Below are positions 1-64,000 of a stretch of 64,000 bases of DNA, piece by piece. Origin of the DNA: Chiloscyllium plagiosum (taxonomy: Eukaryota); assembly GCF_004010195.1 (NCBI RefSeq), contig NC_057749.1:14888088-14952087 (forward strand). The letters are read 5' to 3'. The notes under the pieces were generated by a model. It saw nothing but the letters and a program-made list of their open reading frames with translations. It was not told the origin of the DNA and ran no database searches. Every line of letters begins with the position of its first letter. Position 1 is the first letter of the stretch. A program made the position numbers and the translations under genes.

Positions 1-234
1 CATCCTCACTCCCAACGTCCAGTCCATACTCTCACTCTCAATTCCTACCCTCACCCTGAATCCAATCCTTACTCCAAGTTCTCGGCACTCAGTTGCCCAA
101 GTTTCTATTTACCACTCTCCCTGATATTGTTGTTGGGCATGTACCCAATCCTGTTCATTGCTTTGTAGCCTCACTGGGAGTACACAGGGGGATGTGGTAT
201 TTTTTAAGGACATGTTGTTATGGTATATTCCATT

Positions 235-620
235 TTATTGTTCTTGGGGGATGTGGGCATCGCTGACTGGGCCAGCATTTATTGCCTGTCTGTAGTTGTC
301 CTTGAGAAGGTGGTGGTGAGCTGCCTTCTTAAACCTCTGCAGTCTGTGAGCTGTAGGGACACAGAGACTCGCACTATGGGTATGGACAGTTTTGACCGAG
401 TGGGTAAGGATGGCAGATTTCATGCCTGGGAGGGCATTAGTGAACCAGATGGATTTTTACAACATTGCAGACATTATCTGAATCAGATGAGCATTTGATT
501 CCAGATTTGTTCATTAATTCAATTTGCTTGTCCCATCTGCTGCAGTGTGATTTAAAGTCCTGTCTGGATCCTAGGACTAATTTAAAGTAACATTATCACT
601 GTGATGCCATGCCTGCGTAT
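235..620 (-). mobile_element. Decayed tRNA-derived SINE sharing its 3' tail with a CR1/L2-like LINE
   Basis: Same family recurs at ~8880-9150(+), 20365-20760(+), 22700-22935(-) and 39625-39780(+), core aaaaacccatctggttcact...ggaaatctgc...gactccagacccac. The tail resembles the LINE end at ~48400-48450. Confidence 0.6.
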
Positions 621-3074
621 AAAGCATCATTCTGCTGCTGAGGGGCAGGCGTGTTTAAATGGGTCCTTTTGAGTCCTAGCCCTTTGTCCTTCCTTGAATT
701 ATCCTGGGAGATGGGCTGGAATGGAAGGTAAAAATATAAACGTTTGGTACAGTTATTGCTCAATGTTTGAAAAATCAAGGCCAGAACTTCTCCTGCTATC
801 GTGAATGCGGCCAGCATTCCATTGTCTGTATCTCCCAAGGGACCAGCGACTGATCAGTTGGCATTTTCCCAGGAGATGGCACATCGTGATTACAGCTGTG
901 TGTGTAAGAGCTGACAATTTGCCTCTGTGTTGCTCTGAGAGTTCCAGGATGCCTATGTTCAACCTTTTGTAGCGAGCAAGCTAAATTGGAAGTGACAGCA
1001 GCTCGGTGCAAATTGAAAGCGTATTTACTGAGCGCAGGCAAGAAGCACATTTCATGGAGAGAGAGAGAGAGAGAGGGACGCAGCTCATGCACTCTGCTGT
1101 CACTTGCCCACCCTGTCCCAGCGCACTTAACATCAAGAGTAATCCCTCTGCTATGTCATTATTCAAAGGCTAATTACATAAGGCTCAGTCCATCACTATT
1201 GTGTTTCCATTTTGTTCTTTAGAGAGAGATTAATATTCCCCGGGGTGTGACAGAGATTGGTAACAGTACAGAAATTACACTTCATTCTGGATGTTCTCAG
1301 GGGTGGGCTGCTTTAAGCAGAGTGAAAGACATATCATTCCTTCACTGGTGGAACATTCCGGAATGATACAGAGCCGAGGGATCAATCCATAGTCTGTACT
1401 GATTCTTCATGTACCGGGTTGAGGCAGTACATGGTGACGAGCTGTTTGACTGTGAGAGGCATCGCAAAGAGTTCACTTTCTCTTTCTAAGGGACGCAAAT
1501 TGGCTTGAGTGTTTTGTGCGAAGATTTCGGGTTGGTGGGTGGGGGTGAGGTCCTCCAGGGTCTCCCCCATTTCTCTCCAGTCTACCACTGACACGACCCC
1601 AAATGCAGAAGCTAACCCCGTGCAAAGCATTTGATAGGCAGAATTTGGGAACAGCTGGAGGCTGTTTGGCTGGTGATGAAGGTTCTTGTGGTGTAGCGGT
1701 AGTGTCCCTGCCTCAGAGCCTGGAGATCTAGCTTCAAGTCCCACCTGATCCAGAGGTGTGCTGTGACACACCTGGGCAGGTTGTTTCAGAGATATATCTC
1801 CCTATCCTCAATCAGCCTTATCTCTGTAACCCTTGGCTCCCCCCAGCAGACATCTATCAATCTCAGTTTGGAAATTTGCAGTTGGTCCTCAGCAGCGTTC
1901 CCGTTGTGAGGAGAACGTGGGAATTTCCACTGTGCATTCGGTGTCGGGGAAGCGTTCAGAATTCCTGCGTGATGCTTGCCCACGGTCAAGCAGCTAGTCA
2001 CCCCACATTGCCTCGCCCTGGCACATGATGGGGGCAGTATCAGAGGCTGATTGGAATGTGGAATGTTGCCTGAGACGGGGGTTTGAGAAGAGGAGGAGGA
2101 GGGGTGGGTTGGGGGGGTGTCGGAAATGATTGGCATTGCAGCCAGCTGTGTGGATGCTGCTTCAATATCCATGGCATAACTGGAGTGAGAATTTCAGGGT
2201 CAGCAGGGTCCTGTTTCCTGTATGTATTAGGCCTGTGTCTAGGCACAGCTCAGACCAAGTCAACAACACCTCTCTGTTTATACCAGTGGAAACATTTCCT
2301 ATAGCTTCCAATGCAGAAAGAGGTCATTCAGCCCACTGTTTCCCATGCCAGCCACACACTCTGACTCCTCCCCTGTCGCACTGCAACCTCGTCACTTAAA
2401 TATTCATCCAGTTCGTCTGTTGGAAGTGTCTGTTGAAACTGCTTCAACTGTGCATTCAGGCAGAATACAGGCACAGAGGTCAGGAGCAGGCGGAGGCTGA
2501 AACCACTCCACAGAGGCCGGTATCCTGTCACCGAGTCACCCTGTGCGGGCAGGAAGGGGGATTGAGATGGTGGCTGTAGCTGAACAGGCAAGAGTTGGAA
2601 TGTTGAGGGCTTTCTCAATCTGTCTGAGGTCAATGCCTGAGCCCACATGGTGTTTTCTCGAGAAGCGAGGCAGAGAGAAGCCGTTTGGACAGCTCACTGA
2701 TTGCAACTCCACTGGCAGGGACACTGCAAGCATGTGGGATCCCAGGTGTGTTCTTTAACGATTAACACAGGATTGCAATTTGCTTGTGGAAAGAACTTTT
2801 CTGATCCAAAGTTGCTGCCTGGCATTGACTGGCAAGCTGGCTCAGCTTGAACTGAAGACCGGTCCGTTTGGTCTCATTTCCTATATCTCTCCACGTCTTG
2901 TCTAACCTCCTTTGGAGAGTTTGGGATTGTTCAGTTGTCAGCCATCTCTGCTGTAAGTGAGATGATTACTATTGAACAGTCTGTGTACTAATGCATGAGG
3001 CATTAGGGACAATCCATCAGCAATTCACTTCTGTCAGACCACATTTCCACATCATCTTCGCATGAAAAGACCGA

Positions 3075-3384
3075 GAGAGACTTGCATTCATATAGCATCC
3101 CTCGTGACCTCTGAATCCCCCACAGTTCCCCCACGTGTAGTCTCTGCATTAATGTAGAAACCTCAGCATCCATTGTATGCACAATAAGCCCCCACAAACA
3201 GGAAATTAATTGCAGCTGTTCATCTGAATTTGTGGTATTGGTTCCGGAATAATAATTCGTCATGACAGCAGGATGAGCCACTGTGTCATTTTCCTACACA
3301 GCACCATGGGATATTTTGCAACCACATGGGAGGCAGTCAGCATGTCATTCTCACCCTCGATAGTGCAGGAGTCTCTCAGCACTG
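3075..3384 (-). mobile_element. DeuSINE (SacSINE1-like) remnant
   Basis: Degenerate match to the recalled Deu-domain reverse strand (cccacaaacag...ccatgggat...ccctcgatagtgcaggagtctctcagcactg). Confidence 0.55.
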
Positions 3385-4237
3385 AGGGAATATCACACTG
3401 TTGGAGGGTCAATACTGTGGGAGTGAGAGTACTGAGGCAGCGCCGCACTGTCGGAGGGTCTGTACAGAGGGAGCACCAGCTGATGCAGGGTCAGTGCTGA
3501 GGGACTGCTGCACTGTCGGAGGGTCAGTGCTGAGGGAGTGGCGCACTGTCAGAGGGTCAGTGCTGACGGAGTGCTGCACTGTCGGAGGGTCAGTACTGAG
3601 GGAGTGCCGCACTGTCAGAGGGTCAGTACTGAGGGAGTGCCGCACTGTCGGAGGGTCAGTGCTGAGGGAGGGCTGCACAGTCGGAGGGTCAGTGCTGACG
3701 GAGTGCTGCACTGTCGGAGGGTCAGTATTGAAGGAGTGCCATACTGTCAGAGGGTCAGTACTGAGGGAGTGCTGCACTGTCAGAGGGTCAGTACTGAGGG
3801 AATGTGCACTGTCAGAGGGTCAATACTGAGGGAGTGCCATACTGTCAGAGGGTCAGTACTGAGGGAGTGCTGCACTGTCAGAGGGTCAGTACTGAGGGAG
3901 TGCCGCACTGTCAGAGGGTCAGTACTGAGGGAGTGCCGCACTGTCAGAGGGTCAGTACTGAGGGAGTGCCGCACTGTCAGAGGGTCAGTACTGAGGGAGT
4001 GCTGCACTGTCGGAGGGTCAGTGCTGAGGGAGTGCTGCACTGTCAGAGGGTCAGTACTGTAGGAGTGCCGTACTGTCAGAGGGTCTGTGCTGAGGGAGTG
4101 CCGCACTGTCAGAGGGTCAGTGCTGAGGGGGTGCCGCACTGTCAGAGGGTCAGTGCTGAGGGAGTGCCGCACTGTCAGAGGGTCAGTACTGAGGGAGTGC
4201 CGCACTGTCAGAGGGTCAGTACTGAGGGAGTGCCACA
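3376..4237 (+). repeat. 33-bp minisatellite (cagtactgagggagtgccgcactgtcagagggt)n, ~26 copies
   Basis: Tandem units read directly. Confidence 0.95.
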
Positions 4238-4327
4238 CTCTTGAGAATGGTCATGAGAATCCAACTTGTGACAATGCCCTAATCTGGGGCATGGGATCAA
4301 AACAGCCTGTTACTATAAAGTAACCAG

Positions 4328-4502
4328 CTGACAGTGCGGTGCCCCCTCAGTACTGACCCTCCGACAGTGTGGCACTCCCTCAGTACTGACCTTCTGACAG
4401 TGCTTTGCTCCCTCAGTACTGACCCTCCGACTGTGCAGCCCTCCCTCAGCACTGACCCTCCGACTGTGCAGCCCTCCCTCAGCACTGACCCTCCGACAGT
4501 GC
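4328..4502 (-). repeat. 33-bp minisatellite, ~5 copies, inverted relative to 3376-4237
   Basis: ctccctcagtactgaccctccgacagtg units. Confidence 0.95.
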
Positions 4503-5264
4503 TAACTCCCCCAACAAGGCTCTTGGTGCTGCAAGATTAACGTGATATAGAAGCACAGAATGTTTCGGAGTCTCAAAATGTGCCAGTGGGCTCGCAGGTT
4601 CCTGAAGTGATGTTGTGCAGTGAAGCAGCTGGTGAGTGCATGGTAAGATCCCAGTAACAGAAAGGGCAGTGGGAGCATAGCTACTCTTAATAACTTGGGT
4701 GAAGGACAGTGGCTTTGTGGGCGCCTCTGTATTTAAAGAAGTGAATTATTAACAGGCTAATCATCTATTAATGTTCAAAAATGGTAGACAGCCTTCACCA
4801 TCTAAACAGAAGTTGGTTATAAATATTAAAACAAATGGAGAATGTGATACTCAATTCCATTCATGCATTATTGACCAGATAACTGCTCTATTCAACTTCA
4901 TGCTGAAAGTGTCCCTGAATGTTGTGCCCACACACTTTATCAGAGAGAACTGCAAGATGAACACAGCCATATACGCTCAGAATTCCTGACCATCCATTCC
5001 ATCCTATCCCTTGGAGCCAGCCAATCACCTCTATGGTTGGGTGCATTCACTATACATTTAGTTTTCTCATTCCCTGCTCCCTTTCATGTTCTCCTGTCAT
5101 CGTGAGGCAGCAGCTTAAACTAATGAGAAGCAAGTCAGGAGGTGCTGGAGGGAGGTGGCTGCAGTGGGAGAGGAGACTGGTCCAGCTGCACCTTTGTGGT
5201 CCCAAAGCACAATGACCAGAATCGCAGCGATCTCACCATCCGCGGTAGCAATAATAAGGTAGGC

Positions 5265-5981
5265 TTAAGGTGAGAGGGGAGAGATTTAAAAAGCACCTGA
5301 GGGGTAACCTTTTCACACAGAAGGTGATGCGTGTATGAAATGAGCTGCCAGAGGAAGTGGTGGAGGTTGGTACATTGCAACATTTAAAAGGAAGGGTTTG
5401 GAGGGCTATGGGCCAAATGCTGGCAAATGGACTTGGTTAATTTAGGGTATCTGTTCGGCAAGGACAAGGTGGACAAAAAGATCTGTTTCCGTGCTGTGCA
5501 TCTCTATGACTCTATAACAGAACACCTGTCCCTCACTATGGAGTTGCAGGTAGATAGGATAGTGAAAAAGGTGTTTGGTATGCTTTCCTTTATTGGTCAG
5601 AGTATTGAGTACCGGAGTTGGGAGGCCATGTTGCGGATGTACAGGACATTGGTTAGGCCACTGTTGGAATATTGCGTGCAATTCTGGTCTCCTTCCTATC
5701 GGAAAGATGTTGTGAAAGTGGAAAAGGTTCAGAAAAGATTTACAAGGATGTTGCCAGGGTTGGAGGATTTGAGCTATAGGTGAGCTGCCAGAGGATGTGG
5801 TGGAGACTGGTACAATTGCAACATTTAAGAGGCAATTGGATGGGTATATGAATAGGAAGGGTTTGGAGGGATATGGGCCGGGTGCTGGCAGGTGGGACTA
5901 GATTGGGTTGGGATATCTGGTCAACATGGACAGGTTAGACTGAAGGGTCTGTTTCCATGCTGTACATCTCTATGACTCTAT
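5265..5981 (+). mobile_element. Two tandem CR1/HER1-type LINE 3' fragments
   Basis: RT C-terminal peptide YRTLVRPLLEYCVQFWSP..KVEKVQKRFTRMLPGL; two tails ending tctctatgactctat (5515 and 5981). Confidence 0.9.
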
Positions 5982-6694
5982 AACAGGACACCTGTCCCTC
6001 ACTATCTCTGCAATCCCTATGGCCCTCCATGATCTCACCACTTCCCAAATTCTGGCCTTTCTGAGTGTCTGCCATTTGAATGGTTTCACCGTGCCTTCCA
6101 CTCCCTGAACCTGAAGTTCAGGTTTCTCAGCAAGCTCGAACATCCAGCCTGTACCTGCAGCAAGTTGATTCCTTCCTTGGATCATGCTCACTCCATGGAG
6201 TTAAAGAGCTGGTGCCCTGTATTCTGCTTAATCCTCCTTAAACTTCTCTGCCTCTCTCTCCCCTTATTAACACTTACGTCACCAGCTCCAATGTCTCCTT
6301 ATGTGATTTGATGTTGAGGTTTGTTTAACAATGCTGCTGTGAAGTGCTTTGGAATGTTCATGGTGCTATATAAATGCAAGTTGCTGTTGTTGTTAGGGCC
6401 ATTCAGCCCCTCAAGCCTGCTCTAGCAGTCCGACAACAATAGCTAAACCCTACTTGAGCCCCATTTCCCAGCCACATCTCGAAATCCTTTTGAAAGTGAG
6501 ATACATGGCAGTGTAACACTGTAGGTCAGTTCACTGTCATTTGGTTGTTGTCTTGGTGCTGACATCCTACCAATCAACTGGAAGCTGATTACCTGGGCTT
6601 GCACCTCATTTGTTACGTGTGGAATCTTCCTGTGCACAGCAGTGACCATCCTTCAGAGCTCCGGTAAAGGTGCAAAATGTTCTGTTTTGATCAT

Positions 6695-7060
6695 ACAGCA
6701 CAGGAACAGACCCTTTGGTCCAACCGGTCCATGCCGACCAGATATCCCAATCTCACCTAGTCCCATTTGCCAGCACCTGGCCCATATCCCTCCAAACCCT
6801 TCCCATTCATATACCCATCCAGGTGCCTTTTAAATGCTGTAATTGTACCAGCCTCCACCACTTCCTCTGGCAGCTCATTCCATACACGCACCACCTTCTG
6901 CGTGAAAAAGTTACCCCTTAGATCCTTTTTAAATCTTTCCCCTCTCACCTTAAACCTATGCCCTCTAGGTTTGGACCGCCCTACCCCTGGGGAAAAGACC
7001 TTGACTATTCACCCTATTCATGCCCCTCATTATTTTGTAAACCTCTATAAGGTCACGCCC
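6695..7060 (-). mobile_element. CR1-type LINE 3' fragment
   Basis: RGERFKKDLRGNFFTQKVVRVWNELPEEVVEAGT peptide plus the characteristic 3'UTR. Confidence 0.9.
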
Positions 7061-7866
7061 TCAGTCAGGAAGAGGATCTCTGCCAGCCAGGGTGGTATGG
7101 GCACTAACCTTCATCAGATTGTCAAAGTATTTATCTGTATGCTTGCAATTCAAAGATCATGTATTAAGCGCAGGAAATTGGGATGAGAATAGTTAGGTGT
7201 TTATGTTTGACTAGCACAGGCTCAATGGGCTGAAGGGTTGTAGTCCTCTCTGGGTATGGGGAAATCCATTCCAATAGGAGCCTCTGGTTAATGATCCAGT
7301 CTATCTCCTCTCTCCCCCGACAAAGCTTTCCACAAGAACTCCTTGTCTCCTTATAATCTGGTCGCTGCCCTGCCTGCCCTGAGCTGATAAAGACTCTGAT
7401 CGACACGATTCAGTAAGACACAAGCAGAAATAACCAGCCGGATTCTGAATGCAGTGCCATTTCAACACTTGATGGTCCTTTACTAAATACATCTCTAATG
7501 CATCTTTAATGAAGTTCCCCAGTATCTGCTGGCACATTGAGGGAATCGAATTGAAATTAATAAGCTTCATATAACACAGGTATCAGCTTTTGAAAATTAA
7601 TTTATGTGTAAATTGCATCGCCTTGTGGCCTGCATTAAAAGACGTGTTGGTTCCATTTGGTTTTTCTTTCAAGAATTTATAGCAATGCCAAAGGGACTTT
7701 GGCTTTTATTTGAATCGGTTGTTATCTGTGAGCTGAAAGATTGCCTTCATTTCTGTATGGAGTTGACTCTGGAAAAAGAGCTTCCTTTGACTCTCTTTCC
7801 CTTTTTGTCTCTCTCTGTCTCTGTCACCACCCCCATCCCACACCCCAGCTGTCTCTCTACACCCCC

Positions 7867-8109
7867 NNNNNNNNNNNNNNNNNNNNNNNNNNNNNNNNNN
7901 NNNNNNNNNNNNNNNNNNNNNNNNNNNNNNNNNNNNNNNNNNNNNNNNNNNNNNNNNNNNNNNNNNNNNNNNNNNNNNNNNNNNNNNNNNNNNNNNNNNN
8001 NNNNNNNNNNNNNNNNNNNNNNNNNNNNNNNNNNNNNNNNNNNNNNNNNNNNNNNNNNNNNNNNNNNNNNNNNNNNNNNNNNNNNNNNNNNNNNNNNNNN
8101 NNNNNNNNN
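7867..8109. other. Assembly gap (others at 14618-15117, 35478-36274, 45889-46524, 56648-57225)
   Basis: Runs of N, each next to low-complexity or tandem sequence. Confidence 0.99.
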
Positions 8110-9439
8110 CTTTCTCTCTCCCCCCCCCCCCCCCCCCCCCACCTCCAAGTCTGTGTCTGTCTGTCTCTCTCTCTCTCTTTCACTCCAATTTCTATTAGCC
8201 ACTGAGTGGCGGGTGAGGGTATTTTATGTAGATTTTATTCTGATACCAGCTGCCTGTTTCAAACGCAGTTTGCATATAAATTACTTATTTAAAATACAAT
8301 TATAGCCACTCAGTCAGTGTAACTGAAAGGGTTGCACAAGTAATTAAAGTGTCACTTCCTTAGGCAATTATACGGCTGGTGACAAAGATGGCCGACGCAT
8401 CAGTGTGTCCATCAGTCAGTTTGTCCCCAAACCCCTCTGTGTCTGACTCTTTCCAGGTTACAGAAACCAGAGGTGAGGGTCCTTTTTATTCTGCTCTGTC
8501 AGCAACTTGGAAAATTAAAGCTTTTAAAAGCTGAAGTTCATTGTCTTAAGGGTGAGGGATCACAGGAGCAAATTAAAATCTGAGCAATGCTTTAGTCTCC
8601 TCTAGTTTTTAATTGCTCCCTTCTTCACAGGAGGTTGCTGAGCTTTGGTTGAAGTTTGGGTGAAGTATAGTTGGACTTTAGGCTGCATGCTTAGTGTAGA
8701 GCATGGCTCTGAGAAACATTGGAGAAAATGCAAAGACGGTACCAAGAGCTGAGAGATTGCAAATCTTCTAGTGATTGTATCACCACCACCTTCTCAATGG
8801 CAATGGGTAATAAATGTTGGACCAGCCAGTCACACCAACATCCTGTGAACAGATTTTAGGAAAATATCCTATCGCACTGACTGGTGTAATTTAAATTCAA
8901 TCAATAAAACATCTGGAATGGAAACCTCATCATTGACGGTAGTACAAACCTATCAGGCTCCCATGTGTCCTTCAGGGAGGGAAATCTGCTGCCCTTGCCT
9001 GCTCTGGCCTCCATGTGACTCCAGACCCACTGCGATGTGGGTGATTCTGAACCGCCCTCTGAAATGGTTGTGGGAAGCGCTCAGTTTGATGGGAATGAGA
9101 GATGGCCTTGTTGGCCTTGCCTTCATCCCATGGCGGAATCACATAAAAGACCCCGGGAACATTCAGACCCAGTTCCACGCCTTGAGAACAGGATCAGCAC
9201 CAGCTGCTGACCGAACCTGTGACTCTCCCAGGTACCTGTGCCTCAGTACATCAGTGTGCTGACCGAGTGAGATACTGAGGCAGGTTCATCCTCAGAATGG
9301 GGTTGAAAGGGGAACCTGATGATTGATGGAAACATTTTTGTTTATGAATAAAGAATCAACAGGGAATTTGTCAAATTATGCAAATTTAGTTGAGTACTTG
9401 GAGAGTGGAACATTCTCTCTGCATCAGCCCTACTGTTGG

Positions 9440-9751
9440 TCTCTGCAGCATATAAGAAATGTATAGTGGCCTTCAGTCTCAGACATTCCAAAATACATTA
9501 CAGCTTTAAATGTTCTGTAAAAGCCAACATTGTTATGGAAAAATTTGGCGCCATTGGAGCACATCAAGACCCCACCGGCAATAAAAGGACAGCCAATAGA
9601 TGGTTTTTTTTGATGCAGATGGGAGGATAAATTTGTATCAAGAGACCAGACAGAATCACCCTCCCGTTCCTTCAAATAATTCATGCAAAATTGACCTTGC
9701 TCAGAGGGAGTATGATTTAATGCTTCATCCAAAAGACAGCACTCCCACAGT
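9440..9751 (-). mobile_element. DeuSINE remnant running directly into a 33-bp array
   Basis: ...tttaatgcttcatccaaaagacagcac adjoins the first array unit, as in the recalled SINE consensus. Confidence 0.6.
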
Positions 9752-10020
9752 TTGACCCGCCAACAGTGCGGCACTCCCTCAGCGCTGACCCTCCGACAGC
9801 GCGGCACTCCCTCAGCGCTGACCCTCCGACAGTATGGTGCTATCTCAGCGCTGACCCTCCGACAGCGCGGCACTTCCTCAGCACTGACCCTCCGACAGCG
9901 CGGCACTCTCTCAGCACTGACTCTCTGACAGTGCCTGCTCCCTCAGCACTGACTCTCCGACAGTGAGGCGCTCCCTCTGCACTGACTCTCTGACAGTGCC
10001 TGCTCCCTCAGCACTGACAC
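9752..10020 (-). repeat. 33-bp minisatellite, ~8 copies
   Basis: Tandem ctccctcagcgctgaccctccgacagcgcggca units. Confidence 0.95.
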
Positions 10021-10649
10021 TCATCCTGACACTCCTATCCATCTCACTCTGCCAATATTCTCCTTTCCACATTATCTGGATCAGCCTCAGTCCCAGTTGC
10101 TGCAAAGTCATGCATTGATTGAGAGATGCAGCTTCAAATGGAAGCAGTCAATTTCTGACATGCAATATCGACCTATTTAGCAAGTTCAGAGGGGATTGAT
10201 TCTGCATCCAGGAGATCAATAAAGGACAGATCTGAACCTGTCTCCTTGTGTAATCAGGCTGAATTAACTATTTTTCCGACAAACCCATAATATGTCATCG
10301 TGTGGAACAAATGATACATTTACCATTCAATCTCATCTAATACTGGTGCTTGGGCGTTTCAGCATCATTGCTAAGCTTGGCATTTATTTGCTGTCCCTAT
10401 TTCGCCTCATTTCCAGGAAGTTTCTCCTGGAATGTTGCCGTCGGGATGCCTGACTGCTCCCAGGGATTGTTGCGTTCAATTCAGCGCTGCCCCTGTTAGA
10501 ACCCAGTGGTTATGAAGGGACAGTGACAAAAGACCAGCTGAAAGACTTGGAAAGAGAATGTGAAGACATCCCATGATTTGGATACATTTCTCCATATTTT
10601 TGGGATCACTTTGCGCAATGGGATCTCCTCAAGATCTTCAATTTGGGCC

Positions 10650-11300
10650 ATACAGAGTCATACAGCTCAGAAACCGACCCTTCAGTCCAGCCAGTCCATG
10701 CTGAACATAATCTCAAACTAAACCAGTCACACCTGCCTGGCCCATATCCCTCCAAACCTTTCCTGTTCATGTACATATCCAAATGTTGTTTTAAAATGTT
10801 CTGACTTCACCCGTATCCATCACTTCCTCAGGAAGTTCATTCACACACGCACCACTGTCTGTGTAAAACCAAACTGCCCCTCGTGTCATTTTTAAATCTT
10901 TCTCCTCTCACCTTAAAGGAATGTCCTCTTGTCTACCAATCAACTTATCTATGTGCCTCACGATTTTATAAACCTCTATAAGGTCACCCTTCAACCTCCT
11001 ACGCTCCAGTGAAAAATACCCCAGCCCATCCAGTCAATTTTTTATAACTCAAACCCTCCATTCCCAGCACCGTCCTGATAAGTTTTGACTGAACCCTCTC
11101 CAGTTTAATAATATCCTTCCTGTAACAAGCCGACTAGAACTGGCACAGTATTCCAGAAGAGGCCTCACCAATGTCCTGTACAACCTCAGCATGACGTCCC
11201 AACTCCTATACTCAGCGATCTGAGCAATGGAGGCATGTGTGTGAAACATCTTCAGAACCACCCGGATTACCTCTGATGCAAACTTCCCAGAATCAGGTGT
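10650..11300 (-). mobile_element. CR1-type LINE 3' fragment
   Basis: EYRSWDVMLRLYRTLVRPLLEYC peptide on the minus strand plus tail. Confidence 0.88.
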
Positions 11301-11788
11301 CTGGATGTTAAACACTGCCTGAGTGGCAGCCACTCCTTCGATAGTCTCGATCCTCAGCTCCAGTCTCTAAGGAATGTAATAAATAGGAGCAGGATTTGGC
11401 CATTTGGCCCATCAAGTCAGCTCTACCATCCAATACAATCCTGCCTTCTCTTGGTCTCAGCTGCACATCTCTCTCAATTTCCTGAGAGATCAGAAATTGG
11501 TCTGACCTATTGTTATCATTATGCCCAAATGCATGGATCTCAGTCCCAAACCCAAAGGCTCTTTACCCTGACATGGTAACCCCCCACCCCCACCCCACCC
11601 ATGCTGGAGATCCACCAGGCAGGGGTCCTCAAACTCTGCCTCTCCCTCCTCTTCTAAGATGCTCTAAGAACACAACTCTTGAACCAAGATTGTTCATCAT
11701 TCAAAGTACTCCTTCGCTGGCTTTCTCCTCCTGTTTGGGAATTTGCACTTCGTTCACAGTGTGAGAGAAATGCAAATTCTCATTGTAT

Positions 11789-12897
11789 CCTCAGCACTGA
11801 CCCACCAACACTGCAGCACTCCCTCAGCACTGACCGTCTGACAGTGTGACGCGCTCTCAGCACTGACCCTCCGACAGTGCGGCACTCCCTCAGCACTGAC
11901 CCTCCGACAGTGCAGCACTCCCTCAGCACTGACCCTCTGATAGTGTGGCAGTCCCTCAGCACTGACCCTCTAACAGTGAGGCACTCCCTCAGCACTGATT
12001 CTCCAACAGTGCAGCACTCCCTCAGCACTGACACTACAAGAGTGCGGCACTCCCTCAGCACTGACCCTCCAACAGTGCAGCACTCCCTCAACACTGACAC
12101 TCCGAGTGCGGCACTCCCTCAGCACTGACCCTCTGACAGTGTGACACTCCCTCAGTACTGACCCTCTGACAGTGTGACACTCCCTCAGCACTGACCCTCC
12201 GACAGTGCGGCACTCCCTCAGCCCTGACCCTCTGACAGTGTAGCACTCCCTCAGCCCTGACCCTCCGACAGTGCCGCACTCCCTCAGCACTGACCCTCCA
12301 ACAGTGCAGCACTCCCTCAGCACTGACCCTCTAACAGTGCAGCACTCCCTCAGCACTGACCCTCCAACAGTGTAGCACTCCCTCAGCACTGACCCTCCAA
12401 CTGTGTAGCACTCCCTCAGCACTGACCCGCCAACAGTGCAGCACTGACCCTCCAACAGTGCAGCACTCCCTCAGCACTGACCCTCTGATAGTGTGGCAGT
12501 CCCTCAGCACTGACCCTCTGACAGTGCGGCATTCCCTCAACACAGACCTTCTAACAGTGAGGCACTCCCTCAGCACTGATTCTCCAACAGTGCAGCACTC
12601 CCTCAGCACTGACACTCCAACAGTGCAGCACTCCCTCAGCACCACTGACCCTCTGACAGTGTAGCACCACTGACCCTCCAACAGTGTAGCACTCCCTCAG
12701 CACTGACCCTCCAACAGTGTAGCACTCCCTCAGCACTGACCCTCCAACAGTGCAGCACTCCCTTTGTACTGACCCTCCAACAGTGTAGCACTCCCTCAGC
12801 CCTGACCCTCTGACAGTGTAGCACTCCCTCAGCCCTGACCCTCTGACAGTGTAGCACTCCCTCTGTACTGACTCTCTGACAGTGTAGCACTCCCTCT
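11789..12897 (-). repeat. 33-bp minisatellite, ~33 copies
   Basis: Tandem units; followed at 12897-12990 by a decayed tRNA-like SINE head on the minus strand. Confidence 0.95.
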
Positions 12898-13469
12898 TGA
12901 GTTTTGGTTTGTGTTGAAGTATCTGGCGTGGAATCTGAGCTTGTGAGGTTCTGGCTGAGGCACTGATACGCACTGCGCCATTGGCTGACACCAATTGTTA
13001 GATTTACCCTCATTCATTCCCAAACTCTGCAATGCTGCCAAGTGATCAAAGGAGATTAATTCTGTTTATTGCCTCTAATGAGCTCTTTTCAAAATGCTGT
13101 TTAAGCGTCACTAAATGCAATGGGAGAACAATCCTTTGCTGAGGCACCAATGCTTATCATCTGCACACAAACGCAAGTATTGAAATCATGTCCTGACACA
13201 ATACTGACTCTTAACATCATCTCACTGACCTGCCTAATCTGATTGAATAGCCCACAAGTGGAATTGCCTCTCGTGCAGGAGGGCAAGGTAAAAATGTCAG
13301 GAGAGCTAAACGTCAAAAGGAATGACTCCATGACCCAGTCTTGAGTTTGAAATCATTCAATTGTAGCAGCTTTTTCAAGGGGACAGCAGTGATGGGTTTG
13401 ATTGGTTTAGGTCCCATGGAAACGATGAGCTCGGATCAGAGTTTGTAGAACTAACCAACAATAGTGGCA

Positions 13470-14090
13470 CCACAGAGAAGGGAGGTCATTTGGCCCATCG
13501 TTCCTGTGCTGGCTGTCTATGGGAGTAACTCAGATCATCCTTCTGCCTGCTGCTCTGCAAATCTTTTCTCTTTTGAATAATGATCCCAATTCCCTTTTGA
13601 ATAACTGGGCTGGACCTGCCTCCACCACACTCTCCGACGGTACATTCCAGAGCCTCACCACCCACTGTGCAAACAGGAGTTTTCCCTTGTATCTCCGTTA
13701 GTTCCAATCACTTAAATCAACGTCCTCTGGTTCCCTATTTTATCCATCACTCAGAACAGCCTCGGTCTTACTTGACTCTATCCAGACCTCTCGGGGTGTT
13801 AAGCACAGTGATCACATCTTCTCTCAACCTTCTTCTCTTCCAGGAGAACAGCTCCAGCCCTCCCTTTTCCCTGGAGCCATTCTCAGTCTCTCTTTGTTCT
13901 TCCGACCAACGTGAATCACTTCACACTGCCCCACATGAAATTCCATCTGCCCATACCACCAGCCTCCCTGTGTTCCTTGAAGCTTCTCATTACCCTCCTC
14001 ACACTCTACATTCCTTCCAAGCTCAGCACCATCTGCAAATCTTGGTTGCCTCCAAGTCTTGCTCATTAACATCAATGCAGAAATGTTCTT
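13470..14090 (-). mobile_element. Old CR1-type LINE fragment
   Basis: QMEFHVGQCEVIHVGRKN peptide (CR1 WQMxFNxxKCxVxHxG motif) plus decayed tail. Confidence 0.7.
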
Positions 14091-14139
14091 ATCACCAAAA
14101 CACACACCAACCTAGGAGCTCCAGTCCAACTAAAATATT

Positions 14140-14330
14140 CACACTTTCCGTGGGGAGAGGAACAGAGTTAATGCTTTGACTCGATATCAGAACGGAAGAA
14201 AGTGAAGAACTGAACTTCAGGTTCTGATGAAGAGTCACTGGACTCTGTTTCTCTCACCACAGATGCTGCCAGATTGATGTTTTTGATTCAGATTCCCAGC
14301 ATCCACAGTATTTGATTTTTGTTTTCATTA
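14140..14330. mobile_element. Short Penelope-derived inverted-dimer element with a decayed hammerhead core
   Basis: ctgatgaagagtcactggactc at 14224 followed by cagatgctgcc...ccagcatc. Related copies at 15255-15365, 21428-21558, 31940-32175, 43655-43745 and 56255-56340. Confidence 0.55.
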
Positions 14331-15626
14331 TTGTACTTTCCCTTTAATTCCATAAGCTTCAGCTCTGCTGAGAGGCCTCTTATGTGACAGGTGCCTTCTG
14401 CAAAACCATTTCTGCCAAATCAACCAACCATCCCTTGCTGCCTGGTCAAAAAACCTCAGTCAAGTTGATCAAACGCGGTTCGGATTTGTTTTACTTAATC
14501 TCAGCCCAATCCTTCATTAAAAGTGAAACTTGCCCAAGTGACGGTGAATTTTGTTCGGAATTCTTTCCCCACTGCTGATGTTACACTGACTGACCTGTTG
14601 TTGCTGCATTTATCCATNNNNNNNNNNNNNNNNNNNNNNNNNNNNNNNNNNNNNNNNNNNNNNNNNNNNNNNNNNNNNNNNNNNNNNNNNNNNNNNNNNN
14701 NNNNNNNNNNNNNNNNNNNNNNNNNNNNNNNNNNNNNNNNNNNNNNNNNNNNNNNNNNNNNNNNNNNNNNNNNNNNNNNNNNNNNNNNNNNNNNNNNNNN
14801 NNNNNNNNNNNNNNNNNNNNNNNNNNNNNNNNNNNNNNNNNNNNNNNNNNNNNNNNNNNNNNNNNNNNNNNNNNNNNNNNNNNNNNNNNNNNNNNNNNNN
14901 NNNNNNNNNNNNNNNNNNNNNNNNNNNNNNNNNNNNNNNNNNNNNNNNNNNNNNNNNNNNNNNNNNNNNNNNNNNNNNNNNNNNNNNNNNNNNNNNNNNN
15001 NNNNNNNNNNNNNNNNNNNNNNNNNNNNNNNNNNNNNNNNNNNNNNNNNNNNNNNNNNNNNNNNNNNNNNNNNNNNNNNNNNNNNNNNNNNNNNNNNNNN
15101 NNNNNNNNNNNNNNNNNTGTGAGAGAGAGAGTGTGTGAGAGTGAGTGTGTGTGTGAGAGAGTGGGTGTGTGTGCGTGTGTGAGAGTGAGTGAGTGTGTGT
15201 GGCTAACTCCTTCAGATGGCAGATCTTTTAAAAAAGGAGTGTGAAACAGTGAGAGAATTCTGAAACAGAAGCAGAAATTGCTGGTGAAACTCAGCAGGTC
15301 TGGCAGCATTTGTGGGAGGAAAGCAGAGTTAAATTTTTGAGTCCAGTGACTATTTATCAGAGCCAATAGGTTCTGCTCCTGAGCTGCACTGTAACCATAC
15401 TGAAGCTGTCCCCATGAGAGCCTTCTGTCAGTAACCTCACCGTACTGCCCTGACAGTGATGCCTTCTGTAATATTAATTGGAAGCTCCCAGTTGGCAGAG
15501 ACAGTCCATTTTACTAACAGCTGATTGGAAGAGGAGGAGGCTATTGTGCTCCTTGAGCTCGTTCTGCCTCATAATGTCTGGTTTGTGACCTGGCTGTGTA
15601 TTCCCATCTCAAACCCCTGTCCCATT

Positions 15627-15887
15627 CAGTCATGGAATCCCTACAGTGCAGAATGAGGCTGCATCAATCCCCCAAAGACCATCCTACTCCACACCCCCCA
15701 ACCCCACATTTCTCTCTCACACATACACACGCACACACACTCTCTCACACACACACACACAGTCCCATCTTTGGACTGTGGGAGGAAACCCACGCAGACC
15801 CGGGGAGAATGTGCAAACTCCACGCAGAAGTGGAGTTGAATTGAACCCAGGTCTCTGGCGCTGTGAGGCAGCAGTGCTACCCACTGC
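15627..15887 (-). mobile_element. HE1/V-SINE copy with internal (CA)n
   Basis: catctttggactgtgggaggaaacccacgcagac V-domain core and tRNA-like head. Confidence 0.8.
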
Positions 15888-16636
15888 TTGGTACAAGTCT
15901 CAGGTTGAAAGGCAGTAATTTGTCCAGCATCGGTTGCTGTTGGCAGCCGGGTTGTTAGGTTTAAGAGGAGAGGGTGAGTATAGGGGCTGCTCTGTTCTGA
16001 CTGGACACTTCAGCGCTTCAAGGCAAAGGGGATAGAGTCAAAATGGAGAACCTCAGAACTGGCAAATGGTTGGTGCTAAAATGATGTCCTTTATTAAAAT
16101 GCCTGTTTATGATGAATCACCTTAATCGCATTAATATTTCAGTGGTTTACCCACTGAGGTGATGAAAATTGTAAAGCTGAATCATGGCTTTTATTTTGTT
16201 GAGTCCCCCTTTCAAAATGCAAGTATTACAGAATGGAGAGTTTTGACAGCTCACAGCAGGAGGACACTGCTTAGCTCGGAGGGGGGTCTGCTGGCTGCAA
16301 CAACAGCTTGCATTTGTTTAGTCGCATCACCCTTGCCAAATATCCTGAAGATATGTTATCAGTCCCAAATCTAACACTGAGCTCCGTGTTGGGGACAAAT
16401 AAATGCAGTGAGTTTGAAAGGAGGAGAGGGAGAGAGAGGGTGGTTCAGAGAGAATTGGCTTGTTATTTTGTGGTTCAGAGCTGAGTTAAGTTGGGGGGAG
16501 AAGTGATTCTGAAAGATCGCTTCCTTCTGCACGTTTTAATTGATGCGCATCTGCTTTGAGTCACATTGGGGGGCACTTCGTAATAATGAGACTGCCGGCT
16601 TTGTACCCATTCTGAGTGGGTCAATTGAAGGGCAAG

Positions 16637-16786
16637 AGCAGTCTATGAGGGGAGATTGCAGTCTATAAGGGGAGATTGCAGTCTATGAGGGGAGAGAGCA
16701 TTCTGAGGGGAGATTGCAGTCTATGAGGGGAGAGAGCAGACTATAAGGGGCGGTGGGCAGTCTGTAAAGGGAGAGTGCAGCCTATA
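16637..16786 (+). repeat. ~20-bp minisatellite (gcagtctatgaggggagatt)n, ~7 copies
   Basis: Tandem units visible. Confidence 0.85.
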
Positions 16787-17309
16787 AAACACTCGGTGTT
16801 ATCTTTAGGACATAGTGCTCCCAGGGTTAATCTACACACTGCCTGCAAATCCACACGAACTCCTCTGCCCCCCCACCCCTAATCGTCTGGTTCCAATGTG
16901 CCATAACTCCAATACTATCCTGGATAATAAACATCAGTTGCATTTTGTAAGTGATTCAGCTTAAAATCTCATGTAAAATGGATACACTGCCTGAGGAAGC
17001 CTTGCAGCCAATCGTCACGGGGAAGCTGCACCCAGCTCTGTTGAAGCCTAATTGCATTCCAACAGCTTCTTCCTCCATTTGTACAGTTTCTGGGCAAACT
17101 GTTTCTGAACAGCACCTGTGGCTGCTCCCTGGGAGTTCAGCTGCTTTGTAAAAGTCTCTGATTGTCGCTTCCCCGTGCCTGTGTACCGTCTGAGTCCATG
17201 TCCTTGCAGGGTTGGGTTGCTCGTCAGTCTTCAGTTTGAAACTCCCTGTCGTTGTGGGGTTTCAGCTCTGAAGAGAGACTGGTTTGGCAGAGGTTGCTTG
17301 GTAGAAGGG

Positions 17310-18190
17310 GTGATCCTGATTGACACCCACAGAATTATGTGGGGCACAGATATGAGTAAGTATTTATCCCTTAGAGGAGAGATCTATGACCAGGAGCCAT
17401 AAATTTGAAGTAAAGAGAGAGGATTTAAAGAATTTTGTTTTCACTCTGAGGAATCTGGCACTCACTGTCTGGAAGGGTGGTCAAGAATGGAACCATCACA
17501 ACATTTAAAGAAGTATTTAGATGTTCACTTAAAGCAACATAACGCCCAAGATAATTTGTCAAGTGTTAGGAAATGGGATTAGAGTAGACAGGCCCTTCAT
17601 GCTCAGTGTAGACATGATGGGCCAAAGGGCCTTATTCTATGCTGTAAACTCTCAGACTGTTCCCAAACTCTCTGCCGCACATCGTGGGTGTGCTTCTCCC
17701 TATCTCTGCGACCATTTCCAGCTCACTACAGTCTTTCTCCACCTCATTTCCCTCACCTGCCATTGATTTTAAGCACAATACGTATTTCTCTTCAATCATG
17801 CCATCCCAGAAACAAGTCTAGCAAACCCTTGTCGCACTCCCCCTGTGGCAATAATATCTTTTGAATTAAGGGGATCACAGGTGTGGGCTAACCAAGCTCT
17901 TACACTTAAATCCTTTTGCAATAAAGACCAACATTCCATTAGCCTTCCTAATAGCTTACTGTGTGTGCTTGTTAGTCATCAACGAGTCATAGACAAGGAA
18001 ACCAAGGTCGCTTTGTACATCTACACTTCCCAATCTCTCACTGTTTCAGAAAGACTCTGCACATCTGTTCCTCTTACGAAAGTGGACAAAATCACAGTTT
18101 TCACTCAGGGTGGGGGATCCTGTGTAGAATTGCTGTTTCATACTTTCTGCCTCAGGGTTAAAGAGAGTCAGTGTCATAATGTGCTTGGCA
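17310..18190. mobile_element. Decayed CR1-type fragments (+ at ~17310-17660, - at ~17770-18190)
   Basis: Degenerate similarity to the other CR1 copies in this window. Confidence 0.6.
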
Positions 18191-18204
18191 TAGATTAGTG
18201 AACA

Positions 18205-18400
18205 GCACTGGAAATGTGTTGCTGGAAAAGCGCAGCAGGTCAGGCAGCATCCAGGGAACAGGACAATCGACGTTTCGGGCATAAGCCCATGCCCAAAACG
18301 TCGATTCTCCTGTTCCCTGGATGCTGCCTGACCTGCTGCGCTTTTCCAGCAACACATTTCCAGCTCTGATCTCCAGCATCTGCAGACCTCACTTTCTCCT
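18205..18400 (+). mobile_element. Short palindromic Penelope-derived element with a perfect 16-bp target-site duplication
   Basis: catagattagtgaaca at 18189-18204 and 18401-18416; internal arms of ~75 bp form a near-perfect inverted repeat (18208-18363). Confidence 0.85.
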
Positions 18401-18429
18401 CATAGATTAGTGAACATACCAAAATACTA

Positions 18430-19095
18430 GAGAGATAGTGTGTGAGAGAGGGAGAGGTTGGGAGTGATGCAGGAGTGTTCTTTCTTGATCAATGTATGTA
18501 TCTTTCAGCATGTGGCAGTTACTTTGTGCATATGTGTATTTGTTAGTGTGTGTCTTATCTGTGCGCATTTGTATGTCTGTGTGAATGTGTGTGAGTTGGA
18601 GTGATGGGGATGTGCCTTCCTGTATGTGTGTGTGTGTCTTTGTGTGTCTGTCTGTTTGTGGATGTGTCTGCTCATGTGTGTGCTTATCAACATTTATGAG
18701 TGTGCCTGTCTGTCTCTTTCTCTGCCTGTGCATATGTGTCTGTGTGAGAGAGAGAGAGATTTCATGCTATGTGTGGGCACCTATCTGTATGTATGAGTGT
18801 GTCTGTATCTTGTATCTGTCTGTGTCTAAGTATCTGTCTGTATGTGAGTGTATGTCTGTTTATGTTTGTATGTGTCTGTGTGTGTGTGTCTGTGTCCCTG
18901 TCTGTCTGTATATGTGAGTGTCTGTGTGTGTGTGTCTCTATCTATCTGTCTGTGTGTGTGTGTATGTGTCTATGTCTGTTTGTTGTTGTGTGTGTGTGTG
19001 TCTGGGTCTCTGTCTGCTGCATGAGTGTCTCTGTACCTGTATGTGTTTCCCTGTATGAGTGTGTGTCTGTGGGTTTGAGTGTGACTGTGTCTGTC
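18430..19095. repeat. Degenerate (TG)n/(TC)n low-complexity tract
   Basis: Direct. Similar CA/TG tracts at 15118-15200, 21040-21410, 21560-21710, 49530-49800, 56540-57560 and 63390-63745. Confidence 0.9.
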
Positions 19096-19649
19096 AGCTT
19101 CCAGTACTTCGTTTCCTCCCTCCAGGAAATCAGTACTGAGCCGACTTGCTGTCTTTTGTTAAAAACAAGGACAGGTTTAATCCTGCAGCAAGAAGTTTAT
19201 GCATATAAAACAGTCAATTAGAGGATAATAAACTGAACCAAAATAAGGCACAGATTACTGATCCCACCAGCTCTCTTTATTCTTCAAAGCATGTCGGGAG
19301 TCAATAAAAAAAGCAAGCTACCTAATGTAACCAGAGACATTCAACGACCTTCAATAAAAATAAAGGTTCCATCCAAGGGACCAGGAAGCAAGATAACACA
19401 AACAGAACATTGTCTCTAGGGAACTCCAAGCCCTGCCTGCAGGCACAGCATCAGAAAGAAAACAGGTTTTTTCTGTCTCCCCAGAGTTCCCCAGTTATGG
19501 GTCCTTCTGAAAAACGTGCATTAGCCAAGTGTTTGAGACATATCTGAACCCTGTTTGCTCACAGTGAACTCCTTGCTAAGCCACTCTTCTTATGCACTCA
19601 GCCCCTTTCTTGTGCATGGTAAGATCCCACAGCAGCCGTGACAGTCATT

Positions 19650-20190
19650 ATACCTCTTCTGGAGAATTGTGTCCAGGTCTGGTCGCCCTGTTATAGGAAG
19701 GATATTATCAAGTTGGGGAAGGACTCAGAAGAGATTTACCATGATGTTGCTGGGAATGGAGGGTTTCACTTCTGGGGAGAGGCTGAGACTTTTTTCACTG
19801 GACCATAGGAGGTTGAGGGCTGATATTACAAAAGTTTATGAAATCATGAAGGGTATAGATAAGGTGGATGGCAAGTGTCTTTTCCCTCGGGTGGGGGATT
19901 TCAATACTGAGGGGCATATTTTTAAAGTGAGAGGAGAGAGATTTAAAAAAAGACATGAGGGGCAATTCTTTTAACACAGAAGGTGGTTTGTTTGTGGAAT
20001 GAGCTGCAAGAGGAAGTGGTGGATGCAGGTCAGTTACAACATTTAAAAGACATTTGGATAAGGACATGAACAGGAAATGTTTGGAGGGATATGGGCTAAG
20101 GGCAGGCAGGTGGGATGAGTTTAGTTTGGGATTATGGTCAGCATATACTGGTTGGACCGACGGGTCTGTTTCCGTGCTGTATGACTCTGT
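19650..20190 (+). mobile_element. CR1-type LINE 3' fragment
   Basis: RLRLFSLDHRRLRADITKVYEIMKG...GHIFKVRGERFK peptide plus tail. Confidence 0.9.
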
Positions 20191-22224
20191 GGCCAGTTTA
20201 CTTCCATTCTCCTGCGGCCTTGGACAAGATGTAATGAAGTGAAAGGAGGTCCAGCACACTGCCTTGAGGAAACATCTGACAAATGAACTCCCTGTCAGGC
20301 ACTCAGCCAACCTTCCCTTGGGCTCAACGAGTGGAGACCTCACTCACCGAGAGCAACTGGGCAATCCGGGATTAATGCTCTGGGGACAGGGGGTGCAGGC
20401 ATTTACATTCAACTAATTAATCAATTGCCGAGACAGAAATCTGGAATCGAAAGCCAATCTCAGTAACTGCGAAACTATCCTCCAACGTTGTAAAAACCCA
20501 TCTGGTTCACTCTTCAGGGAAAGGAAGCTGCTGTCCTTATCCATCTGGCCTCGACATGACTTCAGACCCACAGCAATGTGGCTGAATGGGACCAGCTGGT
20601 ACAGACACGATGGGTCGAATGGCCTCCTTCTGTACTGTATGACTCTGAACTGCCCTGTGGAATGTCCTAACAACCCACTCTACTCAAGTGCAATTAGGGA
20701 TGGACAACAGGGATCAGCCTTGGCAGTGACATCCATGTTTCATCAAATAAAGAAAAAGAGATTTGTTGCTCTTGTCCTTTTCCCTGGTGGAGACCCACAG
20801 GCCCTGCTTGTGGGAGAGTAAAAACACCAGGGCATCTAACAAGAAGAGGCTCTTTGTCTTCAACCAGATGCAGTCTTTACACGATAACAATCAGCTGTAG
20901 TTATGTTGTTCCTGAGACAATGATGGAGACCTCACTATTTGAGATTTAAATCTATTTCCCCATTGACCATGTCAATGTGATATCATCATATTGGAGACTG
21001 CTTAATGGATTCCACAGCATTAACCCTTTAGGACCCCTTTATACAACAACACACTGACACAGGCATTCAAGCTTAAACGCTGCCATGTTAGCACACTGAC
21101 ATGCTCACACAATAACACAGGCACACAGACTAACACGTGCACACACACTGACACCCACACACTGACACCCACACACTGATGTGTGCACATGAACACCCAC
21201 ACACTGGCACACGTACTGACACCCACACATTGATGCATGCATACACATTGACATATACACACATACACTGACACACCCACACACTAACATGCACAGACAC
21301 ATATGGTAACACCCACACACTAATATATAATCACAGTCACAAAGACAGACTCTCCCATGAGCAGGTAGATTGACAAAGATACATGCACTGACATACAGGG
21401 AGACCCATACACAGACAGAGTCAACAGATATTCTGATGAAGAGTTTCGGCCCAAAATGTTGTCTTTCCTGCCCCTCGGATGCTGTCTGACCTGCTGTGCT
21501 TCCTCTAGCGTCACATCTATCCACTCTGGCTTCCAGTGTCTGCGGTCCTTACTGTCTCCATACACAGACAGATACTCTCTCTCCCTCACACACATGCACA
21601 CATCCTTGTCAGACACACAAGCACACAAATACACATATGTAGACACACACATACACAAGCACACACAGACGCATGGGTGTGGGAGCCGTTGTCAGACACA
21701 CACAGACATTCTTGCTTTCGGCTTTTGTGAATTGTTTTGCTGATCGCACCAGCCTGTCAGAACCCAAGTGTCCTGACAATTCCGTATCCTGCAGTGGTTG
21801 AAATGTCACAGATAGCTTCCGGGTATTTTCGGAGAGCCCCTGATTCCATGTTCTGTTTATTCAGTGAGATGTGGTGCAGCTGACAAGAATTTCTGGAGTT
21901 ACTCTGAGCAAAGCAACCTGCCATCATCCTGTTAAAGACGCTGAGCACCTGAATCATTGACCATCATTCCCAGAACTCAAACCTCCTTCAAGGAATCAGC
22001 AGCAGACCTTGCTATTGCCCAACCTGGACCAAAACTCTGAATTACAAAGCCCTCCTGATCATGAGGGACATGAGCTTGCAATGTAAGGTTGTTGTAAACA
22101 TTAATAAAGATGCACACCAACTTGAACTCCTTTAGATATTTCTGACTTCGGGCTTCTTCGATGTCAACTGTAGCTCCGTAGATTAGCACATTGGCCCAGT
22201 CAGAGGAGCCACAACACACATTCC

Positions 22225-22490
22225 CTGTCTGATGCTCCCATTGCAGTACCAGGGAAGTGCCACACTGTCACTGGTGCCACATTTTAAGATAAAACGCCAC
22301 AATGTAGGCTGTTTCAGGTGGTTGTCAATAATTCCACAGCTAGGTGCTCAAAGGTGAGCAGAGGGGTTTTCCTCAATGACCCAGTTACTCAACGCTGTTA
22401 AAAACACATCAGCTGGCCAGTATTTCATTGCTATCTGTGGGAGTTTGCTGTGTAGGTTTGGCTATTGTGTTTTCTATCATTGCGTGTTGA
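22225..22490 (+). mobile_element. DeuSINE remnant with a single unexpanded copy of the 33-bp unit
   Basis: gcagtaccagggaagtgccacactgtcactggtgcc...tttcattgctatctgtgggagtttgctgtg. Another unexpanded copy lies at ~27690-27900 (gagtactgagggagcactgcactgttggtggagctgtctttt). Confidence 0.6.
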
Positions 22491-23082
22491 AAGCCCAAAC
22501 TCCAGTAGGTGCATGTGTGTGTGATCAAGCTGATCCCATCCATAGTCGTGCTCAGGGTTCACAATCAGGCAATGATTTTCCCCGAGGTTGGGGGAACGTG
22601 GGTGAGGAGAATTTGAGCAAAGTCCAAATTTTCTTGGCACTAACATCTGCTGAATGTCCTGAGGATTTATTCAATGGATTAGAACATCCCTGATTGCCCG
22701 GACAGCATTTAAGAGTCAGCGACATTGCTGTGGGCCTGGAGTCACATGTAGGCCAGACTGGGTAAGGAAGGAGGATTTCCTGCCCCAAAGGACATGAGTG
22801 AACCAGACGGGTTTTCACGACTATCGTCATTGGTGACACGGTCACCGTTACACCAACTCTTTACGAGATACAAATTTCACTGACTGCTATGATGGGATTT
22901 GAACTCATGTCCCCAGACCAATAACCTGGGGCTTTAGAAAACATGTCCGTTGATGATAGCACTACACCACCATGTCCCTTCAAACTCCTGCCCACCCCTT
23001 GTCTTTGTTGTCCTGCAGTTCCTCTCTTGTCCACTTGTCACAAATGGTCCCATTACCATCCCAGGGAGCTCACCTCCATTCT

Positions 23083-26000
23083 CCCACCCTCCAACACTGC
23101 TCCACTCACCCTCCTCCACCCTCCAATACTGCTCCACTCACCCTCCTCCACCCTCCAATACTGCTCCACTCACCCTCCTCCACCCTCCGCTCCACTCACC
23201 CTCCTCCACTCTCTGCTCCACTCACCCTCCCCCTCCACTCCACTCACCCTCCTCCACCCTCCACTCCACTCACCCTCCTCCACCCTCCACTCCACTCACC
23301 CTCCTCCACCCTCCACTCCACTCACCCTCCTCCACCCTCCACTCCACTCACCCTCCTCCACCCTCCACTCCACTCACCCTCCTCCACCCTCCACTCCACT
23401 CACCCTCCTCCACCCTCCACTCCACTCACCCTCCTCCACCCTCCACTCCACTCACCCTCCTCCACCCTCCACTCCACTCACCCTCCTCCACCCTCCACTC
23501 CACTCACCCTCCTCCACCCTCCACTCCACTCACCCTCCTCCACCCTCCACTCCACTCACCCTCCTCCACCCTCCACTCCACTCACCCTCCTCCACCCTCC
23601 ACTCCACTCACCCTCCTCCACCCTCCACTCCACTCACCCTCCTCCACCCTCCACTCCACTCACCCTCCTCCACCCTCCACTCCACTCACCCTCCTCCACC
23701 CTCCACTCCACTCACCCTCCTCCACCCTCCACTCCACTCACCCTCCTCCACCCTCCACTCCACTCACCCTCCTCCACCCTCCACTCCACTCACCCTCCTC
23801 CACCCTCCACTCCACTCACCCTCCTCCACCCTCCACTCCACTCACCCTCCTCCACCCTCCACTCCACTCACCCTCCTCCACCCTCCACTCCACTCACCCT
23901 CCTCCACCCTCCACTCCACTCACCCTCCTCCACCCTCCACTCCACTCACCCTCCTCCACCCTCCACTCCACTCACCCTCCTCCACCCTCCACTCCACTCA
24001 CCCTCCTCCACCCTCCACTCCACTCACCCTCCTCCACCCTCCACTCCACTCACCCTCCTCCACCCTCCACTCCACTCACCCTCCTCCACCCTCCACTCCA
24101 CTCACCCTCCTCCACCCTCCACTCCACTCACCCTCCTCCACCCTCCACTCCACTCACCCTCCTCCACCCTCCACTCCACTCACCCTCCTCCACCCTCCAC
24201 TCCACTCACCCTCCTCCACCCTCCACTCCACTCACCCTCCTCCACCCTCCACTCCACTCACCCTCCTCCACCCTCCACTCCACTCACCCTCCTCCACCCT
24301 CCACTCCACTCACCCTCCTCCACCCTCCACTCCACTCACCCTCCTCCACCCTCCACTCCACTCACCCTCCTCCACCCTCCACTCCACTCACCCTCCTCCA
24401 CCCTCCACTCCACTCACCCTCCTCCACCCTCCACTCCACTCACCCTCCTCCACCCTCCACTCCACTCACCCTCCTCCACCCTCCACTCCACTCACCCTCC
24501 TCCACCCTCCACTCCACTCACCCTCCTCCACCCTCCACTCCACTCACCCTCCTCCACCCTCCACTCCACTCACCCTCCTCCACCCTCCACTCCACTCACC
24601 CTCCTCCACCCTCCACTCCACTCACCCTCCTCCACCCTCCACTCCACTCACCCTCCTCCACCCTCCACTCCACTCACCCTCCTCCACCCTCCACTCCACT
24701 CACCCTCCTCCACCCTCCACTCCACTCACCCTCCTCCACCCTCCACTCCACTCACCCTCCTCCACCCTCCACTCCACTCACCCTCCTCCACCCTCCACTC
24801 CACTCACCCTCCTCCACCCTCCACTCCACTCACCCTCCTCCACCCTCCACTCCACTCACCCTCCTCCACCCTCCACTCCACTCACCCTCCTCCACCCTCC
24901 ACTCCACTCACCCTCCTCCACCCTCCACTCCACTCACCCTCCTCCACCCTCCACTCCACTCACCCTCCTCCACCCTCCACTCCACTCACCCTCCTCCACC
25001 CTCCACTCCACTCACCCTCCTCCACCCTCCACTCCACTCACCCTCCTCCACCCTCCACTCCACTCACCCTCCTCCACCCTCCACTCCACTCACCCTCCTC
25101 CACCCTCCACTCCACTCACCCTCCTCCACCCTCCACTCCACTCACCCTCCTCCACCCTCCACTCCACTCACCCTCCTCCACCCTCCACTCCACTCACCCT
25201 CCTCCACCCTCCACTCCACTCACCCTCCTCCACCCTCCACTCCACTCACCCTCCTCCACCCTCCACTCCACTCACCCTCCTCCACCCTCCACTCCACTCA
25301 CCCTCCTCCACCCTCCACTCCACTCACCCTCCTCCACCCTCCACTCCACTCACCCTCCTCCACCCTCCACTCCACTCACCCTCCTCCACCCTCCACTCCA
25401 CTCACCCTCCTCCACCCTCCACTCCACTCACCCTCCTCCACCCTCCACTCCACTCACCCTCCTCCACCCTCCACTCCACTCACCCTCCTCCACCCTCCAC
25501 TCCACTCACCCTCCTCCACCCTCCACTCCACTCACCCTCCTCCACCCTCCACTCCACTCACCCTCCTCCACCCTCCACTCCACTCACCCTCCTCCACCCT
25601 CCACTCCACTCACCCTCCTCCACCCTCCACTCCACTCACCCTCCTCCACCCTCCACTCCACTCACCCTCCTCCACCCTCCACTCCACTCACCCTCCTCCA
25701 CCCTCCACTCCACTCACCCTCCTCCACCCTCCACTCCACTCACCCTCCTCCACCCTCCACTCCACTCACCCTCCTCCACCCTCCACTCCACTCACCCTCC
25801 TCCACCCTCCACTCCACTCACCCTCCTCCACCCTCCACTCCACTCACCCTCCTCCACCCTCCACTCCACTCACCCTCCTCCACCCTCCACTCCACTCACC
25901 CTCCTCCACCCTCCACTCCACTCACCCTCCTCCACCCTCCACTCCACTCACCCTCCTCCACCCTCCACTCCACTCACCCTCCTCCACCCTCCACTCCACT

Positions 26001-26200
26001 CACCCTCCTCCACCCTCCAACACTGCTCCACTCGCCCTCTCCACCCTGCACTCCACTCTCCCTTGTAATCACCCTCCACTCCACTCACCCTCCTCCACCC
26101 TCCACTCCACTCACCCTCCTCCACCCTCCACTCCACTCACCCTCCTCCACCCTCCAACACTGCTCCACTCGCCCTCTCCACCCTGCACTCCACTCTCCCT
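23083..26200 (+). repeat. 26-bp C-rich minisatellite (ccactccactcaccctcctccaccct)n, ~105 apparently perfect copies with 32-bp variant units at the edges
   Basis: Tandem units read directly; no G on the + strand from ~23220 to ~26020. Confidence 0.95.
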
Positions 26201-26828
26201 TGTAATGGACCTGACCTCCTCAGAATATATTTAAGAAACTAACGTGGACCCTAACGTTTTCTTATATATAAAGGAAAATTTGAAAAGCCATGTTCCAGAT
26301 CAACTGTTATTGATGAAACTACTCAGCAGAAACACAATTTATTTAAACAATGTATATAAAATACAAATAAAAATAATGAAGAATTTCGAATAACCTAACT
26401 CTATTAGAAAACGTAATGCAATAATAGATACAGTAACTGTTACTAATTAACTGTTCCAATATAGTACTATCCCATTCACACCCCCTTGGCAAAAAAAAAC
26501 AAATTAATAAAAATAGATTTGTGTCACAGGTAACCCAGTGGTAGAAAGAAACCCCAGCTTTAAGCTGTAACTGAGAGACTTCAAGCCCACAAGAGCAACA
26601 GCTTAAAGCTAAGCTTAAAAAACTAAAGAAAAACTAGAAAGCCTGGTCTGTGAGAGCTGGCCCCACCCAGCCAAGCTGCTAATATTGTTCCGACCTTTAA
26701 AAACCCCAAGGGCTCACAAGCTGTTGCCTCTAGTGGTTTTGGCAGATTGCTTGGCACCTCTGCCTTACCAACTTTCTTTTAAATACAAAGCAGGACAAAT
26801 AACCTCTTAAAGCCACCTCAGCATCATA
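26201..26828. mobile_element. Probable solo LTR
   Basis: ~630-bp AT-rich block with sharp boundaries inside pyrimidine-rich DNA. Begins TGTAAT and ends ATCATA (a degenerate TG...CA); flanks ccct/tcct are at best an imperfect TSD. Confidence 0.45.
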
Positions 26829-26995
26829 TCCTCCTTCACCCCCACTCTTTGCCATCTCTCTCTCTGCTTTCAAAAACCCTCTTCACACCATTCCTCCCCA
26901 ACCTCTCTTTGAAGTGCAGACTCTCTTTGTATAGTTGGCCGTTTTGCACCGGTATCCACCAGAGAAGGCACTTCCCCGGACATTTGGGAGGTTTG

Positions 26996-27600
26996 TTAGA
27001 GTCATAGAGATGTACAGCACGGAGACAGACCCTTCGATCCAACCTGTCCATGCCGACCAGATATCCCAAACCAATCTAGTCCCACCTGCCAGCACCCGGC
27101 CCATATCCCTCCAAACCCTTCCTCTTCATATACCCATCCAAATCCCTCTTAAATGTTGCAATTGTACCAGCCTCCATCACATCCTCTGGCAGCTCATTCC
27201 ATACACGTACCACCCTCTGTGTGCTCCTTAGGTCTCTTTTATATCCTTCCCCTCTCACCCTAAACCTATGCCCTCTAGTTCTGGACTCCCCGACCCGAGG
27301 GAACGGACTTTGTCTATTTATCCTATCTATGCCCCTCATAATTTTGTAAACCTCTATAAGGTCACCCCTCAGCCTCCGACGCTCCAGGGAAAACAGCCTC
27401 AGCCTGTTCAGCCTCTCCCTATAGCTCAAACCTGCATTCCAAGGTCTCTTTGTTCGGCAACACTCCCTAGGACCTCACCATTAAGTGTATAAGTCCTGCT
27501 AAGATTTGCTTTCCCAAAATGCAGCACCTCGCATTTATCGGAATTAAACTCCATCTGCCACTTCTCAGCTCATTGGCCCATCTGGTCCAGATCCTGTTGT
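26996..27600 (-). mobile_element. Young CR1/HER1-type LINE 3' fragment with an internal deletion
   Basis: SYRERLNRLRLFSLERRRLRGDLIEVYKIMRG...WNELPEDVMEAGT. Confidence 0.92.
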
Positions 27601-27989
27601 ATTGTTCCTCTTCTCTAGATCTTCCGGCCAACAAGCTCTGCTCTTGGTTTGCCATTTCACCAGAAAGACGACTGTGACAGTTCAGGGGTTAGCACAAACT
27701 CTCTAGACCTTGGGCTGGAGTGCACTGAAACGAAAGCTGTTGTCTCAGTGGAGTACTGAGGGAGCACTGCACTGTTGGTGGAGCTGTCTTTTGAGTGAGA
27801 TAAGGCCACATCTGCCTGTTGGGTGAATGTAAATGATCAGAGAGGTGTAAGGGTCTTATTGTCAGTGTTCTGTCCAATTTCTGCCCTTCAGTTGCAAAGG
27901 GACAGATAGGTCTGGTTAGCATTACAACCACAATTTTTAAAAAGATTGGTGGAATACAGATGGGTTCCAAGATGGCAGGTCTGTCACCC

Positions 27990-28350
27990 AAGGTGTAACT
28001 GGGCCTATACTCACTGGAGTTTACAGGAATGAGAGGTGACCTCATTGAGAGGAATCAATTAGTACCAGAGTTGGATGCAGTGATGATGTCTCCCCTGGCT
28101 AGGGGTGCAAGGTCACAGTCTCAGGATAGGAGGGAAACCATTTCGGACTGAGATGGGGAGGAATTTCTTCACTCAAACAGTGGTGAACCTAGGCAAAGAA
28201 AGCAGTAGAGACACCGAATATATTTCAGAAGCAACTGATTTACTAGAGGTTAAAGGTGTGAAGGGGTCGGGGAGACAGCAGAAATATGACATTCCGATAA
28301 AGAATCAGCCACAACTGCGTTGAATAAAGAAGAGGCTGAATGGCCTCCTG
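27990..28350 (+). mobile_element. CR1-type LINE 3' fragment
   Basis: GHSLRIGGKPFRTEMGRNFFTQTVVNL. Confidence 0.8.
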
Positions 28351-28974
28351 CTACCCCATTGCTCTCTGATGCTGACGATCCTCTGCACCACACTGGGCTT
28401 GTTGGAATTGAATCTCAAATCCAAGAATTCCTCTACACTGTTAGAGTCTGGAATGGGTCTGGAAGCCACAACCTCAGATTCAGGGAGTCACTGACAAGAA
28501 ACCAAGCCAGAGCAGGCAAAACCGATCTTTAAATCATCGCTGCAATTTCCGCAGTGAGTGAATTTCAGAGAAGATAAAGTTTTAATAAGACCAAAGAAAG
28601 CTGCAGAGTCCTCAATGTGTGTACAGTATTAAATCTCATAATTCTGAGTACAATCTACACTGAGTGTGAAACCTTGCGAAGGGAGCAGTGAACTGATCCA
28701 TAATTTATATGGCTGAGAGTGAATTTCAATCTGTTGTGACATGTATATGTTTCAGCATAAAATGTTACAGTGATCTCTTACAGCACAGAATGAGGCCATC
28801 CAGCCCATCATGCCTGTGCTGGCTCTTGGCAATATTCCTCCAGTTTGTCCCATTGCCCACTCCTTTCCCCATTCCTTGTTCTCTCCAATGCTCTACCAAT
28901 TAGTCCAACTATTGATCCAAATTTGAAAGTTCCTGTGGCACCTGCTTCCAGGCAGCATGCCCCACACCACACCA

Positions 28975-29421
28975 ACTCACCACATTAAAAGGAATCTTTC
29001 CCTGCCATCCATGAACCCAGCCCAGACCATCACGGAAGCCAACATTCCAAGCATCTACACTTCTCCCTGCCTTGGGAAAGCAGCCACCATCATCAAACCC
29101 CCCCCCCCCCACCCTGGTTATTATCTTATACAATCTCTTGCATCAGGCAAAAGGTACAAAAACTTAAACACATGTACCAACAGGTTCAAGAGAAGCTTCT
29201 TCCCTCCCTGCTGTTATTGGACTGATGAATGGACCTCTCAAATTCTAAATTTAATGTTGATCTCGCTCTTTGCGCACCTTCTCTGTAGCCGTAACATTTA
29301 TTCCTCGCTCTGTTCTAACACCCTATGACCTTTATGTGGTATGATCTGACTGTACTGCAGACAAAACAAAACAATTCACTGTATCTAGGTACATGTGACA
29401 ATAACAAATCAAATCAATAAA
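28975..29421 (+). mobile_element. Rex1/Babar-type LINE 3' fragment
   Basis: Homologous to 62200-62610; SGKRYKNLNTCTNRFKRSFFP peptide; aaatcaaatc tail. Confidence 0.8.
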
Positions 29422-29679
29422 AGTTCTTTCGGCAGGGGAAATCTGCCGTGCTGACCCAAGCTTTAGCCTGAGCCTCTGGATGTCTAGCCCAATGTCTTTA
29501 CCACCACACCCCAGACCTTTACATGTGGGTTGACTCAAGTCACTGTGTGCAGAGTGATTGGAATGGTTAGCTGGTTGTTTGAGACCAGCACAGATGCAAT
29601 GGGCCAAAGGTCCTTTCTCTATGCTATAGATCTCTATTACTCTTTAGGAACACTGTCAGGATTTAGCGATTCTCCTTTG

Positions 29680-30437
29680 AAGGATGTTGCCAGGGTTGGA
29701 GGATTTAGGCTATAGGGAGATGCTGAAGACAATGGGGCTGTTATCCCTGGAGCATCGGAGGCTGAGGGGTGACCTTATAGAGGTTTGTAAAATCATGAGG
29801 GGCATGGATAGGATAAATACACAAGGTCTTTTCCCTGGGGTGGGGGAGTCCAAACCTAGAGAGCATAGGTTTAGGGTCAGAGGGGAAAAATTTAAAAGGG
29901 ACCTAAGTGGCAGCATTTTCACGCAGAGGGTGGTACGTGTATGGAATGACCTGCCAGAGGAAATAGTGGAGGCTGGTACAATTACAACTTTTCTTTTTAG
30001 ATTAGTTTAGATTAGATTAGATTACAGTGTGGAAACAGGCCCTTCGGCCCAACAAGTCCACACCGACCCGCCGAAGCGAAACCCACCCATACCCCTACAT
30101 TTACCCCTTTCCTAACACTATGGGCAATTTAGCATGGCCAATTCACCTGACCCTGCACATCTTTGGACTGTGGGAGGAAACCGGAGCACCCGGAGGAAAC
30201 CCACGCAGACACAGGGAGAACGTGCAAACTCCACACAGTCAGTCGCCTGAGGCGGGAATTGAACCCGGGTCTCTGGCGCTGTGAGGCAGCAGTGCTAACC
30301 ACTGTGCCACCGTGCTGCCCACAAAAGGCATCCGGATGGGTATGTGAATAGGAAGGGTGCTGGCAAATGGGACTAGATATGGACAAGTTGAACCAAAGGG
30401 TCTGTTTCCGTGCTGTACGTCTCTATGACTCTATGAC
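29680..30437 (+). mobile_element. CR1-type LINE 3' fragment interrupted by an HE1 SINE
   Basis: MLPGLEDLGYRE...WNDLPEEIVEAGT; resumes after 30320 and ends ctctatgactctatgac. Confidence 0.9.
29996..30320 (-). mobile_element. Full-length young HE1/V-SINE
   Basis: tRNA-like head with A box TGGCACAGTGG and B box GGTTCAATTCC, V-domain core, LINE-like 3' end and (TCTAA)n tail. Confidence 0.9.
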
Positions 30438-30469
30438 TTTAAGTGATATTCACAGGTGCACCGCCTGCT

Positions 30470-31000
30470 GGATTTCTGACGCAGTTCTGGTAGCCCTACA
30501 GTAGAAGGGATATTATTAAACTAGAAAAAGTGCAGAAAAGATTTCCTAGGATGCTACCTGAACTGGAAGGTTTGAGTTATAAGGAGAGGTTGGATAGGCT
30601 GGGATCTTTTTCCCTGGAGTGTAGGAGACTGAGGGCTGACATTATAGAGGTTTATAAAATCATGAGAGACATTGATAAGGCAGATAGTCAGTAGCGATTC
30701 CCCATAGTAGGGGATTCTAAAACTAATGGGCATAGGTTTAAGGGGAGAGATACAAAAGTGTCCAGAGGGACAATTGTTTCATACAGAAGATGGGTGAGTG
30801 TCTGAAACAAGCTGCCAGAGGTAGCGGTGGAGGTGAGTACAGTTTTGTCAATTAAGAAATATTTGAGCAGGAACATGGATGGGATAGGTACAGAGGGATA
30901 TGGACCAAATGCAGACAAATAGGACGAGTTTAAATTGTGAAAACTGAGCAGCATGGTCGTGTTGGGCTGAAGGGCCTGTTTCCATGCTGTAGACCTCAAT
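30470..31000 (+). mobile_element. CR1-type LINE 3' fragment
   Basis: gcagttctgg...gtgcagaaaagattt...gggctgaagggcctgtttccatgctgta. Confidence 0.85.
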
Positions 31001-31309
31001 GATGGCGTGATGCCTGATCTTACTGGATGTTTCAGCGTGCCAGGTGGCATGGGGCAGAGACTCACAGGCAGGAGAATGCCAGTAGTTGGCTCCAGTGAAA
31101 CTAGATCAGGATGTATGCAGTTAATGGCTGCCCATTGACGATTTCCCAAAAGATCATTGGGATATGACTGGCCCTAAAATCCAACACACCTTCACCGGCG
31201 GAGACCCAGTCTGCTCTGGGCAGAAAGCAGCAAGAAAGCTTTGCATTTAAATAGCATCTTTAACATCCTCAGTGTGCCCCAAAAGGTTTTTCATCCAATG
31301 TTGTGTTTA

Positions 31310-31830
31310 CAGTTACAGAATCACACAGCACAGAAATGGACCCTTTGGTCTAACCAGTCTATGCCGAACATAATCACAATCTAAACTAGTCCCACCTGCC
31401 TGCCCCTGGCCCATATCCCTCCAAACCTTTCCCATGCATGTACTTAACCAAATGTCTTTTAAATGTTGTAACTGTACCTGCATCCGCCACTTCCTCTGGC
31501 AGTTCATTCCCACATACAAACCACTCTTTGTATAAAATAAATTGTCCCCATGTCTTTTTTACTTCTTTCTCCTCTCAACTTAAAAATATGCCTCTTCGTC
31601 TTGAAATTCCTCCTAGCAAAACGACACCTGCCATTCACCTTATCTATACCCATTGTTATTTTATAAATTTCTATATGGTCACCCCTCAAACTCCAGTGCT
31701 CCATTGAAAAGAGTTCCAGTCTCTCCTTATGACTCAGACTCTCCATTCCCGGCAATGTCCTGGTAAATCTCATCTGAACCCTCTCCAGTATGATAATAGC
31801 GAGACCAGAACTGGACACAGTACTCCACAA
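31310..31830 (-). mobile_element. CR1-type LINE 3' fragment
   Basis: LERVQMRFTRTLPGMESLSHKERL...RGDHIEIYKI. Confidence 0.88.
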
Positions 31831-33499
31831 GAGTGTTTCTTCTGAAGTGTGGTCACTATTGTAATATCAGTCAACGCGCACACAAGATCCCAAAACCAAC
31901 AATGTAATGGATACCAGACAAAATGTGTACTGGTGGTAAAAGCAAATATATCTGCAGGTGCTGGAAATCTGAAAAGGAAACAGAAGATGCTGGAGAAACT
32001 CAGCAGGTCTGGCAACCTCTGTAGAGACAGAAACAGTTAATATTTCAATGCTGACATTTCTCTTTGAAACATTAACTCTGTTTGTCTTTGCCCAGATGCT
32101 GCTAGACTTGCTGAGTCTCTCCAGCATTTTCTGTTCGGTTTCAGATTTCCAGCACCCGCAGCGTTTTGCTTTATTTCCATGATATAAACTCATTCAAGTA
32201 CATAAAAGCCCTCCTTCTGAGACCTTGGCTTAACTGAAGCATATATCAGACGAGACAGCGCACTAAATAAAACACCGCAGTGATTAAATTCCACAATGTG
32301 GTGAACTTTATGTTATTCAAACAGGATCTTAAATCAACCTCTGACAAACACAGTGCGTTGTGAACCTTGTTTTATTCTGATGCCCAGGAGTAAGAAACAT
32401 TGTTTGGAATTTTGTTGAAATGAAAAAGGAAGTAATTGACTTCAGTTCCCATCAGAATCAGTTGCAATTATTTTCATTGAAGTGGGGAGTCAAGATCCAT
32501 CAAGATCCCAGTCAGAAATGGGATGGTGAAGTTGTGCTTCTTTCAGTGGGCGCGGTGGCTGGGTTTTATAAGGCTGTAGCTTTTCGGGGATGAGATCTTA
32601 TATGCCAATGGGTGGAAACAGACACCCCTAAAAGCAAGTGTAGGCATTTCAGGTTTGCTCTGCCACTCTGTTGCCAGGGTTGTTGGGTTTGAGCTATAGG
32701 GAGAGGCTGAATAGGCTGGGGCTGTTTTCCCTGGAGCGTCGGAGGCTGAGGGGTGACCTTATAGAAGTTTATAAAACCATGAGGGGCACGGCCTGAAGCC
32801 CCTGCTGTCAGCCTGTGTGTGTGGTGTAAACCGATTATTCGAAGAGGGGACTCACTGAGTCCTCCTCAGTAATCTGGTCAACTGTTGGTGCCCTGCTCGT
32901 GGGATCTTGCTGTGCAGGTGCCCTAATGTAGCGACAATGACAGAACTTTAAAAGTTAATTGGTTGTCAGGGGAGATGTCTAAAAATGGATATCGTGTCTC
33001 CATTTCCTTTTCCGACTCATCCTATTGCATGAACTCGGAACCATGATCTAACTCTCCTCTCTACAGTTTCAACAATGGTGCTGCCTTCATCTGTTCTCTG
33101 CCAGACTGTGAGCCAGTGTTCAAGTGTGCGTGCTGCCTGTTATTTGGAGCTGTCTGTAGTGTCACACCCTGGACTGTCAGTTCCTGGGGAAGGAAGCAGC
33201 ATTAGCTGGGGGAGCAGATTAGCTGTATCCGGACATTGCACTGAAGAGTACAGGGTCACCCGTGACTGACAACTTGCAAATGGGAAAGAGACAGAAAAGA
33301 GACGAGAAAAAACGTTATTGGCTTTCCAAATATTAACATAAAACAGGTTTTTACAGGAAGTGGTAATGGTTGTGGAAGTGGCCACCTCACGCTGGGTACG
33401 GTGCAGGTTACTGAGTGGTACTCATGGTGTAACAACAATGACAGCCTGCATTCGTATAGTGCCTTCAATGCAGTAAAGTAAGCCAAGCTACAAAAGTTT

Positions 33500-33906
33500 G
33501 TAAAGTAGAGGGGCAGAATTAGGCCATTCGGCCCATCGAGTCTGCCCCACCATTCGATCATGGCTCATCTGTCCCTCACTGACATTTTCCTGCCTTCTCC
33601 CCATATCCCTTCAACCCATTGCCAATTAAAAATCTGTCTAAGTCCTCCTTACATTTACTCACTGTCCCAGCACCCAGCACACTTTGGGGTCGGGAATGCC
33701 ACAGATTCACACCTCTTTGGGTGAAGTAGTTTTTCCTCCTGTCTGTTTTAAATTTATTCCCCATTATCCTAAGACTATGACCTTTCATCCTGGATTCCCC
33801 ACAAGAGGAAGTATCCACTCCACATTTATTTTATCCCCACCTTTGATCATCTTGAATACCTCCATTAGATCTCCCCTCATTCTCCTAAATATCAGAGTAT
33901 AGGCCT
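33500..33906 (-). mobile_element. CR1-type LINE 3' fragment
   Basis: GHSLRIMGNKFKTDRRKNYFTQRGVNLWHS. Confidence 0.85.
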
Positions 33907-34170
33907 ACCCAACCAGAACTCTATCCACAAACACATCGAGTTAGACCCCATCTACCACCCCCTGCGAGAAAGAACAGGAAATGACAGCACCACAGGAGAT
34001 GACATCACCAACTCAAATATATAAATAGAAAGCAGGAATTATCAGCACTGCTTCGCCTAAAGATGTTACCTAGCAGGGTGATGAAACGTCTGGAAATGAA
34101 CCTTCCAGCTCAGTGCAAACTTACATCCAGAACCTCAACCTGAGGGACAAATCTTCTCAAAACTTGCTAA
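33907..34170 (+). mobile_element. Penelope-like element 3' end / pseudo-LTR fragment
   Basis: NSIHKHIELDPIYHPL is homologous to DSINKHINLDPIYQPL at ~60640-60690; decayed hammerhead ctaaagatgttacctagcagggtgatgaaacgtc; ends acaaatcttctcaaaact like ~60880-60900. Confidence 0.75.
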
Positions 34171-35089
34171 GACAGGAGTATAATATTTGCCCTGTGTCTA
34201 GATGATAAAAGGGTGTTGTAGTATGTGGAGTCAGTTTTATCTCCATAAATTTGACTTAGGAAGGTTTACTGGTGATTAATTTCAGCGCAACGCCAATTTG
34301 TAACAGAAGGAGGGCACAGTGCAAGTGGAGACAGAGCATTAGGACAGTGATGGAACGCTGGATCATTCACTTGTGGCCCCAATTCGTTTGCTTTCTGCCC
34401 AGACAGCAGTGATTGATGGTTACTGCTCACACTGGGTTGGTGCGATGCTGTGGTAATGGCATTGAGCAGTGCTCCTTACTCACAGATTCCCGAGATTCTC
34501 CCACATCTGTGTCACTCGGCAGCTCGGATCTCAGACTGTAATCCGAAGAAGGCAGCTTCCGGCTTTTCCCTGTTAGGATCAAAAAGCAGCCTGACCTCCT
34601 GACCTCCGTCCACCTCGTCAGACTTTGTCCATTGCCCGGTCAGTAAAGCACTAAGACACCGTCCATATCTTGACCATCAGCACCCAGTCTTCTCCAAGTC
34701 AGGTGACTCATCTCCCTGCCAAGTGGCCCTTCACCCTAAGGAGCGCACTGGTTACCCCAAACATTTCTTACTTTCTGAGTCTGACCACAATGAGCTTGCA
34801 GGTTTGGAGAGAGGGACACAGAGCTGGGCGGTTCTTAAGTCTGTTCTGATGGATTTAGCTGAAATCAGAGCACCAGGGCACAGGAGAATCAGTTTGTGAA
34901 TTAGGAAAATTAACAAAAATGGAACTTAATCTTTCATGAGGCTCCACGTGGAGGCCAGGGAAGGGGAAGAAGCCCAGCCCACTCTAGGGTTTTCACACTC
35001 ACACAATCTCCTGCACATTTCCACAGCTTAAGTTTTTAGTGATTTAATTGTTATTCTTAATTCATTGATTCAGTCTAAAGCCAAACAGA

Positions 35090-36761
35090 AACAGACCTGT
35101 CCCCACCAGTACTCTACCCCAGTGTTGTACAGTGACAGACCTGTCCCCACCAGTACTCTACCCCAGTGTTGTACAGGGACAGACCTGTCCCCACCAGTAC
35201 TGTACCCCAGTGTTATACCCCAGTGTTGTACAGTGACAGACCTGTCCCCATCAGTACTCTACCCCAGTGTTGTATAGGGACAGACCTATCCCCACCAGTA
35301 CTGTACCCCAGTGTTGTACAGTGACAGACCTGTCCCCACCAGTACTGTACCCCAGTGTTATACAGGGACAGACCTGTCCCCACCAGCACTGTACCACTGT
35401 AACATACAGTGACAGACCTGACCCCACCAGTACTGTACCCCAGTGTTATACAGTGACAGACCAGTCCCCACCAGTACNNNNNNNNNNNNNNNNNNNNNNN
35501 NNNNNNNNNNNNNNNNNNNNNNNNNNNNNNNNNNNNNNNNNNNNNNNNNNNNNNNNNNNNNNNNNNNNNNNNNNNNNNNNNNNNNNNNNNNNNNNNNNNN
35601 NNNNNNNNNNNNNNNNNNNNNNNNNNNNNNNNNNNNNNNNNNNNNNNNNNNNNNNNNNNNNNNNNNNNNNNNNNNNNNNNNNNNNNNNNNNNNNNNNNNN
35701 NNNNNNNNNNNNNNNNNNNNNNNNNNNNNNNNNNNNNNNNNNNNNNNNNNNNNNNNNNNNNNNNNNNNNNNNNNNNNNNNNNNNNNNNNNNNNNNNNNNN
35801 NNNNNNNNNNNNNNNNNNNNNNNNNNNNNNNNNNNNNNNNNNNNNNNNNNNNNNNNNNNNNNNNNNNNNNNNNNNNNNNNNNNNNNNNNNNNNNNNNNNN
35901 NNNNNNNNNNNNNNNNNNNNNNNNNNNNNNNNNNNNNNNNNNNNNNNNNNNNNNNNNNNNNNNNNNNNNNNNNNNNNNNNNNNNNNNNNNNNNNNNNNNN
36001 NNNNNNNNNNNNNNNNNNNNNNNNNNNNNNNNNNNNNNNNNNNNNNNNNNNNNNNNNNNNNNNNNNNNNNNNNNNNNNNNNNNNNNNNNNNNNNNNNNNN
36101 NNNNNNNNNNNNNNNNNNNNNNNNNNNNNNNNNNNNNNNNNNNNNNNNNNNNNNNNNNNNNNNNNNNNNNNNNNNNNNNNNNNNNNNNNNNNNNNNNNNN
36201 NNNNNNNNNNNNNNNNNNNNNNNNNNNNNNNNNNNNNNNNNNNNNNNNNNNNNNNNNNNNNNNNNNNNNNNNNNCCCCACCAGTACTGTACTCCAGTGTT
36301 ATACAGTGACAGACCTGTCCCCACCAGTACTGTACCCCAGTGTTATACAGTGACAGACCTGTCCCCACCAGTACTGTACCCCAGTGTTATACAGTGACAG
36401 ACCTGTCCCCACCAGTACTGTACCCCAGTGTTATACAGTGACAGACCTGTCCCCACCAGTACTGTACCCCAGTGTTATACAGTGACAGACCTGTCCCCAC
36501 CAGTACTGTACCCCAGTGTTATACAGTGACAGACCTGTCCCCACCAGTACTGTACCCCAGTGTTATACAGTGACAGACCTGTCCCCACCAGTACTGTACC
36601 CCAGTGTTACACAGGGACAGACCTGTGCCCACCAGTACTGTACCTCAGTGTTATATAGTGACAGACATGTCCCCACCAGTACTGTACCCTAGTGTTACAC
36701 AGTGACAGACCTGTCCCCACCAGTACTGTACCCCAGTGTTATACAGTGACAGACCTGTCCC
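35090..36761 (+). repeat. 44-bp minisatellite (cagacctgtccccaccagtactgtaccccagtgttatacagtga)n spanning an assembly gap
   Basis: Tandem units on both sides of the gap 35478-36274. Confidence 0.95.
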
Positions 36762-36889
36762 TAAGTTTAATATTTTGTATTATATTTTGATTGCTCTTTC
36801 AGTGACCTAGCACTGAAGTAATAGCCTGAATGGCTTTCCAGATTGTATTCTGTGATTTTGACTGTAAGTTTTACTTTTCTCCTCCACAG

Positions 36890-37076
36890 GAGTAACCAGG
36901 GGTTCATGCACATGAAACTCACCCGAACCAAAGAGAGTAAATACATCTTGGGTCTGAACAGCCCTCCATTTGACAGTGTGCCCGAGATAATCCACTACTA
37001 CAGCAGCCGCAAACTGCCCATCAAAGGAGCTGAGCACATGTCCCTGCTGTACCCAGTGGCTATCAGAACGCTATAA
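36890..37076 (+). CDS. SHF: Terminal coding exon of an SH2 domain-containing adaptor (C-terminal half of the SH2 domain), most like SHF
   Basis: Polypyrimidine tract and acceptor ttttacttttctcctccacag|G (phase 2), then SNQGFMHMKLTRTKESKYILGLNSPPFDSVPEIIHYYSSRKLPIKGAEHMSLLYPVAIRTL with TAA then TGA. Matches the recalled SHB/SHF C-terminus. The extra residue in TKE-S-KY, HMSLL and VAIRTL favour SHF over SHB, though SHB is not excluded. Confidence 0.88.
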
Positions 37077-37639
37077 TGATCGGAGATTGTCTGAACACGT
37101 TCTATAGACTGAGCTCACTCCTGTAAAGATTCTTCTGTAGACACGCTCACTCACACACGCAGGCAACCCAGCGATGGCGACCTTTGACCTTCAGCCAGTG
37201 ACACTCCACGTGCATGCTCAGAGTGACCGGAATGACCGGTTTCCGAATTTGGCCGAGGCAAGACAGCCCTCTGACCAGCACCTGCCTCCGTCCCTTTGTG
37301 AAACCACTGATCTGAACCAGGCACTCCCTCCTGCTGATCCACACACTGGGACTGCAACATGTAGCGAGTTATCAACAGCAACTGAAACTTCTTGGAACTT
37401 TGGAATATTGTCAGAATCTTTAACTAATGTATATTTATGAGGAGTCTTTTTTTCCAGTTTATTCTTCAGGGTGGCTTTGGGCTTGGCAGGTCTGTCTCTG
37501 ATCTAAAGCTCAGCTTGGGTGTGAGGGCAGAAACCACTCCCTGAGACAGGAACTCGACATACAATCCCCGAGACAGGCCACAGGCTGGGACATGGGAAAA
37601 TGCTAAACTGGTACAATCTCCCAGGGATAAGCGAAACAG

Positions 37640-38105
37640 TGGTGGACAGAGTTTAACTCTGTATCTAACCCTGTGCTCATGCTGTCCTCTGAGTGTCTGA
37701 TGAGGACTAATGTAGAGGAAGCTTCACTCTATATCTAACCCCCTGTTGTCCATGTCCTCTGAGTGTCTGATGGTGCAGGTGCAAAGGGAGCTTTACTCTG
37801 TATCGAACCCTGTGCTGTCCCTGACCTGGGGTAATTGATGGGGACAGTGTACAAGGGGCTTTACTCTGTATCTAACCCCATGTTGTCCCTGTTGTGGGAG
37901 TGTTTGATGGGGGACAGTGTAGAGGGAGCTTTACTCTGTATCTAACCCCATGTTGTCCCTGTTGTGGGAGTGTTTAATGGGGGACAGTGTAGAGGGAGCT
38001 TTACTCTGTATCTAACTCCATGTTGTCCCTGTTGTGGGAGAGTTTGATGGGGGACCATGTAGAGGAAGTGTTACTCTCTACATGTCCCCTTGCTGTTCCT
38101 ATCCT
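37640..38105 (+). repeat. 69-70-bp minisatellite (agagggagctttactctgtatctaacccc...gggagtgtttgatggggacagtgt)n, ~6 copies
   Basis: ttactctg recurs at 37861, 37931 and 38001. Confidence 0.9.
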
Positions 38106-38639
38106 GGGTATTATTGATCAGACACTCAGGAACTTAAAGGAAGAAAGTTACCATCTCCAGAAGCTTGAAGACCAGAAGAGAAGAGAAGATACAGATAGTG
38201 AATGGTGACTGTACTGCATTTAACCTTGTCCTTCACAGTTACATTCCTGTTCATCCGCTGCCAAAATAATCGACTCAGATGGAGGTCTCACACAATGAAT
38301 TGGGGGAGAGATGTGAAGGGTTTAATACGTTTGGGATCAAAAACCCAATGTTGAGTCGTAGACAGGGCACAGGTTCAAGTATGGGGGGGGGGGGGAATTG
38401 GTTGAGGTAACTCTCAGTGAGGAGATGCTAGCAGCAGCTCATTATGTACCGATGCAGGCGAGTTACTGTAACTGGGGTAAAAAAGGATATCTTGCAAAAA
38501 CATTTTGATTTAGTGCACCAAAAATCATTTCTATATTACCCAACTCCTGCGGTGTTTTGGAAAAGTACAAGTTGCCCTTCTCCTTTTCTGGTTTATAAGC
38601 TGCTTATGCAACTAATTACCTGTCTAGAAGATCCTTTCC

Positions 38640-39060
38640 AAGTTGAATAGTATTTGCACTCCAGAAACTGGCCATTCTGCCCATCTGGTCAATGCTAGTG
38701 TTTATACTCTGCACAATCCTACTCCCTCCTTATATCCTCAAACCCCATTAACGTATCTTTCTATAATCCATTCTCTCTCATGCATTTATCCTGTATCCCC
38801 TTAAATCCATTGACACCACTCACCTCAACTACACCCTGGTGGTAATGAGCTCCACATTCTCACCACTCTCCAGTGGTTTTTCCTGGATTCCCAATTAAGC
38901 AGTGACTATCTTAAATTTATGGACCTTGGTTTTGACTTCCCTACAAATGGAAACATCTTCTCCACGTCAGCTCCATCAAACCTTTTCATCATTTTAAACA
39001 CTCCGACCCCTCCATTATTTTGTTTCATCAGGAAAGGATTTTCAGCCCATTTGATGTTAC
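38640..39060 (-). mobile_element. Decayed CR1-type 3' fragment
   Basis: ggccattctgcccatc...tccacattctcaccactct...ggaaacatcttctccac. Confidence 0.65.
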
Positions 39061-39245
39061 CCAATCAGTTCAGGGTCAGCCAACACAAGAGTGTGAGAAA
39101 GAGAGATAAAATCTTTGAGGTAAAACCCTACAACAGATGGCTTTTAGTTTAGATCTCAAATTTAAAGATAAGGTCGTGTGGTGGTTATGTTAGTTGGCTT
39201 GTGATACAGAGAATTGGGGTTTTAATCTGCTGAAGGGAACTTTTG

Positions 39246-39561
39246 GATTAGATTATCTATAGTATGGAAACAGGCCCTTCAGCCCAGCAAGTCCACACTG
39301 ACCCTTCAAAGACTAACCCACCCAGACTCATTCCCTTACCCTACGTTTACTCCTGACTAATGCACCTAACACTAAGGACAATTTAGCATGCCCAATTCAC
39401 CTAACCTGCACATCTTTGGACTGTGGGGGGAAATTGGAGCACCCGGAGGAAACCCATGCAGACACAGGGAGAATGTGCAAATGCCACACAGTCACTGGAG
39501 GCTGGAATCGAACCATGGTGCTGTGAGGCAGCAGTGCTAACACTGAGCCACTATGCTGCCC
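39246..39561 (-). mobile_element. HE1/V-SINE copy
   Basis: Collinear with 29996-30320. Confidence 0.88.
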
Positions 39562-40288
39562 AAATTTTAGAATTTTGTTTTAAAACATTAGTGTCGATGA
39601 GGTGATGCTGAAGTGATTCGATACCGAAAAAAAAACCCATCTGGTTTTCTGATGTCCTTTGATGAAGTCCTGACCAAGTCTGGGCCTGTATACAGCTCCG
39701 GACCCACACCAGTGTGGTTGATTATTAACTGCACTGTGAAGTGAGTCAGCAAGACTCTCAGTTTTTATTAACTTGTTATTGGGAACTAGTGTACAGCAAT
39801 CATCATAACTTCACCCGTTTTTGTGAAACGTAAACACAAGAACGTCTCATCAATCAGTCAGCTTCCCAGTGATGTTTCAGTCCAAACTCCATTGATTGCA
39901 TTTTGACCCAGTTGCTTGTTGGATGACCCTGTGTAATAATGGACAGCAAGCTCCCACACTGGGGCTCCCATCTGAAGACTGAACCTTTGAGTGCTGGAAG
40001 GTTCCATAATGCCGTGTTTGCGTAAACATCAGCGCTTTCTCAAGATGAAAAGAAGAAAGCGAGGGAAAAGTGAGAGGGTGCAACTTGTCGTCAGATTTCA
40101 AACTCTAGGAGTTAAAAACTTAATGCTGCTTGAAGCTTATAAAATGGTGCCACTCGTTTTGGAAGAACATGAGAATGATTCCTTCAAATGGTGGACGACA
40201 CTGTGGAGCCTCTTTTGGTACACTTTATTTATTAAAGAGAGAAACTAATCTGTGGGAAATGTGGTTTCTGAAATGATGCATCTATGAA

Positions 40289-40294
40289 AATAAA
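40289..40294 (+). terminator. Candidate polyadenylation signal AATAAA
   Basis: AATAAA preceded by AT-rich sequence with ATTAAA (40231) and followed by GT/T-rich gcttgtttc...ttgtctttggtt. Confidence 0.55.
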
Positions 40295-40424
40295 ATGTTC
40301 AATGCTTGTTTCATATGAACTTGTCTTTGGTTCAGGGACATCTCGGCAAGGACCTGACTAGCAGTGTCAATGATTTCATGTCACAGGGTCTGATCCCAAA
40401 TCATGTCCATTCCAAGACCAGCTC

Positions 40425-40727
40425 TGTGACCCTCTCCCAGAAGTGGTCACTCTCAAGAGTGGCCTTCTCTCAGGAATGGTTATTCTTGGGAATGCTCGCA
40501 CTCCAAATGGCCATCAACTTGGGAAGGGCCCTCATTGGGAATGGGGTCACTCTCCAGAGTGGTCACTCTCAGGCATAGCTCACTCTCAGGAATGGCAGTC
40601 TTGGGAATGGTCACTCTCAGGAATGGCCCTCTCCCTGGGAATGGCCACTCTTGGAAATGGTCACCGTCAAGAATGGTCATTCTACAAATATTGCCCATTC
40701 AGGAATGGTTGCAGTCTCAGGAATGGC
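40425..40727 (+). repeat. Degenerate ~18-20-bp tandem repeat (tggtcactctcaggaa)n
   Basis: Recurrent ggtcactctc / caggaatgg / cttgggaatg motifs. Confidence 0.75.
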
Positions 40728-40829
40728 GTACAGAGAGCCCTATTAAGCTCCCAATTTTAATACTGCCACTCTGATGAATCTCAGGCACTTCCCTGGGACA
40801 AGAGAGAAAAAAAACCCAGTGGTCAACTT

Positions 40830-41157
40830 TATTTTTAACTGTATTGAAGGTGGTTTCAACTCAGAGCTGTGAACACAATGCCCAGACGCATCTGCTATCT
40901 CCATGGGGAGATGCTCAACAATCTCCCATTGACAGTCAATCATATTCCTGTCACTGAATCCCTCACTATCGACATCCATGGGGTTATTATTGACTAGAAA
41001 AAAGAACTGGACCAGCCATGGCTACAAGAGCAGGTCAGAGGCTGGGAATCCTACAGCGAGTAACTCATCTCCTGACTCCCCAGAGCTTGTCCACTATCGA
41101 TAATCAGGAGTCTGATGGAATATGTTGCACTTGTCTGGATCAGTGCTACATTAACAG
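40830..41157 (+). mobile_element. CR1/L2-like LINE RT fragment
   Basis: Homologous to 47350-47990 (catcc.ggggtt..cattgac.agaaa; gcaggtcagaggctgggaatc; ctgactcccca..gc.tgtccac). Confidence 0.75.
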
Positions 41158-41159
41158 TG

Positions 41160-41400
41160 ATTAGATTAGATTACTTACAGTGTGGAAACAGGTCCTTCGG
41201 CCCAACAAGTCCACACCGCCCCGCCGAAGCGCAACCCACCCATACCCCTACATTTACCCTTTACCTAACACTACGGGCAATTTAGCATGGCCAATTCACC
41301 TGACCCTGCACATCTTTGGACTGTGGGAGCACCCGGAGGAAACCCACGCAGACACGGGGAGAACGTGCAAACTCCACACAGTCAGTCGCCTGAGTCGGAG
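41160..41400 (-). mobile_element. Young HE1/V-SINE copy lacking most of the tRNA head
   Basis: Highly similar to 30010-30260. Confidence 0.88.
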
Positions 41401-41554
41401 TTTCCTCCTTTCCACCCCTTCCTGCTATCCCTCCTCCTTCCTCCCCCTCTGTCCCCTCTCCCTTTCCCCTCCTCTGTGTCCTTACCTATTTCCCTCATCC
41501 TTTGACCCCCATCTCTTTCTTAAGCCTCCCTTCTCCCCACTTCTGTTTTACACC

Positions 41555-43500
41555 ATAGGAACAGGAGTCGGCCATTCAGCCTCTTGAGTCTTTTCCACCA
41601 TGTAATGGGATCCTGGACCTGTCTTTGGCCCATATTCCTTAATACCTTTGCTTAACAAAAATGTAACTATGTCAGATTTGAACTAAAAAAATCAACCCAG
41701 CATGCTGTTTGTGGGAGAGAATTCCAAACCTCTTCCCGATTTGTGCTTCCTAACATCTGTCCTGAAGAGGCTGGCCCTCATTCTCAGATCATGCAGCCTC
41801 GTTCTGACCAATGGAAATAGTTATCTACCCTATCTTTTCCAGTTAAGACCTTGAAGATGTCAATCAGATCACCCCTTAATCTTCTAAATTCTGGAGAAAA
41901 CAAGCCTAATTTGTATCGTCTCTCCACATAAAGTAACTGTTCTTCTAAAATCTATGTTCTGCCCACTCCGAGTCCAATACAGCCTTCCTAAGATGCGTAC
42001 TCCATGTGGGGTCTAGCCAGGGGTTTGGATAACTGCAGCAAATCTTCTGCATCTTTCTATTCCAGTCCTCGAGATATAGAGGCCAGCGTTCCATTAGCTT
42101 TCTTGATGCGTTTCTGCTTGAGCTAGTTTAATTCTAAGACTTTTAAATCTTTTAAATTGGAGAGTTGCCATCCAATTTGGAAGACTGGATTTAACAGCAT
42201 AAACATCAGAAGCTCCCATGTATTGAGTTGCTGGAAACTAACAGATGTATAGTAATAAAAAAAAAGCCCCTGCAAATGTCCTAATCACGACGTTACATTG
42301 TCATAGCCCAGTGCTGGCGCCCTCATCTCTGCTGATCAATCCAACAGCGACTAAAAAAGTACTTCACTTCACTTCAAAAGTACTTCTACTTTTGGAAAAA
42401 TAGAAACCGGTGCAAAAGGAGGCCATTCAGCCCCTCAAGCCTGCGCCCCTGTACAATGAGATATGACTGAACACTTACTTCAACGCCATTTTCCTTTGGA
42501 ATCTCTGCTTCAGAGGGCTGGGGATTGATCAAGACAGAGAATGATAGCTTTCTGCATATTCAAAAGACATGGGGATACCAAAGATTCTCCTCCCTCTGAG
42601 CGAGGACATTTCTCCTTAGCTCTGTCCTAAATGACCTACCCCTTGTCCTGAGAGTGTATCCCCTGGTTCTAGTACAACCGTAACAACCACAGGGGCAAAT
42701 AGCCTTCCGGCACCAACCCTACCAAATCCGGGAAGAACTTTACAATATTGAACAAGATCACCTCCTGGTTTTTCTGAACTCCAGAAAATACAGGAGCAGT
42801 CGATTCAATCTTTCCTGAGAGGAGTGGCCCTCCAGCCTAGGAATCCAGCTGGGGAATGTTCATTACAGCCCCTCTATAGCAATTTTGTCGCCCCTGGAAA
42901 CATAAAAACCAGGAGCAGGAGTAGGCCATTCAGGCCTTCCAGCCTGCCCCACCATTGCTGATCATGGCTGACCACCCAAAGCAACCTGTTCCTGCTTTCC
43001 CCCCATGGCCTTTGTTCCCTTTACCCCCAAGGACTATATCTAATGCCTTCTTGAACTTGAACTCCCTGCAGTGTGGAAGCAGGCCATTAAGTCCATCAAG
43101 TCCACACCACCCCTCCAAAGAGCATCCCACCAGACCCATCCTCCTACCCTATCACCTCGCCGAACCACTGAGACACTATGGGCAATTTAGCCCGGCCAAT
43201 CCATCTAATCTGCACATCTTTGGACCGTAGGAGGAAACCCACACATACACGGGAAGAATGTGCACACAGCCACCTGAGGTCCGTGGGTTGGCAGCAGAGC
43301 TAACCACTGAGCCACCTTGTTGTCCCAGATGATGCGATGTTTTGTTCTGGCTGCTTTCTGTGGTGTGAATTCCACAGACTCACCACTCTTTGGATGAAGA
43401 ATTGTCTCCTCATCTCAATCTGAAACAGTTTACCCTGTACCTTTAGGTAAAGAGACCAAAACTGCACACAATACTCCAGACTGATCCCATCAAGGCCGCT
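41555..43500 (-). mobile_element. Cluster of decayed CR1-type 3' fragments with an HE1 copy nested at ~43060-43326
   Basis: Three tails of type ggccattcagccc/ggccattcagg (41571, 42421, 42924) and a V-domain core at ~43190-43260. Confidence 0.7.
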
Positions 43501-46500
43501 GATGAGATCACCCTATATCATGACAGTAAATCACCAGTACTCCTTAACATAACATCAGTTTGGCATCTTTCACATAGGACACACAGCACAGAAACAGTAC
43601 TGGGGGTTTACTGGGATGGTGTCCTCCATGTCACCCCAAGAAATACACATTGCATTAAAGAGTGAAAACAGAAACTGCTGGAGGAACTCAGCAGGCCTTG
43701 CAGCATTTGTAGAGAGAACGCAGAGCTAATGTTTTGGGTCCTGCATCATTTAAGAGCATGTTGGCAGATGTTTCCAATTCAAGGTGAGAGGAGACCAGCT
43801 CAATGGCCCTGGGCAGCCTGAGGGATAGTTTCGGAAGTCCTGGCCCTACAGGAGCCATTCTGTAGATATGTCCATGATCGTTCTGCATCAGCAAGATGAC
43901 CATCTTCAATCTGCAATGACCGATGGCGTGTTGAGATTGTTCGTGACCAGGATTTGTAGCCCACGTGGTTGGACCCTATCTGTGGATTACACAATTCACC
44001 GTAGTTACAAATGTGTTCAACCTGTTCTCTGCAAATGCCCAATCCATGCAACTGCTTCTTGAAGGGCCTGACATCACTCACAAGGAGAGCCCACATGCTC
44101 AGACACTCGGTGCATGGGTGCAGCTATTTTCCATTTCCATTGTGTACTTACGGTTTGCACAAGGTAGTCCTGGGCAGAGACAGCCTCAGGATTAGCTTTA
44201 TACTCCAGGTAGCCATCCGAACCTCCGTGTTCCCTTCTTCCTGGCTCTCCCTGTTAGTGTCGAGCTTGCGCACATCCTCATACACCTCTGTGAATGGCTG
44301 ACTCATTCTCAGCACTACCTCATGGCCCCAGCTCAACAAAGTAGCGATGCCAAACCTGGTGCCACACTCTCCCTCCCTGGCAAGGTCGAGATGTCAATGA
44401 CCACCCCCTCCCCTGTCCTCCATTTCACTAGCCGTTTGCCCTCTCCCCCACCCTATGCGTTGAGTTTCTCCCACACTCACCCCACACCTTTCACAATTAT
44501 GTGCAACCTCCATGCAATGGGGAGGAGGCTGGTGGGCTGTCACTGCCCATGGGCTATGCCCACAGCTGTTGGCTGTTTAAGACGGAGGCCCAGAGTCTCC
44601 AGGCCTGCAGGTTGGGGAATTATCATTGTCTGGGGTCTACGCAGTGAGCGGGAGAATGGTACTCTGCACATTACTGAGGTGGGAATGATGTGCAAATGCA
44701 AATAGACCACCCGCTGCTCACGAGGAGGACTCTAGTCTCACCGAGTCACCAAGCCGACGTTTTATTTTCCTTAACGTCAAGAATTGCATTTCTGCCAATC
44801 TCACCCTAGTTTTCCGACTGGCCCGTGCCCATGTTGTTCAGGGCCTGGGAAGATCTTGCCCAGTCTCTCTGTCTCCTCTCTGTGAAACCTTTCGTAATTC
44901 TAAAATCCCCAATTAGCCACTTAGCCTCCTTTTCTCAAAAGGGAGCTAACGTGTAATCTTTTCTTTCATGTACACCCACCCATCCCTCCTTACTGTAATC
45001 CAAAAACCAGGAGGCGATTAATTCCCAGGAGCAATTCTCAAACAAAGAGCCAAATAAGGAGCTGGGGGTGGGGGGAGGGGGAGCTCCTGGAAGCATCTTA
45101 AAGGAGCTGGAAGTTTCTGGATGGACTCCCACAGCTCAGGGGGCCACAGGATACTGAGGCTGGCCATAGGAAGTGATCAATTCAACAACACACATCAGCA
45201 AATTTTTTAAAAACTGGAAAGTAAAAGAATTGCCGGGATGTGGGAAGAGCAGTGGGAGTGGGGATGAACTGGTTTGCTCTTCACAAGGGCTGGTGTGGGC
45301 TCAATGGGCCAAATGGGTTTATTCTCTATACAATAAGCAAACGAGGGGAATGGAAGGGGAGAGAGGGTGGGGGAGAGGAAGGGGCGAGAGTGTGAGGGGA
45401 GATGAAGGGGAGAGAGGATGGGTGAGAAGTTTAATGTGGACTTAGCTATTAAAGCACAGTATTTTAGTCCTCTCTTGACCTTTCCAACAGTATATATAGA
45501 AGCCAATGAAGACTGACTCCCTCTCTCCCTCAATGCCTCCCCCAGAGTTAATTTGACAAACCTGTCAGGGAAGGGAAAGGTCATGGGTATGCCTCCTGCA
45601 GACTGTTTATGATTACATTTTTCTCCCGCTTAAACTCTTGAAAAAATGTTGCCACAAATGATGCTGACTGATAACCCTATTGTGTTCGGGCACAGTGTTA
45701 TCCTGCTGTAGGCAGTACACCATCTCTCTGTTTAGACATCTCTCCTCCAGGAACAACTGCAGATGAATTTATTGCTGATGGATTTTTTTTCTCTTCTTGC
45801 AGCAAGTCATGTACTGGAGTCACCAACCACTACTGCTCTCCCCTCCCTCTCCCCTCACACTCTCCCCTTCCTCTCCCCTCACACTCTGNNNNNNNNNNNN
45901 NNNNNNNNNNNNNNNNNNNNNNNNNNNNNNNNNNNNNNNNNNNNNNNNNNNNNNNNNNNNNNNNNNNNNNNNNNNNNNNNNNNNNNNNNNNNNNNNNNNN
46001 NNNNNNNNNNNNNNNNNNNNNNNNNNNNNNNNNNNNNNNNNNNNNNNNNNNNNNNNNNNNNNNNNNNNNNNNNNNNNNNNNNNNNNNNNNNNNNNNNNNN
46101 NNNNNNNNNNNNNNNNNNNNNNNNNNNNNNNNNNNNNNNNNNNNNNNNNNNNNNNNNNNNNNNNNNNNNNNNNNNNNNNNNNNNNNNNNNNNNNNNNNNN
46201 NNNNNNNNNNNNNNNNNNNNNNNNNNNNNNNNNNNNNNNNNNNNNNNNNNNNNNNNNNNNNNNNNNNNNNNNNNNNNNNNNNNNNNNNNNNNNNNNNNNN
46301 NNNNNNNNNNNNNNNNNNNNNNNNNNNNNNNNNNNNNNNNNNNNNNNNNNNNNNNNNNNNNNNNNNNNNNNNNNNNNNNNNNNNNNNNNNNNNNNNNNNN
46401 NNNNNNNNNNNNNNNNNNNNNNNNNNNNNNNNNNNNNNNNNNNNNNNNNNNNNNNNNNNNNNNNNNNNNNNNNNNNNNNNNNNNNNNNNNNNNNNNNNNN

Positions 46501-47349
46501 NNNNNNNNNNNNNNNNNNNNNNNNNCTTCTCCCCAGCCTTTTCTATCCTCCTCTCCCCATCCATTTGTGCTGTTTTCCCTCCCCTTCCTGTCCCCTCACC
46601 ACCTCCCTACCTCTTCCTGCTGTTCCAGCCTCCATTTCTCTCTTTCCCATTGCACCTCTTGCCTCCCCTATTCACTACCAACTTACCCATTTCCCTTAGC
46701 TTTTCCCCCTCTTTATTTCCTGGCTGTAACCTCCTACCTCATTCCCCTCACCCATCTGCCCTGTACCCCCTCCCTCTGACTAAGAAAGTGTTCCCTCACG
46801 CCTCACGGGGGTGAGTGTTGCTGTGCTGTTTGACTGCAGGGACAATTACAGCCAGATCTAATTCTGACCTATTTCAAACAGAGACACAAACCTGCCCCTT
46901 CTTACCTTCTCCCAGCTTATTCCTTCCATATTCCTAAGAGTCAGTTAATGAAGAAGACTCAGATTAGATTTATTCACATAGTGAAACACTGCAGGTGTAT
47001 CTCTCTTCGCTCCACTTCATACTTGTTCCTACCCTCTCCCCCAACCAATTCTCTTCCTCTCCTTTCATGTCCTCTCCTATATTATCCCTCCATCTCCTAT
47101 CCATCCCCAATCCTTTCCTGTTTCAGGCCACTCACCTGTAAAACAATGGTCAGCAGGAGTTCTGTTTGTGCTTTCCTGTGTCCTAGTGGAGAGTCAGAGG
47201 GGCTACAGCATCTTCAAGGATGGAACCTTGCATCTGAAATGGACTAACTCCAGCAGAAATCAGAATGGGTCTTGTTTCTCTTCACTGAGCTGAAGCCTTG
47301 TAACCAATCTCCATTGCACCCCTACTCTATACCTTACACACCTCAATGC

Positions 47350-48450
47350 CATACACAGACCATACTATCACCACTATCAACATCCTGGGGGCTACCACTG
47401 ACCAGAAATTGAACTGAGCTACCCCGACAGGGTCAATACTAAAAGGATGCTTCCCCTCAGAGGAGAGTCTAGGATCAGAGGGCACAGTCTCAGAATAAAG
47501 GGCACTAATTTAAGTCTAAGATGAGGAGGAATTTCCTCTCTCAGACGGGTTGTGGGTCTTTGGAACTCCTTACCACAGAGAGAGCCGTGGGGCCATGTAC
47601 ATTTGAGGCTGAGAGAAAGATTCTTGATCAATCGGGGAATCGGAGAAAAGGCAGGAAGGTGGACCTGAGGAGGGTCAGATCAGCTTTGATTCTATTGAAT
47701 GGCAGAGTTGGCTTGAGGGACCAAACAGCCAATGCATTTCTTAAGTTCTTGTATAAATATTCTGGGTACAAGAGCAGGTCAGAGGCTGTGAATAATCCAG
47801 ATGGCACTATAAATGGCAACATGTAAACCTTTCACTGTACTCATGGGAGTAGATGTGACAATAAAGCTAATTCAATTCAGTTCCCTTTCTGACTCCCCAA
47901 AGCCTGTCCACCATCTACAAGGCACAAGTTAGGAGTGTGATGGAATACTCCCCACTTGCCTGGATGGGGGCAGCTCCAACAACCCTCAAGAAGCTTGACA
48001 CCATTCAGGACAAAGCAACCGCTTGATTGGCACGTTATCGAAAACCTTCAACATTCACTCCCTCCGTCACTGGTGCAGAGTAGCAGCACTGTGTGCCATC
48101 TACAAGATGCACTGTGGCAACTCATCCAGCTTCCTTCAACAGCACTTTTCAAACCAGGGACCTCGATCATCTAGAAGGACAAGGGCAACAGATACAACAG
48201 AGCAGCACCATCATCAGGTTCCTCTCTGAGCCACTCACCATCCTGACTTTGGAATATACCCCCATTTCTTCACTGTCACTGGGTCAAAATCCTGAAACAC
48301 CCTGTCCAGATAGTACTGTGGGTGCCTCGGGACCACAAAGATCCAGCGATTCCAGATGGCAGCTCACCACCATCTTATCCAGGGCAATTAAGGATGGGCA
48401 GTAAGCGCTGGTCAAATCAGTGATGCCCATATCCTGCAAATGAATAAGAA
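47350..48450 (+). mobile_element. CR1/L2-like LINE 3' part with a nested CR1 fragment (~47420-47745) and a LINE tail (~47800-47880)
   Basis: LTPQSLSTIYKAQVRSVMEYSPLAWMGAAPTTLKKLDTIQDKA and NIHSLRHWCRVAALCAIYKMHC peptides. Confidence 0.85.
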
Positions 48451-48539
48451 AAACTCTCCAGGTGGTGCAGAATGTGCACATTGGAACACCCAGGGGCTGT
48501 TAAATGATGTTCAAAGGCAGAGGTGTGGTTGGAAACTAT

Positions 48540-48970
48540 TATAGAGTCATAGAGATGTACAGCACAGAAACAGACCCTTCGGTCCAACCTGTCCATGCCG
48601 ACCAGATATCCCAACCCAATCTAGTCCCACCTGCCAGTACCCGGCCCATATCCCTCCAAACCCTTCCTATTCATATACCCATCCAAATGCCTCTTAAATG
48701 TTGCAATTGTACCAGCTTCCACTACATCCTCTGGCAGCTCATTCCATACATGTACCACCCTCTGCGTGAAAAAGTTGCCCCTTAGGTGTCTTTTATATCT
48801 TTCCCCTCTCACCCTAAACCTATGCCCTCTAGTTCTAGACTCCCCCACCCCAGGGAAAAGACTTTGCCTACTTATCCTATCCATGCCCCTCATAATTTTG
48901 TAAACCTCTATAAGGTCACCCCTCAGCCTCCGACGCTCCAGGGGAAACAGCCCCAGCCTGTTCAGCCTCT
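48540..48970 (-). mobile_element. Young CR1/HER1-type LINE 3' fragment
   Basis: RGHRFRVRGERYKRHLRGNFFTQRVVHVWNELPEDVVEAGT; close to 26996-27420. Confidence 0.92.
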
Positions 48971-50237
48971 TTGTCTAACAAAACAAAAAAAACCTGGTTG
49001 ATTCCAGCATTCAGCTGTACAGATTAAGAATGCATGCAGGAGGATTTAAGGGGAAGTAATCAGAAATCAGGTAATAAAAGATCCTTGTACACACAAGGTA
49101 ATCTGACCGAATCTCTGAAATGGGGACCTGCTGTATTGTTGTTTGTTGTACTGTACTGACATTCAGGCTATGAGAGTCAACAATGTTAAAATAGCAGGTC
49201 CTGCTGGAAGAACACTCATGTTCCTCATTGCACTGTGTCCACAGGCCCGTGGCTATTATATTAATAATGTTCAAGCTCTATTGAGCATTTGGTCTCCGAT
49301 ATCAAACAGCTGGAACTGTTGCCGGTGGCTGCTAGCTGCTATTAACTTGCCTCCTCAGAAAACAATGCAGCCCTTCAGCTAGACCAGCAGAGTCCCCAGC
49401 TGCCTGACATCAGCAATCATTTCACAGCTCCCCAGTCACAAGGGTATCCATTATCCAGCCGTGTCGCCTACAGCAGACTGCAGTCTGACGAATCTTTCCA
49501 CTGCATACCTGGGTATCTCTCCCTGAAGGTTGTACACACATACACACACTCTCTCAAGCATATGCATAACCTATATCATGCACACTTATACACAGGCTTA
49601 ACCATGCACACATATGCTTTCACAAACACGCACAAGGCACACGTGAATGCTCACACTAGCCAACACGTACACAGGTGTGAGTCCACATAGACAAGCACTG
49701 TCGCTCCCACACCTCTCAAATACAAACCCACACTCAATGCACAAGCATGTGTGCCTCTATTTCACACATGCAAACACACACAGGTGAATGCACAATTGCA
49801 GAGACATAGCTGCAGAAACGCATCCAGAGACATGCACAGTGGATGCACACAGCCTCTGTTTTCTCTGAACATTTATTTCCCAATGGTGTTGTTTTCAAAG
49901 ACTGTGTATGGGCATGGAGTTTATTGAACAGGGGCTCCTCTGATCCCTGATCCATACAGGTTTTGGCCAGTGTTATCCTGAACTGTACACACTAGGGTTT
50001 TAATCCATTACCAGCGCTGCGCGATTGGCAGTCAGTTTCTGACAGTGTTCAGTGTTTCTGCACCAGATCTCCATTTGTCACTTCTCAGGTGTGTAACATT
50101 CTTTTACTCTCAATGTGTGTAAATTGGTCACTCTATTTCCACACCAACTAAGACGAGGGCCAGAGGGATTGAGTGAGGGAAATGGGGCTAAATCAGGCAG
50201 CACTCTCAAAGAACTGGCATTGGCATGGAGGGCTGAA

Positions 50238-50548
50238 TGAATCATAGAATCCCGACAGTGTGGAAGCAGGCCATTTGGCCCATCAAGTCCGCACTGGCCC
50301 TCCAAAGGGTGTCCCACCCAGACCTACCCCCACAACCCTCTAGTTCCCATGACTGTCCCACCCAGCTTGCACATCCCTGGACAATTTCCCATGTCTAATC
50401 CATCTAACCCACACACCTTTGGGGGCTGTAGGAGGAAACCCACGCAGACACAGGGAGAATGGACACAGACAGTTGCCTGAAGGTAGAATCGAACCCAGGT
50501 CGCTGGCGCTGCAAGGCAGCATTGCTATCCTCTGAGCCACCATGCTCC
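50238..50548 (-). mobile_element. HE1/V-SINE copy
   Basis: ggaggaaacccacgcagacacagggagaa core and tRNA-like head. Confidence 0.8.
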
Positions 50549-51130
50549 TCCTGTGATGTCAGACCTCTGGCTGCCCTCTGATATAAATCATTCACTGTAA
50601 ATCACTGTGGGCCATCCTGAGGAGGTGAGAGAGAGAGACTCCATAAAAAGTACCTGCTCCAAATGCGCATTGGAATTACTGAGGGACTGACTGGAGCTGG
50701 GGCCTGGCTGTTTAAAAGCACAGTGTCTCAGACCGAGAACCTCCACCAGATTTGCAAATGTAGCCATGAACTGAGTGTAAAGAAGCAGATGGCTGTAATG
50801 GATGGCAGATTTTAAATTTAAAATGAGTATTCCTTTCCTGTTCTCCAACACACACGCGTGCCCGAGGACTGAACTTTTAGTTAACGTACAAATCCCAACT
50901 CTGTCAGGGAGCTTATGCTTCTTTACATGATATCCACTCTCCATCTGTTACTTTCCCGTCTCATCTACGCAGGTCACGTTTGACGTGATGACAGATTAAT
51001 GTCTCAATAATAGAGTTGTGATTGGATGGGGCTCGAAAGACAGGAGAAATAATGTGCATTAATGCAGTGTCTTATCCTGAGGTCAGGGCATCTCCTCAAG
51101 CTTCACATCCAATGAGTTCTTTTCGAAGAG

Positions 51131-51287
51131 AGATGCAATACGTGAGATCACACATTCGCACATAGACAGCTCTCAAGGCAGAAACGCAATGCAAACTCAT
51201 CTGGTCCTGACTTTAGTTGCAGGAAAAGGATTGTTGGTTACTTAGACCAACATTCTAAACCAGCACTGAGGGAGTGCCGCATTGTCA
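51131..51287 (+). repeat. Left arm of a 157-bp inverted repeat
   Basis: Reverse complement of 55929-56085; 12 mismatches and no indels by manual alignment. Confidence 0.95.
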
Positions 51288-54200
51288 GAGGGTCACTAAT
51301 GAGGGAGTGCTGCACTGTCGGAGGGTCAGTAATGAGGGAGTGCCGCATTGTCAGAGGGTCACTAATGAGGGCATGTCGCACTGTCGGAGGGTCATTAATG
51401 AGGGAGTGCCGCATTGTCAGAGGGTCACTAATGAGGGCGTGTCGCACTGTCGGAGGGTGAGTAATGAGGGAGTGCCACACTGTCAGAGGGTCACTAATGA
51501 GGGAGTGTCGCACTGTCGGAGGGTCATTAATGAGGGAGTGCTGCATTGTCGGAGGGTCAGTAATGAGGGAGTGTCGCAATATCGGAGGGTCATTAAAGAG
51601 GGAGTGCCGCATTGTCAGAGGGTCACGAATGAGGGCGTGTCGCACTGTCGGAGGGTCAGTAATGAGGGAGTGCCGCATTGTCAGAGGGTCACTAATGAGG
51701 GCGTGTCGCACTGTCGGAGGGTCAGTAATGAGGGAGTGCCGCACTGTACAGGGTCAGTAATGAGGGAGTGTCGCACTGTTGGAGGGTCATTAATGAGGGA
51801 GTGCTGCATTGTCAGAGGGTCAGTAATGAGGGAGTGTCGCAATATCGGAGGGTCATTAATGAGGGAGTGCCGCATTGTCAGAGGTTCAGTAATGAGGGAG
51901 TGTCGCAATATCGGAGGGTCAGTAATGAGGGAGTGCCGCATTGTCAGAGGGTCACTAATGAGGGCGTGTCGCACTGTCGGAGGGTCAATAATGAGGGAGT
52001 GCCGCATTGTCGGACGGTCAGTAATGACGGAGTGTCGCACTATCGGAGGGTCAATAATGAGGGAGTGCCGCATTGTCGGAGGGTCATTAATGAGGGAGTG
52101 TCGCATTGTCGGTGGGTCAGTAATGAGGGAGTGTCGCACTGTCGGAGGGTCAATAATGAGGGAGTGTCGCACTGTCGGCGGGTCAGTAATGAGGGAGTGT
52201 CGCATTGTCGGAGGGTCAGTAATGAGGGAGTGTCGCACTGTCGGAGGGTCATTAATGAGGGAGTGCCGCATTGTCGGACGGTCAGTAATGAGGGAGTGTC
52301 GCACTATCAGAGGTTCAGTAATGAGGGAGTGTCGCATTGTCATAGGGTCAGTAATGAGGGAGTGTCGCACTGTCAGAGGGTCAGTGCTGAGGAAGTGTTG
52401 CACTGTCGGAGGGTCAGTGCTGAGGGAGTGTCGCACTGTCGGAGGGTCATTAATGAGGGAGTGCCGCATTGTCGGAGGGTCATTAATGAGGGAGTGTCGC
52501 ACAGTCGGAGGGTCAGTAATGAGGGAGTGTCGCACTATCAGAGGTTCAGTAATGAGGGAGTGTCGCACTGTCGGAGGGTCATTAATGAGGGAGTGCCGCA
52601 CTGTCAGAGGGTCAGTAATGAGGGAATGTCGCACTGTCGGAGGGTCATTAATAAGGGAGTGTCGCACTGTCGGAGGCTCAATAATGAGGCAGTGCCGCAT
52701 TGTCGTAATGTCAGTAATGAGGGAGTGTCGCATTGTCGGAGGGTCATTAATGAGGGAGTGTCGCACTGTCGGAGGGTCAGTAATGAGGGAGTGCCGCATT
52801 GTCGGAGGGTCAGTAATGAGGGAGTGTCGCACTGTCGGAGGGTCAATAATGAGGGAGTGCCGCATTGTCGGAGGGTCAGTAATGAGGGAGTGTCGCACTG
52901 TCGGAGGGTCAGTAATGAGGGAATGTCACATTGTCGGAGTGTCAGTAATGAGGGAGTGTCGCACTGTCATAGGGTCATTAATGAGGGAGTGTCGCACTGT
53001 CGGAGGGTCAGTAATGAGGGAATGTCACATTGTCGGAGTGTCAGTAATGAGGGAGTGTCGCATTGTCATAGGGTCATTAATGAAGGATTATCGCACTGTC
53101 GGTGGATCATTAATGAGAGAGTGTCCCACTGTCGGAGGCTCAATAATGAGGGAGTGTCGCACTGTCAGAGGGTCAGTAATGAGGGAGTGCCGCACTGTCG
53201 GAGGGTCAGTAATGAGGGAGTGCTGCACTGTCGGAGGGTCATTAATGAGGGAGTGTCGCACTGTCGGAGGGTCAGTAATGAGGGAGTGTCACACTATCAG
53301 AGGTTCAGTAATGAGGGAGTGTCGCACTGTCGGAGGGTCATTAATGAGGGAGTGCCGCACTGTCAAAGGGTCAGTAATGAGGGAGTGTCGTACTGTCGGA
53401 GGGTCATTAATGAGGGAGTGTCGCACTGTCGGAGGGTCAGTAATGAGGGAGTGCCGCATTGTCGGAATGTCAGTAATGAGGGAGTGTCGCATTGTCGGAG
53501 GCTCAATAATGAGGAAGTGCCGCATTGTCGGAATGTCAGTAATGAGGGAGTGTCGCACTGTCGGAGGGTCAGTAATGAGGGAGTGCCGCATTGTCGGAAT
53601 GTCAGTAATGAGGGAGTGTCGCATTGTCATAGGGTCAGTAATGAGGGAGCGTCACACTGTCGGAGGGTCAGTGCTGAGGAAGTGTTGCACTGTCGGAGGG
53701 TCATGATGAGGGAGTGTCGCATTGTCGGAGGGTCAGGAATGAGGGAGTGTCGCACTGTCGGAGTGTCAGTAATGAGGGAGTGTCGCACTGTCGGAGGGTC
53801 AGTAATGAGGGAGTATCGCAATGTCGGAGGGACAGTAATGAGGGAGTGTCGCACTGTCGGAGGGTCATTAATGAGGGAGTGCCGCATTGTCGGACGGTCA
53901 GTAATGAGTGAGTGTCGCACTGTCGGAGGGTCAATAATGAGGGAGTGCCGCATTGTCGGAGGGTCAGTAATGAGGGAGTGTCGCACTGTCAGAGGGTCAG
54001 TGCTGAGGAAGTGTTGCACTGTTGGAGGGTCAGTGCTGAGGGAGTGTCGCACTGTCAGAGGGTCATTAATGAGGGAGTGCCGCACTGTCAGAGGGTCAGT
54101 ACTGAGGGAGTGCCGCACTGTCGGAGGGTCAGTGCTGAGGGAGTGTCGCACTGTCGGAGGGTCATTAATGAGGGAGTGCCGCATTGTCGGACGGTCAGTA

Positions 54201-55925
54201 ATGAGGGAGTGCCGCATTGTCGGAGGGTCATTAATGAGGGAGTATCGCACTGTCGGCGGGTCAGTAATGAGGGAGTGTCGCACTATCAGAGGTTCAGTAA
54301 TGAGGGAGTGTCGCACTGTCGGAGGGTCATTAATGAGGGAGTGTCGCACTGTCGGAGGGTCAGTAATGAGGGAGTGCCGCACTGTCAGAAGGTCAATAAT
54401 GAGGGAGTGTCGCACTGTCGGAGGGTCAGTAATGAGGGAGTGTCGCACTGTCGGAGGCTCGATAATGAGGGAGTGCCGCATTGTCGGAATGTCAGTAATG
54501 AGGGAGTGTCGCATTGTCGGAGGGTCATTAATGAGGGAGTGTCGCATTGTCGGAGGGTCAATAATGAGGGAGTGTCGCACTGTCGGAGGGTCAGTAATGA
54601 GGGAGTGTCGCACTGTCGGAGGGTCATTAATGAGGGAGTGTCGCACTATCAGAGGTTCAGTAAGGAGGGAGTGTCGCACTGTCGGAGGGTCATTAATGAG
54701 GGAGTGTCGCACTGTCAAAGGGTCAGTAATGAGGGAGTGTCGCACTGTCGGAGGGTCATTAATGAGGGAGTGTCGCACTGTCGGAGGCTCAATAATGAGG
54801 GAGTGCCGCATTGTCGGAGTGTCAGTAATGAGGGAGTGTCGCACTGTCGGAGGGTCAGTAATGAGGGAGTGCCGCACTGTCAGAGGCTCAATAATGAGGG
54901 AGTGCCGCATTGTCGGAGGGTCAGTAATGAGGGAGAGTCGCACTGTCGGAGTGTCAGTAATGAGGGAGTGTCGCACTGTCGGAGGGTCAGTATGAGGGAG
55001 TGTCGCACTGTCGGAGGGTCAGTAATGAGGGAGTGTTGCACTGTCAGAGGGTCAGTAATGAGGGAGTGTCGCACTGTCGGAGGGTCAATAATGAGGGAGT
55101 GCCGCATTGTCGGACCATCAGTAATGAGGGAGTATCGCACTGTCGGAGGGTCAGTAATGCGGAGTGTCGCACTGTCGGAGGGTCATTAATGAGGGAGTGT
55201 CGCATTGTCGGCGGGTCAGTAATGAGGGAGTGTCGCACTGTCGGAGGGTCAGTAATGAGGGAATGTCACATTGTCGGAGTGTCAGTAATGATGGAGTATC
55301 GCACTGTCATAGGGTCATTCATGAGGGAGTGTCACACTGTCGGAAGGTCAGTAATGAGGGAGTGCCGCACGTCGGAGGGTCAGTGCTGATGGAGTGTCGC
55401 ACTGTCGGAGGGTCAGTAATGAGGGAGTGTCACACTGTCGGAGGGTCATAAATGAAGGAGTGTCGCAGTCTCGGAGGGTCAGTAATGAGGGAGTGGTGCA
55501 CTGTCATAGGGTCATTCATGAGGGAGTGTCACACTGTCGGAAGGTCAGTACTGAGGGAGTGTCGCACTGTCAGAGTGTCAGTAATGGTGGAGTGTCGCAC
55601 TGTCGTAGGGTCATTAATGAGGGAGTGTCACACTGTCGGAAGGTCAGTAATGAGGGAGTGCCGCACGTCGGAGGGTCAGTGCTGATGGAGTGCCGCATTG
55701 TCGGAGGGTCATTAGTGAGGGAGTGTCGCACTGTCGGAGTGTCAGTAATGAGGGAGTGGTGCACTGTCGGAGGGTCAGTAATGAGGGAGTGGTGCACTGT
55801 CGGAGTGTCAGTAATGAGGGAGTGTCGCACTGTCGGAGTGTCAGTAATGAGGGAGTGGTGCACTGTCTGAGGGTCAGGAATGAGGGAGTGCCGCACTGTC
55901 GGATGGTCAGGAATGAGGGAGTGTT
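51261..55925 (+). repeat. 33-bp minisatellite variant (gtcagtaatgagggagtgtcgcactgtcggagg)n, ~140 diverged copies
   Basis: Tandem units with a diagnostic AATGAG in place of ACTGAG. Confidence 0.97.
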
Positions 55926-55928
55926 GTA

Positions 55929-56085
55929 TGACAGTGCGGCACTCCCTCAGTACTGGTTTAGAATGTCGGGCTAATTAACCAACAATCCTTCTCTTGCAAA
56001 TAAAGTCAGGTCCAGATGAGTTTGCATTGCGTTTCTGCCTTGAGAGCTGTCTATGAGCGAATGTGTGATCTCACATACTGCATCT
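55929..56085 (-). repeat. Right arm of the 157-bp inverted repeat
   Basis: Reverse complement of 51131-51287. Confidence 0.95.
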
Positions 56086-58206
56086 GACTACACTGTTGGT
56101 GGGTTTGTAGAGGCTGAATGGCCTTCTCCTGCTCCTATGATCTTAGTATTTATTTCCTCCGGCAATCTGTGGGGATAAGGTCATGCACTAACAGATGAAC
56201 ATACAGCAGCCTCCTGAGAAGCTGAGTTGTCATCTCAGCTGGAAGACACTGAGGGTTACCTGGTTCTCTCTCCACAGATGGTGCCCACCTCTGGAGCTCT
56301 TCCGAGTTTGTTCAGATCTTTGGCATCTGCAGTATTTTGCGTTTGGAACTATTGGCCCAGATGTGCCAGTAGCTGCCAATCTGCACCAAATTAACCTGAA
56401 ATCTTGCTTCGTTTCCTCATTCCACAGAGGTTACCTGGCTGCTTCAGTAACTTTTTAAGTCACTGATAACTGTCACTGATCTTGTTTCAGAAAGTCCAGC
56501 GACTGATGGTTATAGAGGGATCTGATCAGCCTAAAAGCATCACACAGACACACACACAGACACAGACACACACAGACACACCCACACAGACACACCTACA
56601 CCCACATACAGACACACACACACACACACACCAACACACACACAGACNNNNNNNNNNNNNNNNNNNNNNNNNNNNNNNNNNNNNNNNNNNNNNNNNNNNN
56701 NNNNNNNNNNNNNNNNNNNNNNNNNNNNNNNNNNNNNNNNNNNNNNNNNNNNNNNNNNNNNNNNNNNNNNNNNNNNNNNNNNNNNNNNNNNNNNNNNNNN
56801 NNNNNNNNNNNNNNNNNNNNNNNNNNNNNNNNNNNNNNNNNNNNNNNNNNNNNNNNNNNNNNNNNNNNNNNNNNNNNNNNNNNNNNNNNNNNNNNNNNNN
56901 NNNNNNNNNNNNNNNNNNNNNNNNNNNNNNNNNNNNNNNNNNNNNNNNNNNNNNNNNNNNNNNNNNNNNNNNNNNNNNNNNNNNNNNNNNNNNNNNNNNN
57001 NNNNNNNNNNNNNNNNNNNNNNNNNNNNNNNNNNNNNNNNNNNNNNNNNNNNNNNNNNNNNNNNNNNNNNNNNNNNNNNNNNNNNNNNNNNNNNNNNNNN
57101 NNNNNNNNNNNNNNNNNNNNNNNNNNNNNNNNNNNNNNNNNNNNNNNNNNNNNNNNNNNNNNNNNNNNNNNNNNNNNNNNNNNNNNNNNNNNNNNNNNNN
57201 NNNNNNNNNNNNNNNNNNNNNNNNNCACACTCTCTCACACACACACATACACACACACTCTCATACACACACACACATACGCACACACTCACACATCTCA
57301 GATATACACACTTGCACTCACATACACAAACACACTCATACACACACTCACACGCACTCTCAGACACGCACATATACAGTCTCGCACATACACACATTCA
57401 CATACACACACTCACTCACACACACTCACACATACACACTTTCAGACACACACATACACAGTCACACACTCACACAGACTCTCAGAAACATACACTCACA
57501 CGCCCTCTCAGAGACACACACACCCTCTCAGACACATACACAGACAGAAACACACACACCCCAGATGGAGCGTGTGCATTCACAGACAGTCGAGAGGCCA
57601 TTTGGCGCATTGTGACTGCATTTGTAAAAGGAGGCAGCCTGTCGAATCGACCCTCCTAGGCCCTGCTCTTGTTGCCCTGTAGGTTAGAGCTGGCCAATTA
57701 CATATTCAAATACTTTTTAAATGGGAGTAAGGTTTCTGCCTCTCCCTCGCTTTCAAACAGTAACCACAGCATTTTGCATGCTCTTAAAAATGAAAACCGA
57801 CCGGGATATGATTAAACATGCTCGCAGCGAAGTCTCCCCTGTCAAGCTGATGAATCAAACAGAAGCCATTGCAATTCCACAATGGATATGATCTAACCTC
57901 GAGGGTCAGCAGTTAGCACCCACAGTGTAACACCTAATGTCTCTTTAACAAGACAGCTCTGAGAATCTCACCCTCCGCAGAAAATAATTGTGGGGGACAG
58001 GAGCGAGAGGGTGTCTCGAAGTAGGAAGGAAAGCTGAGGAATTAAAGGAAGGTTGATTCAGAATAAGTAAAGAGATTTGTGTTGGGGTCATTTTAGCTTA
58101 GTTTGGGAGTAAAACCAACAAACCCATGGTTTGGATATGTCGGCCCATTGTGAGATTGAAAAAAAATTATCAGATAATTGCACTGGAGTGTACATTATAC
58201 AGAAAA

Positions 58207-58450
58207 GGTATCTAACTCTGTGCTGTCCCTGTCCTGGGAGTGTTTGATGGGGACAGTGCAGAGGGAGCTTTACTCTGTATCTAACCCTGTGCTGTCCCTG
58301 TCCTGGGAGTGTTTGATGGGGACAGTGTAGAAGGAGCTTTACTCTGTATCTAACCTCATGCTGTCCCTGTCCTGGGAGTGTTTGATGGGGACAGTGTAGA
58401 GGGAGCTTTACTCTGTATCTAACCCTGTGCTGTCCCTGTCCTGGGAGTGA
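58207..58450 (+). repeat. 69-bp minisatellite, ~3.5 copies, same family as 37640-38105
   Basis: ttactctg at 58270, 58339 and 58408. Confidence 0.9.
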
Positions 58451-59061
58451 TAATTATCCTCAGCCTCAATGACCAAGGTGTTGGGGTGGATGTGGTGTGT
58501 TTGATGCTCCTCACAAGCACTCACACATGGGAACGTGAGTGTGGTATCATGTTGACTCAGTCTGTGTGCTCAGGCAAGTTGGGGCGACGTCAGTGATTTA
58601 AGGGAAATATGGATTTGCGTTTACATCACGCCGCATATGGCATGGGGAGAGAGACTACATTTGGCTCCATCCACTCACTATGAACCCAGCAGCCATTTTA
58701 TCTGAGGGCTGGACACAGTGGTAACGGTGGGAGATTTGAGCGGACTGATCTGCGGTGAGTATTTTAGTTACTGGGCGAAGATGCAAGTGATTCGGAGACA
58801 CTGTCTCGTGGTAAATCACACACAAGGCACCCTGTAGCCAGGCTCTGATGGTGATTAGTGATGTCTCCCAGACAGAGTGGGAAAGGCTAATCCTCCCTCT
58901 CACTCACCAGTATACCACATTGTCATAGCAACCACACACACCTCTGCTCAACCGAAAAGGAGCAGCTATTCAAAATAAGGGGCTATTTGGAAGGTTTCTG
59001 TGCAGACGTCAATCTAGGTTGGGAGTTCAGGGTTTCGTGTCCTGGGCGGCACTTAGACCTC

Positions 59062-59265
59062 AAAGTCAGGTTACCATAGGCCCAGTCTCTGTCCTAAAGG
59101 GAGAGGGGGCTGGTGGTGGTTTAACCTGAGGGTCAACATGCCTCAGGCAAGGGCAGAGATTGAGAAGGAGAATCCTTTGTGGTGACCCCAGCCCTGCGCA
59201 GGAATTGAACCCAAGCTCTTTGACATCGTTCTGCATTGCAAAACCAGCTGTCCGGCCAACTGACT
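59062..59265 (-). mobile_element. tRNA-derived SINE
   Basis: Minus-strand head gtcagttggccggacagctggtttgc...gggttcaattcct with A/B-box-like motifs. Confidence 0.6.
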
Positions 59266-60085
59266 TTCTTGATCCCAAGCACTCCAACAAAGACACAGTT
59301 TCAATTGGCTTGTTGTTTGTGGGTGCTTGCTGTGCATAAAATGGCTGCCTTCTTGGCTATGTTCGAACAATGGCGACACTCCAGCCCCACATCCTGGGCT
59401 GTAAAAACACTTTGACCCCGGTCCGAATGGCTGACTCGGAGCTTGTCCAGTGATCACAACCTGATGACAGATTTATCCTTTGTCATTCTGGTGATAACCA
59501 GATTAGACTGATGACATTGTTAGACTTCATTCAAACATTGCGTGAAAAACACACAAAAAAAGAGTGAACAATTGAAGTTACGTCCAATTTTCTTTTTAAA
59601 GAACCAATTAGATGTTGAAACCCCGGAAGAACTTATCGCTCCACCCCATACCTGCATTTTGGTCAATCAGACCATAAGGCTGTGCTCCTTCTCCCAGCTC
59701 CCAAGCAGAAACTGAGGCATGAGGATCTGGTACAGAGATCAGACAGTGCTGGCCTAAGGTAATGGGTGAGGTCCTATGCTTGGAGTCAGTGGACTGGCCC
59801 ATATTCAAGAACTCAGTGGCCAACCAAAATGAATGTGCCACAACTATCACAGACTTCCTCAGTAAGTGTGTCGAGGGCTGTGTGCCAAAGAAGTTACTCA
59901 GAGTGTTCCCCAACTGGAAACCATGGACAAACCAGGAGATCCACTCCCCACTGAAGCCCAGGTCTGAGGTGTACAAGTCGGGTGACCCTGACCTATACAG
60001 GAAATCCAGGTACGACCTTCACAAAGGCATCAGAGACTGAACTAGGGTTGTTGTGATTCTGTTCGCCGAGCTGGGAATTTGTGTT

Positions 60086-60125
60086 GCAGACGTTTCGTCC
60101 CCTGTCTAGGTGACATCCTCAGTGC
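60086..60125 (-). ncRNA. Minimal type I hammerhead ribozyme motif (Penelope-associated)
   Basis: GCA-CUGAGGA-U-GUCACCU-agac-AGGGGAC-GAAAC-GUC-UGC: core CUGANGA/GAAA/GUC, stem II with one mismatch, 3-bp stem I and palindromic ACGU helix III. Confidence 0.7.
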
Positions 60126-60416
60126 TTGGGAGCCTCCTGTGAAGCGCTTCTGTGATGTTTCCTCCGGCATTTATAGTGGTTTGTCTCTGCTGCTTCCGGT
60201 TGTCAGTTCCAGCTGTCCGCTGTAGTGGCCGGTATATTGGGTCCAAGTCGATGTGTTTGTGATAGAATCTGTGGATGAGTGCCATGCCTCTAGGAATTCC
60301 CTGGCTGTTCTCTGTTTGGCTTGTCCTATTATAGTAGTGTTGTCCCAGTCGAACTCACATGCAGATGACAAGCAACATGAGTTCGACTGGGACAATATTA
60401 CTATTATAGGACAAGC

Positions 60417-60576
60417 TGAAAATGTGTTGCTGGAAAAGCGCAGCAGGTCATTCCTGAAGATGGGCTCATGCCCGAAACGTCGATTCTCCTGCTCCTTGGA
60501 TGCTGCCTGACCTGCTGCGTTTTCCAGCAACACATTTTCAGCTCTGATCTCCAGCATCTGCAGTCCTCACTTTCTC
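60417..60576 (+). mobile_element. Short Penelope-derived element (same family as 18205-18400) with a hammerhead core and 16-bp TSD
   Basis: ctattatagga(c/a)aagc at 60401-60416 and 60577-60592; CTGAAGA-T-GGGC-tcat-GCCC-GAAAC-GTC at 60454-60481. Confidence 0.85.
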
Positions 60577-63500
60577 CTATTATAGGAAAAGCCAAACAGA
60601 GAACAGCCAGGGAATTCCTAGAGGCATGGCACTCATCCACAGATTCAATCAATAAGCACATCAACCTGGACCCAATATACCAGCCACTGCAGCGGACAGC
60701 TTGAACTGACAACCGGAAGCAGCAGAGACAAACCACTACAAATGCCAGAGGAAAGATCACAGAAGCGCTTCACAGGAGGCTCCCAAGCACTGAGGATGTC
60801 ACCGAGACAGGGGACAAAACGTCTGCAACACAAATTCGCAGCTCGGCGAACAGAACCACAACAACGAGCACCCGAGCTACAAATCTTCTCACAAACTTTG
60901 AACTGAAGTAGAGTCCCAGACTGACTTTACGAACACACCATCGACTGTGGCAAGGCTCACACAATATAATGGCTACAAAGTCAATTTGAATAGAATCACT
61001 GACAACAATCCATCCCTCCCCAGTGAGCTCAATGCATTCTCTGCTCGTTTTGAACAACAAGTCAATGGAATGATGTCACTTTACCCCGACAGCCTCAGGT
61101 GCCCCTGTACCCACAGTCATTGCTGCCGGGGTCAGATCAGCCTACTCGAGGGTCAACCTACAGAAGGGGACTGGCCCAAATGGAGTCCTGGGGTGTGCAC
61201 TCAGATCCTGCACAGACCAGGTGGTGGGAGTGTTTGCAGACATCTTTACCCTCTCCTTACTCCAATGTGAGGTTCCCAACCGCTTCAAGAAGAACCTCAC
61301 CATCATCCTGGTGCCAAAGGAAGACCAGGCAGCTTGCCTTAATGCCTACCGCCCAGTAGCTTTGACACACAGAGGCTAGTCATGGCCCACCCCAACTCCA
61401 GCCTCCCAGACTGCCTTGATCCACTACAATCCCCCTACAATAGGTCCACAGAAGGCAACATCTCCCTGGCTCTACACTCATCACTGGACATCTGGAAAAC
61501 AAGGACACCTATTGGCTCTAGCTCTGCCTTCAACATCATAATTCCAACAAAGCTCATCTCCAAACTCCAAGAGCTAGGACTCTGCTTCCCCCTCTACAAC
61601 TGGATCCTCGACTTCCTGACCAACAGACTACAGTCAGTAAGGATAAGCAATAATCCTCCACAATAATCCTCACTACCGGTGCCCCGCAAGGATGTGCACT
61701 AGGCGTCCTACTATACCTCTTATACAAACATGACCATGTGGCCAAACTCAGCTGTAATTTCATTCTCAATATTGGTGATGACATCACCTTATTGGGTTGG
61801 AACTTAAGTAACAAGATGGAGCACCGGAATGAGATAGGGAGCTTAGCAGTGTGGTGTAAGGACAACCTCTCCCTCAATGTCAGCAAAATAAAGGAGTTGG
61901 TCATTGACTTCAGGGAGCGGAGTGGAGGACATACCCCTGTCTGTATCAATGGGGCTGAACTAGAGGTGGTCAAGAGCTTCAAGTTCCAAGGAGAAAATAT
62001 CACCCACAATCTATCTTGGTCTATCCACATTGATGCTACAGTCAAGAAAGTACACCAACGCCTCTCCTTCCTCAGATGGAAGTCAGCATGTCCACAAAGA
62101 CTCTTGCTAAGTTTTATAGATGCACTAAAGAAAGCATTTTACCGGGATGCATCACAGCTTGGTATGGCAACTGCTCTGCCCAGAACCATAACAAACTACC
62201 AAGAGTCATGAGCACAGCCCAGCCCATCACGTGAACTAGCTTTCCATCCATTGACTCTGTCTGCACTTCCCTCTGCCTTGGAAAAGTAACCAACCTAATC
62301 AAGGACGCCCCCCCACCCCGGTTATACTCTCTTCCACCCTCCTCCAGAAGGTACAAAAGTCTGAAAACATGTACCAACATATCCCAATAGATTCAAGAAC
62401 AGCTTCTTCCCCGCTGTTATCAGACTTATGAACAGACCGCTCATATATTAGAGTTGATCCTTCTCTGCACCTTCTCTGTAGCTGTAACACTATATTCTGC
62501 ACTCTGTTCTATTACTTATGTAATTACTATGTAATTTGCCCCGATAGCACACAAAACAAAACTTTTCACTGCATCTTGGTATATGTGACAATAATAAATC
62601 AAATCAAATCATAAGTGGAAATAGATTATTGCTATTTGTGAAATGCAGTGATATAAGTGCAGCAAGCCCTACATTGACATATTCGCCATTGCAGTTTGAT
62701 AATCATCTCCCTCTAAGGGTTCATTCAAAACTCTGGTTCAGGAAAATAATCGAGTCAAGTACTTGCTTAGATGGTGGGTAAATGTAGTTGCAGGTATTTC
62801 ATCGTCCCTGGTTAGTAAGATGGTGGCTCTATGTTTGACAAGCCCACAGGTGCTGCTGCTGGGTTTAGAGGCAAAGAAATCCACAGAACACAATCTGTCT
62901 TGGGTAAGGCACATCGCAGATCTGGCAGTGTCCCTGATGTCCACACAGTGTTCCTCTTAGACCAGATGAGCCTCAGGTTTCTTTGTTTAACCTTTTATTC
63001 TTACACGCACATATCAAGAAGATAGTGTACAGCTCAAATACTTTTGCAAGAACAAAGGTTTATATTATTTTTATAGATAACTATTGCAGGTAACTCACCC
63101 TCCCATTCCCACCCTATCATCATTCACATTCCAAGTTAGTAAGTTGAAATGTACCACAAACACCATTTCAGCAAGGCTGTGGGTCTTTGGCTCTTTAATA
63201 ATTATCCAGGGAAGTGTGCCCGCTCACTCTAAGCTGTGACCCTTTCACATTAAGATTGATTTCCTGGATCAGTTCCGTTTGCCATGCAGACTAATTCCAA
63301 GATCCAGAAACACATCATCTTCTTCACTGGGTAGCTTAGGTATTCAGCACTTAATAAAACAAAACTTAGTAGCTTGTGCACTGTTTGTACAGGGAGACAG
63401 ATAGACACATATACACACATACACAGTCTCTCATACAACTCGCTCATTCACACACACACGCGAATAAAATCACACACAGTCACAGACATTCTGTCTCACA

Positions 63501-63749
63501 CACAACACATGCACACACAGTCTCTCTCTCACACACACACACTCACAGATACTCTCTCTCACACACTCGCCACTCACACATGCACACAATTACATGATTC
63601 ACAAGACACATATAAACATAACATATACAGAGACATCTCCATATAAACACGCAAAGAGATGTGTACCTATAAAGGACAAACACACAACACATATACAAAG
63701 TTACACACACTGTCGCTGATACATATATATGCACACAAACACACACCTG

Positions 63750-64000
63750 CTGTCAATAACATTTGCAATAACATTAGCAAATCTGCTGATGATACTAAGC
63801 TGGGTGGCAGGGTGAAATGTGATGAGGATGTTAGGAGATTACAGGGTGACCTGGACAAGTTAGGTGAGTGGTCTGATGCATGACAGATGCAGTTTAATGT
63901 GGATAAATGTATGGTTATCCACTTTGTTGGCAAGAACAGGAAGGCAGATTACTACCTCAATGGAATCAATTTAGGTAAAGGGGCAGTACAGAGAGATCTG
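63750..64000 (+). mobile_element. CR1-type LINE RT fragment, runs off the window end
   Basis: NISKSADDTKLGGRV...LQGDLDKLGEWSDA*QMQFNVDKC. Confidence 0.9.

Follow-up and report, generated by a model that had tools for sequence, protein, structure and literature searches.

An inverted duplication at the edge of a shark minisatellite, probably made by a single local template switch

Introduction

Among the gold-standard events described for template switching under its four-point model, 65% gain length (Walker et al. 2021, PMC7954356). Fold-back insertions at DNA breaks, as reported by Yu et al. (2024, PMC11724301), range from 10 to over 150 bp and are closed with 0–5 bp of microhomology, while the small inverted triplications termed DUP/IN/DUP have an inverted fragment of median 160 bp and a junction median of 6 bp in the account of Lei et al. 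(2026, PMC13334657). The foldback element Tetris, as described by Dias et al. (2014, PMC4079207), has target-site duplications (TSDs) of 8–10 bp, exists in several copies and carries tandem repeats within its inverted repeats. The SINE-derived satellites described in squamates are arrays made from an internal SINE piece, with SINE sequence at one or both ends and a unit number that varies by locus (Vassetzky et al. 2023, PMC10702118). In sharks, the SacSINE1 family is among the SINEs reported (PMC5499810).

We analysed a stretch of 64,000 nt of the shark Chiloscyllium plagiosum (contig NC_057749.1, positions 14,888,088 to 14,952,087; hereafter the window), in which a 33-bp minisatellite lies between two inverted arms. 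The right arm is probably the product of a single local template switch (fold-back), followed by turnover of the array on its plus side.

Results

Inverted arms and array turnover

The locus at 51 kb of the window is composed of the following features, with the evidence for each in brackets.

51082–51126, minus strand: outward continuation of the putative source copy, a decayed SINE-like tail outside the duplication (start-anchored alignment)
51127–51259, no strand assigned: left arm, unique part, the putative source of the copy, without 5 nt near 51130 (arm alignment)
51260–51292, plus strand: first unit of the array, retaining the family base C at unit position 7 (unit alignment)
51260–55929, plus strand: 33-bp minisatellite, 141 units and a last partial unit ending at unit position 20–23 (unit scan, inner-junction fold)
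55914–55949, no strand assigned: inner junction, where a plus unit meets a minus unit (16-pair stem, 4-nt loop)
55930–55956, minus strand: lone inverted unit, positions 27 to 1 (consensus comparison)
55957–56094, no strand assigned: right arm, unique part, the putative inverted copy (arm alignment; contigs of organism B join it to the right flank)
56088–56094, plus strand: outer junction (arm end and unit share letters)
56095–56104, plus strand: apparent rest of the interrupted last unit, positions 25–34 (in-register match)
56109–56145, plus strand: high-copy repeat end beside the outer junction (five relatives in the window)

Realignment of 51131–51287 with the reverse complement of 55929–56085 is gapless over 157 nt with 12 mismatches, ten of them inside the 129 non-array letters, and confirms the arms as they had first been annotated. 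They are 92% alike, the flank score of the pair is reached by 0 of 1000 shuffles, and the non-array part has two matches only within the 64-kb window by BLAST. The 157-nt core stands, but the limits of the arms do not: homology on the right extends 9 nt beyond 56085, to a true end at 56094, and 5 nt near 51130, still present in the right arm, are gone from the left copy. A reading with five unexplained letters at the outer junction was dropped, as organism C and in-window copies place them in the arm: in organism C, a contig follows the right arm as far as 56094 and then diverges, and two SINE-like copies of the window agree with the 9-mer 56086–56094 at 8 of 9 letters.

As assembled, the array holds 141 units and a partial one, all on the plus strand, in agreement with the roughly 140 copies first estimated. 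Ninety-five of the 141 units are distinct, and exact internal repeats of at least 90 nt are absent. Unit position 7 carries A in 129 of the 140 inner units and C in 60 of the 63 units from the four other array blocks scored. This locus-specific A is missing from both arm units, and the lone inverted unit is identical over positions 2–27 to the 3.4-kb array's consensus and shows two differences from that of its own array. The best reading is that the inverted unit was insulated from later turnover, which would have run on the plus side only, because nearly all inner units bear a locus-specific base that both arm units lack. Growth appears to be one-sided, as the first-pass annotation held, but its statement that only the left unit expanded goes too far: in addition to the interrupted unit, one full unit or more must have pre-existed, and it is better put that only plus-strand units turned over after the event. 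The unit motif has no matches in viral contigs and none in metagenome contigs.

Two junctions

At the inner junction, a stem of 16 pairs (12 Watson-Crick and 4 G-T) closes the loop 55930–55933, and the DNA fold of 55900–55960 has an energy of −14.3 kcal/mol. Since the four G-T pairs fall within the last six letters of the stem, the junction can also be read at unit position 20, followed by two letters that match a minor unit variant. An earlier reading, with the unit ending at 20 and the arm reaching position 30 via the minor variant, is now the less favoured one beside the hairpin. The fold is centred on unit positions 24–27, off both of the unit's own palindromic centres (positions 5–6 and 19), so that the earlier placement of the switch at the quasi-palindromic unit is not borne out for this event. 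At most one base pair is visible as a primer at the fold site. None of the contigs listed for four runs from three species bridges this junction.

At the outer junction, the arm end overlaps the unit by 4 nt (56091–56094, unit positions 21–24), growing to 7 nt (from unit position 18) when the unit variant of the 11.8-kb array is used; 56088–56104 matches that array at 16 of 17 letters by BLAST. Directly past the right arm, the last unit appears to resume in register, with 56091–56104 corresponding to unit positions 21–34 at 12 of 14 letters, a level reached for that motif at 3 of 107,280 non-array positions. The remainder without the shared 4 nt matches at 8 of 10 only, and its letters also partly resemble the end of the adjoining repeat. 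The array therefore does not seem to be enclosed by the arms, as it had been described. These matches moderately support a return to the original strand, with exit at unit position 20–23 and re-entry at 21–25; we infer the insertion point from one sequence, because no pre-event allele was seen. The adjoining high-copy repeat end, presumably the 3' tail of a LINE, has loose ends before 56109 and 56112.

Origin of the unit and of the arm

The window carries at least seven other copies of a SINE-like family, which may be SacSINE1/Deu-domain SINE. Two dispersed copies each hold a solitary unit.

22244–22273, plus strand: solitary unit in a dispersed SINE-like copy (23/30 to the family consensus)
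27751–27780, plus strand: second solitary unit in a dispersed SINE-like copy (23/30 to the family consensus)

The body of the 22.2-kb copy matches that of the 27.7-kb copy (score reached by 2 of 2000 shuffles), the latter body is also similar to sequence flanking the 9.7-kb array (21 of 2000), and the head side is shared by the 22.2-kb copy and the 11.8-kb array (0 of 1000). Four of the six body pairs are reached by at most 27 of 2000 shuffles and two are not significant. Six tail copies match one another in leave-one-out tests, at a level seen in 0 of 996 background windows. Judged from these matches, the 33-bp unit appears to come from inside the dispersed SINE-like repeat.

Start-anchored alignment with five in-window copies, one of whose anchors is poorly placed (5/9), gives the left outer flank a summed score reached by 42 of 5000 shuffles, whereas that of the right outer flank is reached by 1524 of 5000. 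The left copy is taken as the likely source because it, and not the right one, continues into the SINE-like tail. The first-pass observation that the left arm runs into decayed SINE-like sequence thus holds for the outward flank; for the arm itself, the comparisons weakly suggest a SINE-like nature. Profiles built from three, six and seven in-window copies do not match the arm, and a star test ranks it 2 of 996 under one scoring, 8–12 under another and gives nothing under a third. Among 48 pairwise tests, the comparison with the 22-kb copy alone stood out, weakly so after multiple testing (dinucleotide shuffles: left arm 13 of 5000, right arm 122 of 5000). The arm is probably derived from the SINE.

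Formation by one template switch

The in-register remainder, the allele asymmetry and the lack of a TSD support the option preferred from the start for this locus, an inverted duplication by template switching with one-sided array growth. Before the event, an old remnant of SINE-like sequence would have contained the 33-bp unit already in tandem, as at least one full unit and a last one. Near position 23 of that last unit, a 3' end, either nascent or broken, would have turned onto the opposite strand and been extended backward across one unit and some 138 nt of the unique flank, about 165 nt in total. It would then have returned to the original template where flank and unit share 4–7 nt, and resumed at unit position 25, leaving an inverted repeat with units at its centre. 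A point against this model is that a single inverted unit followed by unique flank would require a jump of the copy to unit 1 or a later loss of units. The plus-strand units may subsequently have turned over, grown by slippage or unequal exchange and fixed the locus-specific variant, while the lone inverted unit, unable to join this turnover, would have kept the family sequence. Either replication-fork switching or the fold-back repair of a break may have been the mechanism. The arms have no role in transposition, and no function is implied.

Alternative origins of the arms

A homology-driven origin would start from pre-existing opposed units, as at 3376–4502, between which recombination of plus and minus units, or long-tract conversion, copied the unique flank; the inner junction would then be older than the arm. 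Opposed blocks of the 33-bp unit do exist in the window, and within the arm, SINE-like tail and unit seem to be joined on opposite strands, which hints weakly at an older inversion near 51240. The locus at 3075–4502, first cited as a parallel, shares the flip of unit orientation but not the duplicated unique arms: the scores for inverted unique flanks beside its opposed arrays are reached by 351 and 488 of 1000 shuffles. The survey of other arrays proposed in the first-pass annotation was run within the window, where inverted unique flanks occur in one of ten testable array flank pairs, namely at the 51-kb locus, two more pairs being skipped for N. Conversion could also yield the pattern in a second sample of the same species, whose left-arm contig shows the left-arm base at seven of the ten left/right sites and the right-arm base at the other three. 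Since organism B also has the right-arm base at those three sites, the deviating bases of the left arm are more simply read as private to the assembled haplotype or as errors. Recombination between opposed units leaves unexplained why the plus unit stops at 20–23 and resumes at 21–25 past the arm, and we consider this origin quite improbable.

The other option first offered, a DNA transposon of MITE or Foldback-like type whose terminal inverted repeats would be 157 bp long and whose cargo would be the minisatellite, is largely refuted and has very little probability left. It would account for the long gap-free inverted arms at both ends, and foldback elements with tandem repeats are known from Tetris (PMC4079207). 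Against the 8–10 bp TSDs described for that element, all boundary pairs tried here (left 51115–51134, right 56082–56107) are free of direct repeats of 5–12 nt, which bears out the earlier observation, although an old TSD may have decayed. In four runs covering three species, one to five contigs in each run carry the unique arm part at 85% likeness, counted where the table allowed, and no dispersed family sharing the arm ends was found at that likeness in these runs; a family diverged by more than 15% would escape this cut-off. Summed contig depth is 0–53 for the unique arm, against 12,833–121,861 for the unit and 900–6,457 for the adjoining repeat end (56120–56141). The inverted arms are present but do not seem to be terminal, the array apparently resuming past the right one and the left one continuing into older repeat sequence. 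The tandem block lies between the arms, and the mirrored tandem repeats within both inverted repeats that make up a foldback outer domain are absent (141 plus units against one minus unit). A Pfam search covering 38 of the 99 listed stop-to-stop frames of at least 110 aa, with array, simple-repeat, gap and some overlapping frames omitted, gave no transposase or host-gene context, its sole match being a decayed reverse-transcriptase piece at 61654–62208. The locus also serves as a warning that arms inverted around an array will be mistaken for the ends of a MITE or Foldback element.

An assembly artefact, in the form of a read or contig folded back at the array edge, might be suspected from the five N gaps of the window, one of them 550 nt from the right arm, from a same-species run that shows the left arm only and from the unbridged inner junction. 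That run, however, has a depth of about 2 and missed most of the unique flank as well. The 12 substitutions and the 5-nt indel between the arms speak against an artefact, as arm divergence had first been taken to do. In organism B, runs of two studies join the right arm to the right flank via overlapping contigs (56032–56108 with 56082–56519 or 56082–56251), none of them with 31 letters to each side of the outer junction; left of 56032, the right-arm contigs lose 9 letters to clipping. An artefact is thus highly unlikely. The outer junction is shared with organism B, and the event would have occurred shortly before this species split from that relative. The contigs of organism C hold no unique piece at 56095–56181, and the same-species run leaves the right flank uncovered; both are coverage holes and no evidence of absence.

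Two independent opposite insertions of a common repeat, or an inverted pair from insertion of a Penelope-like retroelement, are scarcely credible: the arm is probably SINE-derived and its family is repeated in the window, but no other in-window copy matches the closely similar arms by BLAST or profile, the rearranged join to the unit is common to both arms, a multi-copy family is not seen at 85% likeness, and no Rfam family, hammerheads included, reaches the gathering score within the window.

Discussion

Taken singly, the locus matters little, being a neutral scar. Read as a template switch, it is useful as a clean case that can be dated and whose two junctions, left by a germ-line event, are still readable, and the inverted unit acts as an internal control, indicating that array turnover took place only among same-strand units.

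Two of the window's four loci of the 33-bp unit, at 3.4 kb and 51 kb, are inverted relative to their SINE-like tail flank, with weak flank evidence at 51 kb. At the 3.4-kb locus the orientation changes at the palindrome of the unit itself, and a third locus has a 47-bp palindrome at its edge. It is conceivable, if rather doubtful, that the shark SINE-derived unit seeds fold-back inversions across the genome, array growth at the centre of a fresh palindrome allowing the palindrome to survive with the repeat as its own spacer. In that case, each lone inverted unit would preserve, in datable form, the state of its array before expansion.

Comparison with Tetris is limited to the long inverted ends adjoining tandem repeats: unlike the element as described (PMC4079207), the shark locus has no TSD, no several copies and no tandem repeats inside the inverted repeats. 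The likeness to squamate SINE-derived satellites (PMC10702118) is closer, with an array from the interior of a SINE and a SINE remnant at the array end; here, too, the unit occurs in a dispersed SINE-like repeat and SINE-like sequence borders the array. The differences are the host, a shark, and the 33-bp unit, and the main text of that paper contains neither 'shark' nor 'inverted'. A minisatellite family grown out of the interior of a SINE-like repeat in a shark would widen the range of SINE-derived satellites past the squamates; none was found in a literature search whose scope left out most subscription papers and repeat databases.

The DUP/IN/DUP rearrangements (PMC13334657) resemble the locus in the size of the inverted fragment, in junction microhomology and in breakpoints near tandem repeats, the values here being about 165 nt and 4–7 nt at the outer junction. 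They differ in their flanking direct duplications, of median 148 bp in the cases described. The shark locus is best classed from its sequence as a duplication and not a triplication, because at most 3–7 nt are directly repeated; the arm occurs twice, not three times. Fold-back insertions (PMC11724301) are likewise local inverted copies of adjacent sequence, of similar size and microhomology. In the yeast experiments reported there, the break was induced and the fold was primed by a natural 10-bp inverted repeat, whereas the shark case would be a fixed germ-line event with a primer of at most 1 bp.

As in the four-point model (PMC7954356), forward copying would have been followed by a reverse-oriented stretch from a nearby template and a return, leaving an inverted repeat and a net gain in length. 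The reverse-complement fragment has its template nearby, and there is moderate support for the copy having rejoined the original strand at the exit or close to it. At about 165 nt, the shark fragment exceeds those of the gold-standard set in that paper (median 12, maximum 128); unlike the cases described there, it has no ancestral allele to align, and its arms now stand a 4.7-kb array apart. The locus is a tidy case of a known mechanism.

The inverted arms and the enclosed array

The structure perceived in the first-pass annotation is real. Alignment of 51131–51287 with the reverse complement of 55929–56085 covers 157 nt with 12 mismatches and no gaps, as had been described, and the array, put at about 140 copies, contains 141 plus-strand 33-bp units plus a partial last unit. 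The elements are arranged as follows.

51127–51259: left arm, unique part, followed by one unit
51260 to about 55929, plus strand: array of 33-bp units
About 55930: inner junction, where plus and minus units meet
55930–55956, minus strand: lone inverted unit of the right arm
55957–56094: right arm, unique part
About 56094: outer junction with the right flank

The inverted unit is the only minus-strand one in 51100–56200, and within the 64-kb window the non-array part of the arm has two matches, namely both arms. The array units are varied, with 95 distinct among 141 and no exact repeat of at least 90 nt found inside the array, which is thus unlike a collapsed or looped assembly. At the left end of the array (51260–51950), two unit types alternate in a local dimer pattern. 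The longest "inverted repeat" returned by the repeat finder (14618–15204/56564–57150) is spurious and results from two N gaps together with CA/GT runs.

The two ends of the copy

The arms probably arose when a single template switch duplicated sequence at the border of a minisatellite derived from a SINE. The copying strand would leave the last unit at position 20–23, about 165 nt would then be copied in reverse, and the return would take place by microhomology at unit positions 21–25. This four-point anatomy agrees with the inverted duplication by template switching favored in the first-pass annotation.

At the inner junction, the plus and minus units are predicted by DNA folding to form a stem of 16 pairs closed by a 4-nt loop at 55930–55933. 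Its four G–T pairs all fall among the last six pairs, so that the exit point may lie anywhere from position 20 to 23. The fold is centered on neither of the unit's own palindromes and so lends no support to the proposed switch at the quasi-palindrome.

The outer end is placed at 56094 by three observations: a contig of a relative recognized from sequencing-run contigs (organism C), which we read as its left arm, matches the right arm through 56094 and continues with 176 unlike letters; the 9-mer 56086–56094 agrees at 8/9 with each of two dispersed-repeat copies in the window; and the left arm lacks 5 nt opposite this region in a gapped alignment. Past the copy end, the left side resembles the repeat tail (42/5000 shuffles reach the score), whereas the right side does not (1524/5000), which points to the left arm as the source. 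This agrees with the outward SINE-like continuation annotated for the left arm, although the arm itself is only tentatively SINE-derived.

The stretch 56091–56104 corresponds to unit positions 21–34 at 12/14 and keeps the register of the last plus unit, whose end falls at position 20–23. This motif scores 12/14 at 3 of 107,280 positions outside the arrays; when every rotation of the unit is allowed, 3 of 53,640 plus-strand positions reach that level, each of them at one of two solitary units. Arm and unit share the first 4 letters of 56091–56104, or 7 letters if the comparison uses a variant frequent in the 11.8-kb array, which is built from this unit too (BLAST, 16/17); these 4–7 letters are the microhomology. 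Speaking against this reading, the unit remainder without the first 4 letters matches at 8/10 and is partly like the tail that follows, a repeat after 56109 that we label LINE-like. Contigs of this repeat, however, diverge from the right flank before 56109 and before 56112, and a match of 12/14 to positions 21–34 is reached by none of the five copies that the repeat has in the window. Three minus-strand 12/14 matches to positions 21–34 (23086, 26012, and 26149) lie at the edges of a 3.1-kb array of 26-bp units; this array and the 33-bp unit may stem from one and the same repeat.

Other arrays and the origin of the unit

At 3356–4502, a minus-strand SINE-like body turns into a plus array at about 3372–3387, on the unit's own palindrome: the decayed minus unit 3356–3385 (22/30 to the array end) flips into the plus array, which is followed by a 90-bp spacer (4240–4329) and five minus units. 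The annotated parallel with 3075–4502 extends to this orientation flip and not to the arms, as these opposed arrays have no inverted unique arms. A 47-bp imperfect palindrome (11736–11782) lies immediately left of the 11.8-kb array.

The annotation also suggested surveying other arrays for inverted flanks, and one of 10 testable array flank pairs in the window, that of the studied locus, has inverted unique flanks. A broader model, in which the unit seeds fold-backs genome-wide and arrays rescue the palindromes containing them, appears unlikely. It is plausible that array growth helped these arms persist, because longer spacers reduce inverted-repeat instability, as summarized in part of a review (PMC7999016).

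Two solitary, unexpanded units (22244–22273 and 27751–27780, each 23/30) lie inside a dispersed repeat, which we take to be SacSINE1. Their flanks resemble those of the 3.4-, 9.7-, and 11.8-kb arrays of the same unit in four of six body pairs (at most 27/2000 shuffles), the other two being without significance. For head-side flanks, one pair gave 0/1000 shuffles and most of the other 20 were not significant. Six tail copies of the repeat match one another far above 996 background windows. SacSINE1 is a Deu-domain SINE reported in sharks by PMC5499810.

Weak evidence from sequence comparison places the arm itself among the decayed fragments of the dispersed SINE-like repeat. A pairwise test with one SINE-like copy gave 13/5000 shuffles, and a star test ranked the arm 2/996, 8–12/996, or not at all depending on scoring, in the expected orientation only; profile searches from the in-window SINE-like copies gave no match to the arm. 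At 51200–51262, a minus-strand SINE-like tail is apparently joined to plus-strand head-side sequence and the unit, and an older inversion near 51240 is faintly possible (one head pair, 3/1000 shuffles). A different SINE-like copy, presumably of V-SINE type, occupies 50400–50545, roughly 600 nt to the left of the left arm, and a decayed reverse-transcriptase fragment under the Pfam cut-off for RVT_1 is found at 61654–62208.

Sequencing runs and age of the copy

Queried with 48500–51262, the left flank is present in 18 of 23 listed sequencing runs, at shares of 0.58–0.90 in organism A (the species of the window), 0.23–0.41 in a second relative, organism B, and 0.27–0.33 in organism C. Contigs from four runs (one of A from another sample, two of B from two studies, and one of C) were mapped at 85% likeness onto the right end (55900–56535, 636 bases). 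Summed contig depth, which is not copy number and at this likeness addresses families at most 15% diverged, is 12,833–121,861 for the 33-bp unit, 900–6,457 for the repeat end at 56120–56141, and 0–53 for the unique arm, with at least 1–5 contigs per run where countable among those listed. A young dispersed family would show depth like that of the unit or the repeat end, unlike the arm. Transposition of a Foldback/MITE element, the annotation's other option, is very improbable given this arm depth, the mismatch with the Foldback features of Tetris (PMC4079207, in excerpt), and the absence of 5–12 nt direct repeats at any boundary pair tried, the annotation having likewise seen no TSD.

In organism B, contigs covering 56032–56108 overlap others that start at 56082 and run 170–440 bases into the flank; the outer junction is therefore present in a second species and in two studies, with no single listed record having 31 letters on both sides. 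Every B right-arm contig loses the 9 letters just before 56032 (56023–56031) to clipping, and an indel or change cluster in B is possible there. The A run (depth about 2), whose coverage excludes the unique right flank, has one arm contig; of the 10 sites where the arms differ, it agrees with the left arm at 7, and past the arm it continues with 700 dissimilar letters, which identifies it as the left arm. No listed contig of the four runs confirms the inner junction or the array length.

Among the 10 differences between the unique parts of the arms, three are missing from the second A sample and B, a further one is seen neither in C's left arm nor in any B contig, and another is missing from B's right-arm contigs; at the remaining five, a single B contig has the left base at three and the right base at two. 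This distribution indicates that at least seven postdate the A–B split. With an A–B flank divergence of 24/418 letters, the copying event would be only slightly older than that split. The left-arm bases 51141, 51225, and 51249, which neither the second A sample nor B shows, are private to the assembled haplotype or errors.

The inverted unit is identical to the consensus of the 3.4-kb array and differs at two positions from that of its own array. Unit position 7 is A in 129 of 140 inner units, C in both arm units and in 60 of 63 units elsewhere (T in three). As the derived A is confined to the inner units of this array, the present array content spread after copying, on the plus side only. The annotated one-sided expansion is upheld to this extent, with the amendment that at least one full unit besides the broken one was needed at the time of copying.

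Comparison with known systems

The mechanism is already known; its setting, bordering a minisatellite of SINE origin, we did not find described. Searches mostly of titles and abstract beginnings returned neither this combination nor this shark unit, and an elasmobranch genome preprint (10.1101/2022.10.17.512540), in excerpt, handles tandem repeats in bulk only. Judging from parts of the respective papers, the anatomy of exit, reverse copy, and microhomology return is shared with the four-point template switch (PMC7954356), although the approximately 165 nt copied here exceed the longest gold-standard event of that study (128). Yeast fold-back insertions at breaks (PMC11724301; 10 to >150 bp, 0–5 bp microhomology) match in size and junction. 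Small inverted triplications (PMC13334657; median 160 bp, junction 6 bp) are alike in their inverted part, but their flanking duplications are absent here. The array itself is of the same kind as the SINE-derived satellites of squamates (PMC10702118).
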